From the NCBI GenBank assembly GCA_038087875.1, contig CM075988.1:18478001-18542000 (forward strand): DNA of 64,000 bases, in the 5' to 3' direction. Below, in pieces: positions 1-64,000 of this stretch. The position numbers and the translations under genes are program-made. Position 1 is the stretch's first letter. Each line of letters opens with the position of its first letter. The DNA is from Malacoraja senta. Its lineage: Eukaryota. The notes under the pieces are model-generated. The model was given only the letters and a program-made list of their open reading frames with translations. It had not been told where the DNA came from and made no database searches.

Positions 1-252
1 ATCTGTGGAGGGCAATGCACAGGTGACGTTTCAAGTTAAGACCCTTCTTCAGACTGTTTGGGAGTATTGGAGAGTAAGCTGGAAAAGGAAGAAGTGGGGT
101 AGAGCTAAGCCTGGCAAGTGATAGGTGGAGGAAGGAACTGCAGTGGCTGGTTTATACTGAAGATAGCCACAAATGCTGGAGTAATTGCTGAAGAATGGTC
201 TCGACCCGAAAAGTCACCTATTCCTTTTCTCCAGAGTTGCTGGCTGACCAAA
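1..252. repeat. Penelope-derived inverted (palindromic) repeat, degenerate
   Basis: GTGACGTTTC..ACCCTTCTTCAGACT near 23-55 and its inverse CTGAAGAATGGTCTCGACCCGAAAAGTCACC near 188-218; same family as the copies below. Confidence 0.7.
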
Positions 253-2919
253 TGACAGATGGAGGCTGGATTAGAACGGTCAAAGAGCAGGAGGGCAGCA
301 GAAATCACAGGAGCGGTTTCAATCTCCTCAAAGTATGCCTGCTTTGAATAAGTCCGCCTCTGTGGTCCGACCTCTGTGATTCCAGCTACTCTTCTGTTCT
401 TTCACCATGTTACCCACCTATCACTTGCCGGACTTTGTCCCGCCCACCACCTCCCTTTTCCAGCTTTCTCCCCCATACTCCAATCGGAACGAAGGGTCGG
501 AGAAACCCACACGCGCTTTACTGGGGAAGCTCACTGCGGCGTGCGAGATTCCGGCAAAGCTAACAAAATGGGAACTAATTGTCCCCAAAAAGAGTTGGTA
601 GTTGGGACCTATTGGCCATTGAGGACTATTGACAGGTCTTCCCATAAGATAGGATGTGGACATGATCTTCCAACCTACTTCATTTGCCCTTCTTGCATTT
701 TTTTCCTCCATAACTATTACGTTATAATGCTGCAACGTTATATTGTGCAGTTATTTTTCTCTTTACTCTACCTGTTATATTTGTGTATGGTATGATTGTA
801 TGATTTGACTGGGTAGCACACAAGATGTGTTTACTATATCTCGGTAGACATGACTAGTAGTAACCCAATACCAATACATTTTGGAGACCAGCTGACACAG
901 AGATAGGGTCAGGAGTTAGATGCTTGACTGGCTAATGACAGTACCTTTCATTCCGTTAGGCTATAGCCAACATCATGAGTGGTAGCGAGTGAAGAGAACA
1001 GCAGCCATTGCAACAGGTAGACAGAGCTTCCCTTTATCATTCAGTCCCCAAAAATGCCACAGTTGAATAGTGCATGCCTCAAACCACGGCCCCTCGATGC
1101 AGAAGGGAAATGGCCAAAGCAAAATAGTGTGGTAAAGGAGGTAAATAACATGAAAAATTCTGTCGTCTTTTAGTCAGCAAATTGGGAATGAATTAGTCAA
1201 AATGGGCTTCATATTTTATTCAACATAAATATCGATAGTTTACCAACAAATCTAATTGATGAGACACAGAATCAAAAGCCAACTTAATTGGAAGGCTGCA
1301 GTTAATCAGGTGAGAATGCCTCTGCTTCCCACTTCGCTCAGCCTATTTTTGGCCTCATCTGCCATCCACCTCGATAAGGCTTTACACACCAGTCTGAAAA
1401 TCAAGAACACTCATCACACTGATGTGAAGTGACGGAGCTATGCGGACAATCCAGCCTAAAAGTATTCTCAGTCACTTTATCTGTAGCAACTCAATTCAGT
1501 TTGTAAGCAGTCCAATAAAGCAGGGCCGGGTCTGTTTATCCTGTTGAGAACAGCCTGCTAACACAGTGAGTGCTGCATGCTCAGCAGAGTGAGATTGCTG
1601 GCATATTCCCTGCAACGTATTTTCAATACAGCACCAACCAACTTCAGCTTTACAAAAAGCAACATAAATCGTGCAGTTCCAAAACCCCTCATCTTCTGCA
1701 ATGTTTGGTCTGCTGTTGATCAAACAAAGGACAAGCACAAAACGGTTGACTTTTCTGTAACGCTGTACAGTGTATATTCAGAATGGAAGAAATCCCGGCT
1801 GGGTTACAAGCAGGCAGATCCCGGGCAGAATATTTTGAGCATGATTTGATCAGACGGCAAACAACCGAATGTCTCTCAGGCAGTGCACAATAACAGAGGG
1901 CCCATTGGCCAAACAAGCCGCGGCATGGTCAGGAGCAGGGAGTGGTGCAATACTGGGCACAATCCCCAACAGGCTGGTTGGTCGACACACCAAGTGCAGT
2001 GAGGTGTCGGGGTTAAACCTAGGTTGTTACATGAAGAATATATCAGAGGGACGCTCCTCGTTTCAGAAAATAAATGCAAGTGCTCTGTCTGGGTTCCCCC
2101 CCCCCCCCCCACACATGAAAGAGAAATTGTGTCTGGAGAGTGCATCGAGTTAGCAACAGGCTGTGCCCCGGGGAATTGATTGCAGAGAAGGATGAATGAG
2201 ATGACGGCGCGTTACAAGCCGGCTTTGTGTCAGTCCAGCGGTGACACACTGGCAAGGCTGAACGCTTGTGTAGAGAGGAACTGCAGACGCTGGCTTCAAC
2301 CGAAGGATGAGACACAAAAAGCTGGAGTAACTCAGCGGGTCAGGCAGGAGGCATCTGAAACGCTGAACACTTACTGTACAGCGAGTTCAGAGTTCATGAA
2401 AGCTCCTCCTCGCATACATCCCTCCCCCACAACCTAGCTGTATAGTATTGCCGTGGGTCACCAGCTGTCGGCTTTACACTGCGTTTCTCATCACGATGAT
2501 TTATCCAGTACTTTATCGCCACCGCGGTCGTCACATTGGAAACGGAGACGAGAGAGAGCAGGGAGCTTCTAACTTCCACGGCAAAAAACAAACGAGTACA
2601 AGACGTGGAACATTTCTGGCTCCTGTTCAAAATACCTCGGGTTTACGTTCCCCTCTGGGCTGCCAATGCCCTTCCAGAGCTGGATACACTACAGCGACTC
2701 TGGGTTGAGACGCCAGAAGGAACCCAGCCAAGACATGCAACGACTCTGGTTGGATGCCCCACTTAATGTCCACAACCCATCAACGCCACAATTACACGAC
2801 GTGTCGTGGATGGAGCAAGGCGGCCAGGTCCAGAGTCTGTCTGACCTCTTCCCTCTCAGGGTCTTGCCATCTTTGAATTTGCTGGGAATTGGAAGCTAAG
2901 AACACGTTGTCCTCCACAG

Positions 2920-3113
2920 TGTGTGTAGCTGGTGTAAACCGTAGATAAACACAAAATGCTGGAGTAACTCAGCGGGACAGGCAGCATCTCTGGAGAGAAG
3001 GAATGAATGGGTGATGTTTTGGGTCGAGAAGGATCTGGACCCGAAACGTCGCCCATTCCTTCTCTCCAGAGATGCTGCCTGTCCCACTGAGTTACTCCTG
3101 CATTTTGTATCTA
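2920..3113. mobile_element. Penelope-derived palindromic insertion with target-site duplication
   Basis: Arms ACACAAAATGCTGGAGTAACTCAGCGGGACAGGCAGCATCTCTGGAGAG and its reverse complement; flanked by direct repeat ACGT(T)GTCCTCCACAG (~2904-2919 / ~3114-3128). Confidence 0.8.
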
Positions 3114-5346
3114 ACGTGTCCTCCACAGCGTCACCTCAACGGGAACTGCCATGTCAACCATTGTATTGTAATGAGTGGAGAACCGATCTGCCATCCGTGG
3201 CCAGAGAGGCTTCACTTCATGCACTGGTAGCGGCCACAGAGAACACAAGTCAAGGCACATTTCAGACATGCAGGGAAACAACGGGCTACTCCAACACACT
3301 AAGATGAACGCAGAGAGCAACGTGTCTTGGTTTCAGACTAGAAAACTAATTAAGGGAAAGCAAGCTTTGTGTTAACATTAAAATTTGTGAATTGCAAAAG
3401 TGCTATGTGCAGTAAAGTGCCTTTAAATGATTGCAGGATCGTCAGTGAATGCGCAACAGTGGTGAGTGCCTCCACAACCAGAGCACTTGGTTCGCATTTA
3501 TCGCTTTTTCAATACCTGTCTGAAAAAGGATTAATTATGCAAAAGCAGGATAAATACAAGCCGGCGGGTGGATTTAAACATTGTTAAGGGATTGGCCTCA
3601 AAACATGCCACTGACATTAAGAATTTAGGAACAAAATGGAACATTTTAGACTCCTATGCATAAGCAAGTGCAGCTATCTGCATGAATCGCCCACATTACC
3701 ACTGTTTACTCTCGTCTCACTAGAGCTTCATGGAATCTGACTAGCTGCGAGTACCGACAGTCTGATGAAGGAAAAAAATAAGAATCAATATTGTACACAC
3801 CATTAAAAAGTAAAAATATTTCAAAGTGAACCACGTGGCCTACACTGATGGTCTGACCTTACATTCCAAGCATTGGCCATCCTTCTAGCCGTGATTACAC
3901 GTCATTGCAAGGGGAGCTACCAAGAATCACAGCTACCACGACTTGCCTGAAGATTTCAAAGTTCCAAATTCCACGAACCAGCAGATTCAAGGCAATGTCA
4001 TAATCAGTCCATTTGCAATTTCTGCAGAGGACTGCAAATAGCCTCCAACTTTTCAATGAAAAATGAGATCAATAATTAAGTGAATTTCAGCCAGCGTTCA
4101 ACTGGACGGTATCAATAAAATGGTTGCAAGGAATGGGAGCCGTTTTGAGACGAGAAAGACATTATCAACTCCAGATGGGCTGGGGTTTGAGTTCTCTTTT
4201 ATGTGGCGTCTTTTCTTATATCCCACACACCTCCCCAAGAAAAACAAATCTTCACCCAACACAGTACAGACACGCTTCCAAGATGAACACAGATGACGTT
4301 TAATGTCAACATATCTTGAGATTTGTAGGAAACGAACTTGTAACACCCTGATATTTACATCCCAGTGAATACAACCTGTGCACACAAGCATGGAAACCCC
4401 CAGAAAGTCAGTCACAGACCTCAAAATCAACATTTTAAATCAGCATTTTCAGTTGCTGTAATTCAGTGCAATGAACTTTACATCAGATGGCCGCGCATGT
4501 TCCAGGAATCAACAAAAGAAATCACTGCAGCCATCTCTGCCAAGATGCACATCACTCGGGTTATTTTAAATCGTAGAATAACAGTTGACCAGCCCCCCCC
4601 CCCCTCCAACACTCTGAAAGGGATCACAGACGTTAAACCAGCCAAGGCACATCCTACACACATCTGATTAAATCCAGCAGAGAAAACTCGACTGAAACGG
4701 CCCATTATGCTGGAAAGATAACACGTGCGGTACAATACTGGCACCAAGGCTAAAGACAGCCTACACGGCTCAGGAAAAACATCGCGGGCAGGGGAGGGAG
4801 GGAGTTGGGGAGGGGGAGGGGGGTTGGGGTTGGGATGGTGAGGGAGAGGGTTGGGGTTGGGATGGTGAGGGAGGGAGGGAAGGGGCTGGTGGGAGAGGAC
4901 ATGGAAGTAACAGATGTCGTGAACCTGTTAGTTAAATGCAGGGTTTTTTTTTCTCTCTCTCTCTCTATCAAAACGCATCGCCCGGGAAATGTGAACTGCA
5001 TTGGGGACGAGAGGTCCCGCAGAACACAGCGGGCTTGTGTTTTGTATTATTACAGAGGTAAAGCGAGAGAGAGAGTGAGAGAGAGAGTGTCGGTAAAGGC
5101 AAGTGAATAAAGCCTTTTGTTCCCCGTCAGTCTCTGCTGCTCTCTGGTTCACTCAGCTTCCGCGGGCAGCGAGAGGAGAGGAGAGGGCGGTCAATGGTGC
5201 TCTTGTGTGCGGCAGTGGCGAGGGGGAAAGCGGGAGAGAGGGAGGAAGGGGAGAGGGGGGACAGAGGGATGGAGGAAGGGGGGAGAGAGAGGGAGGGGAG
5301 GAAGGGGGGGGAGAGAGGGAGGGAGGAAGGGGGGGGAGGGGAGGAA

Positions 5347-5546
5347 NNNNNNNNNNNNNNNNNNNNNNNNNNNNNNNNNNNNNNNNNNNNNNNNNNNNNN
5401 NNNNNNNNNNNNNNNNNNNNNNNNNNNNNNNNNNNNNNNNNNNNNNNNNNNNNNNNNNNNNNNNNNNNNNNNNNNNNNNNNNNNNNNNNNNNNNNNNNNN
5501 NNNNNNNNNNNNNNNNNNNNNNNNNNNNNNNNNNNNNNNNNNNNNN
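5347..5546. other. Assembly gap (200 N placeholder)
   Basis: Run of exactly 200 n, adjacent to a G/A-rich low-complexity tract. Confidence 1.
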
Positions 5547-5737
5547 GATGCGAGCAACATTGAGACCGAATTGTCCACCCACAATGTACAGTCTGTGACC
5601 TAGCTCGTTGTGCATTGACAGACTCGGGATTGGAGAGCTAGTAGTCCTGCTCTCAAATCAAAGCAGAAAGTGCAGGAAGCACCGAACAGGTCAGGCAGCA
5701 ACTGTGGAGAGAGAAACAAACTTCATGTTTTAGGTCA

Positions 5738-5905
5738 TAGATAGACACAAAATGCTGGTGCAACTCAGTGGGTCAGGCAGCATCTCTGGAGAACAGGAAT
5801 AGGTGACGCCTCGGGTTGAGACCCTTCCTTCATCAGAGTCTGATGGCCGACCTGCTGAGTTACTCCTGTCTATCTTCCGACTCCATCTGCGGTTCCTTCT
5901 TACAC
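5738..5905. mobile_element. Penelope-derived palindromic insertion nested in an older copy (~5660-6065)
   Basis: 18-bp direct repeat ACTTCATGTTTTAGGTCA at 5720-5737 and 5906-5923 flanks the family arms. Confidence 0.8.
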
Positions 5906-6382
5906 ACTTCATGTTTTAGGTCAATGATCCTTCATCAGAACCTTAGTGATTTATCGAGTTTCGTTTGGTTTCTCATGAGTAGTCCTTGACCTCAAAGGCT
6001 CACCCAGTTTCTTTCTCCACAGATGCAGCCTGACCTGCTGTGTGTTTCCAATACTTTCTGTGTTTATGTGGAATTTTCACTGTCAACAATTGCTCGCTTG
6101 TCGATTCAGGTCCGAGTACAGTAGTTGTGCCCTGATGTTGGTCTGTCGGTCAGGCAGGTATCTGGTCAATGCCTGGAGATCAACTTTAACATCGAAGGGT
6201 AGACCAGGACTCCGGGCTCTCTATGTTACACCTGCCTTTATGGTTTATGCTCTTATCTTCAGCATGGATTAGTGTTGGTTTATTACTGTCATGTCAACTG
6301 AGGTACAGTGAAAAAACTTTATCTGCCTGCTATCCAGTCAAATCAAATCATACTGTTCCTGAGTCTAATCAATCCATACACA

Positions 6383-6801
6383 CCTTGGGCCCCCTTCGGT
6401 CGATACTGACCATGGGTGTCTCCAGGGTGCTATTCCCTAAATGGAGGATGCCTGTGCGTGACTTTGTTTAACGTAGGGAGACTGGTGCACAGACAGCCAC
6501 CCCACGGTCCTTGACAGATCTGGGTCAGGATCCAGTGGCATGGAGTCCAAGGCGAACAGAGACCCTTTTCTGCTGCAGCCTTCCCAGCCATTGTGACGCT
6601 CCACTAAGGTCAGCCATCGTCCTCCTCCGCCTGTTCCACTGTTGAGGTCTTGGTTAGATTGCTCTTTGTCAGAGACCTCCCCCTCGACCTTACTGCCATG
6701 GGTGGCCCTACCAGGAGCATAGCTCTAGACGGCATCGCTCTCAGGATCTCAGGACCACAGAAGCTTCTCCACCACGACAAGGGGACAATCCACGGAGAAG
6801 T
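6383..6801 (-). mobile_element. Non-autonomous bipartite RTE-derived retroelement (RTE 5'UTR + short RTE-like 3' hairpin tail)
   Basis: Minus strand begins CTTCTCC..CCTTGTCGTGGTGGAGAAG..GGTAGGGCCACCCATGGC..CTGACAAAGAG, resembling RTE/Expander/BovB 5'UTRs; 11-bp TSD ATCCATACACA (6372-6382 / 6802-6812); second copy at 41890-42918. Confidence 0.8.
6656..6800 (-). ncRNA. Putative HDV-like self-cleaving ribozyme (large P4 region)
   Basis: P1 CUUCUCC (6794-6800)/GGAGAAG (6764-6770); L3 UUGUCGU; P3 CCC/GGU (perfect ACC/GGU in copy 2); P2 GGAUUGU (6785-6791)/GCAAUCU (6656-6662); J4/2 GACAAA. Confidence 0.65.
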
Positions 6802-7096
6802 ATCCATACACAAATACAACAGGTAATGCAAAGAGAAAAATATCAGAGTGCTGAATATAGTGTTGCAGCATGTTACAGTTACAAGAGGAAGATCCCATGT
6901 AGCAGCCTGGGACTTACCTGGGTCAAGGGAGCTCCAGTACTTCCAACATGTCGACTTTGGACTTTGGACTGTTTATTTTATTTTTATTTGTAAACGGCAT
7001 CTAACTATGGCGACTGTGCATTTGTGGTTGTGCACAAGAATTTCACTGTGCTGTGCATACATGGCAATAAAGAACAATTGAACCATTAAGGTCCAC

Positions 7097-7367
7097 GTTG
7101 AAGTCATAGTCATAGAGTGGAAACAGGTCCTATGGCCCAATTTGCCCACACCCACCAACATATCACATCCACCCTAGTTCCACCTGCCCGCATTTGGCCC
7201 ATATCCCTCTAAACCTGTCCTTTCCATGTACTCGTCTAATTGTGTCTTAAACGTTGCGATAGTCCCAGCCTCAACTACCTCCTCTGGCAGCTCATTCCAT
7301 ACACCCGCCACCCTTTGTATGAAAAATGTACCTCTCAGATTTCTGTTAAATCTTTCCCCCTTCACCC
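7097..7367 (-). mobile_element. CR1/HER1 LINE 3' fragment
   Basis: Translation KGERFNRNLRGTFFIQRVAGVWNELPEEVVEAG (CR1 ORF2 C-terminus); CTATGA tail; flanking repeat AAGGTCCAC. Confidence 0.9.
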
Positions 7368-7589
7368 AAGGTCCACAGTGAGGTAGGTTGGAAGATCAAA
7401 ACTACACCCTAGCTTATGGAAGGGGACTATGACCTTTCAGCAGCCTGGTGACACTGGGGGAGAACCAGTTATTGATATATAGATATATTGATGAGATATT
7501 GGTGGTGGATTACATCCAACACAGCGCACAGGCCACATTTGTCCATTCAGTAGCTCTTCAACACATGGGTTGAAGAAAAGATGAAGTGG

Positions 7590-7790
7590 GATTTTTTTGT
7601 TTTAAATGGCAAAAGCTTTGCTCAATGTCCTGGAGCAGATTTTATCTCTCGACCAAAGGCATTAAAACAATCTGGTCTGTACAACATGGTACAATCCTGC
7701 ACTGACTACCCTGGCTGCCATGATTCTGATACCACCACACTGATATTTCAGAAGTGGCGGGTTGTCCTGAGGTTGTGATGGACGCATAGT
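7590..7790 (+). mobile_element. Old Deu-domain SINE (SacSINE1/AmnSINE1-like) remnant
   Basis: TGTCCTGG..TTTATCTCTCGACCAA..TAAAACAATCTGGTC..GTCCTGAGGTTGTGA resembles the Deu domain and L2-type tail; heavily diverged. Confidence 0.5.
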
Positions 7791-8079
7791 TATCTTGCAA
7801 CAGTAGTCGCTGCCTCACAGAGAAGGCATCATTCTTCTGCTGGAAAATAAAGTATTAAGAAACAGCTGGGATTTTCCTTGGTTGATAGACTAATTGCACA
7901 TTGCAGTGTTTGTTACTGTTGCACGGAGCTCGAGTTTATGATGGTTCAATATGGAATGTGCATTTACTCCCTGTAGCAGAGAAATCCACTTCTGAACAAT
8001 CACACAGATGAATGACTGAGCATGATCTTGCCTTCTGCTGCGCAGCACAATTAGCCAGGTAGATCCATATTCTTTACGA

Positions 8080-8873
8080 TGTGCAGGAAGGAACTGCAGA
8101 TGCTGCTTTACACCAAAGATAGACACAAACTGCTGGAGTAACTCAACAGTACAAGAAGCAACTCTGGAGAGGAATGGGTGACGTTTCGGGCCAAGATCTT
8201 ATTCAGACTGAGAGTAGCGAACAATGATCTATTCTACATTTCCTTGATCATCGTCTGCTTTGATCTGTCGATTTCATGCCTTACCCTCCACATACCTCTA
8301 GTCTCCCTCTCCCTTGACTCTCAGCCTGAAGAAAGGTCTTGACCCGAAACATCACCTATTCTCTCCAGAGATGCTGCCTGTCCCGCTGAGTTACTCCAGC
8401 ATTTTGTGTCTATCGGTATCTATATTCTTTTGGATCATGGTCCGTTGGGTTTATAACAACCCCAGCTATCAGTGGAAGCTACATCAATGCTGGCCAGGCT
8501 GAGAAATCTGATTCATCATTAGCAGTGTCTTGGAGATCAGAGACAGCCAAAATTCATATTTTGTGCATCATTTGGGAGAGATTTCTTATTTTGCAGCCCC
8601 CAACATTCTCCATTCTAATTATAAACCATCAAATCAAACCTATCAATTCCTCGAAGATCAAAGACACCAAAAAATGCTGGAGTAACTCAGCAGGTCAGGC
8701 AGCATCTCTGGAGAGAAGGAACAGGTGACGTTTTGGGTCGAGGCCCTTCTTCAAATCTCAACCCGAAACGTCACCTATGCCTTTTCTCCAGAGATGCTGC
8801 CTGACCCATTAAGTTACTCCAGTATTTTGTGTTTCATCTTTAGGGTAAACCAGCATCTGCAGTTCCTTCCTAC
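8080..8873. repeat. Two Penelope-derived palindromic repeats (~8080-8415 and ~8655-8873)
   Basis: Family arms (GGAAGGAACTGCAGATGCTG..GCTGGAGTAACTCA..CTCTGGAGAG) in inverted orientation. Confidence 0.8.
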
Positions 8874-9691
8874 ACTATTAATTGCCTCACAGATGATGGC
8901 TGTCCTGTTATGTTCCTCCAGCATTTTGTTTCCTGCTCATGATTCCATCATCTGTAGCTTCAGGTATCGCTATTTGTACCGATGCTTGTAACTTAACCAA
9001 ACCCCCTCATCTTCTGTGGGGACTTGCCAGGTGACCGAGCTATACTTAACTTGTAGCGGGTCACAAGTCTGCCACATCTTAACTCTGCCTACTGTGTGTG
9101 CACAGAAAGGTTCAATTTTTTCAAAAATCCATTAAATTAATGCAGCTGATCTGTGTGCCTTATAGATCTCAAGTCCCTCGGTGGATTAATAAATCAAAGC
9201 AAAGTTTTAACTTGGTCAAGCCTGGGAAAATGGGCAATCAGTGCTACCTGCTGGTGATACTTCCCATCGATGGGAAGGAATAGACATAGAGGTTCAGTGG
9301 GTGGAGAGGCTTAGCAAATCTGAACCTGTTCATTTCCCAGCAAGTCAATTAGGTTGGGTTACCTTCAGATTACAAAGCAAGAAATGCTATCTACAGCATG
9401 TCCGGAAAATAGCGCATCAAGGAATGTAGCTCACGTTAACGATATTCGACAATGAAAGTAAATAATTCTTTGGTCGCCATTAACTTGCTGGACACGTTGA
9501 AACAAGCTATCACCAAGGTGAAATGAGTTTGGACAATCTCAATCTGTTTCGCGCCGGGCATTACCTGGAGCACAAATCTGGTCGTAATTCAGAAGCAACA
9601 ACATTAATTTGCCACAAAGTGCCAATCTCCAGAGGCAGCTGATGTGGAAAATGGAAAAATTGTCCCTCCAGCAGACTCAGGTTAGGACTTC

Positions 9692-10200
9692 ATCATAGAG
9701 TCATTGAACTCTGCAGCCAGGAAACAGGCCCTATAGCCGGCCTGGTCCATGCCAACCAATGTTGGCATACTAAACTAGTCCCATTTGCCTGCATTTGGCC
9801 CATCTCCCTTTAAGCCCTTCCTATCCATACATCTGTCCAAATGTCTTTTAAAAGTAGGAATTCCATCCAGTTCAACAGCTTCCTCTGGCAGTTCTTTCCA
9901 GATAACCTCTGAGTGAAAGGTTGTCCCTGAGCTCCCTCTTAAATCTCTCCCCCTCACCTTCAGCCTCTGGTTTTTGAAAAAAAGTACTGTGAGCATTCAT
10001 TTTATCCATGTTCCTCATGATCTTGCACGTCTCAGTCTGAAGAAGGGTTTCGGCCCGAAACGTAGCCTATTTCCTTCACTCCATAGATGCTGCCGCACCC
10101 GCTGAGTTTCTCCAGCAATTTTGTCTACCTTTTATCCGCCTCAATAAGGTCACCCCTCACTCAGCCTCCTACTGAAAAATGTTCCAGTCTATCCATCCTT
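9692..10200 (-). mobile_element. CR1/HER1 LINE 3' fragment interrupted by a Penelope unit (~10032-10130)
   Basis: Translation WKELPEEAVELDGIPTFKRHLDRCMDRKGLKG; insert carries CTGAAGAAGGGTTTCGGCCCGAAACGTA. Confidence 0.85.
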
Positions 10201-11009
10201 TATGAGTCATAGAGTCATACAGTACAGATACAGGACCTTCAGTCCAATGCTAGCCCATCTAAGCTGGTCCCATATCCCTCTCTTCCTATAATTCAAAAGC
10301 ACAAGCCCAGGTAACAACCCAGTGAAAAGGCCGGGTAACATTGCTGGGACAAGACAGAGAGCTGTCTTGGGATTTTGAAATTCCACTTGAATAATATTCC
10401 GCAGTCCAATATGCATTAAATTAAAGAACCATATTTATGGTTCCGTAAGTGACAAGTGAAATTCATCTCGGACACTAATGCTAAGCTCACATCTATCACC
10501 CACACATTCAGCTGCATTGACCTCATTGGAAGTGAATGGCACAGACAGAGTACAATTGGGGATCTGTATCTTCATACCTATTTAGCAAAGTAATCCAAGA
10601 CAAATTTTCCCTGAAGTTTCAGAGGTCTAAATTGCAGACTAACTACATAAAACGCAACTGCAGGAAGCCCACTGTGGAATATAGCTTGTATGAATTATGA
10701 AAACGTTATGCTTCACAAGTGTAATGGGATTAAGAGTATAGTGATAACCCGTGTTATGTTTTACAAGAATAGCAAACAATTAAATTTTAGGCCGGGAAAT
10801 GAGCGTGAGTCTAACATTACTCAAACAAGTGATTGCAAATCGACGGTTGGTTCCACAATGACAAATGCTATTTACCTTTTGCCTTTACGAGATCTCAAAC
10901 TGTTGCACAGGAGCATTATCAAACAAAATTTGCTACCGTGTCACACGAGGTTAGGTTAAGACGACCAAAATCTTGATCAAACAGGCAGAGATGGTGATGA
11001 TGATATTTT

Positions 11010-11255
11010 ATTGTCACTTGCATTTAGGTACAGTGAAAATGTTTTGTTTTTGCATACAAAGTACACAAGAGAGTCACCACAAAGGTGCTGGCAAAGTTAC
11101 AAAGAGGATCATTCCTTCTTTGTAAATAATCACCCCCCCCCTCACCCCTGGGTCCTCATTAGTTCTCAGCAGCCCCCCACCCCACGACGGGTCCCCCTTA
11201 GTTCTCAGTTCCCCCCCCCTCCACGCCGGGTCCACCTTTGTTCTCAGAGATAGGG
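11010..11255 (-). mobile_element. Short purine-rich non-autonomous element with Rex1-like 3' tail
   Basis: Repeated GAGAAC(T/A)AAGG(G/T)GACCC units, then TTTTCACTGTACC..AAGTGACAATAAAA tail; related copies at 13800-14047 and 16470-16808. Confidence 0.6.
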
Positions 11256-11404
11256 CAGTGAGAAGAGGTCCCAACATCTAACATCTTAACATCTAAAGGC
11301 AAGGTCAACAGTGGCAGGGTGATTAAAGTCAATGGGGGTACAGTATATTTAAGGCACACCTAATATGGAGATGGAGGGTGCCTTAGTGTAGTTTTATTTT
11401 AAAT

Positions 11405-11880
11405 TTCAAAACTAAAACTTTATTAAGATTAAAAAATATTTACAAAATAAAAAATGCACACAAACCTCTTCAGACATTCTCAGTGTTGGTACATTCAATA
11501 GTGCCGCGCGCAGCAGTGTCCGCACCTGTGTTTACATAAAACACGCTTGCCCCTCACGTGGCTCCCTGGCGTGACATCCCTTCCCTTGTCTGAGTGACGG
11601 CCCCACCAGACTCTGCCCCTCAGTGTCCAGCAGAGGAAGGACCCTAGACTGTGGTCCTCTGGATTACACTTTTTCCCCCCAAAAAGACACTTTACTCTGA
11701 ATAAAAACAGAAATAAAACTATACAAAGCTAAAAAACACTGCAAAAACTCTTCCCACATCCTCAGTGTCTATACATTCAATAGTGTTTGGATCCATCTTT
11801 AAAGAAAACACCCTTACCACTCGTGTGGTCCCGTGGGTGAAATCCCCCCCTTGTTTGAGGGCCACCCCACTGTACTTTGG
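11405..11880 (-). mobile_element. Two tandem 3' ends of a probable Tx1-clade LINE
   Basis: Two diverged copies of CTCAGTGT..TACATTCAATAGTG..CTCACGTGG/CTCGTGTGG..GGCC(C/A)CCCCAC at ~11405-11660 and ~11685-11880; ORF end RTTV* on minus strand. Confidence 0.5.
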
Positions 11881-11904
11881 AATACTGGATTGGAAGAGAT
11901 TTAT

Positions 11905-12222
11905 TAAACTTTAGACTTAAGATTTTAGACTTTGGAGATACAGCGCGGAAACAGGCCCTTCTGCCCACTGAGTCCACGCCGACCAGCGAACTGCCCGTAC
12001 ACTAGCATTCCCTACACAATAGGGACAATTTACAATTTTACTGAAGCCAATTAACCTACAAACCTCTACGTCGTTGGAGCGTGGGAGGAAACTGGAGAAA
12101 ACCAACATGATCACAGGGAGAAAGTACAAATTCTGTACCGACAGCAACCATAGTCAGGATTGAACCTGGGTCTCTGCCACTGTATAAGGCAGCAACTCTA
12201 GCACTGCGCTACTCTGCTGTGC
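11905..12222 (-). mobile_element. HE1-type tRNA-derived V-SINE
   Basis: Reverse complement of A/B-box head, V domain and CR1-like tail GGGC(C/A)GAAGGGCCTGTTTCCGCGCTGTATCTC. Confidence 0.9.
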
Positions 12223-12468
12223 TAGATCTGGTTATTGGAGGGACGAAGCTGATTGAACATTTACCCGGTAGAGATAGGAAATTAGTTGAAAATGTCATAA
12301 AATAGGCCAGTTCTTAATTTATTTCTTCATTTAAAATTTACCCTTTGGTCAGATCACCTTTGACAATTCACATTGCTGGAAAGTTCCTGCTTTATTTCTT
12401 TCTAACCAAATGAGAATTAAATGATAATTGCAATGATAGAAGATGACTGGTTGCTTGTCAGTATTATA

Positions 12469-13040
12469 AACAATAGACAATAGGTGCAGGAGTAGGCCAT
12501 TCGGCCCTTCGAGCCAGCACCACCATTCAATGTGATCATGGCTGATCATCCCCAATCAGTACCCCATTCCTGCCTACTCCCCATATCCCCTGACTCCGGT
12601 ATTTTTAAGAGCTCTATCTAACTCTCTCTTGAAAGCATCCATAGAATTGGCCTCCACTACCTTCTGAGGTATAGAATTTCATAGAATCACAACCCTCTAT
12701 GTGAAAATGTATTTCCTCATCTCCGTTCTAAATGGCTTAACCCTTATTCTTAAACTGTGGCCCCTGGTTCTGGACTCCCCCAACATTGGGAACATGATTT
12801 CTGCCTCTAGCGTGTCCAAACCCTTAATAATCTTAGGTGTTTCAATATGATCCCCTCTCATCCTTCTAAATTCCAGAGTAAACAAGCCCAGCCGCTCCAT
12901 TCTATCAACGTATGCCAGTCCCGTCATCCCGGGAATTAACCTCGTGAACCTACGCTGCACTCCCTCAATAGCAAGAATGTCCTTCCTCAAATTTGGAGAC
13001 CAAAACTGCACACAATACTCCAGGTGTTGTCTCACTAGGG
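12469..13040 (-). mobile_element. CR1/HER1 LINE 3' fragment
   Basis: ORF 12697-13059: LVRQHLEYCVQFWSPNLRKDILAIEGVQRRFTRLIPG; (CTATTGT)n tail. Confidence 0.95.
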
Positions 13041-13719
13041 ACCACACCTGGAGGGGCATTGCTCTTCTGACTCCTCACTGAATGGTTCTCTAGAGTAAAA
13101 AGACTAAAGTCCTCCCTACCCCATCTGGCTTCTGTATTGCACTGGACTCCACTAAAGGACTACCACTTCCTCACATAATCTGTCTCACATGGAATTAAAT
13201 AAGGATCTGGCTCCATAAAGAATTTGGCTTAAATATGTATATTTATGAGAGAGAGAGAGAGAGAGAGCGAGAGTGAGAGGAAGAGAGAGACAGACGGACA
13301 GAAAGATTCCCAGGAATAAACAGATGGGGGAGCAAGTCTACACATATTATTTCCTAATATTCAATCTTACTATAAAATACTTGCATGTTTTTTTAAAACA
13401 TGATCCAAGCTGTATTGATAGCACACATTTTTAGATTGTAGAAAATAGCAGTTACATTGTCCCTGCCATGATAATACCATTTATGTTTCAAAATCATGCT
13501 AATTCTGTTCTATGCAGCACTAAAATGTGCCTGAAAATACTATGACATTCCACACCACAGCCACTATTTTAACCAAGCGCCGTCACAGAAATGGCACTCA
13601 ATTCAGCTCCAATTGATTGGTTTATCTGCAATAGATTGACTTCAATCCCATTTGAGATCTTGCTCACATTGATAGGTGTGTGATAAGTTGCTGGATTAAT
13701 TGATAGATTCTAAATGGAC

Positions 13720-14608
13720 AGTTTTTCTCCCAGCAGCTATCTGGAACCGAATCTTCCCACCACAACCAGTGAGCAATGTGGAACTACTATCTACCTCTTA
13801 GAGGTAGATAAGGGGAAGAACAATGGACAATGGGGCGGGAGGGACAATGGGGGAACCGCTGTGGGGGAGGGGAGGGGAATGGTGGGGTGGGGAGAGGGGA
13901 AAACTAAAGGAGGAGCCAGCATGCTTTGTAATTGTCAGCGCTGTATGTGTCCGCAATTTTTTATACATTGGGTATGCAAGCAAAGAATTTCACTGTGCCT
14001 TGTCACATGTGACAATAAAATGTATTCCATTCCCATTCCATTCCATTTGATGACCCTCGGACTATCCTTGATTGGACTTTGCCGGCTGTAGCTTGCAGTA
14101 AACGTTACTCCATTATCATGTAGACAATAGACAATAGACAATAGGTGCAGGAGTAGGCCATTCGCCCCTTCGAGCCAGCACCGCCATTCAATATGATCAT
14201 GGCTGATCATCCCCAATCAGTATCCCGTTCCTGCCTTCTCCCCATCTCCCCTGACTCTGCTATTTTTAAGAGTCCTATCTAGCTCTCTCTCATAGAAACA
14301 TAGAAACATAGAAAATAGGTGCAGGAGTAGGCCATTCGCCCCTTCGAGCCTGCACCACCATTCAATATGATCATGGCTGATCATCCAACTCGAAAGCACC
14401 CAGAGAACCTGCCTCCACCGCCATCTGAGGCAGAGAATTCCACACTCACCACTCTCTGTGAGAAAAAGTGTTTCCTCGTCTCCGTTCTAAATGTATCTTT
14501 ACACTGTAAATGGATCGATTGTAATCATGTCTTGTCTTTCCTCTGACTGGATAGCAACAAAAAAGCTTTTCACTGTACCTCGGTACACGTGACGATAAGC
14601 TAAACTGA
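13720..14608 (+). mobile_element. Rex1/Babar-type 3' region carrying nested inserts (13800-14047 short element; 14123-14492 CR1 3' ends on minus strand)
   Basis: Host 3'UTR resumes across inserts and ends CTTTTCACTGTACCTCGGTACACGTGACGATAA; related copies at ~59775-59960 and ~61035-61315 (minus). Confidence 0.7.
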
Positions 14609-15289
14609 TCATAGATGATGGAAGTGTACACGGAGGTGAAATGATCTCTGGCACACTTAACAACAACACCTCAAAACACCCAATGTATCTCTGGCTTGGG
14701 TCTGGTCCACATGTATAAATATTAAACAGAAATTAAAGATTGACAGCATTTTTCTGTTGCGTATTCTATCTGGTTGTATATATCAGAAACACATTAAGCT
14801 TATTCCGATTCAATGCTGTCAGTTTGAGTTAAACACAGTTGGCAAGAGAAATAAGTCAAACTTAAACAATGCTGTGCAACCGTTGTCATTTGTACCTGAA
14901 TGACAACTTATTTAAAAAAAAAAAATTCTGAAGATCAGATATTTAAACTCAATACATCCCATTGACTCGAAGGGTATAAATGCGGTTCTTCTGCTGAAAT
15001 ACAGGAGGAAAAATAAACGTTGGAGATGAAACGCACTGGTTTAAAATTTTGGCAGAAGAGAATTTAATTTGAAACTTCTAAGAGCTAGTTTTAATTAACA
15101 TTGGGCTGGCAAAAAAGTCTATAACAAAGTAACAGGGTATTCAATTGTAGTTAAAGTTTAACCTGAGCTCTTGAGTGAAGCAGAGCGAGGCGCCCTGTTA
15201 CCAGAGAATTCATGTTGGATCACACAGGAGCCTTTACGCTAAGTTCAGGCTTGAGTGAGATTATACTGGTAATGGTTGAGAAAGTAGTT

Positions 15290-15652
15290 CACTTTAGTTT
15301 AGAGATACAGTGTGGAAACAGGCATTTCGGCCCACCGAGTCTGCTCCTACCGGTGAGCATCCCGTTCTACTAGTTCTATCCTACCTACTGAGGTGCAATT
15401 TACAGAAGCCAATTAACCTCCAAACCTGCATTTCTTTGGAATGTGGGAGGAAACCGGAGCTGCCGGAGGAGGTAGTTAAGGCAGGTACTATCACAATGTG
15501 TAAGAAACCTTAGGACAGGTACATGGATAAGACGGTTTAGAGGGATATGGGCCAAACACAGGCAAGTGGGACTAGTGTAGATGGAACATGTTGGTCGGTG
15601 TGGGCAAGTAGGGTCGAAGGGCCTGTTTCCATGCTGTATGACTCTATGACTC
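15290..15652. mobile_element. Truncated HE1 SINE (minus, ~15290-15460) fused to CR1/HER1 3' end (plus, ~15458-15652)
   Basis: Junction at GGAGC; the CR1 tail GGGTCGAAGGGCCTGTTTCCATGCTGTATGACTCTATGA shows the tail shared with HE1. Confidence 0.8.
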
Positions 15653-15674
15653 CATCTTTGACTGTGGATGGAAG

Positions 15675-16030
15675 GTTTAGAGGGGTATGCGTCAAAAAAA
15701 GGCTGGCAGTATCATCAAGGACCCACACCATCCTGGCCACACACACAACTCCCTACTACCTTCAGGTAGAAGGTACAGGAGCATGAAGACTGCAACGACC
15801 AGGTTCAGGAATAGCCATCAGGCTATTAAACCTGGCTCGGACAAAACACTGAACTTTATTAGCCAATTAACTGTTATTTGTACTTTATCAGTATATTGAT
15901 TCATGTGTGTATATATTTATAGAATGCCACCTACTATGTTCTGTTGTGCTGAAGCAAAGCAAGAATTTCATTGTCCTATCAGGGACACATGACAATAAAC
16001 TCACTTGAACTTGAACTTGAACTTGAACTG
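15675..16030 (+). mobile_element. Rex1/Babar LINE 3' fragment
   Basis: KKAGSIIKDPHHPGH..LLPSGRRYRSMKTATTRFRNS; GACAATAAA + (CTTGAA)n tail. Confidence 0.9.
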
Positions 16031-16469
16031 CAGGCAACTGAGTCTAGCGCAATGTCAACTTAGTCTGCATGGACAACGTGGGCCGAAGGGCCTTTTTCTG
16101 TGCTGTGCAGCTCTTTGACTCTTCCACATTATGCCTGTTCTCACTTCCTACAAAAAAAATGCTTCATAAGCTTGTTGATAATCATTCAATCGGATAGATA
16201 CTTGAGAGAAAACAAATTTGCAGAGCCACAGGGACTGAGTTGGAGAATCAGAATCAATTCTACTGCAGTTGATAATACTCTACATGAGCTCAGTTGAACA
16301 GGCTCCTCTTGCACTCTGACAGTACCATGGCTCCAACAGACTCACCAGTTAATCATTAGATAAGCAATCCAATAGATCAATACATTTGTTGAATATTGCA
16401 TGTATTTTAGACTCAAGGAACATCGGCGCCGACCGCCGGACGTGGACGGACCACGCGGAGTGAGCACGT

Positions 16470-16808
16470 CGCAGCCGAGGGAAGGAACTAGATGAGGGAG
16501 GACAAGAGGAACAATGGAGGACCCAGCGTGGGGTGATGGTCGTGAGAGAGGGGGAGAACAATGAACAATGGGGACCTGGCGTTGGGGGGGGGGGGGGCGT
16601 GAGGTTGATGGTGGGTGGGGGGGGGAGAGCAAAGGGGAACCTTGCGCTGATACTGTGTATACTTAGTAACTTTGTCAGCTCCCTTATGTAGCGACTATTT
16701 ACATACCTTGGATATGCAAGCAAAGAATTTCACTGTGACTTGTCACATGTGACAATAAAGTACTCATTCATTCATTCATTCATTCATTCATTCATTCATT
16801 CATTCATT
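16470..16808 (+). mobile_element. Short purine-rich element with Rex1-like tail ending in (TCAT)n
   Basis: GCAAAGAATTTCACTGTGACTTGTCACATGTGACAATAAAG then ~11 TCAT units; homologous to 13800-14047. Confidence 0.65.
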
Positions 16809-17283
16809 GGGGTATTTAACATTTCTCTAATGCAATAGAACCTTTGAGGCATTACGTAAACTGTTCATAAATGAACGTGAGTTGCTATGCAGTCCCTTTA
16901 AGTGTAGGGGGACATTAGTTCATAATATATTTATGCAGTTTTACAAATTGCTCAAGTTTTTTAAAAATAAAGTTCGAAAAAATTAACAGAATAAATAATC
17001 AAAAGGATTAAATCAATTTTTTATAATGTAATTTTGTGCTTGAAAATGTTCAATATGAAGCAATATTTCAAATGCAGGAATTCAGAGTAAGATCACCATG
17101 GAAACAGATACCCCTTTGTAGAGGAAGTATATTCTACTGAGAGCAGCTTCTTCTGCTTTGCTAGTAACAGATTATGTCACAGATAAACAGCCCCGCTTGG
17201 TTAATTGTTGCAATAATTTATTTAGTAAAATGGATTTGTATAAACCAGGCAGAATAAATATATTAAATAAATGTAAAAAATTA

Positions 17284-17588
17284 GGGCGGTACGGTGGCGC
17301 AGCGGTAGATTTGTCCCCTTACAGCGCCAGAGACCCGGGTTCGATCCTGACTACGGGTGCTCCCTGTGCAGAATTCGTACACTCTCCCCGTGACTGCGTG
17401 GGTTTTCTCCGGGTATTCCGATTTCCTCCCACATTCCAAAGATGTCCAGGTTTGTAGGTTAATTGGTTCAGGTAAAACATTTAAAATTGTCCCTTGTGTG
17501 TAGGATAGTGCTGGTGTACGGGGATCGCTGGTTGGCGCAGACTTGGTGGGCCGAAGGGCCTGTTTCTACGCTGTATCTGTAAACTAAA
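17284..17588 (+). mobile_element. HE1-type V-SINE, full length
   Basis: GGGCGGTACGGTGGCGCAGCGGTAGA (A box), GGGTTCGATCC (B box), V domain, CR1-like tail. Confidence 0.95.
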
Positions 17589-17760
17589 TTAACACTTTTG
17601 CAAGGGGTTGAATATCTAGTGACTTGTAGAGATGTGCTTGACAAGCAGTGATTGCCAAGATAATGTTTTTAGACAAATAACACTCTGGTTAAGAATAGTT
17701 AACATTGTTTCTAACTGGTCCTTCATTGGTAACTGCTGCCTGAGGATTAATGTTTTAAGT

Positions 17761-17992
17761 TGGTATCGGTATTGGTATTGGTATCGGTATCGGTATTGAT
17801 ATTGGTATTGGTATTGGTATCGGTATTGATATTGGTATTGGTATCGGTATTGGTATTGGTATTGGCATTGGTATTGGTATCGGTATCGGTATCGGTATTG
17901 GTATTGGTATCGGTATCGGTATCGATATTGGTATCGGTATCGGTATCGATATTGGTATCGGTATCGGTATCGGTATCGGTATTGGTATTGGT
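17761..17992. repeat. (GGTATY)n hexamer microsatellite
   Basis: Mixed GGTATC/GGTATT units, joined to a minus-strand Rex1-type 3' end at ~17993-18035. Confidence 0.95.
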
Positions 17993-18039
17993 TTATCATT
18001 GCCCACTGTACCGAGATACAGTGCAAAGCTTTTGTTTGC

Positions 18040-18598
18040 CCCTCCCCCAACCTCTTCCACCTTTGTCCCTTTCTCCAACTTCACATTTCACGCCTCATCT
18101 CTCCTTATCTCTGAAGAAGTGTTCCGACCCGAAACGTCACCGATGCATGTTCTCCGGAGATGCTAACCGAGTTACTCCAGCACTCCTTGTCTTTCCTATC
18201 TCATCGACTTTTGTCTTTTCATCTTTGCCCCTTGTCCAACTGCAAACCAGTCTGAAGAAGGGTCTCAACCCTAAGCATCACCTAATCCTTCTCTCCAGAG
18301 ATGCTGTCTGACCCGCTGAGTTACTCCAGCTTTCTGTGTCTATCTTCGGTTTGAACCAGCATCTGCAGTTCCTTCCTATACATTTCATCTGCCAATCAAC
18401 CCCCCACCTCTCACTTGTATCCACCTATCACTCACTATGCTTTGTCCCGCCGTCACCTCTCTTCCACCTTGTTCCCCCTGACTACAATCAGTCTGAAGAA
18501 GGGCCCCGACCCGAAATGTTGCTTATCCAAGTTCTCCAGAGCTACTTCCTGTTTGCTGAGTTACTCCAGTACTTTGTGTCTTTTTTTGTAAACTAGCA
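18040..18598 (+). repeat. Three head-to-tail Penelope pseudo-LTR-like units
   Basis: CTGAAGAAG..ACCC(G/T)AA cores at 18111, 18252 and 18493, each followed by TTCTCCAGAG..GAGTTACTCCAG. Confidence 0.8.
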
Positions 18599-18603
18599 TG
18601 TGT

Positions 18604-18886
18604 GGGCGGCACGGTGGCGCAACAGTAGAGTTGCTGCCTTGCAGCGCCAGAGAGCCGGGTTCGATCAAGACTATGGGTGCTGTCTGTATGGAGTTTGCAT
18701 GTTCTCCCTGTGACTGCGTGGGTTTTCTCCAGGTGCTCTGGCTTCCTCCCATATTCCACAGGTTTGCAGATTAATTGGCTACGGTAAAAATGTAAAATTA
18801 TCCCGAAGTGTGTAGGATAGAACTAGTGTAAGGGGTGATTGTTGGTCAGTGAGCCTGTTTCCACGCTGTATCTCTAAACTAAACTA
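18604..18886 (+). mobile_element. HE1-type V-SINE
   Basis: A/B boxes, V domain, TATCTCTAAACTAAACTA tail. Confidence 0.95.
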
Positions 18887-18920
18887 GAATGTAACTCAGC
18901 ATTGATGAGGAAGAGTCTAA

Positions 18921-19617
18921 AGGGCCTGTCCCACTTGGGTGTCATTTGCGCCTCATTTACGTGACAGGCCGGTAGTGACTGACGCGTGACGGTCGCACGA
19001 CTGTCGCGCGCAAATCACGTGTCATCGTGCGTCAGCACAGCCGTCTGGTGCGTGACGTCATTAGAATACCCTGCTTCCCTATTCTGCATCATGACCATCA
19101 TGGAAGAACTACAGATGTTATTGCTACAGCAACAACAGAGACTTCTGTTAGAAGCAGCCCTCATACTTACAGATCAGCCAGGCAGGGGTACAACAAGAAA
19201 GGCTAGCAAGAAACCCAGGAAGAGGTCTGTGTGGACGAGGTTAGAGGTTACATGACGTGTAAAAGGCGGGCCGACTGCGTATGGGCGGCGCGCGGCGTCG
19301 CATGTTTACGGATGTTGACGCACGGTGACGTAACCATGCGTTTCCACGTGATACGGCGTGCGACGCCGATGCGTCAGCATGCGTAGCCAATGCGCCAGCG
19401 TGCGTAAGCGATACGTCACGCAGGTGGCACGCGAGGATTTCGGTACACTACGAAATCCTGGAGCGCCACGCGATACCGCGCGCCACATGCAATTCCACGC
19501 CTTCCCGTGCGCTATGCGTGCGTCACCATCGCGCCCTCCACGCGTCGCGACGCGTCGATCAATTTTCTACATGACGAGTAAATGAGGCGCAAATGACGCC
19601 CAAGTGGGACAGGCCTT
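18921..19617 (+). mobile_element. PIF/Harbinger non-autonomous DNA transposon
   Basis: 40-bp TIRs (18921-18960 / 19578-19617, 2 mismatches) starting AGGGCCTGTCCCACTT; TAA TSD at 18918-18920 and 19618-19620; CpG-rich interior. Confidence 0.92.
19091..19255 (+). pseudogene. Probable N-terminal remnant of a Harbinger transposase
   Basis: MTIMEELQMLLLQQQQRLLLEAALILTDQPGRGTTRKASKKPRKRSVWTR; a basic run followed by VW-x-R is typical of Harbinger transposase N-termini; lies inside the TIR element. Confidence 0.55.
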
Positions 19618-19909
19618 TAACAAACCTCTTTTTGCACCAACTGTAAAGCTTGTTAATTGCCTTTGTGTTCCTCCCACACACCGCACATCCTGCCTCCTTA
19701 TATTGCAAATCAATTCTCATTGTTCCCCTCTGACAGGATGGATCCCCCCAGGGCTGCAATTCCACTTGTCCACTGTTGTCTGTCCTTTGGTAACAGCTGT
19801 GCATTTCAGCATTAGTTTTCAGAATCGAAACCATTGATATCAATTAGAAATTAAAAAATGAAAGAGAGATTTTTATTGCTCAAGGTTTTGTCAGATTGTG
19901 ATGAGTCAA

Positions 19910-20015
19910 GAGGTTTTACCGCCAGTGAAATATTTGTTAGAGTCGCGGAGTGTTGTAGGAACACCACAGCCAGTTGGCACACAGCAAGTTCTCATCAACA
20001 TCTGAGAAGCTCAAG
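19910..20015 (-). mobile_element. Deu-domain SINE remnant (apparently split by the L2 insertion)
   Basis: TTTTACCGCCAGTGAAATA..TGTAGGAACACCACAGCCAGTTGGCACACAGCAAGTTCTCATCAACA resembles the reverse Deu/tail region. Confidence 0.55.
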
Positions 20016-20029
20016 ATAAATGAGTAAAG

Positions 20030-21101
20030 TCAAGTCAAGTCACGTCACATTTATATATATAGCACATTTAAAAAACAACTCTCGTTGGCCAAAGTGCTTT
20101 ACATTTGTTATAAGAATAGCATAAACAAAACAAACTACATACATATATACATGTAGCCCTCACTCAGAGGACGTCAGGAAAGGCTTGGGAGTATAGATAA
20201 GTTTTTAGTCTTGACTTAAAAGAGTCGATGGAGGGGGCAGTTCTGATCGGAAAGGGGATGCTGTTCCACAGTCTAGGGGCTGCAACCGCAAAGGCGCGGT
20301 CGCCCCTGAGCTTATGCCTAGACCGTGGGATATTCAGCAACCCCAAGTCGGCCGATCTGAGGGGCCTGGAGGTGGAGTGGTGGGTGAGAAGACTTTTTAT
20401 GTAGGTGGGGGCAAGCCCATTGAGGGCTTTGTAGACATGGAGGAGGATCTTGAAGTTTATACGGAACCGCACAGGGAGCCAGTGGAGAGAGGCTAGGATC
20501 GGGGTGATGTGGTCCCTTTTTCGGGTGCCCGTCAGGAGTCTCGCTGCGGCGTTTTGGACCAGTTGCAGGCGGGACAGGGAAGATTGGCTGATGCCAGTGT
20601 AAAGGGAGTTGCAGTAATCTAGGCGGGAGGAGAAGAATGTGTGGATGATCTTTTCCAGGTCATCAAACTGGAGGAATTGTTTTAATTTAGCTATCGTCCG
20701 AAGCTGAAAGAAGCTAGCTTTTACCACGGCATTGACTTGTTTGTCAAATTTCAGTGCTGAGTCAAATATCACGCCAAGGTTTTTGACGTTAGGTTTGAGT
20801 AGTGGGGTAAGGCTTCCAAGGCTGCCTGCTATCATTTTGATTGAGTCCGAGGGGCCGAGAAGGATGACCTCAGACTTAATCTCGTTTAGTTGGAGGAAGT
20901 TCTGGGCCATCCAACACTTTATATCCTCGAGGCAGCGTGTAAGATTAAGCAGATTTGATTGGTTATTGGGCTTCAGGGGGAGATAGAGTTGTGTATCGTC
21001 TGCGTAGCAATGGAAGGAAATGCCGTGCCTTTCAATGACTTGGCCTAAGGGGAGCATATACAGGGAGAAGAGAATGGGGCCAAGTATGGAACCTTGTGGA
21101 G
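20030..21101 (-). mobile_element. L2-clade LINE, 5'-truncated, young
   Basis: Uninterrupted RT ORF; 3' tail TGTAAAGCACTTTG..GTGCTATAT..(TGACT)n; flanking direct repeat GAGTAAAG at 20022-20029 and 21102-21109. Confidence 0.95.
20164..21099 (-). CDS. L2 reverse transcriptase ORF2, C-terminal part (5'-truncated)
   Basis: PQGSILGPILFSLYMLPL..HCYADDTQLY..KNLGVIFD..SRLDYCNSL..LQLVQNAAARLLT..LHWLPV..FKSRLKTYLY; no stops. Confidence 0.93.
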   Translation of the reverse strand, partial: PQGSILGPILFSLYMLPLGQVIERHGISFHCYADDTQLYLPLKPNNQSNLLNLTRCLEDIKCWMAQNFLQLNEIKSEVILLGPSDSIKMIAGSLGSLTPLLKPNVKNLGVIFDSALKFDKQVNAVVKASFFQLRTIAKLKQFLQFDDLEKIIHTFFSSRLDYCNSLYTGISQSSLSRLQLVQNAAARLLTGTRKRDHITPILASLHWLPVRFRINFKILLHVYKALNGLAPTYIKSLLTHHSTSRPLRSADLGLLNIPRSRHKLRGDRAFAVAAPRLWNSIPFPIRTAPSIDSFKSRLKTYLYSQAFPDVL

Positions 21102-21889
21102 GAGTAAAGGAGAGACACTGTCTCTGTTACAAAGATCAATGAGAATCAATGAACGCCCCAAAATTGTAAGCTCCCAGTAAATACCACCTTCTACGGGTGA
21201 GGAGCAGAAGAGGCGACCTGCCACATGAGAGAAACACAGTGCTGGAGTAACTCAGCGGGTCAGGCAGCACCTCTGGAGAAAAGGAATAGGTGACGTTTCA
21301 GCTTGAGATCTTTCTTCAGACTGAGTCAGGAGAGAGAGAGACTAGAGGTATGAAAAGGTACAAAGAACAGGAGAGCTTGGTTAGAGTGCTATAAATCTTC
21401 CATGCTCTCTTATAGTTCATTGCAATGCAAATCACATCAATAATGTTGTATCAATTAAGCATCTGATATTGTATCTATTATGCACCAATTATTTGCTGAT
21501 AAGGCATCAGTACATTGATTCCATTCCATTCTGTCAATGCCTAAACATTATTATTTTCCTTTTAGAATATTTAATTAGATCAATCACTGTTCCATTTTTC
21601 AAAGTAAATGTAATATTTTCATCAATTAAACATTTTACCAATTAAAGTAATTTTCGCTGAATGTCCCCAGTGAGATTATGTATGGGAATCTGATCTGATA
21701 AATGAAAACTAACATCATTTTCCATCTCCTTTAGCTGTTAGAGATTTGCACATTTAACTCCAGCTGATGTCCATCGATTGTATTGGTGAGAAACATGGCA
21801 TATCCTTTAATACGGGGCAGTGCTGGAATCATTCTCACAACTCCCACAAAAATATTAATTTGAAATTTGATTTTAGTATAATTTTTAAT

Positions 21890-22152
21890 GATAGAGCGTG
21901 GGAAAAAGCCCTTCGGCCCACCGGATCCACGCTGACCAGTTCTATCCTACACTAGTTCTATCCTGCACGCCAGGGACAATTTTACCAAAACCAATTAACC
22001 TACAAACCCGTAAGTCTTTGGGATGTGGGAGGAACCGGAAGCACCCGAAGGACACCCACGCAGTCACAGGGAGAACGTGCAACCTCCCATAGACAGCACC
22101 CATAGTCAGGATTGAACCTGGGTCTCTGGTGCTGGAAAGCAACAACTCTACA
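21890..22152 (-). mobile_element. HE1-type V-SINE
   Basis: Reverse-complement V domain and B box; followed by a CR1 3' piece to ~22340. Confidence 0.85.
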
Positions 22153-22399
22153 GCTCAAGTAGTTGAAGCAGGTACCATAACACTATTAAACAGATGCTTG
22201 GATAGGTACATGGATAGGAAAGGTTTGGAGGGATATGGGCCAAACGTGAGCAGGAGGGACTAGTCCAGATGAGGCCTCTTGGTCAGTGTGGACAAGTTGG
22301 GCAGAAAAGCCTATTTCTGTGCTGGATTGACTCGATGACTATTTAATCATTTTAATGTCACTTGCCCAAACACTTTGAATGGATTCACGCACACACATC

Positions 22400-22818
22400 T
22401 TCAAATTAATAAGGAGAGATTGGATACATTTGGATTCTTTTCTCTGGAGAGTTGGAGATTGCGGGGAGACCTGATAGAAGTATATACACATTTCAGAGGC
22501 ATAGATAGGTAGACAGTGTGGATGGAGAAGTCAAATACTACCGAGCACAACTCTCCCATCAGAGGGGGACATTTAAAGGAGATGTGCGGGGCAAGCTGTT
22601 TACACGGAGTGGTGAGTGCGTGGCTTGCACGACCAGGGGTGATGGTGGAGGCAGATACAATAGTGGTGTTTAAGAGGCTCTTAAATTGGCACATGGGAAA
22701 TACAGGAATGGTGGGATGTGGATCTCGTGCAGGAAGAAGGAGATTAGTTTAACTTGACATCGTGTTCAGCATGGACATTGTGGGCTGAAGGGTCCATTCC
22801 TACGCTGTACTGTTCTAT
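22400..22818 (+). mobile_element. CR1 LINE 3' fragment, decayed
   Basis: LGFFSLESWRLRGDLIEVY.. and VVEADTIVVFKRLL motifs. Confidence 0.85.
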
Positions 22819-23078
22819 GTAGGAAGGGACTGTATATGGTGGTTCAAACCGGACAGATGTAAAATGCTGGAGTAACTCAGTGGGACAGGCAGCATCTCTG
22901 GAGAGAGGGAATGGGTGACGTTTTGGGTTGAGATCCTTCTTCAGACTCAGGGGAGAGGGAAACCAGAGATTTGGAAGGGTAAAGACTGTACGAAGAACGG
23001 CCTCGACCCGAAGCGTCACCCATTCCTTCGCGCCAGAGATGCTGCCTGTCCCGCTGAATTACTCCAGCGTTTTGTGCC
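22819..23078. repeat. Penelope-derived palindromic repeat
   Basis: Inverted family arms with spacer. Confidence 0.8.
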
Positions 23079-23154
23079 AATGCTATTTAACGGACCTGGA
23101 TACCAATTCTCTAAATTAGTGCAAGGGCCAGCAAAGCATCAAGAAAATTAAACA

Positions 23155-23656
23155 AATATGTTTGAAACATTACACCTAGAAGAGATATGACTCCTCCTAG
23201 CAGGTAAACCAGATCACTTCCACCTGACGTGGTCTGCATTTATAGAATTATTACAAACATAGGGTGCAAAAGTACTTTAAAAAAAAATTGAGGTCAGGTA
23301 AGGGGGGATGCTAGTTGAAGAGTTGGTATGTCCCATTTACGTAATGCTCATAAAAATATTTGTTTCTCTCTTTTTCCTCTTTCTCTTTCTCCTTCTTTTC
23401 TAGGGTCTATTCCTTAACTCTTTTTCTTTTGTTTTTAATTTTGTTCTTATAGGGTCTTCGTCCTTTTTTGTTGTCACATTTTCTACACTCTCACTTTTTC
23501 CTTCACTTTCTTCTTTCTTTCAATCTTTTCCTTTTCTAGTGTAAAAAATAAATGGAGTACATTAATTGTAAGAAGATATAAATGACGAGTACTAATGTAT
23601 GTGGTTGTAATGTAATGTACTTCTAATAAATAAAAATTAAAAAAAAAAAAAAAAAA
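23155..23656 (+). mobile_element. L1-clade LINE 3' end with poly(A)
   Basis: NMFETLHLEEI..DHFHLTWSAFIELLQT*, T-rich 3'UTR, AATAAA, poly(A); TSD AAAATTAAACA (23144-23154 / 23657-23667); same family as 58020-59402. Confidence 0.92.
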
Positions 23657-23996
23657 AAAATTAAACACATTTCCTGGACAATAACCTGAGAATTTAAAAG
23701 AAGGCATTAACCATTCGGATAGTCACTTGCAGAGTTGAGAAAGATGGATTTGCAAAACATTGGCGATCATTTTACGGGAATTTGTGGATGGGTAGGGCAT
23801 CAATTTAGTACATTGAAAACTACCTGATGTCATGTCCGTCTTCATAAAGTTGACAGGAACTATTATTGATTTATTTTTCTTCCTTCAATTCTATCTAAAT
23901 TGGCGGAATTGATTAACGGGAAATACATTTACAAGTTTTTTTCCACCATCAATGGATGAGTAAACAGCAGAGAGTAAGGCTGCAGGAGGGAACTGC

Positions 23997-24221
23997 AGTC
24001 TGTGGATTTCTCTGCCTCAGAGGGCAGTGGAGGCCGGTTCTCTGGATGCTTTCAAGAGAGAGCTAGATAGGGCTCTTAAAAACAGCAGAGTCAGGGGATA
24101 TGGGGAGAAGGCAGGAATGGGGTACTGATTGGGGATAATCAGCCATGATCACATTGAATGGCGGTGCTGGCTCGAAGGGCCTAATGGCCTACTCCTGCAC
24201 CTATTGTCTATTGTCTATTGT
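23997..24221 (+). mobile_element. CR1/HER1 LINE 3' end
   Basis: SLPQRAVEA..FKRELDRAL; GGCCTACTCCTGCACC(TATTGTC)n tail. Confidence 0.9.
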
Positions 24222-24608
24222 AACGGTGGCCTGACTAACTCCTCTGCTGCTGTGGGAGAGCTGGAGATGCAAGTTAACGGCGGGGGGCCCCATCTTGTAC
24301 AGTTATCAGCCCTCTCTCACTAACTACCCACGGACCTAACATCCCCCAATGCCCAACTCACCCCGGCTCTCTATCCCCTCTGCTCCATGCTCACTAATGG
24401 TAGAACATCACAATCTCCAGAGTGTAAGGAATTCCTCAGTTTAAGTCCCTTTATTTGGGTTTTTCTCTCCCTGCCTCGGTCCTGCCACTCAGCTGCTAAT
24501 GATAACTGTGCGTTTCAGAAGGAGGAAGTCTACTCAGCTCCTTCCCCCGTGATTTGTCCGCAGCCTTGCGCTCGGTTCCTCTCCAGCAACTTCGCAGTAG
24601 GGAGGGGC

Positions 24609-25141
24609 CAGGGTCGCCAACTTTCTCACTCCCAGATTATGGACAAAAGGTCAAAATAAGGGACTGATTCCCGACCGGCAATTTGTTGACCGACTCAGCC
24701 GTGGCTGGGTGAATGATGAGTTGGCCCGGGTGCTGGACTGCACACAAAGCCCAGCCGGCGGGCCAGCTGAGGAGCTTTGGCCCGGGCGCTGGAATTTGCA
24801 CGCGACATCGCACGCAAAGTCCGGCACCCCATCCAACTCATGAACCGATGATTGGCCATGAGAAGGAGGGGTGGAGGTGGTGTCGACGATAAGCGAAGGT
24901 CCGAAGGCTGTCAGCTGGCCGGGCTGCCGACCGACGGGGCTACGGGCGAGGCGTTGCTGCTGCACTCCATGGGCTGCACTACGTCGGGACAGGTGAGGCG
25001 GGGCCGGACGCGCCGCTCCGACCCGACAGTCCCCTCGACCCGAGTAGTAGCAGTCGTATGAGGGCGGGTCCCATATGAGACAAACCAATTGAGCCCAATA
25101 TACGGGATATCCCGGCTAATACGGGACAGTCGGCAACCCTG
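24609..25141. mobile_element. hAT (Blackjack-like) non-autonomous DNA transposon
   Basis: TIR CAGGGTCGCCAACT / AGTCGGCAACCCTG; 8-bp TSD GGAGGGGC (24601-24608) / GGAGGGAC (25142-25149); subterminal (C)GGGAC motifs. Confidence 0.85.
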
Positions 25142-25289
25142 GGAGGGACACACTGATGAGTCCCTTCCTTGTCCAGCCCACATGAGGCAGTGAATCTCAC
25201 CTGAGGGCTGGCCTTCCTGCCCTGAATTCACTCAGGATCTGCGTTGACATCATCCACACATTCGTCAGTCACGGTGGCGCACAGCATCC

Positions 25290-25566
25290 GATTTATATCA
25301 ATGGTTTTGATTCTGAAAACGAATGATGAAATGCACAGCTGTTACCAAGGAACAGACGCCAGTGGACAAGTGAAATTGCAGCCCTGGGCGGGCACGATGC
25401 ATGCTGCATGTGAGGGGAACAATGAGAATTGATTAGCAATATCAATTGGAGGTGGAGTGTGTGGGAGGGACAAAAAGGCAATTAACGAACTTTACAGTTA
25501 GTACAGAAAGAAGCATGTTAGACTCTGCCTCCTCAATGCTGGGTTACAATCTAGTTTAGTTCAGAG
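25290..25566 (-). repeat. Inverted duplicate of ~18872-18920 + 19621-19843 (lacks the Harbinger insertion)
   Basis: Shared GCTGTGCATTTCA..TTTTCAGAATC.AAACCATTGATAT, CCCAGGGCTGCAATT.CACTTGTCCACTG and CAGCATTGA.GAGG.AGAGTCTAACA. Confidence 0.9.
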
Positions 25567-25570
25567 ACCC

Positions 25571-25850
25571 AGCTGCCTTACAGCGCTTGTAGCGCCAGAG
25601 ACCCGGGTTCGATCCTGACTACGGGTGCTGTCTGTACAGAGTTTGTACGCTCTCCCCATGACCTGCGTGGGTTTTCGCCGAGATCTTCGGTTTCCTCCCA
25701 CACGCCAAAAACGTACAGGTTTGTACGTTAATTGGCTTGGTGTATGTGTAAATTGTCCCTAGAGTGTGTAGTATAGTGTTTATGTGCGGGGGTCGCTGGT
25801 CGGCGCGTACTCGGTGGGGGGGCCTGTTTCCACGTTGTATCTGTAAAAAA
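25571..25850 (+). mobile_element. HE1-type V-SINE (5'-truncated)
   Basis: B box GGGTTCGATCC, V domain, tail, A-rich end. Confidence 0.9.
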
Positions 25851-26373
25851 ATAAAAAATAAATTAAAAAATTAAAAATAAATTAAAAAATAAAAACTTCA
25901 CCAGAACTGTTCCTCTTTCCGCAGATGCTGCCTGACCCCGCTGGTTGTTTCCACGGTTTTCCGTTTTTTATTCAGATTTCCACCATTTTGACCTGCAAAA
26001 GAGCTGCATGATATTCATGGCGATCCTGAAAGGAAAATTACAGAAATGATAGATAGATAGATAAATGATTTTTTTTCCCGTGTTCCTTTGACGGGCCGCT
26101 GTAAGGAGCAATATTGCTGGTGAAAATGTGGCTAGCCTGAGAGTTACATAAGTTTGGAAGTTTATTCTGATTGGGGTGCAGCTGAAATACAATCAATCAA
26201 CTTTTACTTAATGCACACAGTTCTTTGCAAACAAATACAACCTTTAGGAACTTGGTTGATTTCCCAGTTGATACTTCTGAAAGAAAATAAGATTTGCGTT
26301 TCTATTAAGACTTTCCAAGATCCCTGGCAGTCAATTTTTTGAAAGTTTAATGTGGGCAATATCCCAGCTTGTA

Positions 26374-26503
26374 CAGTGCCCTCCATAATGTTTGGGACAA
26401 AGACCCATCATTTATTTAATTGCCTCTGTACTCAACAATTTGAGATTTGTAATAGAAAAAAAAATCACATGTGTTTAAAGTGCACATTGTCAGATTTTAA
26501 TAA
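26374..26503. mobile_element. Tc1/mariner terminal fragment (single end)
   Basis: TA followed by CAGTGCCCTCCATAATGTTTGGGACA, a Tc1-type TIR start; no partner end seen. Confidence 0.6.
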
Positions 26504-27283
26504 TTTAAGAGGAAGGGCAACTATTTTACACAAAGGGTGGTAGGTGTAGGAACAAGCTGCCAGAGGAGGTAGTTGGGGCAGGCACTATCACAACATTTGG
26601 ACAGGTACATGGATAGGATATGAGCCAAACGCAAGCAGGAGGGACTAGTGTAGATATAGTATACGGGTCAGAGTGGGCAAGTGGGGCCGAAGGGCCAGTT
26701 TCCACACTCTATGACTATGACTATGTAATTCATGTTCCTGAATCCATTAGAAATGGTTATTTGATTGTAAAACGGTATCCTGATAAGATTGTGCTAACTA
26801 TATTGACAAAAGAGTAATCGAGTCATAGTGTCACACAGCTTGGAAACAGGCCATTTAGCCCAACGTGTCCATGCCAACCAAGATGCCGCATATCTCTCTA
26901 AAACTTTCCTCTCTATAAAACCTTTTCGATCTAGAATCCAACTTGCTGCAAACAGTCTAATTCAATGTTTCCAAAGCAAAGCAAATATGTTTCATTCAAC
27001 TGGCATTAACGAAGAAGAACTTTGCAATAACATGTTGTAAACCACTTTATTTTATGCAAGTCATGCTCCTGAATTCATTGGACATATTTATTTGATTGTA
27101 AAACATTGTCCTGAAGAGTGAGAGGAAAGCATATTTTAAAAAATCCCACTTGGAACAAACAATCTGATTTTTTACCTGTGTAAGAATTTGTGATGTGTAC
27201 ATGTTCACCAGTCACCTCAAATAGCACAAAACCAGGGTTTGGGACTTTGATCCCTTGGATGAGATATTGTAATTGAAGTACAT

Positions 27284-27598
27284 GGGAGACAAGTTGGCGC
27301 AGCGGTAGAGTTGCTGCATTACAGCGCTTGCAGCACCGGAGACTTGGGTTCGATCCTGACTACGGGTGCTGTCTGTACGGAGTTTGCACGTTCTCCCCGT
27401 GACCGCGTGGGTTTTCTCCGAGATCTTCGTTTTCCTCCCACACTCCAAAGACGTACAGGTTTGTAGGTTAATTGGCTTGGTGTATGTGTAAATTGTCCCT
27501 AGTGTGTGTAGGATAGTGTTAATGTGCGGGGATCGCTGGTCCGCGCAGTCTCGGTGGGCCGAAGGGCCTGTTTCTGCTTTGTATCTCTAAACTAAACT
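27284..27598 (+). mobile_element. HE1-type V-SINE
   Basis: A/B boxes, V domain, CTAAACTAAAC tail. Confidence 0.95.
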
Positions 27599-27856
27599 AC
27601 TTGCACAAGATGTGAAATGCAACACGCGGAAACCTCAGCAAAACACAAAGAGTTGGTGGAACTCAGTGGATCACAACATGTGTTGGGGGAATGGACAGGC
27701 AACATTTCGGGTCATGACCCTTCTTCAGACTCCAGTACTTTGCTTTTTGCTCAAGATTCCAGCATCTGCAGCGTAATCTGTCCATTCCCTCCACGGATGC
27801 TGCCTGACCCACTGAGGGTTGCTTCAGCACTTTGTTTGTTGTTTATGTTCCAGCAA

Positions 27857-28403
27857 GGGGCAACGCAGAGGCACAGCGGTAGAGTTGCTGCCTTGCAGCG
27901 CCAAAGATCCACATTCGATCCTGACTATGGGTGACGTCTGTACGGAGTTTGTGTGTTCTCCCCGTGACCTGCGTGGGTTTATTCCGGGAGCTCCGGTTTC
28001 CTCCCACACTCCAAAGACGTGGAGGGTTGCAGTTTAATTGTCTTTGGTAAAATTATAAATTGCCCCTTGTGTGTGTAGGATGGTGTTAGTGTGAGGGGAT
28101 CTCTGGTCTCCGTGGGCCGAAAGGCCTGTTTCCGCAATGTATTTAGAGACACTGCGTGGAAACGGGCCTTGCGGTCCCCCGAGTCCATGCCGACCAGCGA
28201 TCACCCTGTACTCCTGTACTATCCTACACACTAGGGACAATTTACAATTGTACCGAAGACAATTAACCTACAATCCTGCACGACTTTGGGATGTGGGAGG
28301 AAATACATCATAGCACCCGGAGAAAACCCACACTGTCACAGAGAGAATGTGTAAACTCCGTACCCGGATCGAACCAGCAAATTCTACGGCTGCTCCACTG
28401 TGC
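27857..28403. mobile_element. Tail-to-tail pair of HE1 SINEs (plus ~27857-28142, minus ~28143-28403)
   Basis: Forward copy ends GGCCTGTTTCCGCAATGTA, immediately followed by reverse tail TTTAGAGACACTGCGTGGAAACGGGCC. Confidence 0.9.
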
Positions 28404-28821
28404 TGTATATCTAAACTAAACCTGGTCGGCATGGACATCGTAGGCCGAAAGACCTCCATCCAAATTTGTACAGTTCCATGACTCGAAATATCCAATGATG
28501 AAAAATTGTGAGGCGTTGTCCACCTTACTGACCTTGTTCGCCCTTGTTCGCAATCTATAACACAGAGACGACAAACACCATTGTGATTTTGCTGCCAATT
28601 GCTTTGTACTCTGGCCAACATTTACTGACTGTAGATTGGACTTGAGCTTCTTTTTGTACTTGTCTGATTGGAAGGCATGGCAGTTAGTCAATGAATTATT
28701 AACTGGACAATAGATGAATAACCCCCAAAGAGGAGATGTTGCTGAGTCATGATTCCTCGATGCTCCTGTGTCATCATTACAATGTGGCGAGTGTTACCAA
28801 TCTGCTTGTCGGGAAGGTGGA

Positions 28822-29160
28822 GGCTAAGTGTTCGGCTGGCAACCGGAAGGTAGCCGGTTCGAATCCCGCTTGGAGTGCATACTGTCGTTGTGTCCTTGGG
28901 CAAGACACTTCACCCACCTTTGCCTGCGTGTGAATGTGTGTGATTGTGTGTGAATGTGTGTGAGTGACTGGTGGTGGTCGGAGGGGCCGTAGGCGCAGAT
29001 TAACAGCCACGCTTCCGTCAGTCTGCCCCAGGGCAGCTGTGGCTACAGAAATAGCTCACCACCACCGAGTGTGACTGAGGAGTGAATGAATAATGCGATG
29101 TAAAGCGCCTTGAGTATTAGAAAGGCGCTATATAAATCCCATCCATTATTATTATTATTA
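28822..29160 (+). mobile_element. tRNA-derived SINE with L2-type tail, teleost-like family (5'-truncated)
   Basis: B box GGTTCGAATCC, GTGTCCTTGGGCAAGACACTT, CTGCCCCAGGGCAGCTGTGGCTAC, TGTAAAGCGCCTTGAG..AAAGGCGCTATATAAAT, (ATT)n; near-identical to 54176-54539. Confidence 0.9.
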
Positions 29161-29199
29161 CCTCATCAATGACCTATCACTGATTAAGCAACGATTAGA

Positions 29200-29765
29200 T
29201 AGATAGATTGATTGAAAGATACAGCATGGAAACAGGCCCCTTCAGCCCACCAAGCCCATTCGGACGATTGATCACCCATTCACACTAGTTCTATGAGTAG
29301 GAGGGAACTGCAGATGCTGGTTTATCCCCGGAGATAGACACAAAGTGCTGGAGGAACTCAGCGGGTCACAGGCAGCGACTCTGGAGAAAAAGGATTCGTG
29401 ATGTTTTGGGTCAGAACCCTTCTTCAGGTAGTCTGAAACCAGTCTGAAGAAGGGAGCCGACCCGAAATGTCACCCATCCTTTTTCTACAGAGATGCTGCC
29501 CGACCCGTTGAGTTACTCCAGCACTTTGTGTCACACTGGTTCTATGTTATTCGACTTTCTCATCCACTCCCTACACACTAAGAGCAATTTACAGAGGGCC
29601 AAATAACCTACAAACTTTGGAATGTTGGAGGAAACCGGAGCGCCAGGAGGAAATCCACACAGTCACAGGGAGAACGTACAAACTCCGCACAGACAGCACC
29701 CATGGTCGGGATCGAGCCCGTGTCTCTGGTGCTGTGAGGCAGCAGCTGCACTCCCGTGTCGCCCT
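29200..29765 (-). mobile_element. HE1-type SINE interrupted by a Penelope palindrome (29296-29530)
   Basis: 16-bp direct repeat TCACACT(A/G)GTTCTATG at 29280-29295 and 29531-29546. Confidence 0.85.
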
Positions 29766-30230
29766 GAGCCAATTTTGCTTCTCATCTCTCATGGTTTGTT
29801 TTCTTTACAGACTGATGGCCGGAGAACACCACTGGAACAGTCGAGTCCTGTCTTTGATGGAAACAGACTTGGGAAGCAGGAGCAGGGAGGAGAGGTCAAT
29901 CACTCCCAAGGATGCACTCCGACATTCAATATTATCCTGGCAGATCATCCACTGTGCCACCTTCTCCTGTATCCCATCATCACTTTGCTTGATTGGTATG
30001 CCAACTTGGTTGGCATAGACAAGGTGGGCCAAAGGGCCTGTTTCTGTGATGTACAGAACTATGACTCTCACGGTAAAGCTGTTTCTGCCAGTATTGAACA
30101 CTTCCATCCTGAGAGGAAGACTCTGAACATCAACCCTATCTCTCATCATCTTATACAAATCCATCAGGTGTCCTCTCAGCCTCCAAATGCTGCAGAGGAA
30201 ACAATCCGGGTTTGTCCATCCTGGGCTGGA

Positions 30231-31200
30231 AATAGACAATAGACAATAGGTGCAGGAGTAGGCCATTTGGCCCTTCGATCACATTGGCCCAATGTGATCA
30301 TGGCTGATCATCCACAATCAGTACCCCGTTCCTGCCTTCTCCCCATATCCCCTGACTCCGCTATTTTTAAGAGCCCTATCTAGCTCTCTCATGAAAGCAT
30401 CCAGAGAACCTGCCTCCACCGCCCTCTGAGGCAGAGAATTGGAGCTCAAGTTCAAGTTTCAAGTTCACATTTATTGTCACATGCTGTGAGGATTTACTAG
30501 GATGTTGCCAGGACTCAAGGGCCTGAGCTATTGGGGAGAAGGCAGGAGAATGGGGTTCAGGAGTGAGAGATAGATCAGCCACGATTGAATGGCGGAGTAG
30601 ACTTGATGGTCCGAATGGCCTGATTCTAGTCCTTTCACTTCTGACCTTATGAGAGGTTGAGCAGGTGAAGAAAATTCCTTGGAGCGCAGGAGGACGAGGG
30701 TGGTCTTATAGAGGTGTACAAAATCACCAGAGGAATAAATCGGGTAAAAGCAGAGCTTCTTGCCCAGAGTAGGGGAATTGAGAATCAAAGGTCATAGGTT
30801 TAAGGTGAGGGGAGGGAAGATTTATTAGGAACCTGAAGGGTAACCTTTTCACACCAAGTGTGGTGGGTGTATGGAATGATATGCCGGAGGAGGTAGTTGA
30901 GGCAGGTACTATCGTAACTTTTATGAAACCTTTAGACAGGTACGTGGATGGGACAGGTTTAGAGGGATTTGGGCCAAACTAGAGCAGGTGTGATAAGTCT
31001 GTCTGAAGTCTGAAGAAGGGTTTCGGCCCGAAACATTGCCTATCTCCTTCGCTCCATAGATGCTGCTGCACCCGCTGAGTGTCTCCAGCATTTTTGTGTA
31101 CCTCAGGTGTGATAAGTGTAGGTGGGACATGTTGGTCGGTGTGGGCAGGTTGGGCTGAAGGGCCAGTTTTCCACATTGTATGATTCTATGATTCTATGAC
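30231..31200. mobile_element. Cluster of CR1/HER1 3' fragments (minus ~30231-30440; plus ~30490-31200) with a Penelope unit at 30999-31103
   Basis: CR1 tails and ORF2 motifs; insert flanked by CAGGTGTGATAAGT (30985-30998 / 31104-31117). Confidence 0.85.
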
Positions 31201-31737
31201 TCCAACCACTCCTGCACCCTCTCCAAAGCCTGCGCACTCTTCCTCTAAGTGGCCGACCAGAACTGCTCACAATACCAACATACAAACCTTGTTCTCAGCC
31301 CAGATTCAAGTGGCAGACCCTTTGTTCTGAGCGATGCTCCCTCATTCAGTGCCGGGCCAGCTGAAGGAAGCAAGCACTCAGCATCCATATATCCCTGAGA
31401 CACAAGAGGGGCCATTATGGAAATACTTTGTTCTCTCTTGCAAGCACATTTCCTTGGTCTGCTTCAGGTTTAATGGGATCATTATGATTAATGAATACTG
31501 GCATGTGACCCAATTGTGGCAAAAGAATTGAGTCTGCTGAGCAGAGAATACATCGTAGAAATTGTGCAGAAGGATCTTGAAAACATTACCAATTAATTCT
31601 GCTCTTATACCTCTTTTAATGGATTCCTCAGTAATTAAAGATAAACTCATGACTTGTTATTGCAAATATTTCCTCTCGGTCACTGTCGACTGAATAGGAA
31701 GTTGAGACTGAATTAAGAGATACTATAGCATAGCAGT

Positions 31738-31754
31738 TGACTAGAGGGCAGCCA
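31738..31754 (+). promoter_or_regulatory. Candidate CTCF binding site
   Basis: TGACTAGAGGGCAGCCA matches the CTCF core (CCACYAGRKGGCRS) and lies in unique sequence; motif match only. Confidence 0.45.
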
Positions 31755-32011
31755 TTGCATTGACCATAATTGAGGCTTTTCTCAATGGCCATAATAAATA
31801 ATATTCAGAAAAATAAAACTTTCTGAAACTTCTGTTTCTGGTAATGACTGTGTAACTCGATGGTGACGTTGGGAGGTGTAAAGGGTGAGAAGCCACAATG
31901 GATAACATCCCCAGAGAGAGATAGAGAGAGAGCTTGCCAACAGATGCACTCTTCTGCTACATGCACTCTACCTTTGAAAGCTGCATACAAATTCATTGTG
32001 GAGATAGATAC

Positions 32012-32148
32012 TTCTTCTTGCGTATGGCGTACACAGCCTAAAGTTGTAGGGCAACTTGTTCTATTTGATCTTACTTGATTGTGCACGCCAGGTTGATTGC
32101 ATTCGTCAAAACTTGGCGGACCACGTGAAGGTTGCAATCTCCCACCCT
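32012..32148 (-). mobile_element. 137-nt non-autonomous Ingi/Vingi-like retroelement
   Basis: TSD GAGATAGA(T/C)AC (32001-32011 / 32149-32159); 3' end GCCATACGC(AAG)n typical of Vingi-type tails; ribozyme-like 5' end. Confidence 0.75.
32095..32148 (-). ncRNA. Putative minimal HDV-like ribozyme (54 nt)
   Basis: AGGGUGG-GA-GAUUGCA-ACC-UUCACGU-GGU-CCGCCAA-GUUUUGACGAA-UGCAAUC: P2 7/7 bp, P3 3/3 bp, P1 5/7 bp, 7-nt L3, J4/2 CGAA. Confidence 0.7.
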
Positions 32149-32258
32149 GAGATAGACACAAAATGCTGGAGTAACTCAGTGGGTCAGGCAGAAACTCTGG
32201 AGAAAAAAAGTGGGTGAAGCTTCGGGTCAAGACCCTTCTTCAGTCACGATCCGAAAAC

Positions 32259-32458
32259 NNNNNNNNNNNNNNNNNNNNNNNNNNNNNNNNNNNNNNNNNN
32301 NNNNNNNNNNNNNNNNNNNNNNNNNNNNNNNNNNNNNNNNNNNNNNNNNNNNNNNNNNNNNNNNNNNNNNNNNNNNNNNNNNNNNNNNNNNNNNNNNNNN
32401 NNNNNNNNNNNNNNNNNNNNNNNNNNNNNNNNNNNNNNNNNNNNNNNNNNNNNNNNNN
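32259..32458. other. Assembly gap (200 N placeholder)
   Basis: Run of exactly 200 n. Confidence 1.
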
Positions 32459-32574
32459 TTTCCTATTTTCAGAATCCAGGTCCTTGGTGATCAATGTATA
32501 ATTAGTACTACTGATTATTAATTTATTGTATTATTTACTCCAAAGTAATACAGGTTTGTAGATTAATTGGCTAT

Positions 32575-32835
32575 CACTATAATAGTTACCTAGTGTTATA
32601 GTTACCTAGTATTACTATTATAGTTACTTAGTACTATAGTTACCTAGTATTACTGTTAGTTATCTAGTATCACTGTTATAATTACCTAATATTATAGTTA
32701 GTTATAGTCTGAAGAAGGGTCTCGACCCGAAACGTCACCCATTCCTTCAGAGATGCTACCTGTCCTGCTGAGTTACTCCAGCTTTTTGTGTCTATCTTAT
32801 AGCTACTTAGTATTGCTGTTATGGTTACCTGGTAT
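32575..32835. repeat. Degenerate minisatellite (TATAGTTACCTAGTAT-like units) with inserted Penelope unit (~32706-32796)
   Basis: Repeated TAGTTAC(C/T)TAGT units on both sides of the insert. Confidence 0.75.
32709..32736 (+). ncRNA. Minimal hammerhead ribozyme core (Penelope-associated)
   Basis: CUGAAGA-A-GGGUC-UC-GACCC-GAAAC-GUC; palindromic ACGU replaces helix III; helix I only ~2 bp. Confidence 0.6.
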
Positions 32836-33349
32836 TGCAGGCCACTTAAGCTGCAGCAAATAAGATTGTCATGGTTCCATTGCTGGTACATATGATAATT
32901 AGACACTCTTGAGCTTTGACTCTTCACCCCTGGTCCTGGCACTGAAGCCTCAGGCAGTGAGTGGTGACAGCATGTCTGCTTGGATGACAGAGCCACCGCG
33001 AACAACTGCCTGGGACTTCAGCACGACCAGCCTGCCGCTCAATTGTAGCTCGATCACTCACAATATGGTGGCCCACACCACCATAACCACCGACCATGCC
33101 AGCGTATCCCGCCCTGCAGCCTAACGATTGTTGTTCCCATTAGTAGTGACCTGTGCACCATTCCCGGGAAGGTGCGGTGGGAAGCTGGAGGTTACACGGG
33201 CCTCCCGTTGCAAGCTGAACGCTGGCGGCTCGGAGCAGCGTTGAGCTTTCTCCAGCAGGATGAAGAAGTTCAGGCTGGGCCTCCCGCTGAGATGCCAGCT
33301 GCCCGTCTCCATGCCGACATCTGTCAGCGGAACTCTGCTGTTAGCGGGG

Positions 33350-34222
33350 ACGTAGACAGGCCTGGGTTTGACGGCACTCGCTGGAGTTTAGAAGGATGAG
33401 GGGGAACCTCATTGATACTGACCAAATAGTGATAGGCCCGCTGAGAGAGGATGTGGAGAGAATGTTTCTACTCGTGGGAGAGTCTAGGACCAGAGGTCAT
33501 GGCCTCAGAATAAAATGACGTACCTTTAGAAAGGAGATGAGGAACGATTTATTTAGCCAGAGGGTGGTGAATCTGTGGGATTCTGCCACACAGACAACTG
33601 TGGAGACCAAGTCAATGGAGATATATATATATATATATATATATTTTTTTTAATAATATTTTTATTAGAAGCATGTACATATCATAATCAAAACACATTT
33701 TGTATATCAATTACATATTGTTAATAGATGGGATTCCAACTATCAAAGTAATAGGGGTCCTCATTTATCAATTGTATATTAACTCTGCTTCTATTTGTTT
33801 TTTTTTATAGATAGGGAGAGCGAAGAAAAAAAACCACGATAAAAAAGAATAGAATAATTTACCAATGATACAACTTTGGAGATAGGTCCATAGATTATAA
33901 AACATAACTGTTCATCTAATCCTGGGTTTAAGCTTCAGTCAGACTTCCGTGCTGGATCAATTTACCCTTTCAGAAAGTCAATAAATGCAGACCATATTCC
34001 AGCAAATAATTCTTGTGTGTCAATTAAGACAAGTCTAGTTCTTTCCAAATGTAAGGTCAATGGATATTTTTAAGGTGGAGATTGGTAGATTCTTGATAAG
34101 TACAGGTGTCAAGGGTTCTGGGGAGAAGGCAGGAGAATGGGGTTGAGAGGGGACGATAGATCAGCCATGATTGACTCGATGGGCCGGATGGCCTAATTCT
34201 GCTCCAACAACTTATGAACTGA
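33350..34222 (+). mobile_element. CR1 3' fragment interrupted by a minus-strand L1 3' end (33620-34055)
   Basis: CR1 VERMFLLVGESRTRGH; insert translates LHLERTRLVLIDTQELFAGIWSAFIDFLKG with poly(T)/(AT)n; duplicated GTCAATGGA at 33611 and 34056. Confidence 0.85.
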
Positions 34223-34734
34223 ACACACGCCGCTTCCAACTGCTGATTCACCAGCCCCATCCACCCCTTGCAACTCTCACTCGGAGGTCTTTTCCCACAA
34301 TGTTCGGATGCAATCAGATCAGTAAAAAGACAGAGATTACCACTTTGTCTCTCACTTTGGGTCTATCAAGGACAATCTGTAGTCAAGAGTGTCTGCCCTG
34401 CTGTGTAAGATTCGTCACTCTTCTGATTACAACCAGTTCATAATTTCTTCGAGATATTTATCATAGTTTTGAATTATTCTTGTTTTTTTCCTGCGATAAG
34501 GGATATTTGTTCTTGTGGTCTTCCCGAGGATCAGATATTAAATGCATTCCCGGAGCAGGGATGCGCCAGAAACTCGGTCTAATTGCTACGTTGATTAATC
34601 AGAGGCGGAAAGGATTAAGTTTCATCTCCTAAGGTCTCAATGAAATATTTAAGGCTTTCCTACGTGTGATTATTTGCGGCAGAATACATTTACAGCACGT
34701 AAGCCAATTGTTCCTGCAATAGTCACTGCTGAAA

Positions 34735-34905
34735 TCAAGAGTCAAGAGTGTTTTATTGCCTTGTGTCCAAGATAGAACAATGAAATTCCTTCTTGCTGCA
34801 GCACAACAGAATATATACACACAGTACACTGTACACAATATTATAACGAGAGAGAAAAAAGGTTGGTGTGTGTATGTATACACACACTCACAAATACACA
34901 CCCAC

Positions 34906-34940
<35 letters not shown>

Positions 34941-35190
34941 CCATATATATATATAGATCATATATATATATACACACACATACGTACACACAATAATAGT
35001 CTATGTAGTCCAGAGCTTATTTGAGGTTATAGTGTTTAATAGCTGAATAGCTGCAGGGAAGAAGCTGGATGTTACAGTTTTCAGGCTCCTGTACCTTCTT
35101 CCCAATGGCAGGGGTGAAATGAGAGTGTGGCCAGGGTGGTGAGGGCCTCTGATGATGCTGGCTGCCTTTTTGAGGCAGCGACTCCTGGTA
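34735..35190 (-). mobile_element. Rex1/Babar LINE 3' fragment
   Basis: RSRCLKKAASIIRGPHHPGHTLISPLPLGRRYRSLKT; CTTGACT tail. Confidence 0.9.
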
Positions 35191-35485
35191 GGTTTCATCA
35201 TTCACGCAACCTCACTCCGCCTATGGCCCCAACACTCACATGAGGGTGGGAGCTGGAAGCGGGCCCCGGCCTGTGGGTCGGAAGCCGCGGAGCCGGCCCC
35301 TGCTCTCACCCCCCCCCCGCCACCGGACGCACTGAGACTCGGTTGGTAGTGGGGAAGCCTCCGAACAGGCCCTTCCCTTCCCCGAACACCGGACACCGAG
35401 TGGAGCAGGCCGGCAATGTTCACCTGGCAATCAGATCAGTAAAAAGACAGAGATTAGCCTATCAAGGACAATCTATAATCAAGAG

Positions 35486-35795
35486 GGTACACAAAAATGC
35501 TGGAGAAACTCAGCGGGTGCAGCAGCATCTATGGAGCGAAGGAAATAGGCAACGTTTCGGGCCGAAACCCTTCTTCAGAGAGTGTAGGAAGGAACTGCAG
35601 ATGCTGGTTTAAATCGAAGATAGACACAAAATGCTGGAGTAACTCAGCGGGACAGGCAGCATCTCTGGAGAGAAGGAATGGGTGATGTTTCAAATCGAGA
35701 TTCTTTAATGGTCTCGACGTGAAATGTCACCTATTCCTTCTCTCCAGAGATGCTGCCTGTCCCGCTGAGTTACTCCAGCATTTTGTGTCTATCTA
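35486..35795. mobile_element. Compound Penelope-derived insertion
   Basis: Minus-strand hammerhead core at 35551-35578 plus palindromic arms; sits in a locally duplicated segment (empty site at ~34375-34390). Confidence 0.8.
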
Positions 35796-36217
35796 TAGTA
35801 GAGAGTGTCAGCCCTGCTGTGTAAGATTCGTCACTCTTATGATTACAATTTGTTCATAATTTCTTCGAGACGTGAAGTGCAAGGAGCAAGGTCGGTAGGA
35901 GAGGGAACCGCGGTCTGGCCTACCGCACCCTCGAGGTCAGCACCGGGGGGTGGGGGCACTCCAGAGACACAAAGGTGGACGGGCGAGGAATGGTGCGTTG
36001 GTTCGCTGGTCGATGCACACGTCCAGGGAGGGTGAAGGCTGGAGGCCCTGCAGCAGCCTGGGGTTTGCCAGGATTGGGCACCGTTCATAAGACCCAGAGG
36101 GCGGACCGGACTTTGAAAATGGCGACAAAACATGGCACCTCTTGCATGCAGGCTCAGTGGACTCTTTCTGTACATTTTGTTAATTGGGAGATTGTGCTTA
36201 GGTACGGCAATAATCTG

Positions 36218-36495
36218 GTTTAGTTTAGAGATACAGCGCGGAATCAGGCCCTGCGGCCTACCGAGTCCACACTGACCAAGCGATCTCTGCACATTAACGA
36301 TATCGTACACACACTAGGCACAATTTTACATTTTACTCCAAGCCAATTAATCTACAAACCTGTACAGTATGTCTTTGGAGTGTGGGAGGAAACTGAAGAT
36401 CTTAGAGAAAACCCATGGGGTGAACGAACAAACTCCATAGAGTCAGGATTGAACCCGGGTATCTGGCTCTGTGAGGCATCAAGTCTACCGCTGCA
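36218..36495 (-). mobile_element. HE1-type V-SINE
   Basis: Reverse tail TTTAGTTTAGAGATACAGCGCGG, V domain, B box. Confidence 0.9.
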
Positions 36496-36559
36496 TCCGA
36501 GTTAGGGAGAAGAATGTCGAAAAGCAGGACCTCTAGCTTTATAATCCAGGATTGATTTT

Positions 36560-36780
36560 ATTGTGCCTCATACTAATGAGGGTAGGAATAGCAAGACAGG
36601 GCGGATGAATGGGTGGCATTGGAGCTGTGCAGGGGAGTAGTGCTCCAGGTTGTCTGTCTATTGGGATCTCCTATGAGGCAGGGGTGAGCTGACAAGACTG
36701 ACGGGCTGCACCTGAACTGGAGTGAGACCAATATCCTCACATGGAGGCTGGTGCTACTCAGGAGGGTTTAAACCAGTGAG
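36560..36780 (+). pseudogene. Decayed CR1 ORF1 (SGNH esterase-like) fragment
   Basis: VPHTNEGRNSK..RMN.W and DGLHLNWSETNIL..EGLN motifs with frameshifts. Confidence 0.7.
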
Positions 36781-38289
36781 GCGGGGGCGGTGGGACCCAG
36801 AATGACGGTGCAGCAGGTGGGGCGGCTGACTCATGTGAAGAAAATAGAACAGGCAAGTCCAGTGGGAAGAGTAGGGAGAGGCAGAGGGGGAAACATCACA
36901 GGGTTGGTTGGCTTAATTGCATTTACTTTAATACACGGAGTCCCAGAGGTGAGACAGATGTGCTGAGAGTGTGAATCATGACACAGGATTGGAATATTGC
37001 TCCAGTCACTGAAACGTGAGGGAATCTCCCAGTGTGTATTAGATTCAGGTGTGACAGAGGGGGGAGCAAGAGGGGAGGAGGGGAATATTATAAATACATT
37101 AATAATCAAAAATGCAAAGAAAGCAGTCCATAAAGAAGGCAAAACCAAAGTCTACAGTGCAACCAAAACGAAGTCCGTAGAAGATCATAGTTGCTGAGAT
37201 TAGTAGAAACAAGGAACTGCAGAAAAGGACACAGAGTGCTGGAGTATCTCGGCGGGTCAGGCAGCATCTCTGGAGAAGATGGATGGGTGATGCTTGGTCA
37301 TGATCCTTCAGCCTCTGAAATGTTACCTCTCCATGTTCATCGGAGACCCTGCTTGACCCATTGAGTTACTCCAGCTCTTTGCGTCCTTTTTTGCTGATTC
37401 CACTGTTGTGTGCAATGCTCAAGCCCTTGATGGTTGTTGGACAGAAGCTGTTCTTGAACCTGGAGCTAACGGTTCTCCTGCTCCTGTACCTTCTTCCAGA
37501 ATGGTAGTAGCGAGATTTGAGCGTGGCCAGGGTAACGTGGGACTTTGAGGATGCTGGCAGCCTTTTTGAGACAGCACCTTCTGTAGATCCGTTCGATGGT
37601 GGGGAGGTCAGTACCCGTGATGGACCGGCCAGTGTCCGCCACACTCTGAAGTCTCCTTCACCCCAAAGAAGTGGCTGAGACAAATCAATTTTCCCGAAGG
37701 AGTTGGAAAACCTGAGTAAAAGGAGACTTGTTGGACGGCAAGTCGTTGAGCGTCTTGTGATGAGCAGTGGGTACCTCTTGTGGGAAGATCTGGAGATGGG
37801 GGTCACTGTTTATAAATCTGTGTCACCAACTCAGATAAAACTATTTTGTGTTCCATCAGGAATATTAGAGCCTTTGGAAATCTTCCTCTAAGAACAAAAC
37901 AGACCCGTTACACATTAAGGCAGATGAATTCAAGGGGCAAAAGGTTACAGCGGGTATATGGAGGAAAGCTTAACAGAAGACTATCTTCATCAAGGGACAG
38001 GCAAGCCTGGAAGAGGTGTCACCTTTCTCCAGCTCCAGTCTCTGTTCATTTGGAAATATATATTCCAGGTATTAGTTTTGAGGTTGTGCTTCTTAATAAG
38101 CACACTAATTCATCACATTGACTGTGAAGAACCTTTTTTTAGACCCGACTATGTCATTTGAATGTAGATTAATCAAAATGACAGAATCCTCTCCCAAGAT
38201 CCATTCCAGCCTAGAGCAGACCCCAAACCTTGACGGAAGTCGGGAAGCAGCTTCCTGGACTCTTGCTTCTTGCTCCAGAGGTCAGAGTC

Positions 38290-38560
38290 CATCTGCCCCT
38301 CGCTCTCTGCTCCACCGTATCGCTGGTAACTCCCACCATTCCATTGCCTTCCACTGGTCTTGTGGCAAATTTTGTGTGGTCTTGGAATGGAGCTGTTTCC
38401 AAACCAAGTCTGCGATGCATTCCGATAAGATGCTTTCTACGGCGCATCTGTAGAGGTTGGTGAGAGTTGTTGGGGTAATGCCGAACTTCCTCAGCCTTCT
38501 TAGGAAGTAGAGGGATTGGTGTGCTTTCTTGGTCGTTGCTTCAATATGCGTGGTCCATTT
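38290..38560 (-). mobile_element. Rex1/Babar RT C-terminal fragment
   Basis: KWTTHIEATTKKAHQSLYFLRRLRKFGITPTTLTNLYRCAVESILSECI. Confidence 0.9.
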
Positions 38561-38944
38561 CCCTCCACAGGGACTAGTAACTAGTAATGTTTTCAAGGTA
38601 ATGAGATGTTGTCTTTGAATGTACAGCAAGCCCAGATATGGGTGTTGGTCTTTTAGACAGCACAGCATCCAGTGACTCTGGGTTAGTAAACATTGGTCAT
38701 TCCATAACAAAAAGCACAAATTGCTGGAGTAACTCAACAGGTCAGGCAGCATCTCTGGAGATCATGGATAGGCAACGTGTCAGATTGTGACCCTTCAGAC
38801 TTTAAACTTTAGAGATACAGTGCAGAAACAGGACATTTGGCTCAGCAGATGCTGAATAACATGCTGAGTTTCTTTTTTTGTGGTCAAGATTCCAGTATCT
38901 GTTGTCTCTTGTGTGTCAATTTTAAGGCTCGTAGGTTTATGTTA

Positions 38945-39680
38945 TTCATAGACACAAAATGCTGGAGTAATTCAGCAGGCCAGGCAGCAGAATGGGTGAC
39001 GTTTCGGGTCGAGACCCTTCTTCAGACTGAGAGTCAGGGGAGAGGGAGTGTCGAGATATGGAGGGATAAGGAGTGAAAACAACAGATCAAAGGAGACGAT
39101 GGTAAGGAAATATAGAAATACAGCCAAGAAGATTGTTGGCTGTAACCTTCCCCCCATCGACGAACTGTACTCTGCAAGGGCCAGGAAGAGAGCGGGTAAG
39201 ATCATCTCTGACCCACAAACTCTTTGAATCACTTCCCTCTGGAAGGCAACTCCGGACTGTCAACGCTTCCACAGCCAGACATAAAAAGTGTTTTTCCACG
39301 AGCAGTAGCTCTACTCAATAACCAAAAGTCTGTAGCGTCCTTGTGCTCTGGTATTTTATTTCATTCTTCACATGTTTAAATTATAATGTTATATTTTTAA
39401 TTGTCTACTGTATATCATGTTGTTACTTGCGAGCAGAGCACCAAGGCAAATTCCTTGTATGTGTACATACTTGGCTAATAAAAATGTATTCAATTCAATT
39501 TATTGAAATTTATTCGAATGGTTCATTGTTAGCTGAGGGGAAGGTGGCACGGAGACACACAATCAGTAAATTTAATACGAAAGACAGTGGAACTAGTCGG
39601 AGAACTAGGGTTGGGGAGGGATGGAGAGAGAGGGAAAGCAAGGGTCATGAAGTTAGAGGTCAATATTCATACCGCTGGGT
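38945..39680 (-). mobile_element. Penelope 3' end split by a Rex1 insertion
   Basis: Perfect hammerhead core at 38998-39025 (minus); ORF end PSGMNID near 39650-39680; host resumes at ~39517. Confidence 0.75.
39121..39515 (+). mobile_element. Rex1/Babar LINE 3' end
   Basis: KIVGCNLPPIDELY..HKLFESLPSGRQLRTVNASTARHK; (ATTCA)n tail; same subfamily as 61815-62408. Confidence 0.9.
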
Positions 39681-40207
39681 ATACAGAAGGCACTTTTTGC
39701 CCATTTTCTGAACCCTAGCTCCACTGACCCAGGCATCTTCCATTCCCTCACTGATACCAGTGCTTCTCAGATGCCACTGATGCCAAACCTCACAGTGCAA
39801 GCCACATTTATTATTCAGAGTTTTATAATCCATCTTCTTTCATTAGTCAACATGTACAATTAATCACTGTCGCCAGTTAAACTCGCAATAAAAGAAACCT
39901 GCTCCAAAGTTGCGATCACGAGATGGGTGATGGATATCTCTCATTATGTCTGCATTTCAATCAGACGCCGTTCTCTACATTTCTCTGAAATCACTTTTAA
40001 TTAAACCCTGGAACAATGAATATAGGGCAATTTTGTTTTGTGTTATCTTTCTCTGAAATATAACGCAGTCTGCATTTCTCCCTTTGATGTGTGTACATTA
40101 GGAGACTACATAAAGAATTCCCTGGAAAGGTACAATTACTGTGTACACATCACCGTCGGTGGCCCCACTCATCAGTAGTAATATTACTACTGATGACTGC
40201 TGCCGTT

Positions 40208-40212
40208 AGAGT

Positions 40213-40247
<35 letters not shown>

Positions 40248-40385
40248 GTGGGCAAGGGAGAGAGAGGGAGGGAGGGAGGGAGAGAGAGGGAGAAAGAGAG
40301 TGAGGGACAGAGAGAGGGGGAGAGAGAGGTTCGAGGGAGAGGGAGAGGGAGATGGAGAGGGAGGGAGCGAGTGAGCGAGAGAGCT

Positions 40386-40460
<75 letters not shown>

Positions 40461-40493
40461 AGAGGGAGAGGGAGGGAGGGAGGAAGAGAGAGA
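40208..40493. repeat. GA-rich polypurine tract
   Basis: (GA)n / GGGA runs. Confidence 0.95.
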
Positions 40494-40543
40494 AGTACCT
40501 CTAATTGTTTTCAAGCTTGGAAATTGGATTAAATTGTACCTCG

Positions 40544-41425
40544 TCAAGTCAAGTTTTATTCGTCACTTGCACATAAAGTGCAGTAAAATTAATTTGCCAG
40601 CAGCGGTACAATAAAAAAAGAACACACAATACACAATAAAAATTGAACACAAACATCCACCACAGCATTCATCACTGTGGTGGAAGGCACAAAATTTGGC
40701 CAGTCCTCCTCCATTTTCCCCCGTGGTCAGGACCACAACCCTCCGCAGTCGCCGCTGCGGGCGTCCAGATGTTCAGACAAGGTAAGTCCAGGTAAGTCCT
40801 GAATCGGTGCCTCCCCACCGGAGACCGCGGCTTCAAGATGGTGTGGGCCGCAGGCCGGCGGTCGAAGATCTAAAGTCCCCGCCGCGCCGCAGCCAGAAGC
40901 ACCGCAGACCGCAGGGCCGGTGGTCGGAGCTCCTCTCCAGGGATCCCCGGCGAGGGACCCCGCTCCGGATGGTAAGTCCCCGCCGCGCCCGCGGTAGAAG
41001 TAGGCCGCGGGCCGGCGGTCGGAGCTCTTCTCCTCCCGGGTCCCCAACGAGGGATCCCAGACTCCGGACGCCGCGCCAGCTGGAGCTCCGCCGACCGCGG
41101 CCTCAGGCTGCCGCGGGCCAGCGAACAGAGCGCTCCCCTCCGGCGACCCCCGGCGAGGGCTCGCCCCATCCGCGATGAAAGAGTCTCCGGGAAAGGCCGC
41201 ACCGATCCTCGATGTTAGGCCACGAGGGAGCCGACATGGAAAAAGTCGCCTCTCCGTGGAGGAGGCGACCGAAGCGGTTTCACCCTTACCCCCCCACACC
41301 ACCCCCCACACAAGACACACAAAGAAACATTAAAAACACACATTGAGACACACAAAAAAAACAAAAAACGTAGCAAAAACGAACACGCTGCTGGCAGGGC
41401 TGCCAGCTCGCAGTGCCCCCACCTT
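40544..41425 (-). mobile_element. GC-rich non-autonomous element with Rex1-like 3' tail
   Basis: CpG-rich body; 3' region CACAGTGATGAATGCTGTGGTGGATGTTTGTGT..GTGACGAATAAAA(CTTGA)n; relatives at 42247-42863 and 50555-50935. Confidence 0.7.
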
Positions 41426-41889
41426 CTGTGATTCTGGGTGAGAGTGTTGTCTGGGCATGATTCATTATCAAGCAAAACCCCCCATACTGGGACTGTAGTC
41501 CAGAGGAACAGTTCACCGAACTTACTGGGCGGGTAAAATTCCTTCTCCGTAGAAATTAATAAATGATGGGCAAACTCTGCAATGGGCAGGCAGTCTGTGC
41601 CTTAGATCACTAATGAGAGGATAGTGAAGTTCACATTTATATTAAGAATTAATAAAACTGAATACGAGTCCCAATTCTCCAGTCAGGCATTTCTCTAATC
41701 AAAGAATGGACGAGAGTCAAGAGTGTTTTATGGTCATGTATCCCAGATGGTACAATGAAATTCTTACTTGTAGCAGCACAACAGAATATGTAAACATAGT
41801 ACACTGGAAACAATATAATAGACGAGAGAGAAAAAAAGTTCAGTGTGTATATATACACATACCCACAAGTACACACACACATTATATTC

Positions 41890-42918
41890 TTAGGCCCCCT
41901 TCGGTCATGGCTGACCATGAGTGTCTCCAGGGTGCTATTCCCTATATGGAGGACGCCTGTGCGTGACTTTGTTTAACGTGGGGAGACTGGTGCACACAGC
42001 CACCCCACGGTCCTTGACAGATCTGGGTCAGGATCCAGTGGCATGTAGTCCAAGACAACCGGAGACCCTTTTCTGCTGCAGCCTTCATCCGCCTTCCCAG
42101 CCGTTGTGACGCTCCACTAAGGTCAGCCATCACCTCCGCCTGTTCCACCATTGAGGTCTTGGTTGGAGACCTCCCCCTCGACATTACCGCCATGGGTGGC
42201 CCTACCAGGAGCATAGCTCCAGACGGCATTGCTCTCAGGATCTCAACAATTACAATTTTACAATTTGTTTATTTGTCTTTTCTTTTTTTGTCTTTTGGAC
42301 AAATTTGTCGTTTGGACCCCTTGAGGTCCAAACGAAATGTCGTTTCTGCAGCCATACATCACAAAACGAAGAAGACCCGAGACACAACACAATTTACACA
42401 TACATCCATCACAGCGCTGTGATGGAAGGCAAAAACACTTATCTCTCCACTGCACTCCCCCCCCCCCCCCGATGTCAGAGTCAAAGTCAAAGCCCCCGGC
42501 GGGCGATGGTGATTATCCCGCGGCCAAAGCCACGCCGGTTAATGCAGAGTCGCACACCGGGTCTTGGTGTTAGAGCCCCGGCGCGCGCCCGCAAAGTCCG
42601 TCGGCCATTCCAAGCCGCGCGGGGGGATAAAGCCCCGCTCCAGGTGCTCTTCAACCCCGCAACTCGGGCGGGAGAAGTCGCCGCTGCGGAAGCCCCGAAA
42701 AGCGGTCTCCCACCAGGGACCCGCGGGCTTCCGGTGTTGCCGTCCGCCAGACCCGCGGTTGTAGCCTCCGAATCTCCGGGGGTCGGGTAGCAGCAGCGAT
42801 TGTCTCCACCACAGCTCCACCCGCTCCGGACTCGCCCAGCCCCGCGGCGGTGAGTAGCGGTCCATCTCAGGTCCACACAAGCTTCTCCACCACGACAAGG
42901 TAACAATCCGTGGAGAAG
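41890..42918 (-). mobile_element. Second copy of bipartite RTE-derived element, interrupted by an insertion
   Basis: Aligns with 6383-6801; same 5' start CTTCTCC at 42912-42918; lacks the J4/2-P2 3' segment. Confidence 0.85.
42247..42863 (-). mobile_element. GC-rich non-autonomous element with Rex1-like tail
   Basis: TSD ATCTCA on both sides, defined by comparison with the uninterrupted copy at ~6746-6751; TTTGGACC..GGTCCAAA hairpin near the 3' end. Confidence 0.8.
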
Positions 42919-43009
42919 AACTACATTTATATATAACAATGTGTAGGAAGGAACTGCAGATGCTGGTTTACAATGGAAATAGACACAAACAGTGGGCCAG
43001 GCAGCATCC

Positions 43010-43596
43010 CCACTACACACCTACGAACTTTTTATAGGGGGACAATCGAGAGCACATTAACCTACGGCATCACTTCCTGGTTCGGGAGCTGCAAGGCGTA
43101 CGAACGGCACCAACTAGACAGGATTGTGAAGACCGCCAGCAGGATTATTGGTGCTCCACTCCCTTTCCTGCTGGACATATACAGGAAGAGATGTATCAGC
43201 AGAGCCATCTCCATCATCAAAGACCCCTACCACCCATTCCATCACATATTCTCCATCCTGCCATCTGGGAAGAGGTACCGGAGCATTAGGTGCAAAACCA
43301 GCAGGATGCTCCTCAGCTTCTTCCCGCAGGTTATAAGACTGATAAACGGACTTTGTCGTGCACCAACCACCAACCTGGACCCACTGCAGCAAAGCCACTG
43401 TCGTGCCGCTGCCGATCGGAATGCCTGTTGATGTTTAGTAGAGAGTAGAGTGTTCATTTGTTCATGATATATGTATTTTCACTTCTATTTATTTTTTACT
43501 GCACACTGGAATGGACACTGGTTGAGGAACGTTTTTTTGTTTCCTCTGGGTATGCGAATACTCAGGAAATGACAATAAAGATATACAATACAATAT
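43010..43596 (+). mobile_element. Rex1/Babar LINE 3' fragment with open ORF end
   Basis: LRTFYRGTIESTLTYGITSWFG..IIKDPYHP..LPSGKRYRSI..SFFPQVIRLIN; GACAATAAAG(ATACA)n tail. Confidence 0.93.
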
Positions 43597-43857
43597 CTCA
43601 GGAGAAAAAGAATAGTTGATGTTTTGGGTCGAGACCATTCTTTGGATTGTGAATCTTTCCCTTTCCCCTGACTCTCAGTCTGAAGAAGGGTCTCGACCCA
43701 AAATATCATCAGTTCCTTTTCTCCAGAGATGTTGTCTGACCCGATGAGTTATTCCAGCTTTTTGTTTCTATCTATGGACAAACAATGGATGGTTTCCACA
43801 TAAGACACAAAATGCTGGACTAACGTAGTTTCTGGACTAATGCTGGAGTTTCCTCAT

Positions 43858-44288
43858 GTTTAGTTTCATGTGGAGATACAGCATGGACAAAGGCCCTTCA
43901 GCCCATCACGTTCGAGCTGACCATCAATCATCCATTCACACTAGTTCTATGTTAACCCACTTTCTCTCCTACTCCCTACACATTAGAGATTACTGATTGG
44001 GGATGATCAGCCATGATCACATTGAATGGCGGTGCTGGCCCGAAGGGCCGAATGGCCTACTCCTGCACCTATTGTCTATTGTCTATTGAGACAATTTACA
44101 GAGACAATTTGCCTATCTATAATTAGCACATCTCTGGGATGTGGGAGGAAACCAGAGCATCTCGAGGAAACCCATGCGGTCATTGGGAGAATGTGTAAAC
44201 TCCACATTCCCAACCCAAGATCAGAATCGAACCCAGGTCTCTGGTGCTGTGAGGCAGTGGCTCTACCAGCTACACCTCTGTGCCACCA
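43858..44288 (-). mobile_element. HE1-type SINE with inserted CR1 3' end (~43991-44088, plus)
   Basis: Reverse HE1 tail and V domain flank GATCAGCCATGATCACATTGAATGG..(CTATTGT)n. Confidence 0.8.
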
Positions 44289-44519
44289 TAATTGTGTGAG
44301 AGGCCAGAGTGTGTCATCTACTCTATCTATCCCACCCATGATCTTATACACCTCTATAACATCAACCCTCATCCTCCTGCGCTCCATGGAATAAAGACCA
44401 AACCTGCTCAACCTCTCCTTATAGCTCAGGCCCCCGAGTCCTGGTAATATCCTCACTAATCTTCTCTGCTCCAGGTTCCAGCTTCTGAAGGCTCTTGTCA
44501 GTCGGTTTTACTGGCCCTG

Positions 44520-45095
44520 ATGAGGAAAATAGCAACGGACATGGACTCGGGGGGGAAAGCTCACTTTCAACATAGTACCGTGGGATTAGAAAGACTAAAG
44601 AGCAGACAGGGGCTCTCTGCAAAGTCAGCCCCTGCTTTCAAGCATCGATCTAGTTTCTTGATCTTCCACTTAGTTTGCGTCAAATGTAAGATAGCAAACT
44701 CCTCGAGGAAGGGGATGCAAGTAAGTTCCTAGGGGCGGCACGGTGGCGAAGCTGTAGAGTTACTGCCACACAGCGCCAGAGACCCGGGTTCGATCCTGAC
44801 TACGGGTGCCGCCCGTACTGAGTTTGTACGTTCTCACCGCGACCTGTGGCTTTTCTCTGGGTGCTCTGGTTTCCTCCCGCAGTCCAAAGATGTACAGGTT
44901 TGTAGGTTAGTTGGTTGTAAATTGTACCGAGTGTGCAGGACAGTGCTAGTGTACAGGGATGGCAGGTCAGCGCGGACTCGGTGGGCAGAAGGGCCTGCTT
45001 CTCCGCTGGATCACTAAACTACACACTGCAGACTTGAACCCACTATGCTCTGACTCTGGGAAGCGAGTGCCAGGCTGAGCTTTGATTGGCACCTG
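44520..45095 (-). mobile_element. Deu-domain SINE remnant interrupted by an HE1 SINE
   Basis: tRNA-like head GCTCAG..GAGTCAGAG..GTGGGTTCAAGTC (minus, ~45030-45095); Deu-like ATAGTACCGTGGGAT..GCAGACAGGGGC at ~44570-44615. Confidence 0.5.
44733..45020 (+). mobile_element. HE1-type V-SINE
   Basis: GGGCGGCACGGTGGCG head, B box, V domain, tail. Confidence 0.93.
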
Positions 45096-45449
45096 AGGTT
45101 GGCAGGGATAGAACCTTGTCCCTCTCCCTCGCTGGTGAAGAGGGCCCCTTCCTGACAAGGCCCTTCTGCCGTTTGCCTCACCGCCTGAGGTGAAATGTTC
45201 ACTGCCAGCATTTCCTTCCTGAACTTGAAAATCACTTTACACATCTGCTTCAAGTGGCATGTGAGTCAGAGAAAGTATTGAGCTGTCAGTAAGAAAAATA
45301 ACCAATCTGGCATTTAGACGTCTAAATACTCTCACACCTTGTCACAGCCTATAATTTGCATCAGTTAATATGTTCCTGAGATTAGGAGAGAAAGGAAGAA
45401 AGTTGACAATGTTATTCTTATTGGACTTGGATAGGAAAAGTTTAGAGGG

Positions 45450-45656
45450 AAGATAGACACAAAAAGCTGGAGTAACTCAGCGGGACAGGCAGCATCTCTG
45501 GAGAGAAGGAATGGGTGATGTTTCGGGTTGAGGAGGGTCTTGACCCGAAATGTCGCCCATTTATTCTCTTCAGAGATGCTGCCTGTCCCGCTGAGTTACT
45601 CCAGCTTTTTGTGTTTATCTTTGGTTTATAACAGCATCTGCAGTTCCTTCCTACAC
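45450..45656. mobile_element. Penelope-derived palindromic insertion
   Basis: 13-bp TSD AAAGTTTAGAGGG at 45437-45449 and 45657-45669. Confidence 0.85.
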
Positions 45657-45717
45657 AAAGTTTAGAGGGGTATGGGTCAACGGAACTAGCTTAAATGGTA
45701 CATCTTGGTCAAAACGG

Positions 45718-46374
45718 ACGTTCCTAAGTTCTAGGAGCAGAATTAGGCCATTCAGCCCATCAGGTCCACTCCGCATTTCAATCATGGCTGATCTATCTCT
45801 CCCTCTCAACCCCATCCTCCTGCCTTCTCCTCATAACCCCTGACACCCTTACAAATCAGGAATCTGTCAATCTCTGCCTCAACAATATCCATTGACGGCC
45901 TCCACAGCCGTCTTTGGCAATGAATTCAACAGATTCACCATTCTCTGACTAAAAAAATTCCTCCTCATCTCCTTCTTAAAGGAATGTCCTTTTATTCTGA
46001 GGGTTTGGCCTCTGCTCTTAGACTCTCCATCTAGTTGAAACATCCTCCCCACATCCACTCTATCCAGGCCTTTCACGATTCGGTAAGTTTCAATGAGGTC
46101 CCACATCATCCTTCTAATCTCCAGTGAATACAGGCCCAGTGCAGTCAAATGTTATCCCAATCACTCCTGGGGGATTATTCTCGTAAACCTCCTCTGGACC
46201 CTCTCCAACGTCAGTATATCCTTCCTCAGATATGGGAGCCAAAACTGCTCACAATACTCCAAATGGGTCTGATGAGTGCCTTCTAAAACCTCAGCATTAC
46301 ATTCCTGTTTTTGTATTCAAGCCCTCTCGAAATAAATGCCGGCATTACCTTTGCCTATCTTACTACCGATTCGA
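45718..46374 (-). mobile_element. CR1 LINE 3' fragment
   Basis: LGLYSLEIRRMMWDLIETYRIVKGLDRVD..RRNFFSQRMVNL. Confidence 0.92.
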
Positions 46375-46690
46375 CTGGACCATGGCTACCACTGGATGAT
46401 GGCTCCTCAACCCGAGGTCTCAGCGCCTCTTCTATGCCAGTTCCACAAAGTCCTCAATTCCTCAATCTTTCAAACAAAATGCCAACCTCCCCCAATTGTC
46501 TTGAGTGATCTAACCACTGCAGCCTACTTTAGCTAGAGGGAGGTGAATCTGTGGGATGCGTTGCCACAGACGGCAGTGGGGGGCAAGCCATAGGGTGTTT
46601 TTAAAGCAGAGAAGGATGCAGAGAAGATTTACAAGGATGCTGCCAGGAATTGAGGACCTGAGCTATAGGGAGAGGTCAGTCCAGGACAAG

Positions 46691-46990
46691 TGCGGCACGG
46701 CGGCACAGCGGTAGAGTTGCTGCCTTGCAATGTTTACAGCGCCAGAGACCCGTGTTCGATCCCGACTAGGGCTGCTGTCTGTACGGAGTTTGTACGTTTG
46801 CCCCGTGACCGTGTGGGTTTTCCCCTAGATCTTTGGTTTCCTCCCACACGTACAGGTTTGCAGGCTAATTGGCTTGTTCTTAATCTAAATTGTTCCTAGT
46901 GTGCGGGATAGTGTTAATGCGCGGGGATCACTGGTCGGTGCAGACTCAATGGGCCAAAGGGCCTGTTTCCGCACTGCATCTCTAAACGAA
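46691..46990 (+). mobile_element. HE1-type V-SINE
   Basis: A/B boxes, V domain, tail. Confidence 0.9.
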
Positions 46991-47799
46991 ATGAATCTCA
47001 ACAAAAAAAAAGTTGCTGCCGATATTTTCTTGTGAGACGCACCTCTCCTAACCTCTGCACTTTCAAACGAAAGGACATCCAAACCGGGGCACTTTTTAAA
47101 ACAAAAGCAGTACTATGGAATAACTGTGGATTTTGGGAAAATATCTCTTATGGGTAGAGAAGGAAACCAAATTAGACATGACAGACACTGTCTGTATGCG
47201 GCAGCGTTGGCATTGAGCGAGCGGTGGTTTGTGGGCAAGTTCGCCATTGATTTGTTGGCACCTCAATTACTATTTACAGCAAGCATTACAACTCCCACCC
47301 ACTGGATCGCTCCCAAGGCGTGCTGGTGACAGCTTCCTTTACATTGTTAATTCCAAGCACTTCTACAGGCCTCCGATGCCTCGACGGCAGAAGATGCAGA
47401 ATATTAAAAATAACAGGCCCGGTAACAAAAGCTGACTGTTGTTAAATAAGGTCAGATGCTTTTAAAGTGCTCACACAACGCTAATATCTTTTGTATAAGG
47501 CACTTAGAGTTGAGAAATAGAAGTTGCTCTGAGTAATTGCCAGTGGGAACCATCAACAATTTCTCTAAGCTGAACGTACGGTGAAAGAATGAATCACGTC
47601 CACTTGAAAGAAAAACTTCAAAAATTTGACAAGCAATTTTGTCGCATTTTTATTGTGACTTTTATCTCGTAATGCATAAAACCAAGTAATTTCCATCTGT
47701 CACTTGCAAAAAGCAGCTTAGAAACATTGTTGTGATGGTCAAATCGCAACCTGCCTCATATCTCAGTCATTTTCCTAAGCCGCTGTGATCCATCTCGGC

Positions 47800-48150
47800 G
47801 ATAGACCTGGAGAGAGTGGATGTGGAGAGGATGTTTCCACTGGTGGGAGAGTCGAGGACCGGAGGGCACAGCCTCAGAATAAAAGGACGTACCTTTAGAC
47901 AGGAGATGAGGATGAATCCCTTTAGTCAGACGCTGGTGAATCTGTGGAATTCATTGCCATAGACGGCTGTGGAGGCCAAGTTAATGTATATTTCTAAGGC
48001 GGAGATTGACAGATTCTTGATTAGTACAGGTGTCAGGGGTTATGGGGTGAAGGCAGGAGAATGGGGTTGAGAGGGAAAAGTAGATTGAATGGCGGAGTAG
48101 ACATGATGGGCTGACTGGCCTAATTCTGCTCCTAGAACCTTTGAACCTAT
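47800..48150 (+). mobile_element. CR1 LINE 3' end
   Basis: VDVERMFPLVGESRTGGHSLRIKG; GGCCTAATTCTGCTCCT tail. Confidence 0.9.
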
Positions 48151-48829
48151 CTCACTATAGATAGCGACAGTGAGCCGGAAGGATTGTTGGGTCCTTGTTA
48201 CTGTTGATCAGCTGAGGTGCAAGGTGCTTCCGGAATGAATGGCCAAAGTGAGTCATTCTTTCCAGAGTCCAGGAGACTCGGAACTGTGTTAATTCTGCCC
48301 GATCACTCCAAATATCACCGCTGACCAGCAACCTCAGAGGACCAGGCACACGCGAGTGTGATTGTAGTCGTGCAACACTGTCGTACAGCATTGATGTACA
48401 GACCAATCTTGGGATCCGAGTCCATAGCTTCATGAAATTAGCAATCCAGCAACGGTGCTTTATTTGTTACATGTGCAAAACACAGTGATACTGTTTTCCG
48501 AGTCGGCGGCATTTGGCGGCATTTCTAAAATCCCATCCGCATGCTAGGTCTTATGGACTGGCGCCCGATCCAGGCGAGCTCCAGGCTGCTGCAACGGCCT
48601 TCAAGCGTGGCCTTTGTCTGAATCGTTCAACGATCTGACGTCCCTCTCCCAGTCCGGCCACCTTTGTGCCTCGGGGATACCTCCCACAGCCAACCTTGAA
48701 GGATGCGGATGGAAAGCCCCTGGTTGGCTTTTCAACCGGCCTTTCTCCTCGTGACCCTCATCACCAGCTCCCTCCTCTTTGGTACCTTGGCAGAAGGATT
48801 CTCTGCAACTTGGATCAGTTTAGCAACAA

Positions 48830-49880
48830 GAGAAAAGTAGATAGAGTGGTAAAGAAGGCATACGGTATGCTTGCATACCAGAAGGCAGTGGAGACTGGAT
48901 GTATTCAAGAGAGAGTTAGATATAGGTCTTAGAGCAGGGGTTCCCGACCTTTTTCGTCCCGTTTACCCCTGGCAACTTAATGTTATTTCACTTATTTATG
49001 AACAACTAATGATGAGCAGATACCGGTATACCAGAACCAAACACAAACAGTCAATGAGAAAAAATATGTATGAATCCAGAATCAACTAATTTACCCCCTG
49101 GGTAGGCGAAATTCACCCCCCGGGGGTAGATTTACCCTAGGTTGGGAACCCTTGTCTTAGGGCTAACGGAATCAAGGGATATGGGAAGAAAGCAGGAATG
49201 GGGTACTGATTTTGGATGATCAGCCATATATTGAATGGGGGTGCTAGCTTGAAGGGCCGAATGGCCTTCTCCTGCATCTATTTTCTATGTTTCTATGTTT
49301 CATTGCTTGGGGCATTGAGTATAAGAGTCGGGAAGTCATGATGCAACCTTATTAAGTCTTTGGTTAGACCGCATTTGGTGTATTGCATACATTTCTGGCC
49401 ACCCAGCTCCAGGAAGGATGTCATTAAGATGGAAAAGGTGCAGAAAAGATTCACCAGGATATTACCTGGATTGAAGGGCTTGAAGTATAAGGAAAGACAG
49501 GATAGGTTGGGATTTTTGGAGAGTAGGAGGCAGAGGGGTGACCTTAGAGAGGTTTATAAAATCATAAATGGCAGAGATACAGTAGGTAGATAATGATAGT
49601 CTTCCCAGGTTAGGGAGTCTAAAATTAGAGGGCATAGATTTAAGGTGAGAGGTATCAGAGAAGCAACGTTTTCACACAGCCTCCGGTGGGTATATAGGAC
49701 GAGCTGCCAGAGGAAGCTGTAGAGATGAGCATAATTACAACTTTTTAAAGATATTAGGACAGGCACACGGATAGAAAAGGATTAGAGAGATATACGTGGG
49801 CAAATGCGACGAGCTTGGTTAGACATGTTGGTCGGTATGGACCAGTTGGGCCGAAGGACCTGTTTCGGTGCTGTCCTCTT
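48830..49880 (+). mobile_element. Nested CR1 fragments
   Basis: VDRVVKKAYGMLA..LVRPHLVYCIHFWPP..KVQKRFTRILPGL; second CR1 3' end inserted at ~48877-49300. Confidence 0.85.
48935..49154. mobile_element. hAT (Charlie-like) MITE
   Basis: TIR CAGGGGTTCCCGACCT / AGGTTGGGAACCCTTG; 8-bp TSD TCTTAGAG (48927-48934) / TCTTAGGG (49155-49162). Confidence 0.9.
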
Positions 49881-50554
49881 TGATTCAGTGACTCAGTGAC
49901 ACAAATATATATTCAACGACAGGGAAAAGAAGAACTCAAGATGAGTGTCTGATTTCAGTCCGGAGGTTAGAAATGTTCCATTTGTTTCAGCAGAGTAGTC
50001 CTTGTTTCTAATAACCTGGTTATCACCCAATGGCTGGTTCACAATATTCACACATCATGGACACAAAGTAAGGTACTGCTAGGTGATCACTGGGCTGTCT
50101 TTTGGGTGAGATGTTGAATTGAGGCCCACGTGTCTTCAAGTTACTGTCCGAGGACAAGTTATCCCCAAAAGGACATGAAGTGTTGGAGTAACTCAACGGG
50201 TCGGGCAGCATCTCTGGAGACCATCTGAGTTGCTCCAGCATTGTTTGTCTATCTTATGGATATCTATCAGTCTGAAGAAGGGCCTCGACTTAAAACGTCA
50301 CCTATCCATGTTCTCCAGAGATGCTGCCTGACCTGCTGAGTTACTCCAGCACTTTGTGTCCTTTTGTGTATAAACCAGCACTTGTTGCTACAAGTTCTCC
50401 TCAATGCCCGTCCGCATCTTCCCCACTGGACAATAGAATATCTGCCTCACTATTCCCGCCCTTGTTCCTACATTATACGTGATAACACTAGAGCGTGGTT
50501 CATTGACACTGGGACATGACACTTTCCGAGGCACCTGAGAAGATTCAACATGTC

Positions 50555-50935
50555 TAGATAGATAGATAGATAGATTCCTTTATTGTCATTCAGACCTTTC
50601 GGTCTGAACGAAACTTCGTTGCCTGCAGTCATACATATAATAATAAATAACAAAACACACAATAAACACAAATTAACATCCACCACAGTGAGTTCACCAG
50701 GCACCTCCTCACTGTGATGGAGGCTAAAGTCTTAAAGTCTCTGTCTCTTCCCTCTTTGTTCTCCCTCTGCGCTGAGGCGATCCAGGCTTCTGACGCTGTG
50801 ACCCCGCCGGGTGATGGTAATTCAGTCCCGCGGCTGAATCCGTGCTCCGTCCGCGACGGGCCGGTTCAAACTCCGCGGCCCGGGGTGGCCGAAGCTGCCG
50901 AAGCTGCCGCCCTCCAGTCCAGCGGACGCAGTCTA
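50555..50935 (-). mobile_element. GC-rich non-autonomous element with Rex1-like tail and (CTAT)n end
   Basis: TTCAGACC-GAAA-GGTCTGAA stem-loop before TGACAATAAAG; ACATCCACCACAG block shared with 40544-41425. Confidence 0.7.
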
Positions 50936-50959
50936 TCAGGATTCCCTAGAACCTCAATG

Positions 50960-51210
50960 GATAGGCTATTCGCTGGCAACTGCTCTGCTCTTGACCGCCT
51001 GAACCTGCAGAGAGTGGTGAACACAGCCCGCTCCATCACAGGCTCCTCACCACCATCCATCCAGTCTATTGCCACGGTGCGTTGCAGCAGGAAGGTTGGA
51101 AGTATCGTCAAAGATGCCTTTCACTAATGCCATCCCCTTTTATCTCTATTACCTTCTTGAGCTTGAAAACTCAGTCGTCCAGCCTTAAGAACAGTTTCTT
51201 CCTGCTATTA
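50960..51210 (+). mobile_element. Rex1/Babar fragment
   Basis: FAGNCSALDRLNLQRVVNTARSITG..IVKDAFH. Confidence 0.85.
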
Positions 51211-52137
51211 GTTTAGTTTAGTTTAGATTAGTTTAGGGATACAGCACACTGAGTCCGCGCTGGCCAGCGATCCCCGCACACTTACACTATCCTACACACT
51301 CTAGGGTCAATTTACATTTATACCAAGCCAACTAACCTACAAACCTGTACGTCTTTGGGATGTCAAAGATGCACAGGTTTATCAGACTCCTGTATCAATC
51401 ACCTCAATCTCATCCCATTCCCGGAGGTGCTGCCAAGTGCAATACGATGCGATACAATACGATAGAACTTTATTTATCCCAGGATGGAAATTGATCTGCC
51501 AACAGTCGAGAGAGACTCAAGAGAGAGCTAGATAGGGCTCTTAAAAATAGCGGAGTCAGGGGATATGGGGAGAAGGCAGGAATTAATTGGGGATGATCAG
51601 CCATGATCACATTGAATGGCGGTGCTGGCTCGAAGGGCCAAATGGCCTACTCCTGCACCTATTGTCTATTGTCTATTGTCAATAACAGTCATAAAAACAC
51701 AAAATACATGAAACATGAGATTAAAATGATGAGTGGAGAGGCTTGGGGGATGTGCAAAGATTGGGGGGGGGGGGAAGGGGGTCAGTCTCAGTCTACCCCA
51801 CGACAGAAGGGGGAGGAGGTGTAAAGTTTGATAGCCACGGGGAAGAAGGATCTCCTGTGGCGCTCTGTCCTGCAAGAGTTCTCTTCCTCCTCACACGACC
51901 GCATTCAGTCATTCCGTTATTGTACTCCGATATATTTGTTGTACTACTTCAGATTGTACCACAATCTTTCTGCACCATTCTGCTGGCTTTGCACTCTTAT
52001 TTATTCTTGTGCCTGGCATTATCACTGCTCTGCACTCAATGAGCTGAATGCAAACAAGAAATGTTATTGCACCTGGTGCACATAGCAATAAATGAATCAG
52101 ATCTGAATCTAAAATTCTTTCATTTCTAGAATCTTAA

Positions 52138-52382
52138 AGGGCCTGTCCCACTTACGGATTTTTTCGGCGACTTGCCGGCACCCGTCATAGTCACAGCAGG
52201 TCGTCACGTGTCGACATGTCGCAGGGTCACGCCTGTATGGCCGTGAATAGTCACCCAAAGAGTCGTACCTTTTTCTGGTCGCCGCTGGATGTCCAACATG
52301 TTGGAAAATTTTCGACCACCTGCTGCGACCACAACGGGTGCCGGCAAGTCGCCAAAAAAATCGCGTAAGTGGGACAGGCCCT
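52138..52382. mobile_element. PIF/Harbinger MITE
   Basis: AGGGCCTGTCCCACTT / AAGTGGGACAGGCCCT termini, inverted repeat ~60 bp; flanks TAA / TAT. Confidence 0.88.
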
Positions 52383-52384
52383 TA

Positions 52385-52687
52385 TTAGACTTTCGCCTTG
52401 AGAGATACAGCCTGGAAACAGGCCCTTCGGCCCACCAACTCTGCACCAACCCCCTACACTACAACACCATCTTACACACACTGGGGACAATTTACAGCTT
52501 TACCGAAACTAATTAACCTGCAAACATTTATGACCACGGGACGTGGGAGGAAACCGGAGCACCCGGTGAAAACTCATGCGGTTACAGGGAGAACGTACAA
52601 ACTCCATGCAGCATCCGTAGTCAGGATCGAACCCAGGTCTCTGGCACTGTGAGGCAGCAACTCTACCGCTGCGCCACCGTGCCGTCC
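52385..52687 (-). mobile_element. HE1-type V-SINE
   Basis: Ends CTCTACCGCTGCGCCACCGTGCCG (reverse head). Confidence 0.92.
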
Positions 52688-52764
52688 TGTATAGATGCAC
52701 ACACCTACAGAATCCCCACAGGCTGCTGCCATTACAGCGCCCACTCACACTCTCAGGCAGATGG

Positions 52765-53000
52765 ATGTCTCTCGACACAATCTGAAGAGCAGGGAGCTTT
52801 CCCCAGAATCCGGCCACTTCTTAGTCCTCAATCAACAACACCAGAACAGATTATCTGTCCTTTATCAGATCTCTGTTTGTGCAAGCTTTTACTGTTTGCC
52901 AATGGGCTGTTGTTGCCACAGTAATCACACTTCACAAGTGCTATATTAGCTACAAAGATCTTTGGGATGCGATTAGATGTGGAAGGACGATAAAACCCAC
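52765..53000 (+). mobile_element. Deu-domain SINE (SacSINE1/AmnSINE1-like) remnant
   Basis: GAAGAGCAGGG..CCTCAATCAACAACACCAGAACAGATTATCTG..CTGTTTGTG..ACACTTCACAAGTGC..CTTTGGGATG. Confidence 0.7.
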
Positions 53001-53078
53001 TTTTATTTTATGTGTATTGCTTTGTGATATTCTGATGTACGTAGAAGATTTTGGTTTAGGTTTAATATTGCCTCGTGT

Positions 53079-53580
53079 TTGGAGGAATAGTGAAATTCCG
53101 CTTGGGTAGCTTACAGTCCAACGGGATGAACATTGAATTCTCCAAATTTAGCAAAACAAAGAACCACCACATCTCTCCTTCTTCCCCCATAATCCCCCCT
53201 CCCCCCCATCTCCCTCCCTCCATCCACCCATGCCCCACATAGACTCTCACCTATATCTCCCCCCACCCCCTCCCCTTCCACCTACATTCCTTCCTCAAGC
53301 TTTACAATTCGCAACTCTTCAATCCTTTTGTCTCACACCTGCTGTCTTTACATCTTTGGTCTTATTCCATCTATCTGCCACCCCCCCCCCCCCCACCTCT
53401 ACCTCACCTGTATTAACCTATTACCTGCCACGCTCTTTCCTGCCCCCCCCGTCTTCCAGTTTCTTCTCCCCCCTCCCCATAATTAGTCTGAGGAAGGGTC
53501 CTGACCTGGAATCTCACCTCTCCATCTTTACCAGAGATGCTGCCTGACCTGTTGAGTTACTCCAGCACTTTGTGTCTTTT
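53079..53580 (+). mobile_element. Penelope-like element 3' end (GIY-YIG ORF C-terminus + pseudo-LTR unit)
   Basis: LEE..FRLGSLQSNGMNIEFSKF at 53079-53149, C/T-rich UTR, then CTGAGGAAGGGTCCTGACC..GAGTTACTCCAGCACTTTGTGTC. Confidence 0.8.
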
Positions 53581-54175
53581 TTGGAGGTGCAGTGAGAAGC
53601 CTAGTTTTGCATGCAATTCAATCCGATCAGATAATACTAGGTGTGGTCCTGGTGGGACGAGCGGAGTGCAGAGGGGATAATTCATAAGGTCATGTGAAAG
53701 GAGTAGAATTAGGCCATTCGGCCCATCAAGTCTACTCCACCATTCAATAATGGCTGATCTATCTCTCCCTCCTAACCCCATTCTCCTGCCTTCTCCCCAT
53801 AACCTCTGACACGATTGGCAAAGTCTATAATAGCGGGAAAACAGGAGGGGTTAAGTGCAGAAGATTATGACCAGGACAATCTTTTATCAGCTCTTTCAGA
53901 AAGAGCGTTACTGCTAGAAATTGTGGAAAGTGTTCTCTTGCTCCCGTGATGTATAAAGCTGCATAGAATGGGAAGGCAGGCCAGTTATATAAGGACTTTT
54001 TGGCTTGAGGTTCTTTTAATATTTGTCAGTTTCTAAGTGGCACAATCTGGAACAATTAATCTGCCAGTGGCATAAATGGGGCACAAAATGACAGTGCATT
54101 AACGTCACTTTAACACAGTGATGCCCAATGCCAGCCAGTGTGGTCAGGGTAGGGTTAGTGTGTGTGTGTGTTAGT

Positions 54176-54539
54176 TAATAATAATAATAATAATAATGGA
54201 TGGGATTTATATAGCACCTTTCTAATACTCAAGGCGCTTTACATCGCATTATTCATTCACTCCTCAGTCACACTCGGTGGTGGTGAGCTACTTCTGTAGC
54301 CACAGCTGCCCTGGGGCAGACTGACGGAAGCGTGGCTGCTAATCTGCGCCTACGGCCCCTCCGACCACCACCAATCACTCACACACATTCACACACATTC
54401 ACACACATTCACACGCAGGCAAAGGTGGGTGAAGTGTCTTGCCCAAGGACACAACGACAGTATGCACTCCAAGCGGGATTCAAACCGGCTACCTTCCGGT
54501 TGCCAGCCGAACACTTAGCCCATTGCGCCATCTGCCGTC
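54176..54539 (-). mobile_element. tRNA-derived SINE with L2-type tail, teleost-like family (full length)
   Basis: A box TGGCGCAATGG, B box GGTTTGAATCC; about 6 substitutions (counted by eye) from the copy at 28822-29160. Confidence 0.9.
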
Positions 54540-54883
54540 AACTCCAAAGGTCAGCTCCTAATGGTCTGATGGTCTTCCTCCCTGCGACCGCACATATCTC
54601 ATGGAGTCATCGCGACATGCAGCATGGAAACAGGCCCTTCAGCCCGTCATGGCCCTTCGGCCCAACAGGCCCATGCCGACCAAGATGCCCCATGTACGCT
54701 AGCCGCACCGGCCAGCATTCGACCCTCAACCATCTAACTCTTTGCTTTTCCGCAGATAGCATCTAAGATGGCGGCCAAGCCAGGCGACTCTCTGAGCGCT
54801 GGTCCCAGAAGGTATTGGAGGGATATGGATCACGTGCAGGCAGTGGAGATTAGCTTATGCTTATAAGAATCACTTATTAGCTA

Positions 54884-55198
54884 GGGCGGCCCGTTGCGGT
54901 TGGGGTGGAGCTACTGCCTCACAGCACCAGAAACCCGGGTTCAATCCTGACTTCGGATGCTTGTCTGTACGGAGTTTGTATGTTCTCCCCGTGACCTGCG
55001 TGGGTTTTCTCAGAGATCTTCAGTTTCCTCCTGCACTCAAAAAGACTTACAGGTTTGTAGATTAATTGGCTTGGTATATATGTAAAAAAGTTGTCCCTAG
55101 TCTGTGTAGGGTAGTGTTAATGTGCGGGGATCACTGGGCAGCACGGACTCTTTTGGGCCAAAGGGCCTGTATCCGCGCTGTATCTCTAAACTGAACTG
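54884..55198 (+). mobile_element. HE1-type V-SINE
   Basis: B box, V domain, tail. Confidence 0.9.
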
Positions 55199-56149
55199 AT
55201 CATACCTTAGTATCATGTTCGGCAAAACCATTGCGGACCTAAAGGCCTGTGGTGTGCTGTTCTATATTCTGTGCTGTTAACAGTAAAAGTTGAGTTTGTT
55301 ATTGTCACGTGTACTGAGGTATAGTGAGTAGCTTTTGTGGTGATTCAGGGGGTGGAGTGGGTGATCCAATGCATCTCCAGCCAGCTATTGGCAAATTATA
55401 AACCCAGAGACTGCTCAAGGGATAACGTTATTTTTCTCTCTGTATCATTGCTATCCTTTAAAAAGACATCCATCTTCAACCCCCCATCAAACTGGGCCCA
55501 GGAATATTTGAGATCACTGACGTGATGTAAAAATAAAATAAATCAATACTTAATAAAATATTTTTCACAAAGGTTGATAAATATTACCTCATTCATCATT
55601 GTCCTGCGTGAGTCCTGCACTCCCTGCTGCCCATTCAGTTGGAAAGGTTTAATACATGGTTACAGAATGGAAACAGAGCCCACACGTGAGGGACTGGTGA
55701 GACCGAGCACTTTAAGTGAGCCCGTCCCTTTAAATCATCCATCATATTAAAATTAAATACAACTATGATAGATGAGCCATTTCATTTCTTTTACCAATAG
55801 ATCCTTGATTATTACTCTCCGAAATGATCTTCAATATGTGTTCACCCGACCTGTTGGAACGAGGCATTTCATTCCAAGTGTAATTTTCAGTGAGGTGAGT
55901 TTTCATTATGGTTGCTGTTGAATTGAAGCAAGTCAATGTTCCCATCCCTCCTGGTGTTTCTCATGAAGTCTGAAGTGGCCTTTGCATTGTGTTGCCCTGG
56001 TACCAACATGGGATAAACCGGCACGGTCTGCACGCTTCATCAACAGGACATCCAAAACGTTTCTTCACAGCCCATGTGGCGCTTTCTGGAGAAAAGTCAC
56101 TGTTGTAATTTGGAAAACTTAGTTGCCAATCTCTGCACAGTGAAGAAAA

Positions 56150-56450
56150 GGCTGGGTAGAGTAGATGTGGAGAGGATGTTTCCACTAGTGGGAGAGTCTA
56201 GGACCAGAGGTCATAGCCTCAGAATTAAAGGACGTTCCTTTAAGAAGGAGATGAGGAGGAATTTATTTAGTCCGAGGCTGGTGAATCTGTGGAATCCATT
56301 GCCACAGATGGCTGTGGAGGCCGTCAATGGGTATTTTTAAGGCAGAGATAGGTAGATTCTTGATTAGTTTGGGTGTCAGGGGATATATGGAGAAGGCAGG
56401 AGAATGGGGTTAGGAGGGAGAGATAGATCAGCCATGATTGAATGGCAGAG
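56150..56450 (+). mobile_element. CR1 LINE 3' end
   Basis: RVDVERMFPLVGESRTRGHSLRIKGRSFKKEMRRN. Confidence 0.9.
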
Positions 56451-56480
56451 GGCCAGGAATGATCACTGCCATATGTCATC

Positions 56481-56785
56481 TTTAGTTTAGTTTAGAGATA
56501 CAGCGTCGAAACAGGCCCTTTGGCCCACCGAGTCTGCGCCAACCAGCGATCCCTGTACACTAGCATTATCCTACACACTAGGGACCATTTACAGTTTTGC
56601 CAAGCCAATTAGCCTACAAACCTGTATGTCTTTGGGGTGTGGAAACTGGAGGAAACTGAAGCTCCCGGAGAAAACCCACGCAGGTCACGGGGAGAATGTA
56701 CAAATGCAGTACACCTGTAGTCAGGATCAAACCTGGGTCTCTGGTGCTATGAGGCAGCAACTCTACCGCTGCGCCACTGTGCCGC
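56481..56785 (-). mobile_element. HE1-type V-SINE
   Basis: Reverse tail through reverse head. Confidence 0.92.
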
Positions 56786-57355
56786 ACTGTAAAAAGAGTT
56801 TTGAAAAGCCATCGTCTGCTTATCACTAATATAAATCTCAGACTGCTGAAATATTTTTGTTGATGTTGTTCGAGAGTGAACCATTCTCCTGGTTCTCCGG
56901 GACTTACATCTCCTGCTCTTCGTCACAATAGTTGCTGAGGAATGTTTAATGTCCAACGAAGAGTGGACATGACCTCACTTTTGAATCTAATGCCTCTGAA
57001 TCAGGTTACATGGTTTACGACAGCATGTACCTTAAATCTTTCCATCAGCACCACTCACATGGATGTTTATAGCAGATCAGTGTTTGTGTGTTATTGGAGT
57101 TGAATTTCTGTTTGTCAATGGAGATTGCAAATCCTTCATTCACAAACCTCTTTAGAGCCGATGCTTGAAATCTGAGTAGACCATGGATGAATTTCCCTCG
57201 CACTAATAATGTTTGTTGCAAGCACACATCATCATCGGAGAGGTATTCCAGGGTGGTCTTTGAGGTTTTTGCAGGCAGTAAGAGGAGCAGTTGTACGTCA
57301 GGATATTCTCCTTCCATCACATTAAGAGCAGGTTCATAGAACATGGAGCAGTATA

Positions 57356-57616
57356 GGGCGGCACGGTGGCGCAGCGGTAGTTGCTGCCTTACAGCGCCCG
57401 AAACCGGGTTCGATCCTGACGATGGGTGCCTGTCTGTTGGCTTGTCTCCAGGAGGGTCTAGTTTTCTCCCACACTCCAAAGGTGTACAGGTTTGTAGGTC
57501 AATTGGTAAAATTGTAAATTGTTCCTTGTGTGTGTAGAATAGTGTTAATGTGTGGGGATCGTTGGTCGGCACAGACTTGGTGGGCTGAAGGGCCTGTTTC
57601 CGTGCAGTATCTCTGA
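57356..57616 (+). mobile_element. HE1-type V-SINE (internally deleted)
   Basis: GGGCGGCACGGTGGCGCAGCGGTAG head, B box, tail. Confidence 0.9.
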
Positions 57617-58019
57617 ATTACTCACCATAAATAAGCGGAACAGGCAGCATCTCTGGAGAGAAGGAATGGGTGACCTTAGTACCAACATGGACTTTCAGAC
57701 CAATTTATATCTTGCCAATATAAACTCTGAGAGGTGCCTGCTGGAGACTTGCCCGTGGCTGCCTCATAGGGAGGTTCAATGGATTCTTCAGAGCAGCAGA
57801 AAGTGAAGATTAGAGAATGGAGCTTCTTCCTCTTGCGGCAATGTAGATGGTTAGAAGAGTTTGTGTTGCTGCACAGTGGGATTAATTATCGATGTCGTCT
57901 CTGGAGAGGGAGCAGGGGAGACTCTGAGGATGGACTAGCGCTGAAACAGGTTGGTGATGGGGAAAGATTGGATGCGTTGGGCTTTTTCTTTGTAATGTAA
58001 GAGTCTGAAGAAGAAACTT

Positions 58020-59402
58020 TTTTTTTTTTTTTTTTTTTTTAATTTTATTTATTAGAAGTACATTACATCACAGCCACATACATTAATACTCGTCATTTAT
58101 ATCTTCTTACAATTAATGTACTCCCTTTATTTTTTTTTTACGCTAAAGAAAGAAAAGATTGAAAGAGAGAAGAAAGTGAAGGAAAAAGTGCAAGTGTAGA
58201 AAAGTGTAGAAAATGTAACAACAAACAAAAAAAAAAAAAAGGACGGGGACCCTATGAAAGCGAAATTAAAGACAAAAAAAAAAAAGGAGTTAAGAAATAG
58301 GCCCTAAGAAAAGAAAAGAGAGAGAGAGAAAAAGAAAAACAAATGTTTTTTTTTTTGAGCATCACGTAAATAGGACATACCAACTCTTCAACTATCATCC
58401 CCCCTTACCCGACCTCAATTTTTTATTTTTTTAAAGTACTTTTGCACCCTATGTTTGTAATAATTCTATAAATGCAGACCACGTCAGGTGGAAGTGATCT
58501 GGTTTACCTGCTAGGAGGAGTCTTATCTCTTCAAGGTGTAGTGTTTCAAACATATTTGAAATCCACATATTTATAGTTGGTATTGGAGCCTTCTTCCAAA
58601 ATTTTAGAATTAGCTTTTTTCCAGTTATTAACCCATAATCCATTAATTTCTTTTGAAACACATTTAGTTCTGGATCATCTTCCGTTATTCCGAAGATAAT
58701 CCATTCTGCTTTGGGTATCAGTCTTGTTTTAAATAACTTTGTAAAGATTTCAAAAATTTCATTCCAAAATTTTTGAATTTTTGTACAGAAGACAAATGAG
58801 TGCGCTATAGTTGCTTCTTGGGATTGACATTTATCACAAATAGATGATACGTTTGGGAAAATTTTATGAATTTTAGTTTTCGAATAATATAATCTATGTA
58901 AAATTTTAAATTGTATTAAAGTGTGTCTTACATTAATCGAGCATTTATGTACTTTTAATAAGTATTCATTCCAACTTTCCTTTGAAATTTTAATGGCTAA
59001 CTCTTGTTCCCAGTCTCTTCTGATACCCTCCGTAGATGGTATTTGTACATTTAAGATAATATTGTACAAATATGATATTAAGTTTGCTGATTCCGCTTTG
59101 TCTGCATTGCCTCGTCCAGTACATCTGCTGGGTTATTATGATGATCTTTTATATATTTTTTCAAATAGTCGCATATTTTGAAAGTATTTAAAATATTGAT
59201 TATTTCCGAGTTTATATTTTATTTGTAATTGTTGAAATGAAAGTAATTTTCCAGTTTCATACAAGTCACCAAGCGTTTTAATTCCTAGTCTATCCCATTG
59301 TGTATAAGCTTTATCTATAAATAGAAGGACTAAACGAAGGGTTATTGACTATAGGTAATAAAAGTGATAAGTTTCTTAATTTTAAATTTTGTTTTATTTG
59401 TT
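58020..59402 (-). mobile_element. L1-clade LINE, 5'-truncated, with poly(A)
   Basis: Poly(T) at ~58018-58040, AATAAA, TSD GAAACTT (58013-58019 / 59403-59409) at a TT|AAG L1-endonuclease-like site. Confidence 0.93.
58449..59069 (-). CDS. L1 ORF2 C-terminal region with CCHC zinc knuckle (fragment; upstream frameshift near 59095)
   Basis: QFKILHRLYYSK..CDKCQSQEATIAHSFVFCTKIQKFW..ILKFWK. Confidence 0.9.
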   Translation of the reverse strand: MYNIILNVQIPSTEGIRRDWEQELAIKISKESWNEYLLKVHKCSINVRHTLIQFKILHRLYYSKTKIHKIFPNVSSICDKCQSQEATIAHSFVFCTKIQKFWNEIFEIFTKLFKTRLIPKAEWIIFGITEDDPELNVFQKKLMDYGLITGKKLILKFWKKAPIPTINMWISNMFETLHLEEIRLLLAGKPDHFHLTWSAFIELLQT

Positions 59403-60487
59403 GAAACTTAACCAAGATGTTATCAAGTTAATAAGTTCCTTGGTGCAGGACATTTTTTTCTTACTGGAGGAAACAAGACTCATGAAGGATGGATTTAAAG
59501 GGATTAATGGAAGGATTTGGTATTGGTATTGGTTTGTTATAGTCATGGATATGGTGGAAAGCTTTGTTTGCGTGCTATGCAGTCAAATCATACCACACGT
59601 GAGAACAATCACTCCATACACAAGTACAACAGGTCGTGCAAAGAGAAAAATACCAGAGAGCAGAATATTATGTTACAGTGTTATAGTGTTCTAGTTACAG
59701 AGAAAGTGCAGATAGAAAAAAGTGCAAGGCCCACAATGAGGTTGGTTGGGAGATCAAACTACACAGTTCTACACAGTTTAGGTTATTGTCACGTGTAGGT
59801 ATAGTGAAATGCTTTTGTTGCGTGCTATCCAGTCAGCGGAAAGACAATGCATGATTACAATCAAGCCATTTACAGTATAGATACGTGATAAGGGAATGAT
59901 GTTTTGTGCGAGGTAAAGCCATCAAAGTCCGATCAAAGATAGTCCGAGGGTCACCAACAGGCTAGCTTATGAGACGACCATGCAATAGTCTGATAACCGT
60001 GGGGAAGAAGCTGTTTCTGAATCTCATGGCAGGTGCTTTCAAGCTTTTGCGTCTTGTGCCTGACGTGATAGGGTGGGGGATAAGACTAGGAAGCACTTCA
60101 GCTAACAGAGACTTGATGGACTGAATGGCCTCCTTGTGTTAATGTTGTATGATTGTCTGCGCTGCACTACACACTGAGATGCCAGCAGAGGATGGACAGC
60201 AGGAGAGTGTGAGCATTAAATATGAAACAGTCTCTTTATTGGCTGCTGGCAATGTTACATTAAAGAACTTGGAACGTGGAAACTTCCATAAAGTCTGGGC
60301 AGTTTCTTTTATACGATAACAATTTTTGCTCTGTAAGATTCAAAGGAATTCTTTTGAGGCTTCTTGAAATAACAGATTATACAATTCTTCACATTGGAAG
60401 TAAACCAAGTTGTCACCGTCTGTTGCGCCTGGATATCTCTATCCATAATGGGACGACATTCCTTCACCACAGAGGACGGGTGTTAGT

Positions 60488-61032
60488 CATAGAAACATAG
60501 AAACAGAAAATTGGTGCAGGAGTAGGCCATTCGGCCCTTCGAGCCGGCACCGCCATTCAATATGAACATGGCTGATCATCCAAAATCAGTACCCCGTTCC
60601 TGCTTTCTCCCCATATCACTTGATTCCATTAGCCCTAAGAGCTAAATCTATCTCTATCGTCAAAGAGTCATTGAGTCACACAGGACAGACACAGGCCATT
60701 CGGCCCAACTAGTTCATGCTAACCAAGGTGCCCCATCTAAACTAATCCCCTTTACCCATGTTTAGCCCATATCCCTCTAAACCTTTCCGATCCAAGTGTC
60801 TTTTAAATGTTGTTATATTACCTGCCTCAACTACCTCCTCTAGCAGGTTGCTCCATATGCCCACCATCCTTTGTGAGAGAAAGTTCCCCATCAGGTACAT
60901 ATTAAATCTTTCCCCTTTCACCTTAAACTTGTGCTCTCTAGTTCTTGATTCCTTTAACTTGGGAAAAAGACTCAGCCTATCTATTCCCCTCATGATTTTA
61001 TAAACCTCTATACGATCACCCCTCAGCCCCCT
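60488..61032 (-). mobile_element. Two CR1/HER1 3' fragments
   Basis: (CTATGTTT) and (TGACTC) tails; ESRTREHKFKVKGERFN..EEVVEAG. Confidence 0.9.
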
Positions 61033-61449
61033 CAGTTTAGTTTAATTTAGTTTAGTTTATTGTCACGTGTACCGAGGTACAGTGAAAAGCTTTATTTTGC
61101 TGCGTGCTATTCAGTCAGTGAAAAGACTCTGCATGATTACAGTCAAGCCGCCCGTCCACAGTGTACAGATACATGTTTAAGGGAATAATGTTTAGTGCAA
61201 GGTAAAGTCCGATTAAAGGTAGGCAGATGGTCTCCAATGAGGTAGATGTGGGGCCAGGACTGTTCTCTAGTTGGTGCGAGGATGGTTCAATTGCCTGATA
61301 ACAGCTGGGAATAAACTCAATTTCAGTGTCTGGTCAGTGGTCGCCCCCATGATATTGCTGGTGGGGTGTCAGTGATAGGAATGCCAATGAACGTCAGGGG
61401 TGATGGCTGGATTTTCCCTTGCTGGATATCACCACTGGCTGGCACTTCT

Positions 61450-61740
61450 GGGCAGCACGGTAGAATTGCTGCCTCACAGCGCCAGAGACCCGGGTTCGAT
61501 CCTGACTATGGGTGCTTGTCTGTACGGAGTTTGTACTTTCTGCCCGTGACCTGCGTGGGCTTTCTCTGGGAACTTCGGTTTCTTCCCACACTTCAAAGAG
61601 GTACAGGTTGGTAGGTTAATTGGCTTGATATAATTGTAAATTGTCCCTAGTGTGTAGGATAGTGTTAGTGTGTGGGGATCGCTGGGCAACACGGGCTCAG
61701 TGAGCCGTAGGTCGAATGGCTTGTTTCCGAGCTGTATCTC
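61450..61740 (+). mobile_element. HE1-type V-SINE inserted in an old LINE fragment (~61345-61810, minus)
   Basis: B box, V domain, tail; host sequence resumes at TGAATGTTATTTG. Confidence 0.85.
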
Positions 61741-61814
61741 AGCATTAAATTGAATGTTATTTGGCACCAATCAGCCCAGGCCTGGAAAGTGTCCAAGTCT
61801 TGCTGCATTTAGGA

Positions 61815-62408
61815 GAGCTCCCCCTCCTCTCCCCCCACTCACCATCAACAACACCACAGTCACATCTGTGGAGTAATTTAAGTTCCTTGGAACCATCATC
61901 TCCAGGGACCTTAGATGGGGGGGCCACCATCAAGTCCACAATCAAAAAGGCCTAACAGAGGATGTGCTTGCTGTGGCAGCTGAGAAAAGACAATCAGCCA
62001 CAGGCAATGATGGTCCAGTTGGCTGCAACCTTCCCCCCATCGATGAACTCTACACTGCCAGGGCCAGGAAGCGAGCGGGTAAGATCATCTCTGACCCCTC
62101 TCACCCTGGCCACAAACTCTTTGAATCACTTCCCTCTGGAAGGCAACTCCGGATTGTCAAAGCCGCCACAGCCAGACATAAAAACAGTTTTTATCCACGA
62201 GTAGTAGCTCTACTCAACAACCAAAAGTCTGTAGCCTCCTTGTGCTCTGGCATTTTATTTCATTCTTCACATGTTTAAATTATAATGTGTTATTCTTAAT
62301 TATTTACAGTATATCGTGTTGTTACTTGCGAGCAAAGCACCAAGGCAAATTCCTTGTATGTGTACACACTTGGCTAATAAAATGTATTCAATTCATTTCA
62401 ATTCAATT
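61815..62408 (+). mobile_element. Rex1/Babar LINE 3' fragment with internal deletion
   Basis: FKFLGTIISRDLRW..QLRK..MMVQ joined to GCNLPPIDELYTARARKRAGKIISDPSHPGHKLFESLPSGR; (ATTCA)n tail. Confidence 0.92.
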
Positions 62409-62688
62409 TGTATACACACCAGACCCATCCACAACATGATGCCAATTATACCAATGTAAACATTAACAGACAGGTCAGAGTCTACCTGGCAACAGCACAG
62501 AAATGTGCATTGCACTTCGCTTCTACGCTGTTGTTAAATCGAGTTTTTACTTGCTCATGTTCGATCAATGATTATGTGCTTGTGTAGGCTTTGGTGTTAA
62601 TAGAATTGGTCCGTGGAGACTGGTAATGAAATATAAGCAAATTAGCTTTAATATTGCAGGCTATGGTGGAGCGAAGGATGGAGTAAAG

Positions 62689-62878
62689 CAGTTCTTAACC
62701 TGCGGGTCGGGACCCCCATAGGGAGGGTCATTTGGGGCTTTACCGGGGACATGAGGGGGTCATAAATAACATATCAATTTGTTGAGCCCATTTTTAGGAA
62801 CCTAACAAAGGTACATACCACATACAGTATTTGGTTCGCCTATGCGCGTACATATGCCAAAAAGGTTAAGAACTACTG
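62689..62878. mobile_element. hAT (Charlie-like) MITE
   Basis: CAG(---)TTCTTAACC / GGTTAAGAACTACTG termini; 8-bp TSD GAGTAAAG (62681-62688 / 62879-62886). Confidence 0.8.
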
Positions 62879-62884
62879 GAGTAA

Positions 62885-63456
62885 AGGGGCTGTCCCACTT
62901 GGGCGACCTAATTGGCGAGTTAGAAGAGTTTGAAAAAATGACATGTTGAAGACCTCCTTCGACTATGTAGGAGACCTCCTTCGACCTTCTTCGACTATGT
63001 TGAAGACCAGCTTCGACTAGCTACGACTAGCTGCGGGAAAATTGGACACCGAATAGTGGAGAGTGAAGACGACCTCCTTCGATCTCCTTCGACCTCCCTT
63101 TGACCTCCCTTCGACTACGATGAAGACTATCTACGACTACCTTTGACTACCCTCGATTACCTACGACTAACATGCCGACCTACTACGACCTACTACTACC
63201 TACTACGACTAAACCTACGAGTAAAAAAAGTAGCGATTTTATCCATGGTGACCATGTTTTACTCGCGGGCATTTTTTAACATATTGAAAAAAACGCCGCG
63301 ACCTAGCTGAGGCCTTGAGTACGCGGAGACCACTCTCGAGCATGAAGGAGAGTTACGAAGACCTCCTACGACCTCGTGTCGACCATGCTGCGAGTATGAG
63401 TCGAGGGCAAACTCGCCAGAACTCGCGGATTAGGTCACCCAAGTGGGACAGGCCCT
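62885..63456. mobile_element. PIF/Harbinger MITE with internal short tandem repeats
   Basis: AGGGGCTGTCCCACTTGGG / CCCAAGTGGGACAGGCCCT; TAA TSD (62882-62884 / 63457-63459); GACCTCCTTC and CTACGA repeats. Confidence 0.92.
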
Positions 63457-63739
63457 TAAAGGGTTTATAAAGGGCTGTTCAACTCGGTACATTATTTGTA
63501 TGAACTGTTGGAGGAGGTTTACAAGCCTCTGCCACTTTAAACGACCTGCTGCAAAAGCAGATTTCAGATTTACCTTCTACCCCCTCCCGCCGGCCTTGAT
63601 TTTGTACTTCAAAGGAGAAAGCACAGCTCTCCAGCAACAGCAGAACCAGTGGGGAAATGGATGTGACGGGACCCTTGGTGGTGACCCTCCTGGTGGCCAT
63701 TACTCCCGAATGTCTGATCATCGTTATCTCTTCATTGAT

Positions 63740-63921
63740 ACCTTTTGGCATGTTTTTCATTCATTAGTTTCATATCTCTCTATATCACCATCTATATCTC
63801 ACGTTGCCCTTTCCCCTGACTCTCAGTCTGAGGAAGGATCTAGACCCAAAACGCCACCTGTTCCTTTTCTCCAGAGATGCTGCCTGACCCGCAGAGTTAC
63901 TCCAGCTCTTTGTGTCTATCT
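63740..63921 (+). repeat. Penelope-derived unit
   Basis: CTGACTCTCAGTCTGAGGAAGG..TTCTCCAGAGATGCTGCCTGACCC..GAGTTACTCCAG. Confidence 0.8.
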
Positions 63922-64000
63922 CTTGTTGACTCTTGTCAGCCGTGAGCCTTGTGAGGTCGAACCTCTCTTGTTGCCAGTTTTATGCTTTATTCCTATAATT

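What the first reader, a model, noticed from the sequence alone, without database searches (positions are those of the whole stretch)
32012..32148. 137-nt mini-retroelement whose 5' 40% folds as a minimal HDV-like ribozyme
Seen: on the minus strand, a TSD-bounded 137-nt insert starts AGGGUGG-GA-GAUUGCA-ACC-UUCACGU-GGU-CCGCCAA-GUUUUGACGAA-UGCAAUC. This has the HDV nested-pseudoknot order P1-P2-P3-L3-P3'-P1'-J4/2-P2', with perfect P2 (7 bp) and P3 (3 bp), a CGAA J4/2 and almost no P4. The insert ends in GCCAUACGC(AAG)n. Known: HDV-like ribozymes process the 5' ends of ingi/L1Tc, R2 and RTE elements, and L1Tc has the same ACC-7nt-GGU P3/L3 layout. Inference: this is a SINE-like family with no tRNA head, made only of a 54-nt ribozyme plus a LINE-recognition tail, which could release itself from host read-through transcripts. 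P1 has 2 mismatches in this copy, so this copy may be inactive.
Basis: partly seen in the sequence, partly recalled or inferred. Interest (0 to 1): 0.85.

Follow-up and report, generated by a model that had tools for sequence, protein, structure and literature searches.

The report
Ribozyme-headed mini retroelement, about 8,400 copies
A 137-base jumping element, present thousands of times in this animal genome, begins with a stripped-down self-cutting RNA fold of the kind found in hepatitis delta virus and the mammalian CPEB3 gene, which probably trims the element's own front end before it is copied back into DNA.

Summary
Window 32012-32148 (-) is one TSD-flanked copy of a 137-nt family. It has at least 8,368 5' ends and 8,647 3' ends in the 1.94-Gb genome.

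The family majority sequence restores a 7-bp P1 with a G1.U36 wobble. Copies begin at G1: the TSD abuts position 1 in 21 of 27 copies with a TSD.

The first 54 nt form a nested double pseudoknot with no P4 (P1, P2, P3, one-pair P1.1, CGAA J4/2). L3, P1.1 and J4/2 match those described for the mammalian CPEB3 ribozyme.

The same genome holds sister ribozymes that pass Rfam's CPEB3 threshold, 39 of 59 scored, best 64 bits. Some head a 3.1-kb APE+RT LINE. Across these families the helices covary. A covariance model built without this family finds it at exactly positions 1-54.

Not shown: cleavage. One polyA RNA run gives no pile of read starts at G1. No LINE shares the tail, so the partner is unresolved and nothing points to Vingi. 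The window copy has two broken P1 pairs.

Verdict: a new variant of a known kind.

The parts
32012..32148 (-). One copy of the 137-nt non-autonomous retroelement, called 'SINE-A' here. Position n of the element is window base 32149-n.
   Evidence: nhmmer E 7.4e-49, and it is the only copy in the window.
32149..32156 (-). Upstream target-site duplication TCTATCTC.
   Evidence: The same 8-mer lies at 32001-32008. One search finds it as an exact 8-bp TSD abutting position 1.
32001..32008 (-). Downstream target-site duplication TCTATCTC.
32095..32148 (-). The 54-nt HDV-like (CPEB3-type) ribozyme domain without P4.
   Evidence: Model R1, built without this family, matches exactly here at 18.4 bits, E 3.6e-4.
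32142..32148 (-). P1 5' strand (positions 1-7). This copy reads AGGGTGG; the family reads GGGGTGG. The predicted cleavage site lies 5' of position 1.
32113..32119 (-). P1 3' strand (positions 30-36). This copy reads CCGCCAA; the family reads CCGCCCT. Two pairs are broken in this copy.
32133..32139 (-). P2 5' strand GATTGCA (positions 10-16).
   Evidence: also recovered in the MFE fold; covariation.
32095..32101 (-). P2 3' strand TGCAATC (positions 48-54).
32120..32132 (-). P3 (ACC/GGT) with the 7-nt loop L3 TTCACGT (positions 17-29). C22 is the candidate P1.1 partner of G37.
   Evidence: T20, C22 and T26 invariant across families. The same L3 letters occur in a published mouse CPEB3 ribozyme primer.
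32102..32112 (-). G37-U38 (P1.1 side), a 5-nt linker that replaces P4 (TTTGA here, TTCGA in the family), and the J4/2 segment C44-G45-A46-A47 with candidate catalytic C44 at 32105.
   Evidence: G37 is invariant, C22-G37 pairs in 38 of 38 distinct rows, and column 39/67 is U-A in both P4-less families and C-G in the P4-bearing ones.
32020..32094 (-). 3' body (positions 55-129) with a long stem, GGCGTGCAC (60-68) pairing with GTGCACGCC (115-123). This copy reads GTGTACGCC, which makes one G.U pair. The function is inferred: an RT-recognition hairpin.
   Evidence: the MFE fold pairs about 59-69 with 114-124. No covariation support was found.
32011..32019 (-). (AAG)3 tail. Other copies carry from 2 up to more than 10 repeats.

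Best explanation
The insert is a dead copy of a young, very abundant, LINE-dependent non-autonomous retroelement with no polymerase III head. Its first 54 nt are a P4-less HDV-like ribozyme of the CPEB3 type.

Inferred mechanism. Copies are transcribed passively inside longer host or neighbouring transcripts. The ribozyme folds into the nested double pseudoknot and cleaves just 5' of G1, which gives the RNA a fixed 5' end. A LINE reverse transcriptase engages the 3' hairpin and the (AAG)n tail and copies the RNA by target-primed reverse transcription up to G1. The result is full-length 137-nt inserts with 7-16-bp target-site duplications.

Shown: the family, its borders, its copy number, the conserved and covarying fold, and related ribozymes at the exact 5' ends of an APE+RT LINE in the same genome.

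Inferred: catalysis, the role of cleavage in defining the 5' end, and the identity of the reverse transcriptase.
For: Family and borders.
- 8,368 5' and 8,647 3' 29-mer matches at up to 2 mismatches, reversed controls 0. The near-equal counts mean almost all copies are full length.
- 27 of the 30 best copies have exact TSDs of 7-16 bp, and 21 of those 27 abut position 1.
- Contigs of three other runs end their match at positions 1 and 136-137, with diverse flanks: 189, 258 and 50 records at the 5' border.

Fold.
- The majority sequence pairs G1.U36, G2-C35, G3-C34, G4-C33, U5.G32, G6-C31 and G7-C30. It also has a 7-bp P2, a 3-bp P3, C22-G37 and C44GAA.

Homology and covariation.
- Rfam CPEB3_ribozyme (RF00622) finds 39 places over its 35-bit cut-off among 59 scored candidates, best 64.2 bits.
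- Parsing these gives at least 5 further families with the same geometry (7+2+7+3, a 7-nt L3, then GU, then CNAA) but different helix sequences.
- On 39 sequences, 90.0% of cells pair, against 36.6-44.7% with the partners slid. 16 of 24 pairs change on both sides. The covariation score is 0.445 against at most 0.103 slid. 0 of 500 shuffles reach it.
- Against the LINE ribozyme, 8 of this family's 17 P1-P3 pairs differ on both sides and none is broken. All 13 core unpaired bases (L3, G37, U38, C44-A47) are identical.
- Model R1, built from the other families only, finds 7 of 7 intact copies searched, at exactly positions 1-54 (27.7 bits, E 1.2e-4).

LINE link.
- 8 LINE 5' ends have unrelated flanks right up to G1 of their ribozyme.
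- One copy runs 3,127 nt to an AAGAAG-type end with an 11-bp TSD, has an 876-codon open frame and matches RVT_1 at 6.9e-31.

Precedent.
- P4-less HDV-like ribozymes cleave in vitro (abstract and passages of bioRxiv 10.1101/2023.06.13.544163).
- Ribozyme plus 3' end is enough for R2 SIDEs (abstract of PMC3414825).

No alternative head.
- No tRNA gene and no Rfam family at E up to 10.
Against: - No cleavage assay exists.
- In the one raw polyA RNA-seq run laid (X22, about 6% of it read), no position shows many molecules beginning or ending. Reads that run out of the element are about equal at the 5' border (196) and the 3' border (208). Efficient cleavage of sense transcripts should deplete the 5' class. 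Mitigating points: both strands are read, 1,051 of the 1,420 laid reads are only 90-95% like the query, and only 45 of 85 sampled copies still meet the strict descriptor.
- Rfam's own CPEB3 and HDV models do not reach E 10 on this family.
- P1.1 is a single G-C pair, and P4 is reduced to at most one U-A pair.
- Within the family there is no covariation; the copies are too young and the changes are mostly CpG decay. Substitution density is about the same at paired sites (2.9%), unpaired sites (4.2%) and the rest of the element (3.7%), as expected for dead copies.
- No LINE shares the body or the tail, and the LINE's 3' end has no comparable hairpin. The dependence on that LINE is therefore only an inference.
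Confidence: 0.72

Rival explanations
1. The head is a true descendant of a retrotransposon HDV-like ribozyme but no longer cleaves. Loss of P4 and the weak P1.1 killed it. It persists because it serves another role for the element, such as a protein-binding or RNA-stability structure, or a stop for reverse transcription. The fixed 5' end would then come from something else.
For: No pile of read starts at G1, and equal 5' and 3' border-crossing reads in the RNA run. P4 is absent and P1.1 is one pair. Rfam models miss it.
Against: All 17 P1-P3 pairs, C22-G37, U20, G25 and C44GAA are intact in the family's majority sequence, although 8 of the 17 pairs differ on both sides from the LINE ribozyme. 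That is selection for the whole catalytic architecture, not for one helix. A second, independent P4-less family exists in the same genome. P4-less HDV-like ribozymes are active in vitro. The inserts begin exactly at the predicted scissile bond.
Confidence: 0.17
2. It is an ordinary SINE or retroposed small RNA transcribed from its own internal polymerase III promoter. The transcription start defines the 5' end, and the ribozyme-like pairing is incidental to that.
For: Almost all copies are full length with a sharp 5' end, as in polymerase III SINEs. Read directly from the sequence, positions 37-47 (GTTTCGACGAA) loosely resemble a B box; the B-box consensus is recalled, not tested.
Against: ARAGORN finds no tRNA-like gene. 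Rfam gives no tRNA, 5S, 7SL or snRNA match at E up to 10. The same 5' architecture heads a protein-coding LINE, which has no use for a polymerase III head. The covariation follows the pseudoknot, not a promoter.
Confidence: 0.06
3. The HDV-like pairing is a chance arrangement in a repeat of unrelated origin.
For: The single-sequence MFE fold is not unusual (z -1.07). There is no covariation within the family.
Against: The descriptor gives 0 hits in the window and 0 in 10 shuffles. A model built from other families hits at exactly positions 1-54. Covariation across families beats 500 of 500 shuffles and all six slid controls. L3 is identical, 7 of 7, to the other families.
Confidence: 0.02

Closest known systems
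Mammalian CPEB3 ribozyme (Rfam RF00622), an HDV-like intronic self-cleaving RNA
   Same: Same numbering and geometry up to position 38: P1 of 7 bp starting with Gs and closed by G1.U, a 2-nt J1/2, a 7-bp P2 and a 3-bp P3. L3 reads UUCACGU; a published mouse primer for the cleaved ribozyme reads GTTCACGTCGCGGCC (PMC10274809, Table 2). P1.1 is one G-C plus U/U, and J4/2 is 4 nt with the catalytic C (passages of PMC4836649). Sister families in this genome score up to 64.2 bits on the Rfam model.
   Different: This family has no P4, and its P1 (3' half), P2 and P3 sequences differ, with compensation. It does not reach Rfam's threshold. It is a dispersed repeat of about 8,400 copies, not a single intronic locus. 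None of the 59 scored RF00622 places lies on the four contigs that carry CPEB ZZ-domain exons. The 59 are a small part of the rough candidate count, so this is weak evidence.
R2 SIDEs (short internally deleted elements) of Drosophila
   Same: Non-autonomous elements consisting of a 5' HDV-like ribozyme joined to a LINE 3' end, moved by the LINE's TPRT machinery (abstract of PMC3414825).
   Different: SIDEs are rare, rDNA-specific, and clearly deletion derivatives of their R2 or R1 parent. This family is dispersed genome-wide in thousands of copies. Its ribozyme has its own helix sequences, and neither its body nor its tail matches the LINE I found.
NARTc / L1Tc (Pr77, L1TcRz) of trypanosomatids
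   Same: A non-autonomous partner shares the 5' HDV-like ribozyme of its LINE and is released from co-transcripts (abstracts of PMC3383444 and PMC4035085).
   Different: Pr77 is also an internal promoter and is 77 nt long. NARTc is a truncated L1Tc with shared sequence. The host is a protist with polycistronic transcription.
Minimal (P4-less) HDV-like ribozymes: drz-Mtgn-1 and theta ribozymes
   Same: They lack the P4 domain yet self-cleave in vitro (passages of bioRxiv 10.1101/2023.06.13.544163).
   Different: Those come from gut metagenomes and phages, next to tRNAs. This one sits in an animal genome as the head of a retroelement.
HDV-like ribozymes at 5' ends of RTE-type LINEs
   Same: The 3.1-kb APE+RT LINE here carries its ribozyme at its exact 5' end. 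That such ribozymes occur on RTE-type LINEs is recalled from Ruminski et al. 2011; I saw only its citation and title.
   Different: The assignment of this LINE to RTE rests on architecture (length, one ORF, relatives of about 950-1,000 aa on contigs of about 3.0-3.4 kb), not on a tree. The CPEB3-type core has not, to my knowledge, been reported for such elements.

Membership tests
HDV-like self-cleaving ribozymes | Nested double pseudoknot in the order P1-P2-P3-L3-P3'-P1'-(P1.1)-(P4)-J4/2-P2'. | tested here: met
   Majority sequence; 90.0% of cells paired, 16 of 24 pairs with changes on both sides, 0 of 500 shuffles as high, slid controls at most 44.7% paired.
HDV-like self-cleaving ribozymes | G at +1 closing P1, typically as a G.U wobble, with the cleavage site at the 5' end of the fold. 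| tested here: met
   G1.U36 in the family (26 of the 30 best copies start GGGG). Inserts start at G1. The window copy has A1/A36 instead.
HDV-like self-cleaving ribozymes | A conserved cytosine in J4/2 just 5' of P2', and a C in L3 that pairs with a G after P1 (P1.1). | tested here: met
   C44 is at least 90% conserved across families, and C22-G37 pairs in 38 of 38 distinct rows.
HDV-like self-cleaving ribozymes | P4 helix. | tested here: not met
   It is replaced by a 5-nt linker with at most one U-A pair. P4 is reported as absent from active 'minimal' members, so it is not strictly defining.
HDV-like self-cleaving ribozymes | Site-specific self-scission in divalent ions. | not testable with these tools
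   The only indirect look was one RNA run, which showed no pile of read starts at G1.
CPEB3_ribozyme (Rfam RF00622) | Score at or above the family's gathering threshold (35 bits). | tested here: not met
   No RF00622 match at E up to 10 on the window copy or on a consensus-like copy. Sister families in the genome do pass: 39 of 59 scored.
CPEB3_ribozyme (Rfam RF00622) | Single conserved locus in an intron of the CPEB3 gene. | tested here: not met
   It is a dispersed repeat. CPEB ZZ-domain exons lie on C2259, C2128, C15 and C17, away from the window (C12) and from all 59 scored RF00622 places.
SINE (classical) | A 5' head derived from tRNA, 7SL, 5S or snRNA with an internal polymerase III promoter. 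| tested here: not met
   ARAGORN finds none. Rfam gives no such family at E up to 10.
SINE (classical) | Short, non-coding, dispersed, TSD-flanked, with a LINE-type 3' tail of simple repeats. | tested here: met
   137 nt, more than 8,000 copies, TSDs of 7-16 bp, (AAG)n tail.
SIDE-type element (internally deleted LINE) | The 5' and 3' ends are recognisably the ends of an autonomous element in the same genome. | tested here: not met
   blastn of the element against a full LINE copy gives no match longer than 13 nt. Negated-position pattern searches found only indel variants and truncated copies. The terminal 14-mer occurs outside the family context only 6 times. Only the ribozyme type and the terminal AAGAAG are shared.

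The most novel reading that the evidence does not exclude
The CPEB3-type ribozyme is not a mammalian invention. It is the 5'-processing ribozyme of an old vertebrate lineage of RTE-like LINEs and their parasites, and the mammalian CPEB3 intron ribozyme is one domesticated copy of it. Within that lineage this 54-nt head would be the smallest natural eukaryotic HDV-like ribozyme: P4-less and catalytically active. It would have been sufficient, with a hairpin and an (AAG)n tail, to drive amplification to about 8,400 copies with no promoter of its own.
Probability: 0.35. Interest if true: 0.9.

Novelty: new variant of a known kind. Interest (0 to 1): 0.78.

Why it matters
Three points matter.

1. 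It would be a high-copy, dispersed vertebrate retroelement whose only 'head' is a self-cleaving ribozyme. That shows a SINE-like parasite can do without a polymerase III promoter by cutting itself out of any read-through transcript. Until now this design was known from rare rDNA-specific SIDEs and from trypanosome NARTc.

2. P4-less 'minimal' HDV-like ribozymes were reported only from phage and metagenome sequence. Here two independent P4-less versions sit in an animal genome, next to P4-bearing relatives. That is a natural deletion series for studying what P4 contributes.

3. The sister ribozymes pass Rfam's CPEB3 threshold and head an APE+RT LINE. The origin of the mammalian CPEB3 ribozyme, open since 2006, therefore becomes directly testable as the domestication of a retrotransposon ribozyme.

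My literature searches found no paper describing any of this. They cover only the held library.

Tried and rejected
Partner by sequence identity. I ran five pattern searches that keep part of the element and forbid the family's own bases next to it.
- They returned 23, 447, 85, 19 and 6 places.
- The loci I read, and the matched strings listed for the rest, were copies with indels, internal deletions or insertions of other repeats, 5'-truncated copies (L072, L083, L087) and one chimeric copy (L054).
- None was a LINE. Only 100 of the 447 places were listed.

Simple internal deletion of the ribozyme-bearing LINE. Rejected: no blastn match longer than 13 nt, and the LINE's last 130 nt have no strong hairpin (z +0.62).

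Rfam assignment of the element itself. No ribozyme family at E up to 10; the listed hits (miRNA, snoRNA, CrcZ, RAGATH-9) are noise.

Covariation inside the family. None, because the copies are too alike.

The 3' stem. The variant copies L091 and L092 carry non-compensated changes, so I have no comparative support for it (and direct reading).

CPEB gene link. ZZ-domain exons are on other contigs than all 59 scored RF00622 places. This is weak, because only 59 of roughly 100,000 rough candidates were scored.

Earlier notes of this scan. Nothing held.

Weak model hit at window 48043-48130 (15.1 bits, E 0.17). On reading it lacks the core motifs, so I treat it as chance.

RNA runs. Only one raw-read RNA run was on offer. 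The contig runs (X1, X3, X15) cannot show RNA ends.
Full report
WHAT IS AT THE COORDINATES

On the minus strand, window 32148..32012 reads AGGGTGG GA GATTGCA ACC TTCACGT GGT CCGCCAA GTTTTGACGAA TGCAATC. A 75-nt body follows, then GCCATACGC and (AAG)3. The insert lies between two copies of TCTATCTC, at 32156-32149 and 32008-32001. The window is soft-masked eukaryotic DNA with an N gap just upstream. It lies in a 1.94-Gb assembly of 6,182 contigs.

IT IS A FAMILY, AND A LARGE ONE

- A DNA search of the genome gave 1,499 first-look candidates. All 40 that were scored were 95-100% identical over nearly the full 137 nt.
- A 29-mer from positions 3-31 occurs 8,368 times at up to 2 mismatches. A 29-mer from positions 107-135 occurs 8,647 times. 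The reversed-pattern controls give 0.
- The near-equal counts mean that very few copies are 5'-truncated.
- Of the 30 best copies, 26 start GGGGTGG, 3 start AGGG (including the window copy) and 1 starts GAGG.
- 27 of the 30 have an exact TSD of 7-16 bp. In 21 of these 27 the TSD abuts position 1; the other 6 have 1-3 extra bases. Two of the 30 (L029, L030) are one segmental duplicate. These 30 were chosen by full-length similarity, so they favour full-length copies; the 29-mer counts are the less biased measure.
- The median divergence of 81 sampled copies from their majority sequence is 2.2%. That sample includes copies picked for being variant.
- Contigs of three other public runs, carrying three different organism codes, and one raw RNA run of a fourth organism code also hold the family, with matches ending at its two borders.

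THE PREDICTED REPAIR OF P1

The majority sequence is GGGGTGG GA GATTGCA ACC TTCACGT GGT CCGCCCT GTTTCGAC GAA TGCAATC.
- P1 is then fully paired: G1.U36, G2-C35, G3-C34, G4-C33, U5.G32, G6-C31, G7-C30.
- P2 (10-16 with 48-54) and P3 (17-19 with 27-29) are perfect.
- C22 of L3 can pair with G37. U39 and A43 can close a UCG loop. C44-G45-A46-A47 sits directly before P2'.
- The window copy differs at positions 1, 35 and 36 (two broken P1 pairs) and at position 41.

CHANCE IS EXCLUDED

I wrote a strict descriptor. Its features are recalled from the HDV-like literature, not taken from a published motif file:
- G1;
- a 7-bp P1, a 6-7-bp P2 and a 3-bp P3 with no mismatches;
- L3 of 7-8 nt with C at its third place;
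- G directly after P1';
- C-N-R-A directly before P2'.

It found nothing in the 63.6-kb window on either strand and nothing in 10 shuffles of it. In 278 kb of fetched loci it found:
- 45 copies of this family, out of 85 whose 5' part is present;
- one unrelated ribozyme-like site (L043:221);
- one (GT)n microsatellite locus.

THE DECISIVE EVIDENCE: RELATIVES WITH COVARYING HELICES

Rfam's models do not report the element itself at E up to 10. A genome search with Rfam CPEB3_ribozyme (RF00622, gathering score 35 bits) scored 59 candidates out of a rough count of about 102,000. Of the 59, 39 passed the cut-off, with a best score of 64.2 bits at E 2.7e-14. None of 14 control genomes passed.

I fetched 48 of these places and parsed them. 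They fall into at least five further families. All share the geometry P1(7)-J1/2(2)-P2(7)-P3(3)-L3(7)-P3'-P1'-GU-[P4 or linker]-C-N-A-A-P2', and each has its own helix sequences:

| Family | P1 | P2 | P3 | Other |
|---|---|---|---|---|
| LINE family | GGGGATC/GATCCCT | GGTAGAA/TTCTACC | GCG/CGC | 8-bp P4 |
| F2 | GGGGGTC/GACCCCT | AGTAGAA/TTCTACT | GCG/CGC | J4/2 CTAA |
| F3 | GGGGGCC/GGYCCCT | AGCAGGA/TCCTGCT | GCG/CGY | L3 TTCTCGT |
| F4 | about GGGGACC/GGTCCCT | AGAAGGA/TCCTTCT | GCG/CGC | - |
| SINE-B (second P4-less short element) | GGGGTC/GGCCCC | GGAAAGA/TCTTTCC | GCG/CGC | J4/2 CCAA, tail GATAAGAAG, 11-bp TSDs in L099 and L100 |

An alignment of 39 ribozymes, 7 of them from the family under study, fell into register without editing. 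The pseudoknotted structure counted on it gave:

| Measure | Observed | Control |
|---|---|---|
| Cells paired | 90.0% | 36.6-44.7% with 3' partners slid by 1-3 columns; 73.5% in shuffles |
| Pairs with a change on both sides | 16 of 24 | 4-8 when slid; 137 of 500 shuffles reach 16, so this measure alone does not discriminate |
| Covariation score | 0.445 | at most 0.103 when slid |
| Shuffles reaching the observed cells paired, cells changed on both sides, and score | 0 of 500 | - |

C22-G37 is a C-G pair in all 38 distinct rows.

Caveats: cells count sequences, not events, and the families are related. My fixed-offset parse puts a T at column 1 for SINE-B, which produces most of the 20 non-pairs at pair 1/36.

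Read family against family, this element differs from the LINE ribozyme at 8 of the 17 P1-P3 pairs. All 8 are changed on both sides and none is broken. All 13 unpaired core bases (L3, G37, U38, C44-A47) are identical.

As an independent membership test I built a covariance model from the other families only (32 sequences; P2, P3 and the outer P4 pairs).
- It found 7 of 7 intact copies searched, at exactly positions 1-54 (27.7 bits, E 1.2e-4 in 89 kb).
- With filters off it found the window copy at 32095-32148 (18.4 bits, E 3.6e-4 in 1.26 kb).

RESEMBLANCE TO CPEB3

L3 (TTCACGT) matches a published primer for the cleaved mouse CPEB3 ribozyme, GTTCACGTCGCGGCC (Table 2 of PMC10274809). Passages of PMC4836649 describe for CPEB3:
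- a P1.1 of one G-C plus a U-U pair;
- a 4-nt J4/2 holding the catalytic C57;
- a U20.G25 wobble;
- C22 and A23 in L3.

The element has U20, U21, C22, A23 and G25 at those same numbers, followed by G37-U38 and CGAA. The family therefore works like a CPEB3-type ribozyme. It is not a member by Rfam's score and is not at a CPEB locus.

THE AUTONOMOUS RELATIVE

- Eight places with the LINE-type ribozyme have unrelated flanks right up to G1.
- About 60 nt after the ribozyme an ORF opens whose first residues look like an AP-endonuclease domain (my reading).
- One copy (C21) runs 3,127 nt from G1 to ...CACGAAAAGAATAAGA, and an 11-bp TSD AGCAACAAAGA follows.
- It has an 876-codon open frame. A 760-residue part of that frame matches Pfam RVT_1 at 6.9e-31.
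- Its relatives are proteins of about 950-1,000 aa with Exo_endo_phos plus RVT_1, on contigs of about 3.0-3.4 kb from many animals.
- This build is that of the RTE clade as I recall it. I made no tree.
- The four 5' regions fetched (L093-L096) are 95-99% identical over the first 250-580 nt, so the LINE is about as young as the short element.

IS IT THE PARTNER? UNRESOLVED

- The element and the LINE share the ribozyme type, a terminal AAGAAG and the TSD length range.
- blastn finds no match longer than 13 nt between them.
- The LINE's last 130 nt have no strong hairpin. The element has a 9-11-bp stem (60-68 with 115-123) six bases before its tail.
- Five searches that kept part of the element and forbade its own neighbouring bases found only variants, truncated copies and one chimeric copy (loci read).
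- The last 14 specific bases occur outside the family context only 6 times.

RNA EVIDENCE

Only one raw RNA run was on offer: X22, polyA, paired, of another organism code, with about 6% of it read. 1,420 reads were laid at 90% likeness or more, and 1,051 of them are only 90-95% alike.
- The element is covered on both read orientations (about 200-260 and 100-180).
- The tool lists no place where many molecules begin or end.
- 196 reads run out of the element at its 5' border and 208 at its 3' border.

There is thus no sign of efficient cleavage in steady-state polyA RNA. This counts against the functional claim, but weakly: antisense transcripts, decayed copies, a different species and the poor capture of 5'-OH ends would all blur a real signal.

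The same call gives subfamily variants seen in 10% or more of reads:
- inside the ribozyme: position 8 (J1/2), position 32 (G>A, which turns U5.G32 into U5-A32), position 42 (linker) and position 45 (G>T or G>A in J4/2; family F2 also has CTAA);
- in the remaining 83 nt: ten substitution sites and two 1-nt deletions.

No common variant breaks a helix.

MECHANISM, WITH WHAT IS SHOWN AND WHAT IS INFERRED

Shown:
- a promoter-less, non-coding, TSD-flanked 137-nt retroelement;
- a conserved HDV-like fold at its first 54 nt;
- inserts that begin at the fold's predicted scissile bond;
- the same situation at the 5' end of a LINE in the same genome.

Inferred:
- read-through transcription;
- self-cleavage 5' of G1 with C44 as the catalytic base;
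- recognition of the hairpin plus (AAG)n by a LINE reverse transcriptase;
- TPRT primed on the tail repeats, suggested by TSDs that often begin with G or A next to the tail, and run-off at G1.

I put about 0.9 on the fold being a true HDV-like/CPEB3-type ribozyme homologue, about 0.7 on the intact sequence cleaving, and 0.72 on the whole account.

WHAT IS KNOWN, AND NOVELTY

- Ribozyme-plus-3'-end non-autonomous elements are known: R2 SIDEs (abstract of PMC3414825) and NARTc (abstracts).
- HDV-like ribozymes at LINE 5' ends are known. For RTE elements this is recalled from Ruminski et al. 2011; I saw only the citation and title.
- P4-less HDV-like ribozymes are known, from phages and metagenomes only, according to passages of bioRxiv 10.1101/2023.06.13.544163.
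[quoted passage not shown] A 2021 review says structure-based searches found related ribozymes widely (passage of PMC8256844).
- Eight literature searches turned up no report of a CPEB3-type ribozyme heading a dispersed high-copy vertebrate element, or of a eukaryotic P4-less one. They cover only the held library. Repeat databases (Repbase, Dfam) could not be consulted and may already list the repeat under some name.

I rate it a new variant of a known kind.

Noticed in passing
G000 places listed; loci L093-L141: The genome holds a whole superfamily of CPEB3-type HDV-like ribozymes. 39 of 59 scored candidates pass Rfam RF00622 (best 64.2 bits). They fall into at least five families besides the one studied. 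The 15-mer AGCGTTCACGTCGCG alone occurs 1,004 times, with a control of 0.
   Followed up: partly
L093 + L101 (G000:C21:8954300-8958290, minus strand): A 3,127-nt LINE copy with the ribozyme at its exact 5' end, an 876-codon open frame with an RT domain, an end ...GAATAAGA and an 11-bp TSD. It is RTE-like in build. It is a candidate source of the reverse transcriptase, but this is unproven.
   Followed up: partly
L099:341-394(-), L100:102-155(+), L117, L121-L134, L136, L137 and L140: A second, independent P4-less short element ('SINE-B') with J4/2 CCAA and tail GATAAGAAG. Most copies have a T just before GGGG, so either its first base is U or its target site is biased.
   Followed up: partly
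L043:221-307 (+): A further HDV-like candidate found as a bystander. It has L3 TCCTCGT, a 39-nt P4 region and J4/2 CCAA. It meets my strict descriptor and scores 36.4 bits, E 8e-7, on model R1.
   Followed up: no
L098 (G000:C10:9303888-9303957) and L108, L110, L116, L119: Family F3 has a P4 beginning CAGATTCT and L3 TTCTCGT. From memory it looks closest in sequence to the mammalian CPEB3 ribozyme. It is multi-copy. None of these places lies on a contig with CPEB ZZ-domain exons.
   Followed up: partly
L054:1509-1565 (-): A TSD-flanked (CAGCATCATA) chimeric copy: an intact ribozyme head followed by about 24 nt of unrelated sequence instead of the normal body. This may be a template switch.
   Followed up: no
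window 32157-32270 (-); also flanks in L006, L017 and L066: The window copy is inserted at the very end of another abundant repeat that ends ...ctgcctgacccactgagttactccagcattttgtg. The region L013:1300-1499 is likewise another very high-copy repeat in all four runs.
   Followed up: no
window 32263-32400 and beyond: A run of N (an assembly gap or a withheld stretch) begins about 115 nt upstream of the element on the minus strand.
   Followed up: no
L024:2519-2615, L018:212-316, L039:936-1070, L079:2060-2163: Extra copies of the family turn up by chance within 1.5 kb of other copies. This is consistent with the very high copy number. One carries an internal deletion of positions 46-85.
   Followed up: no
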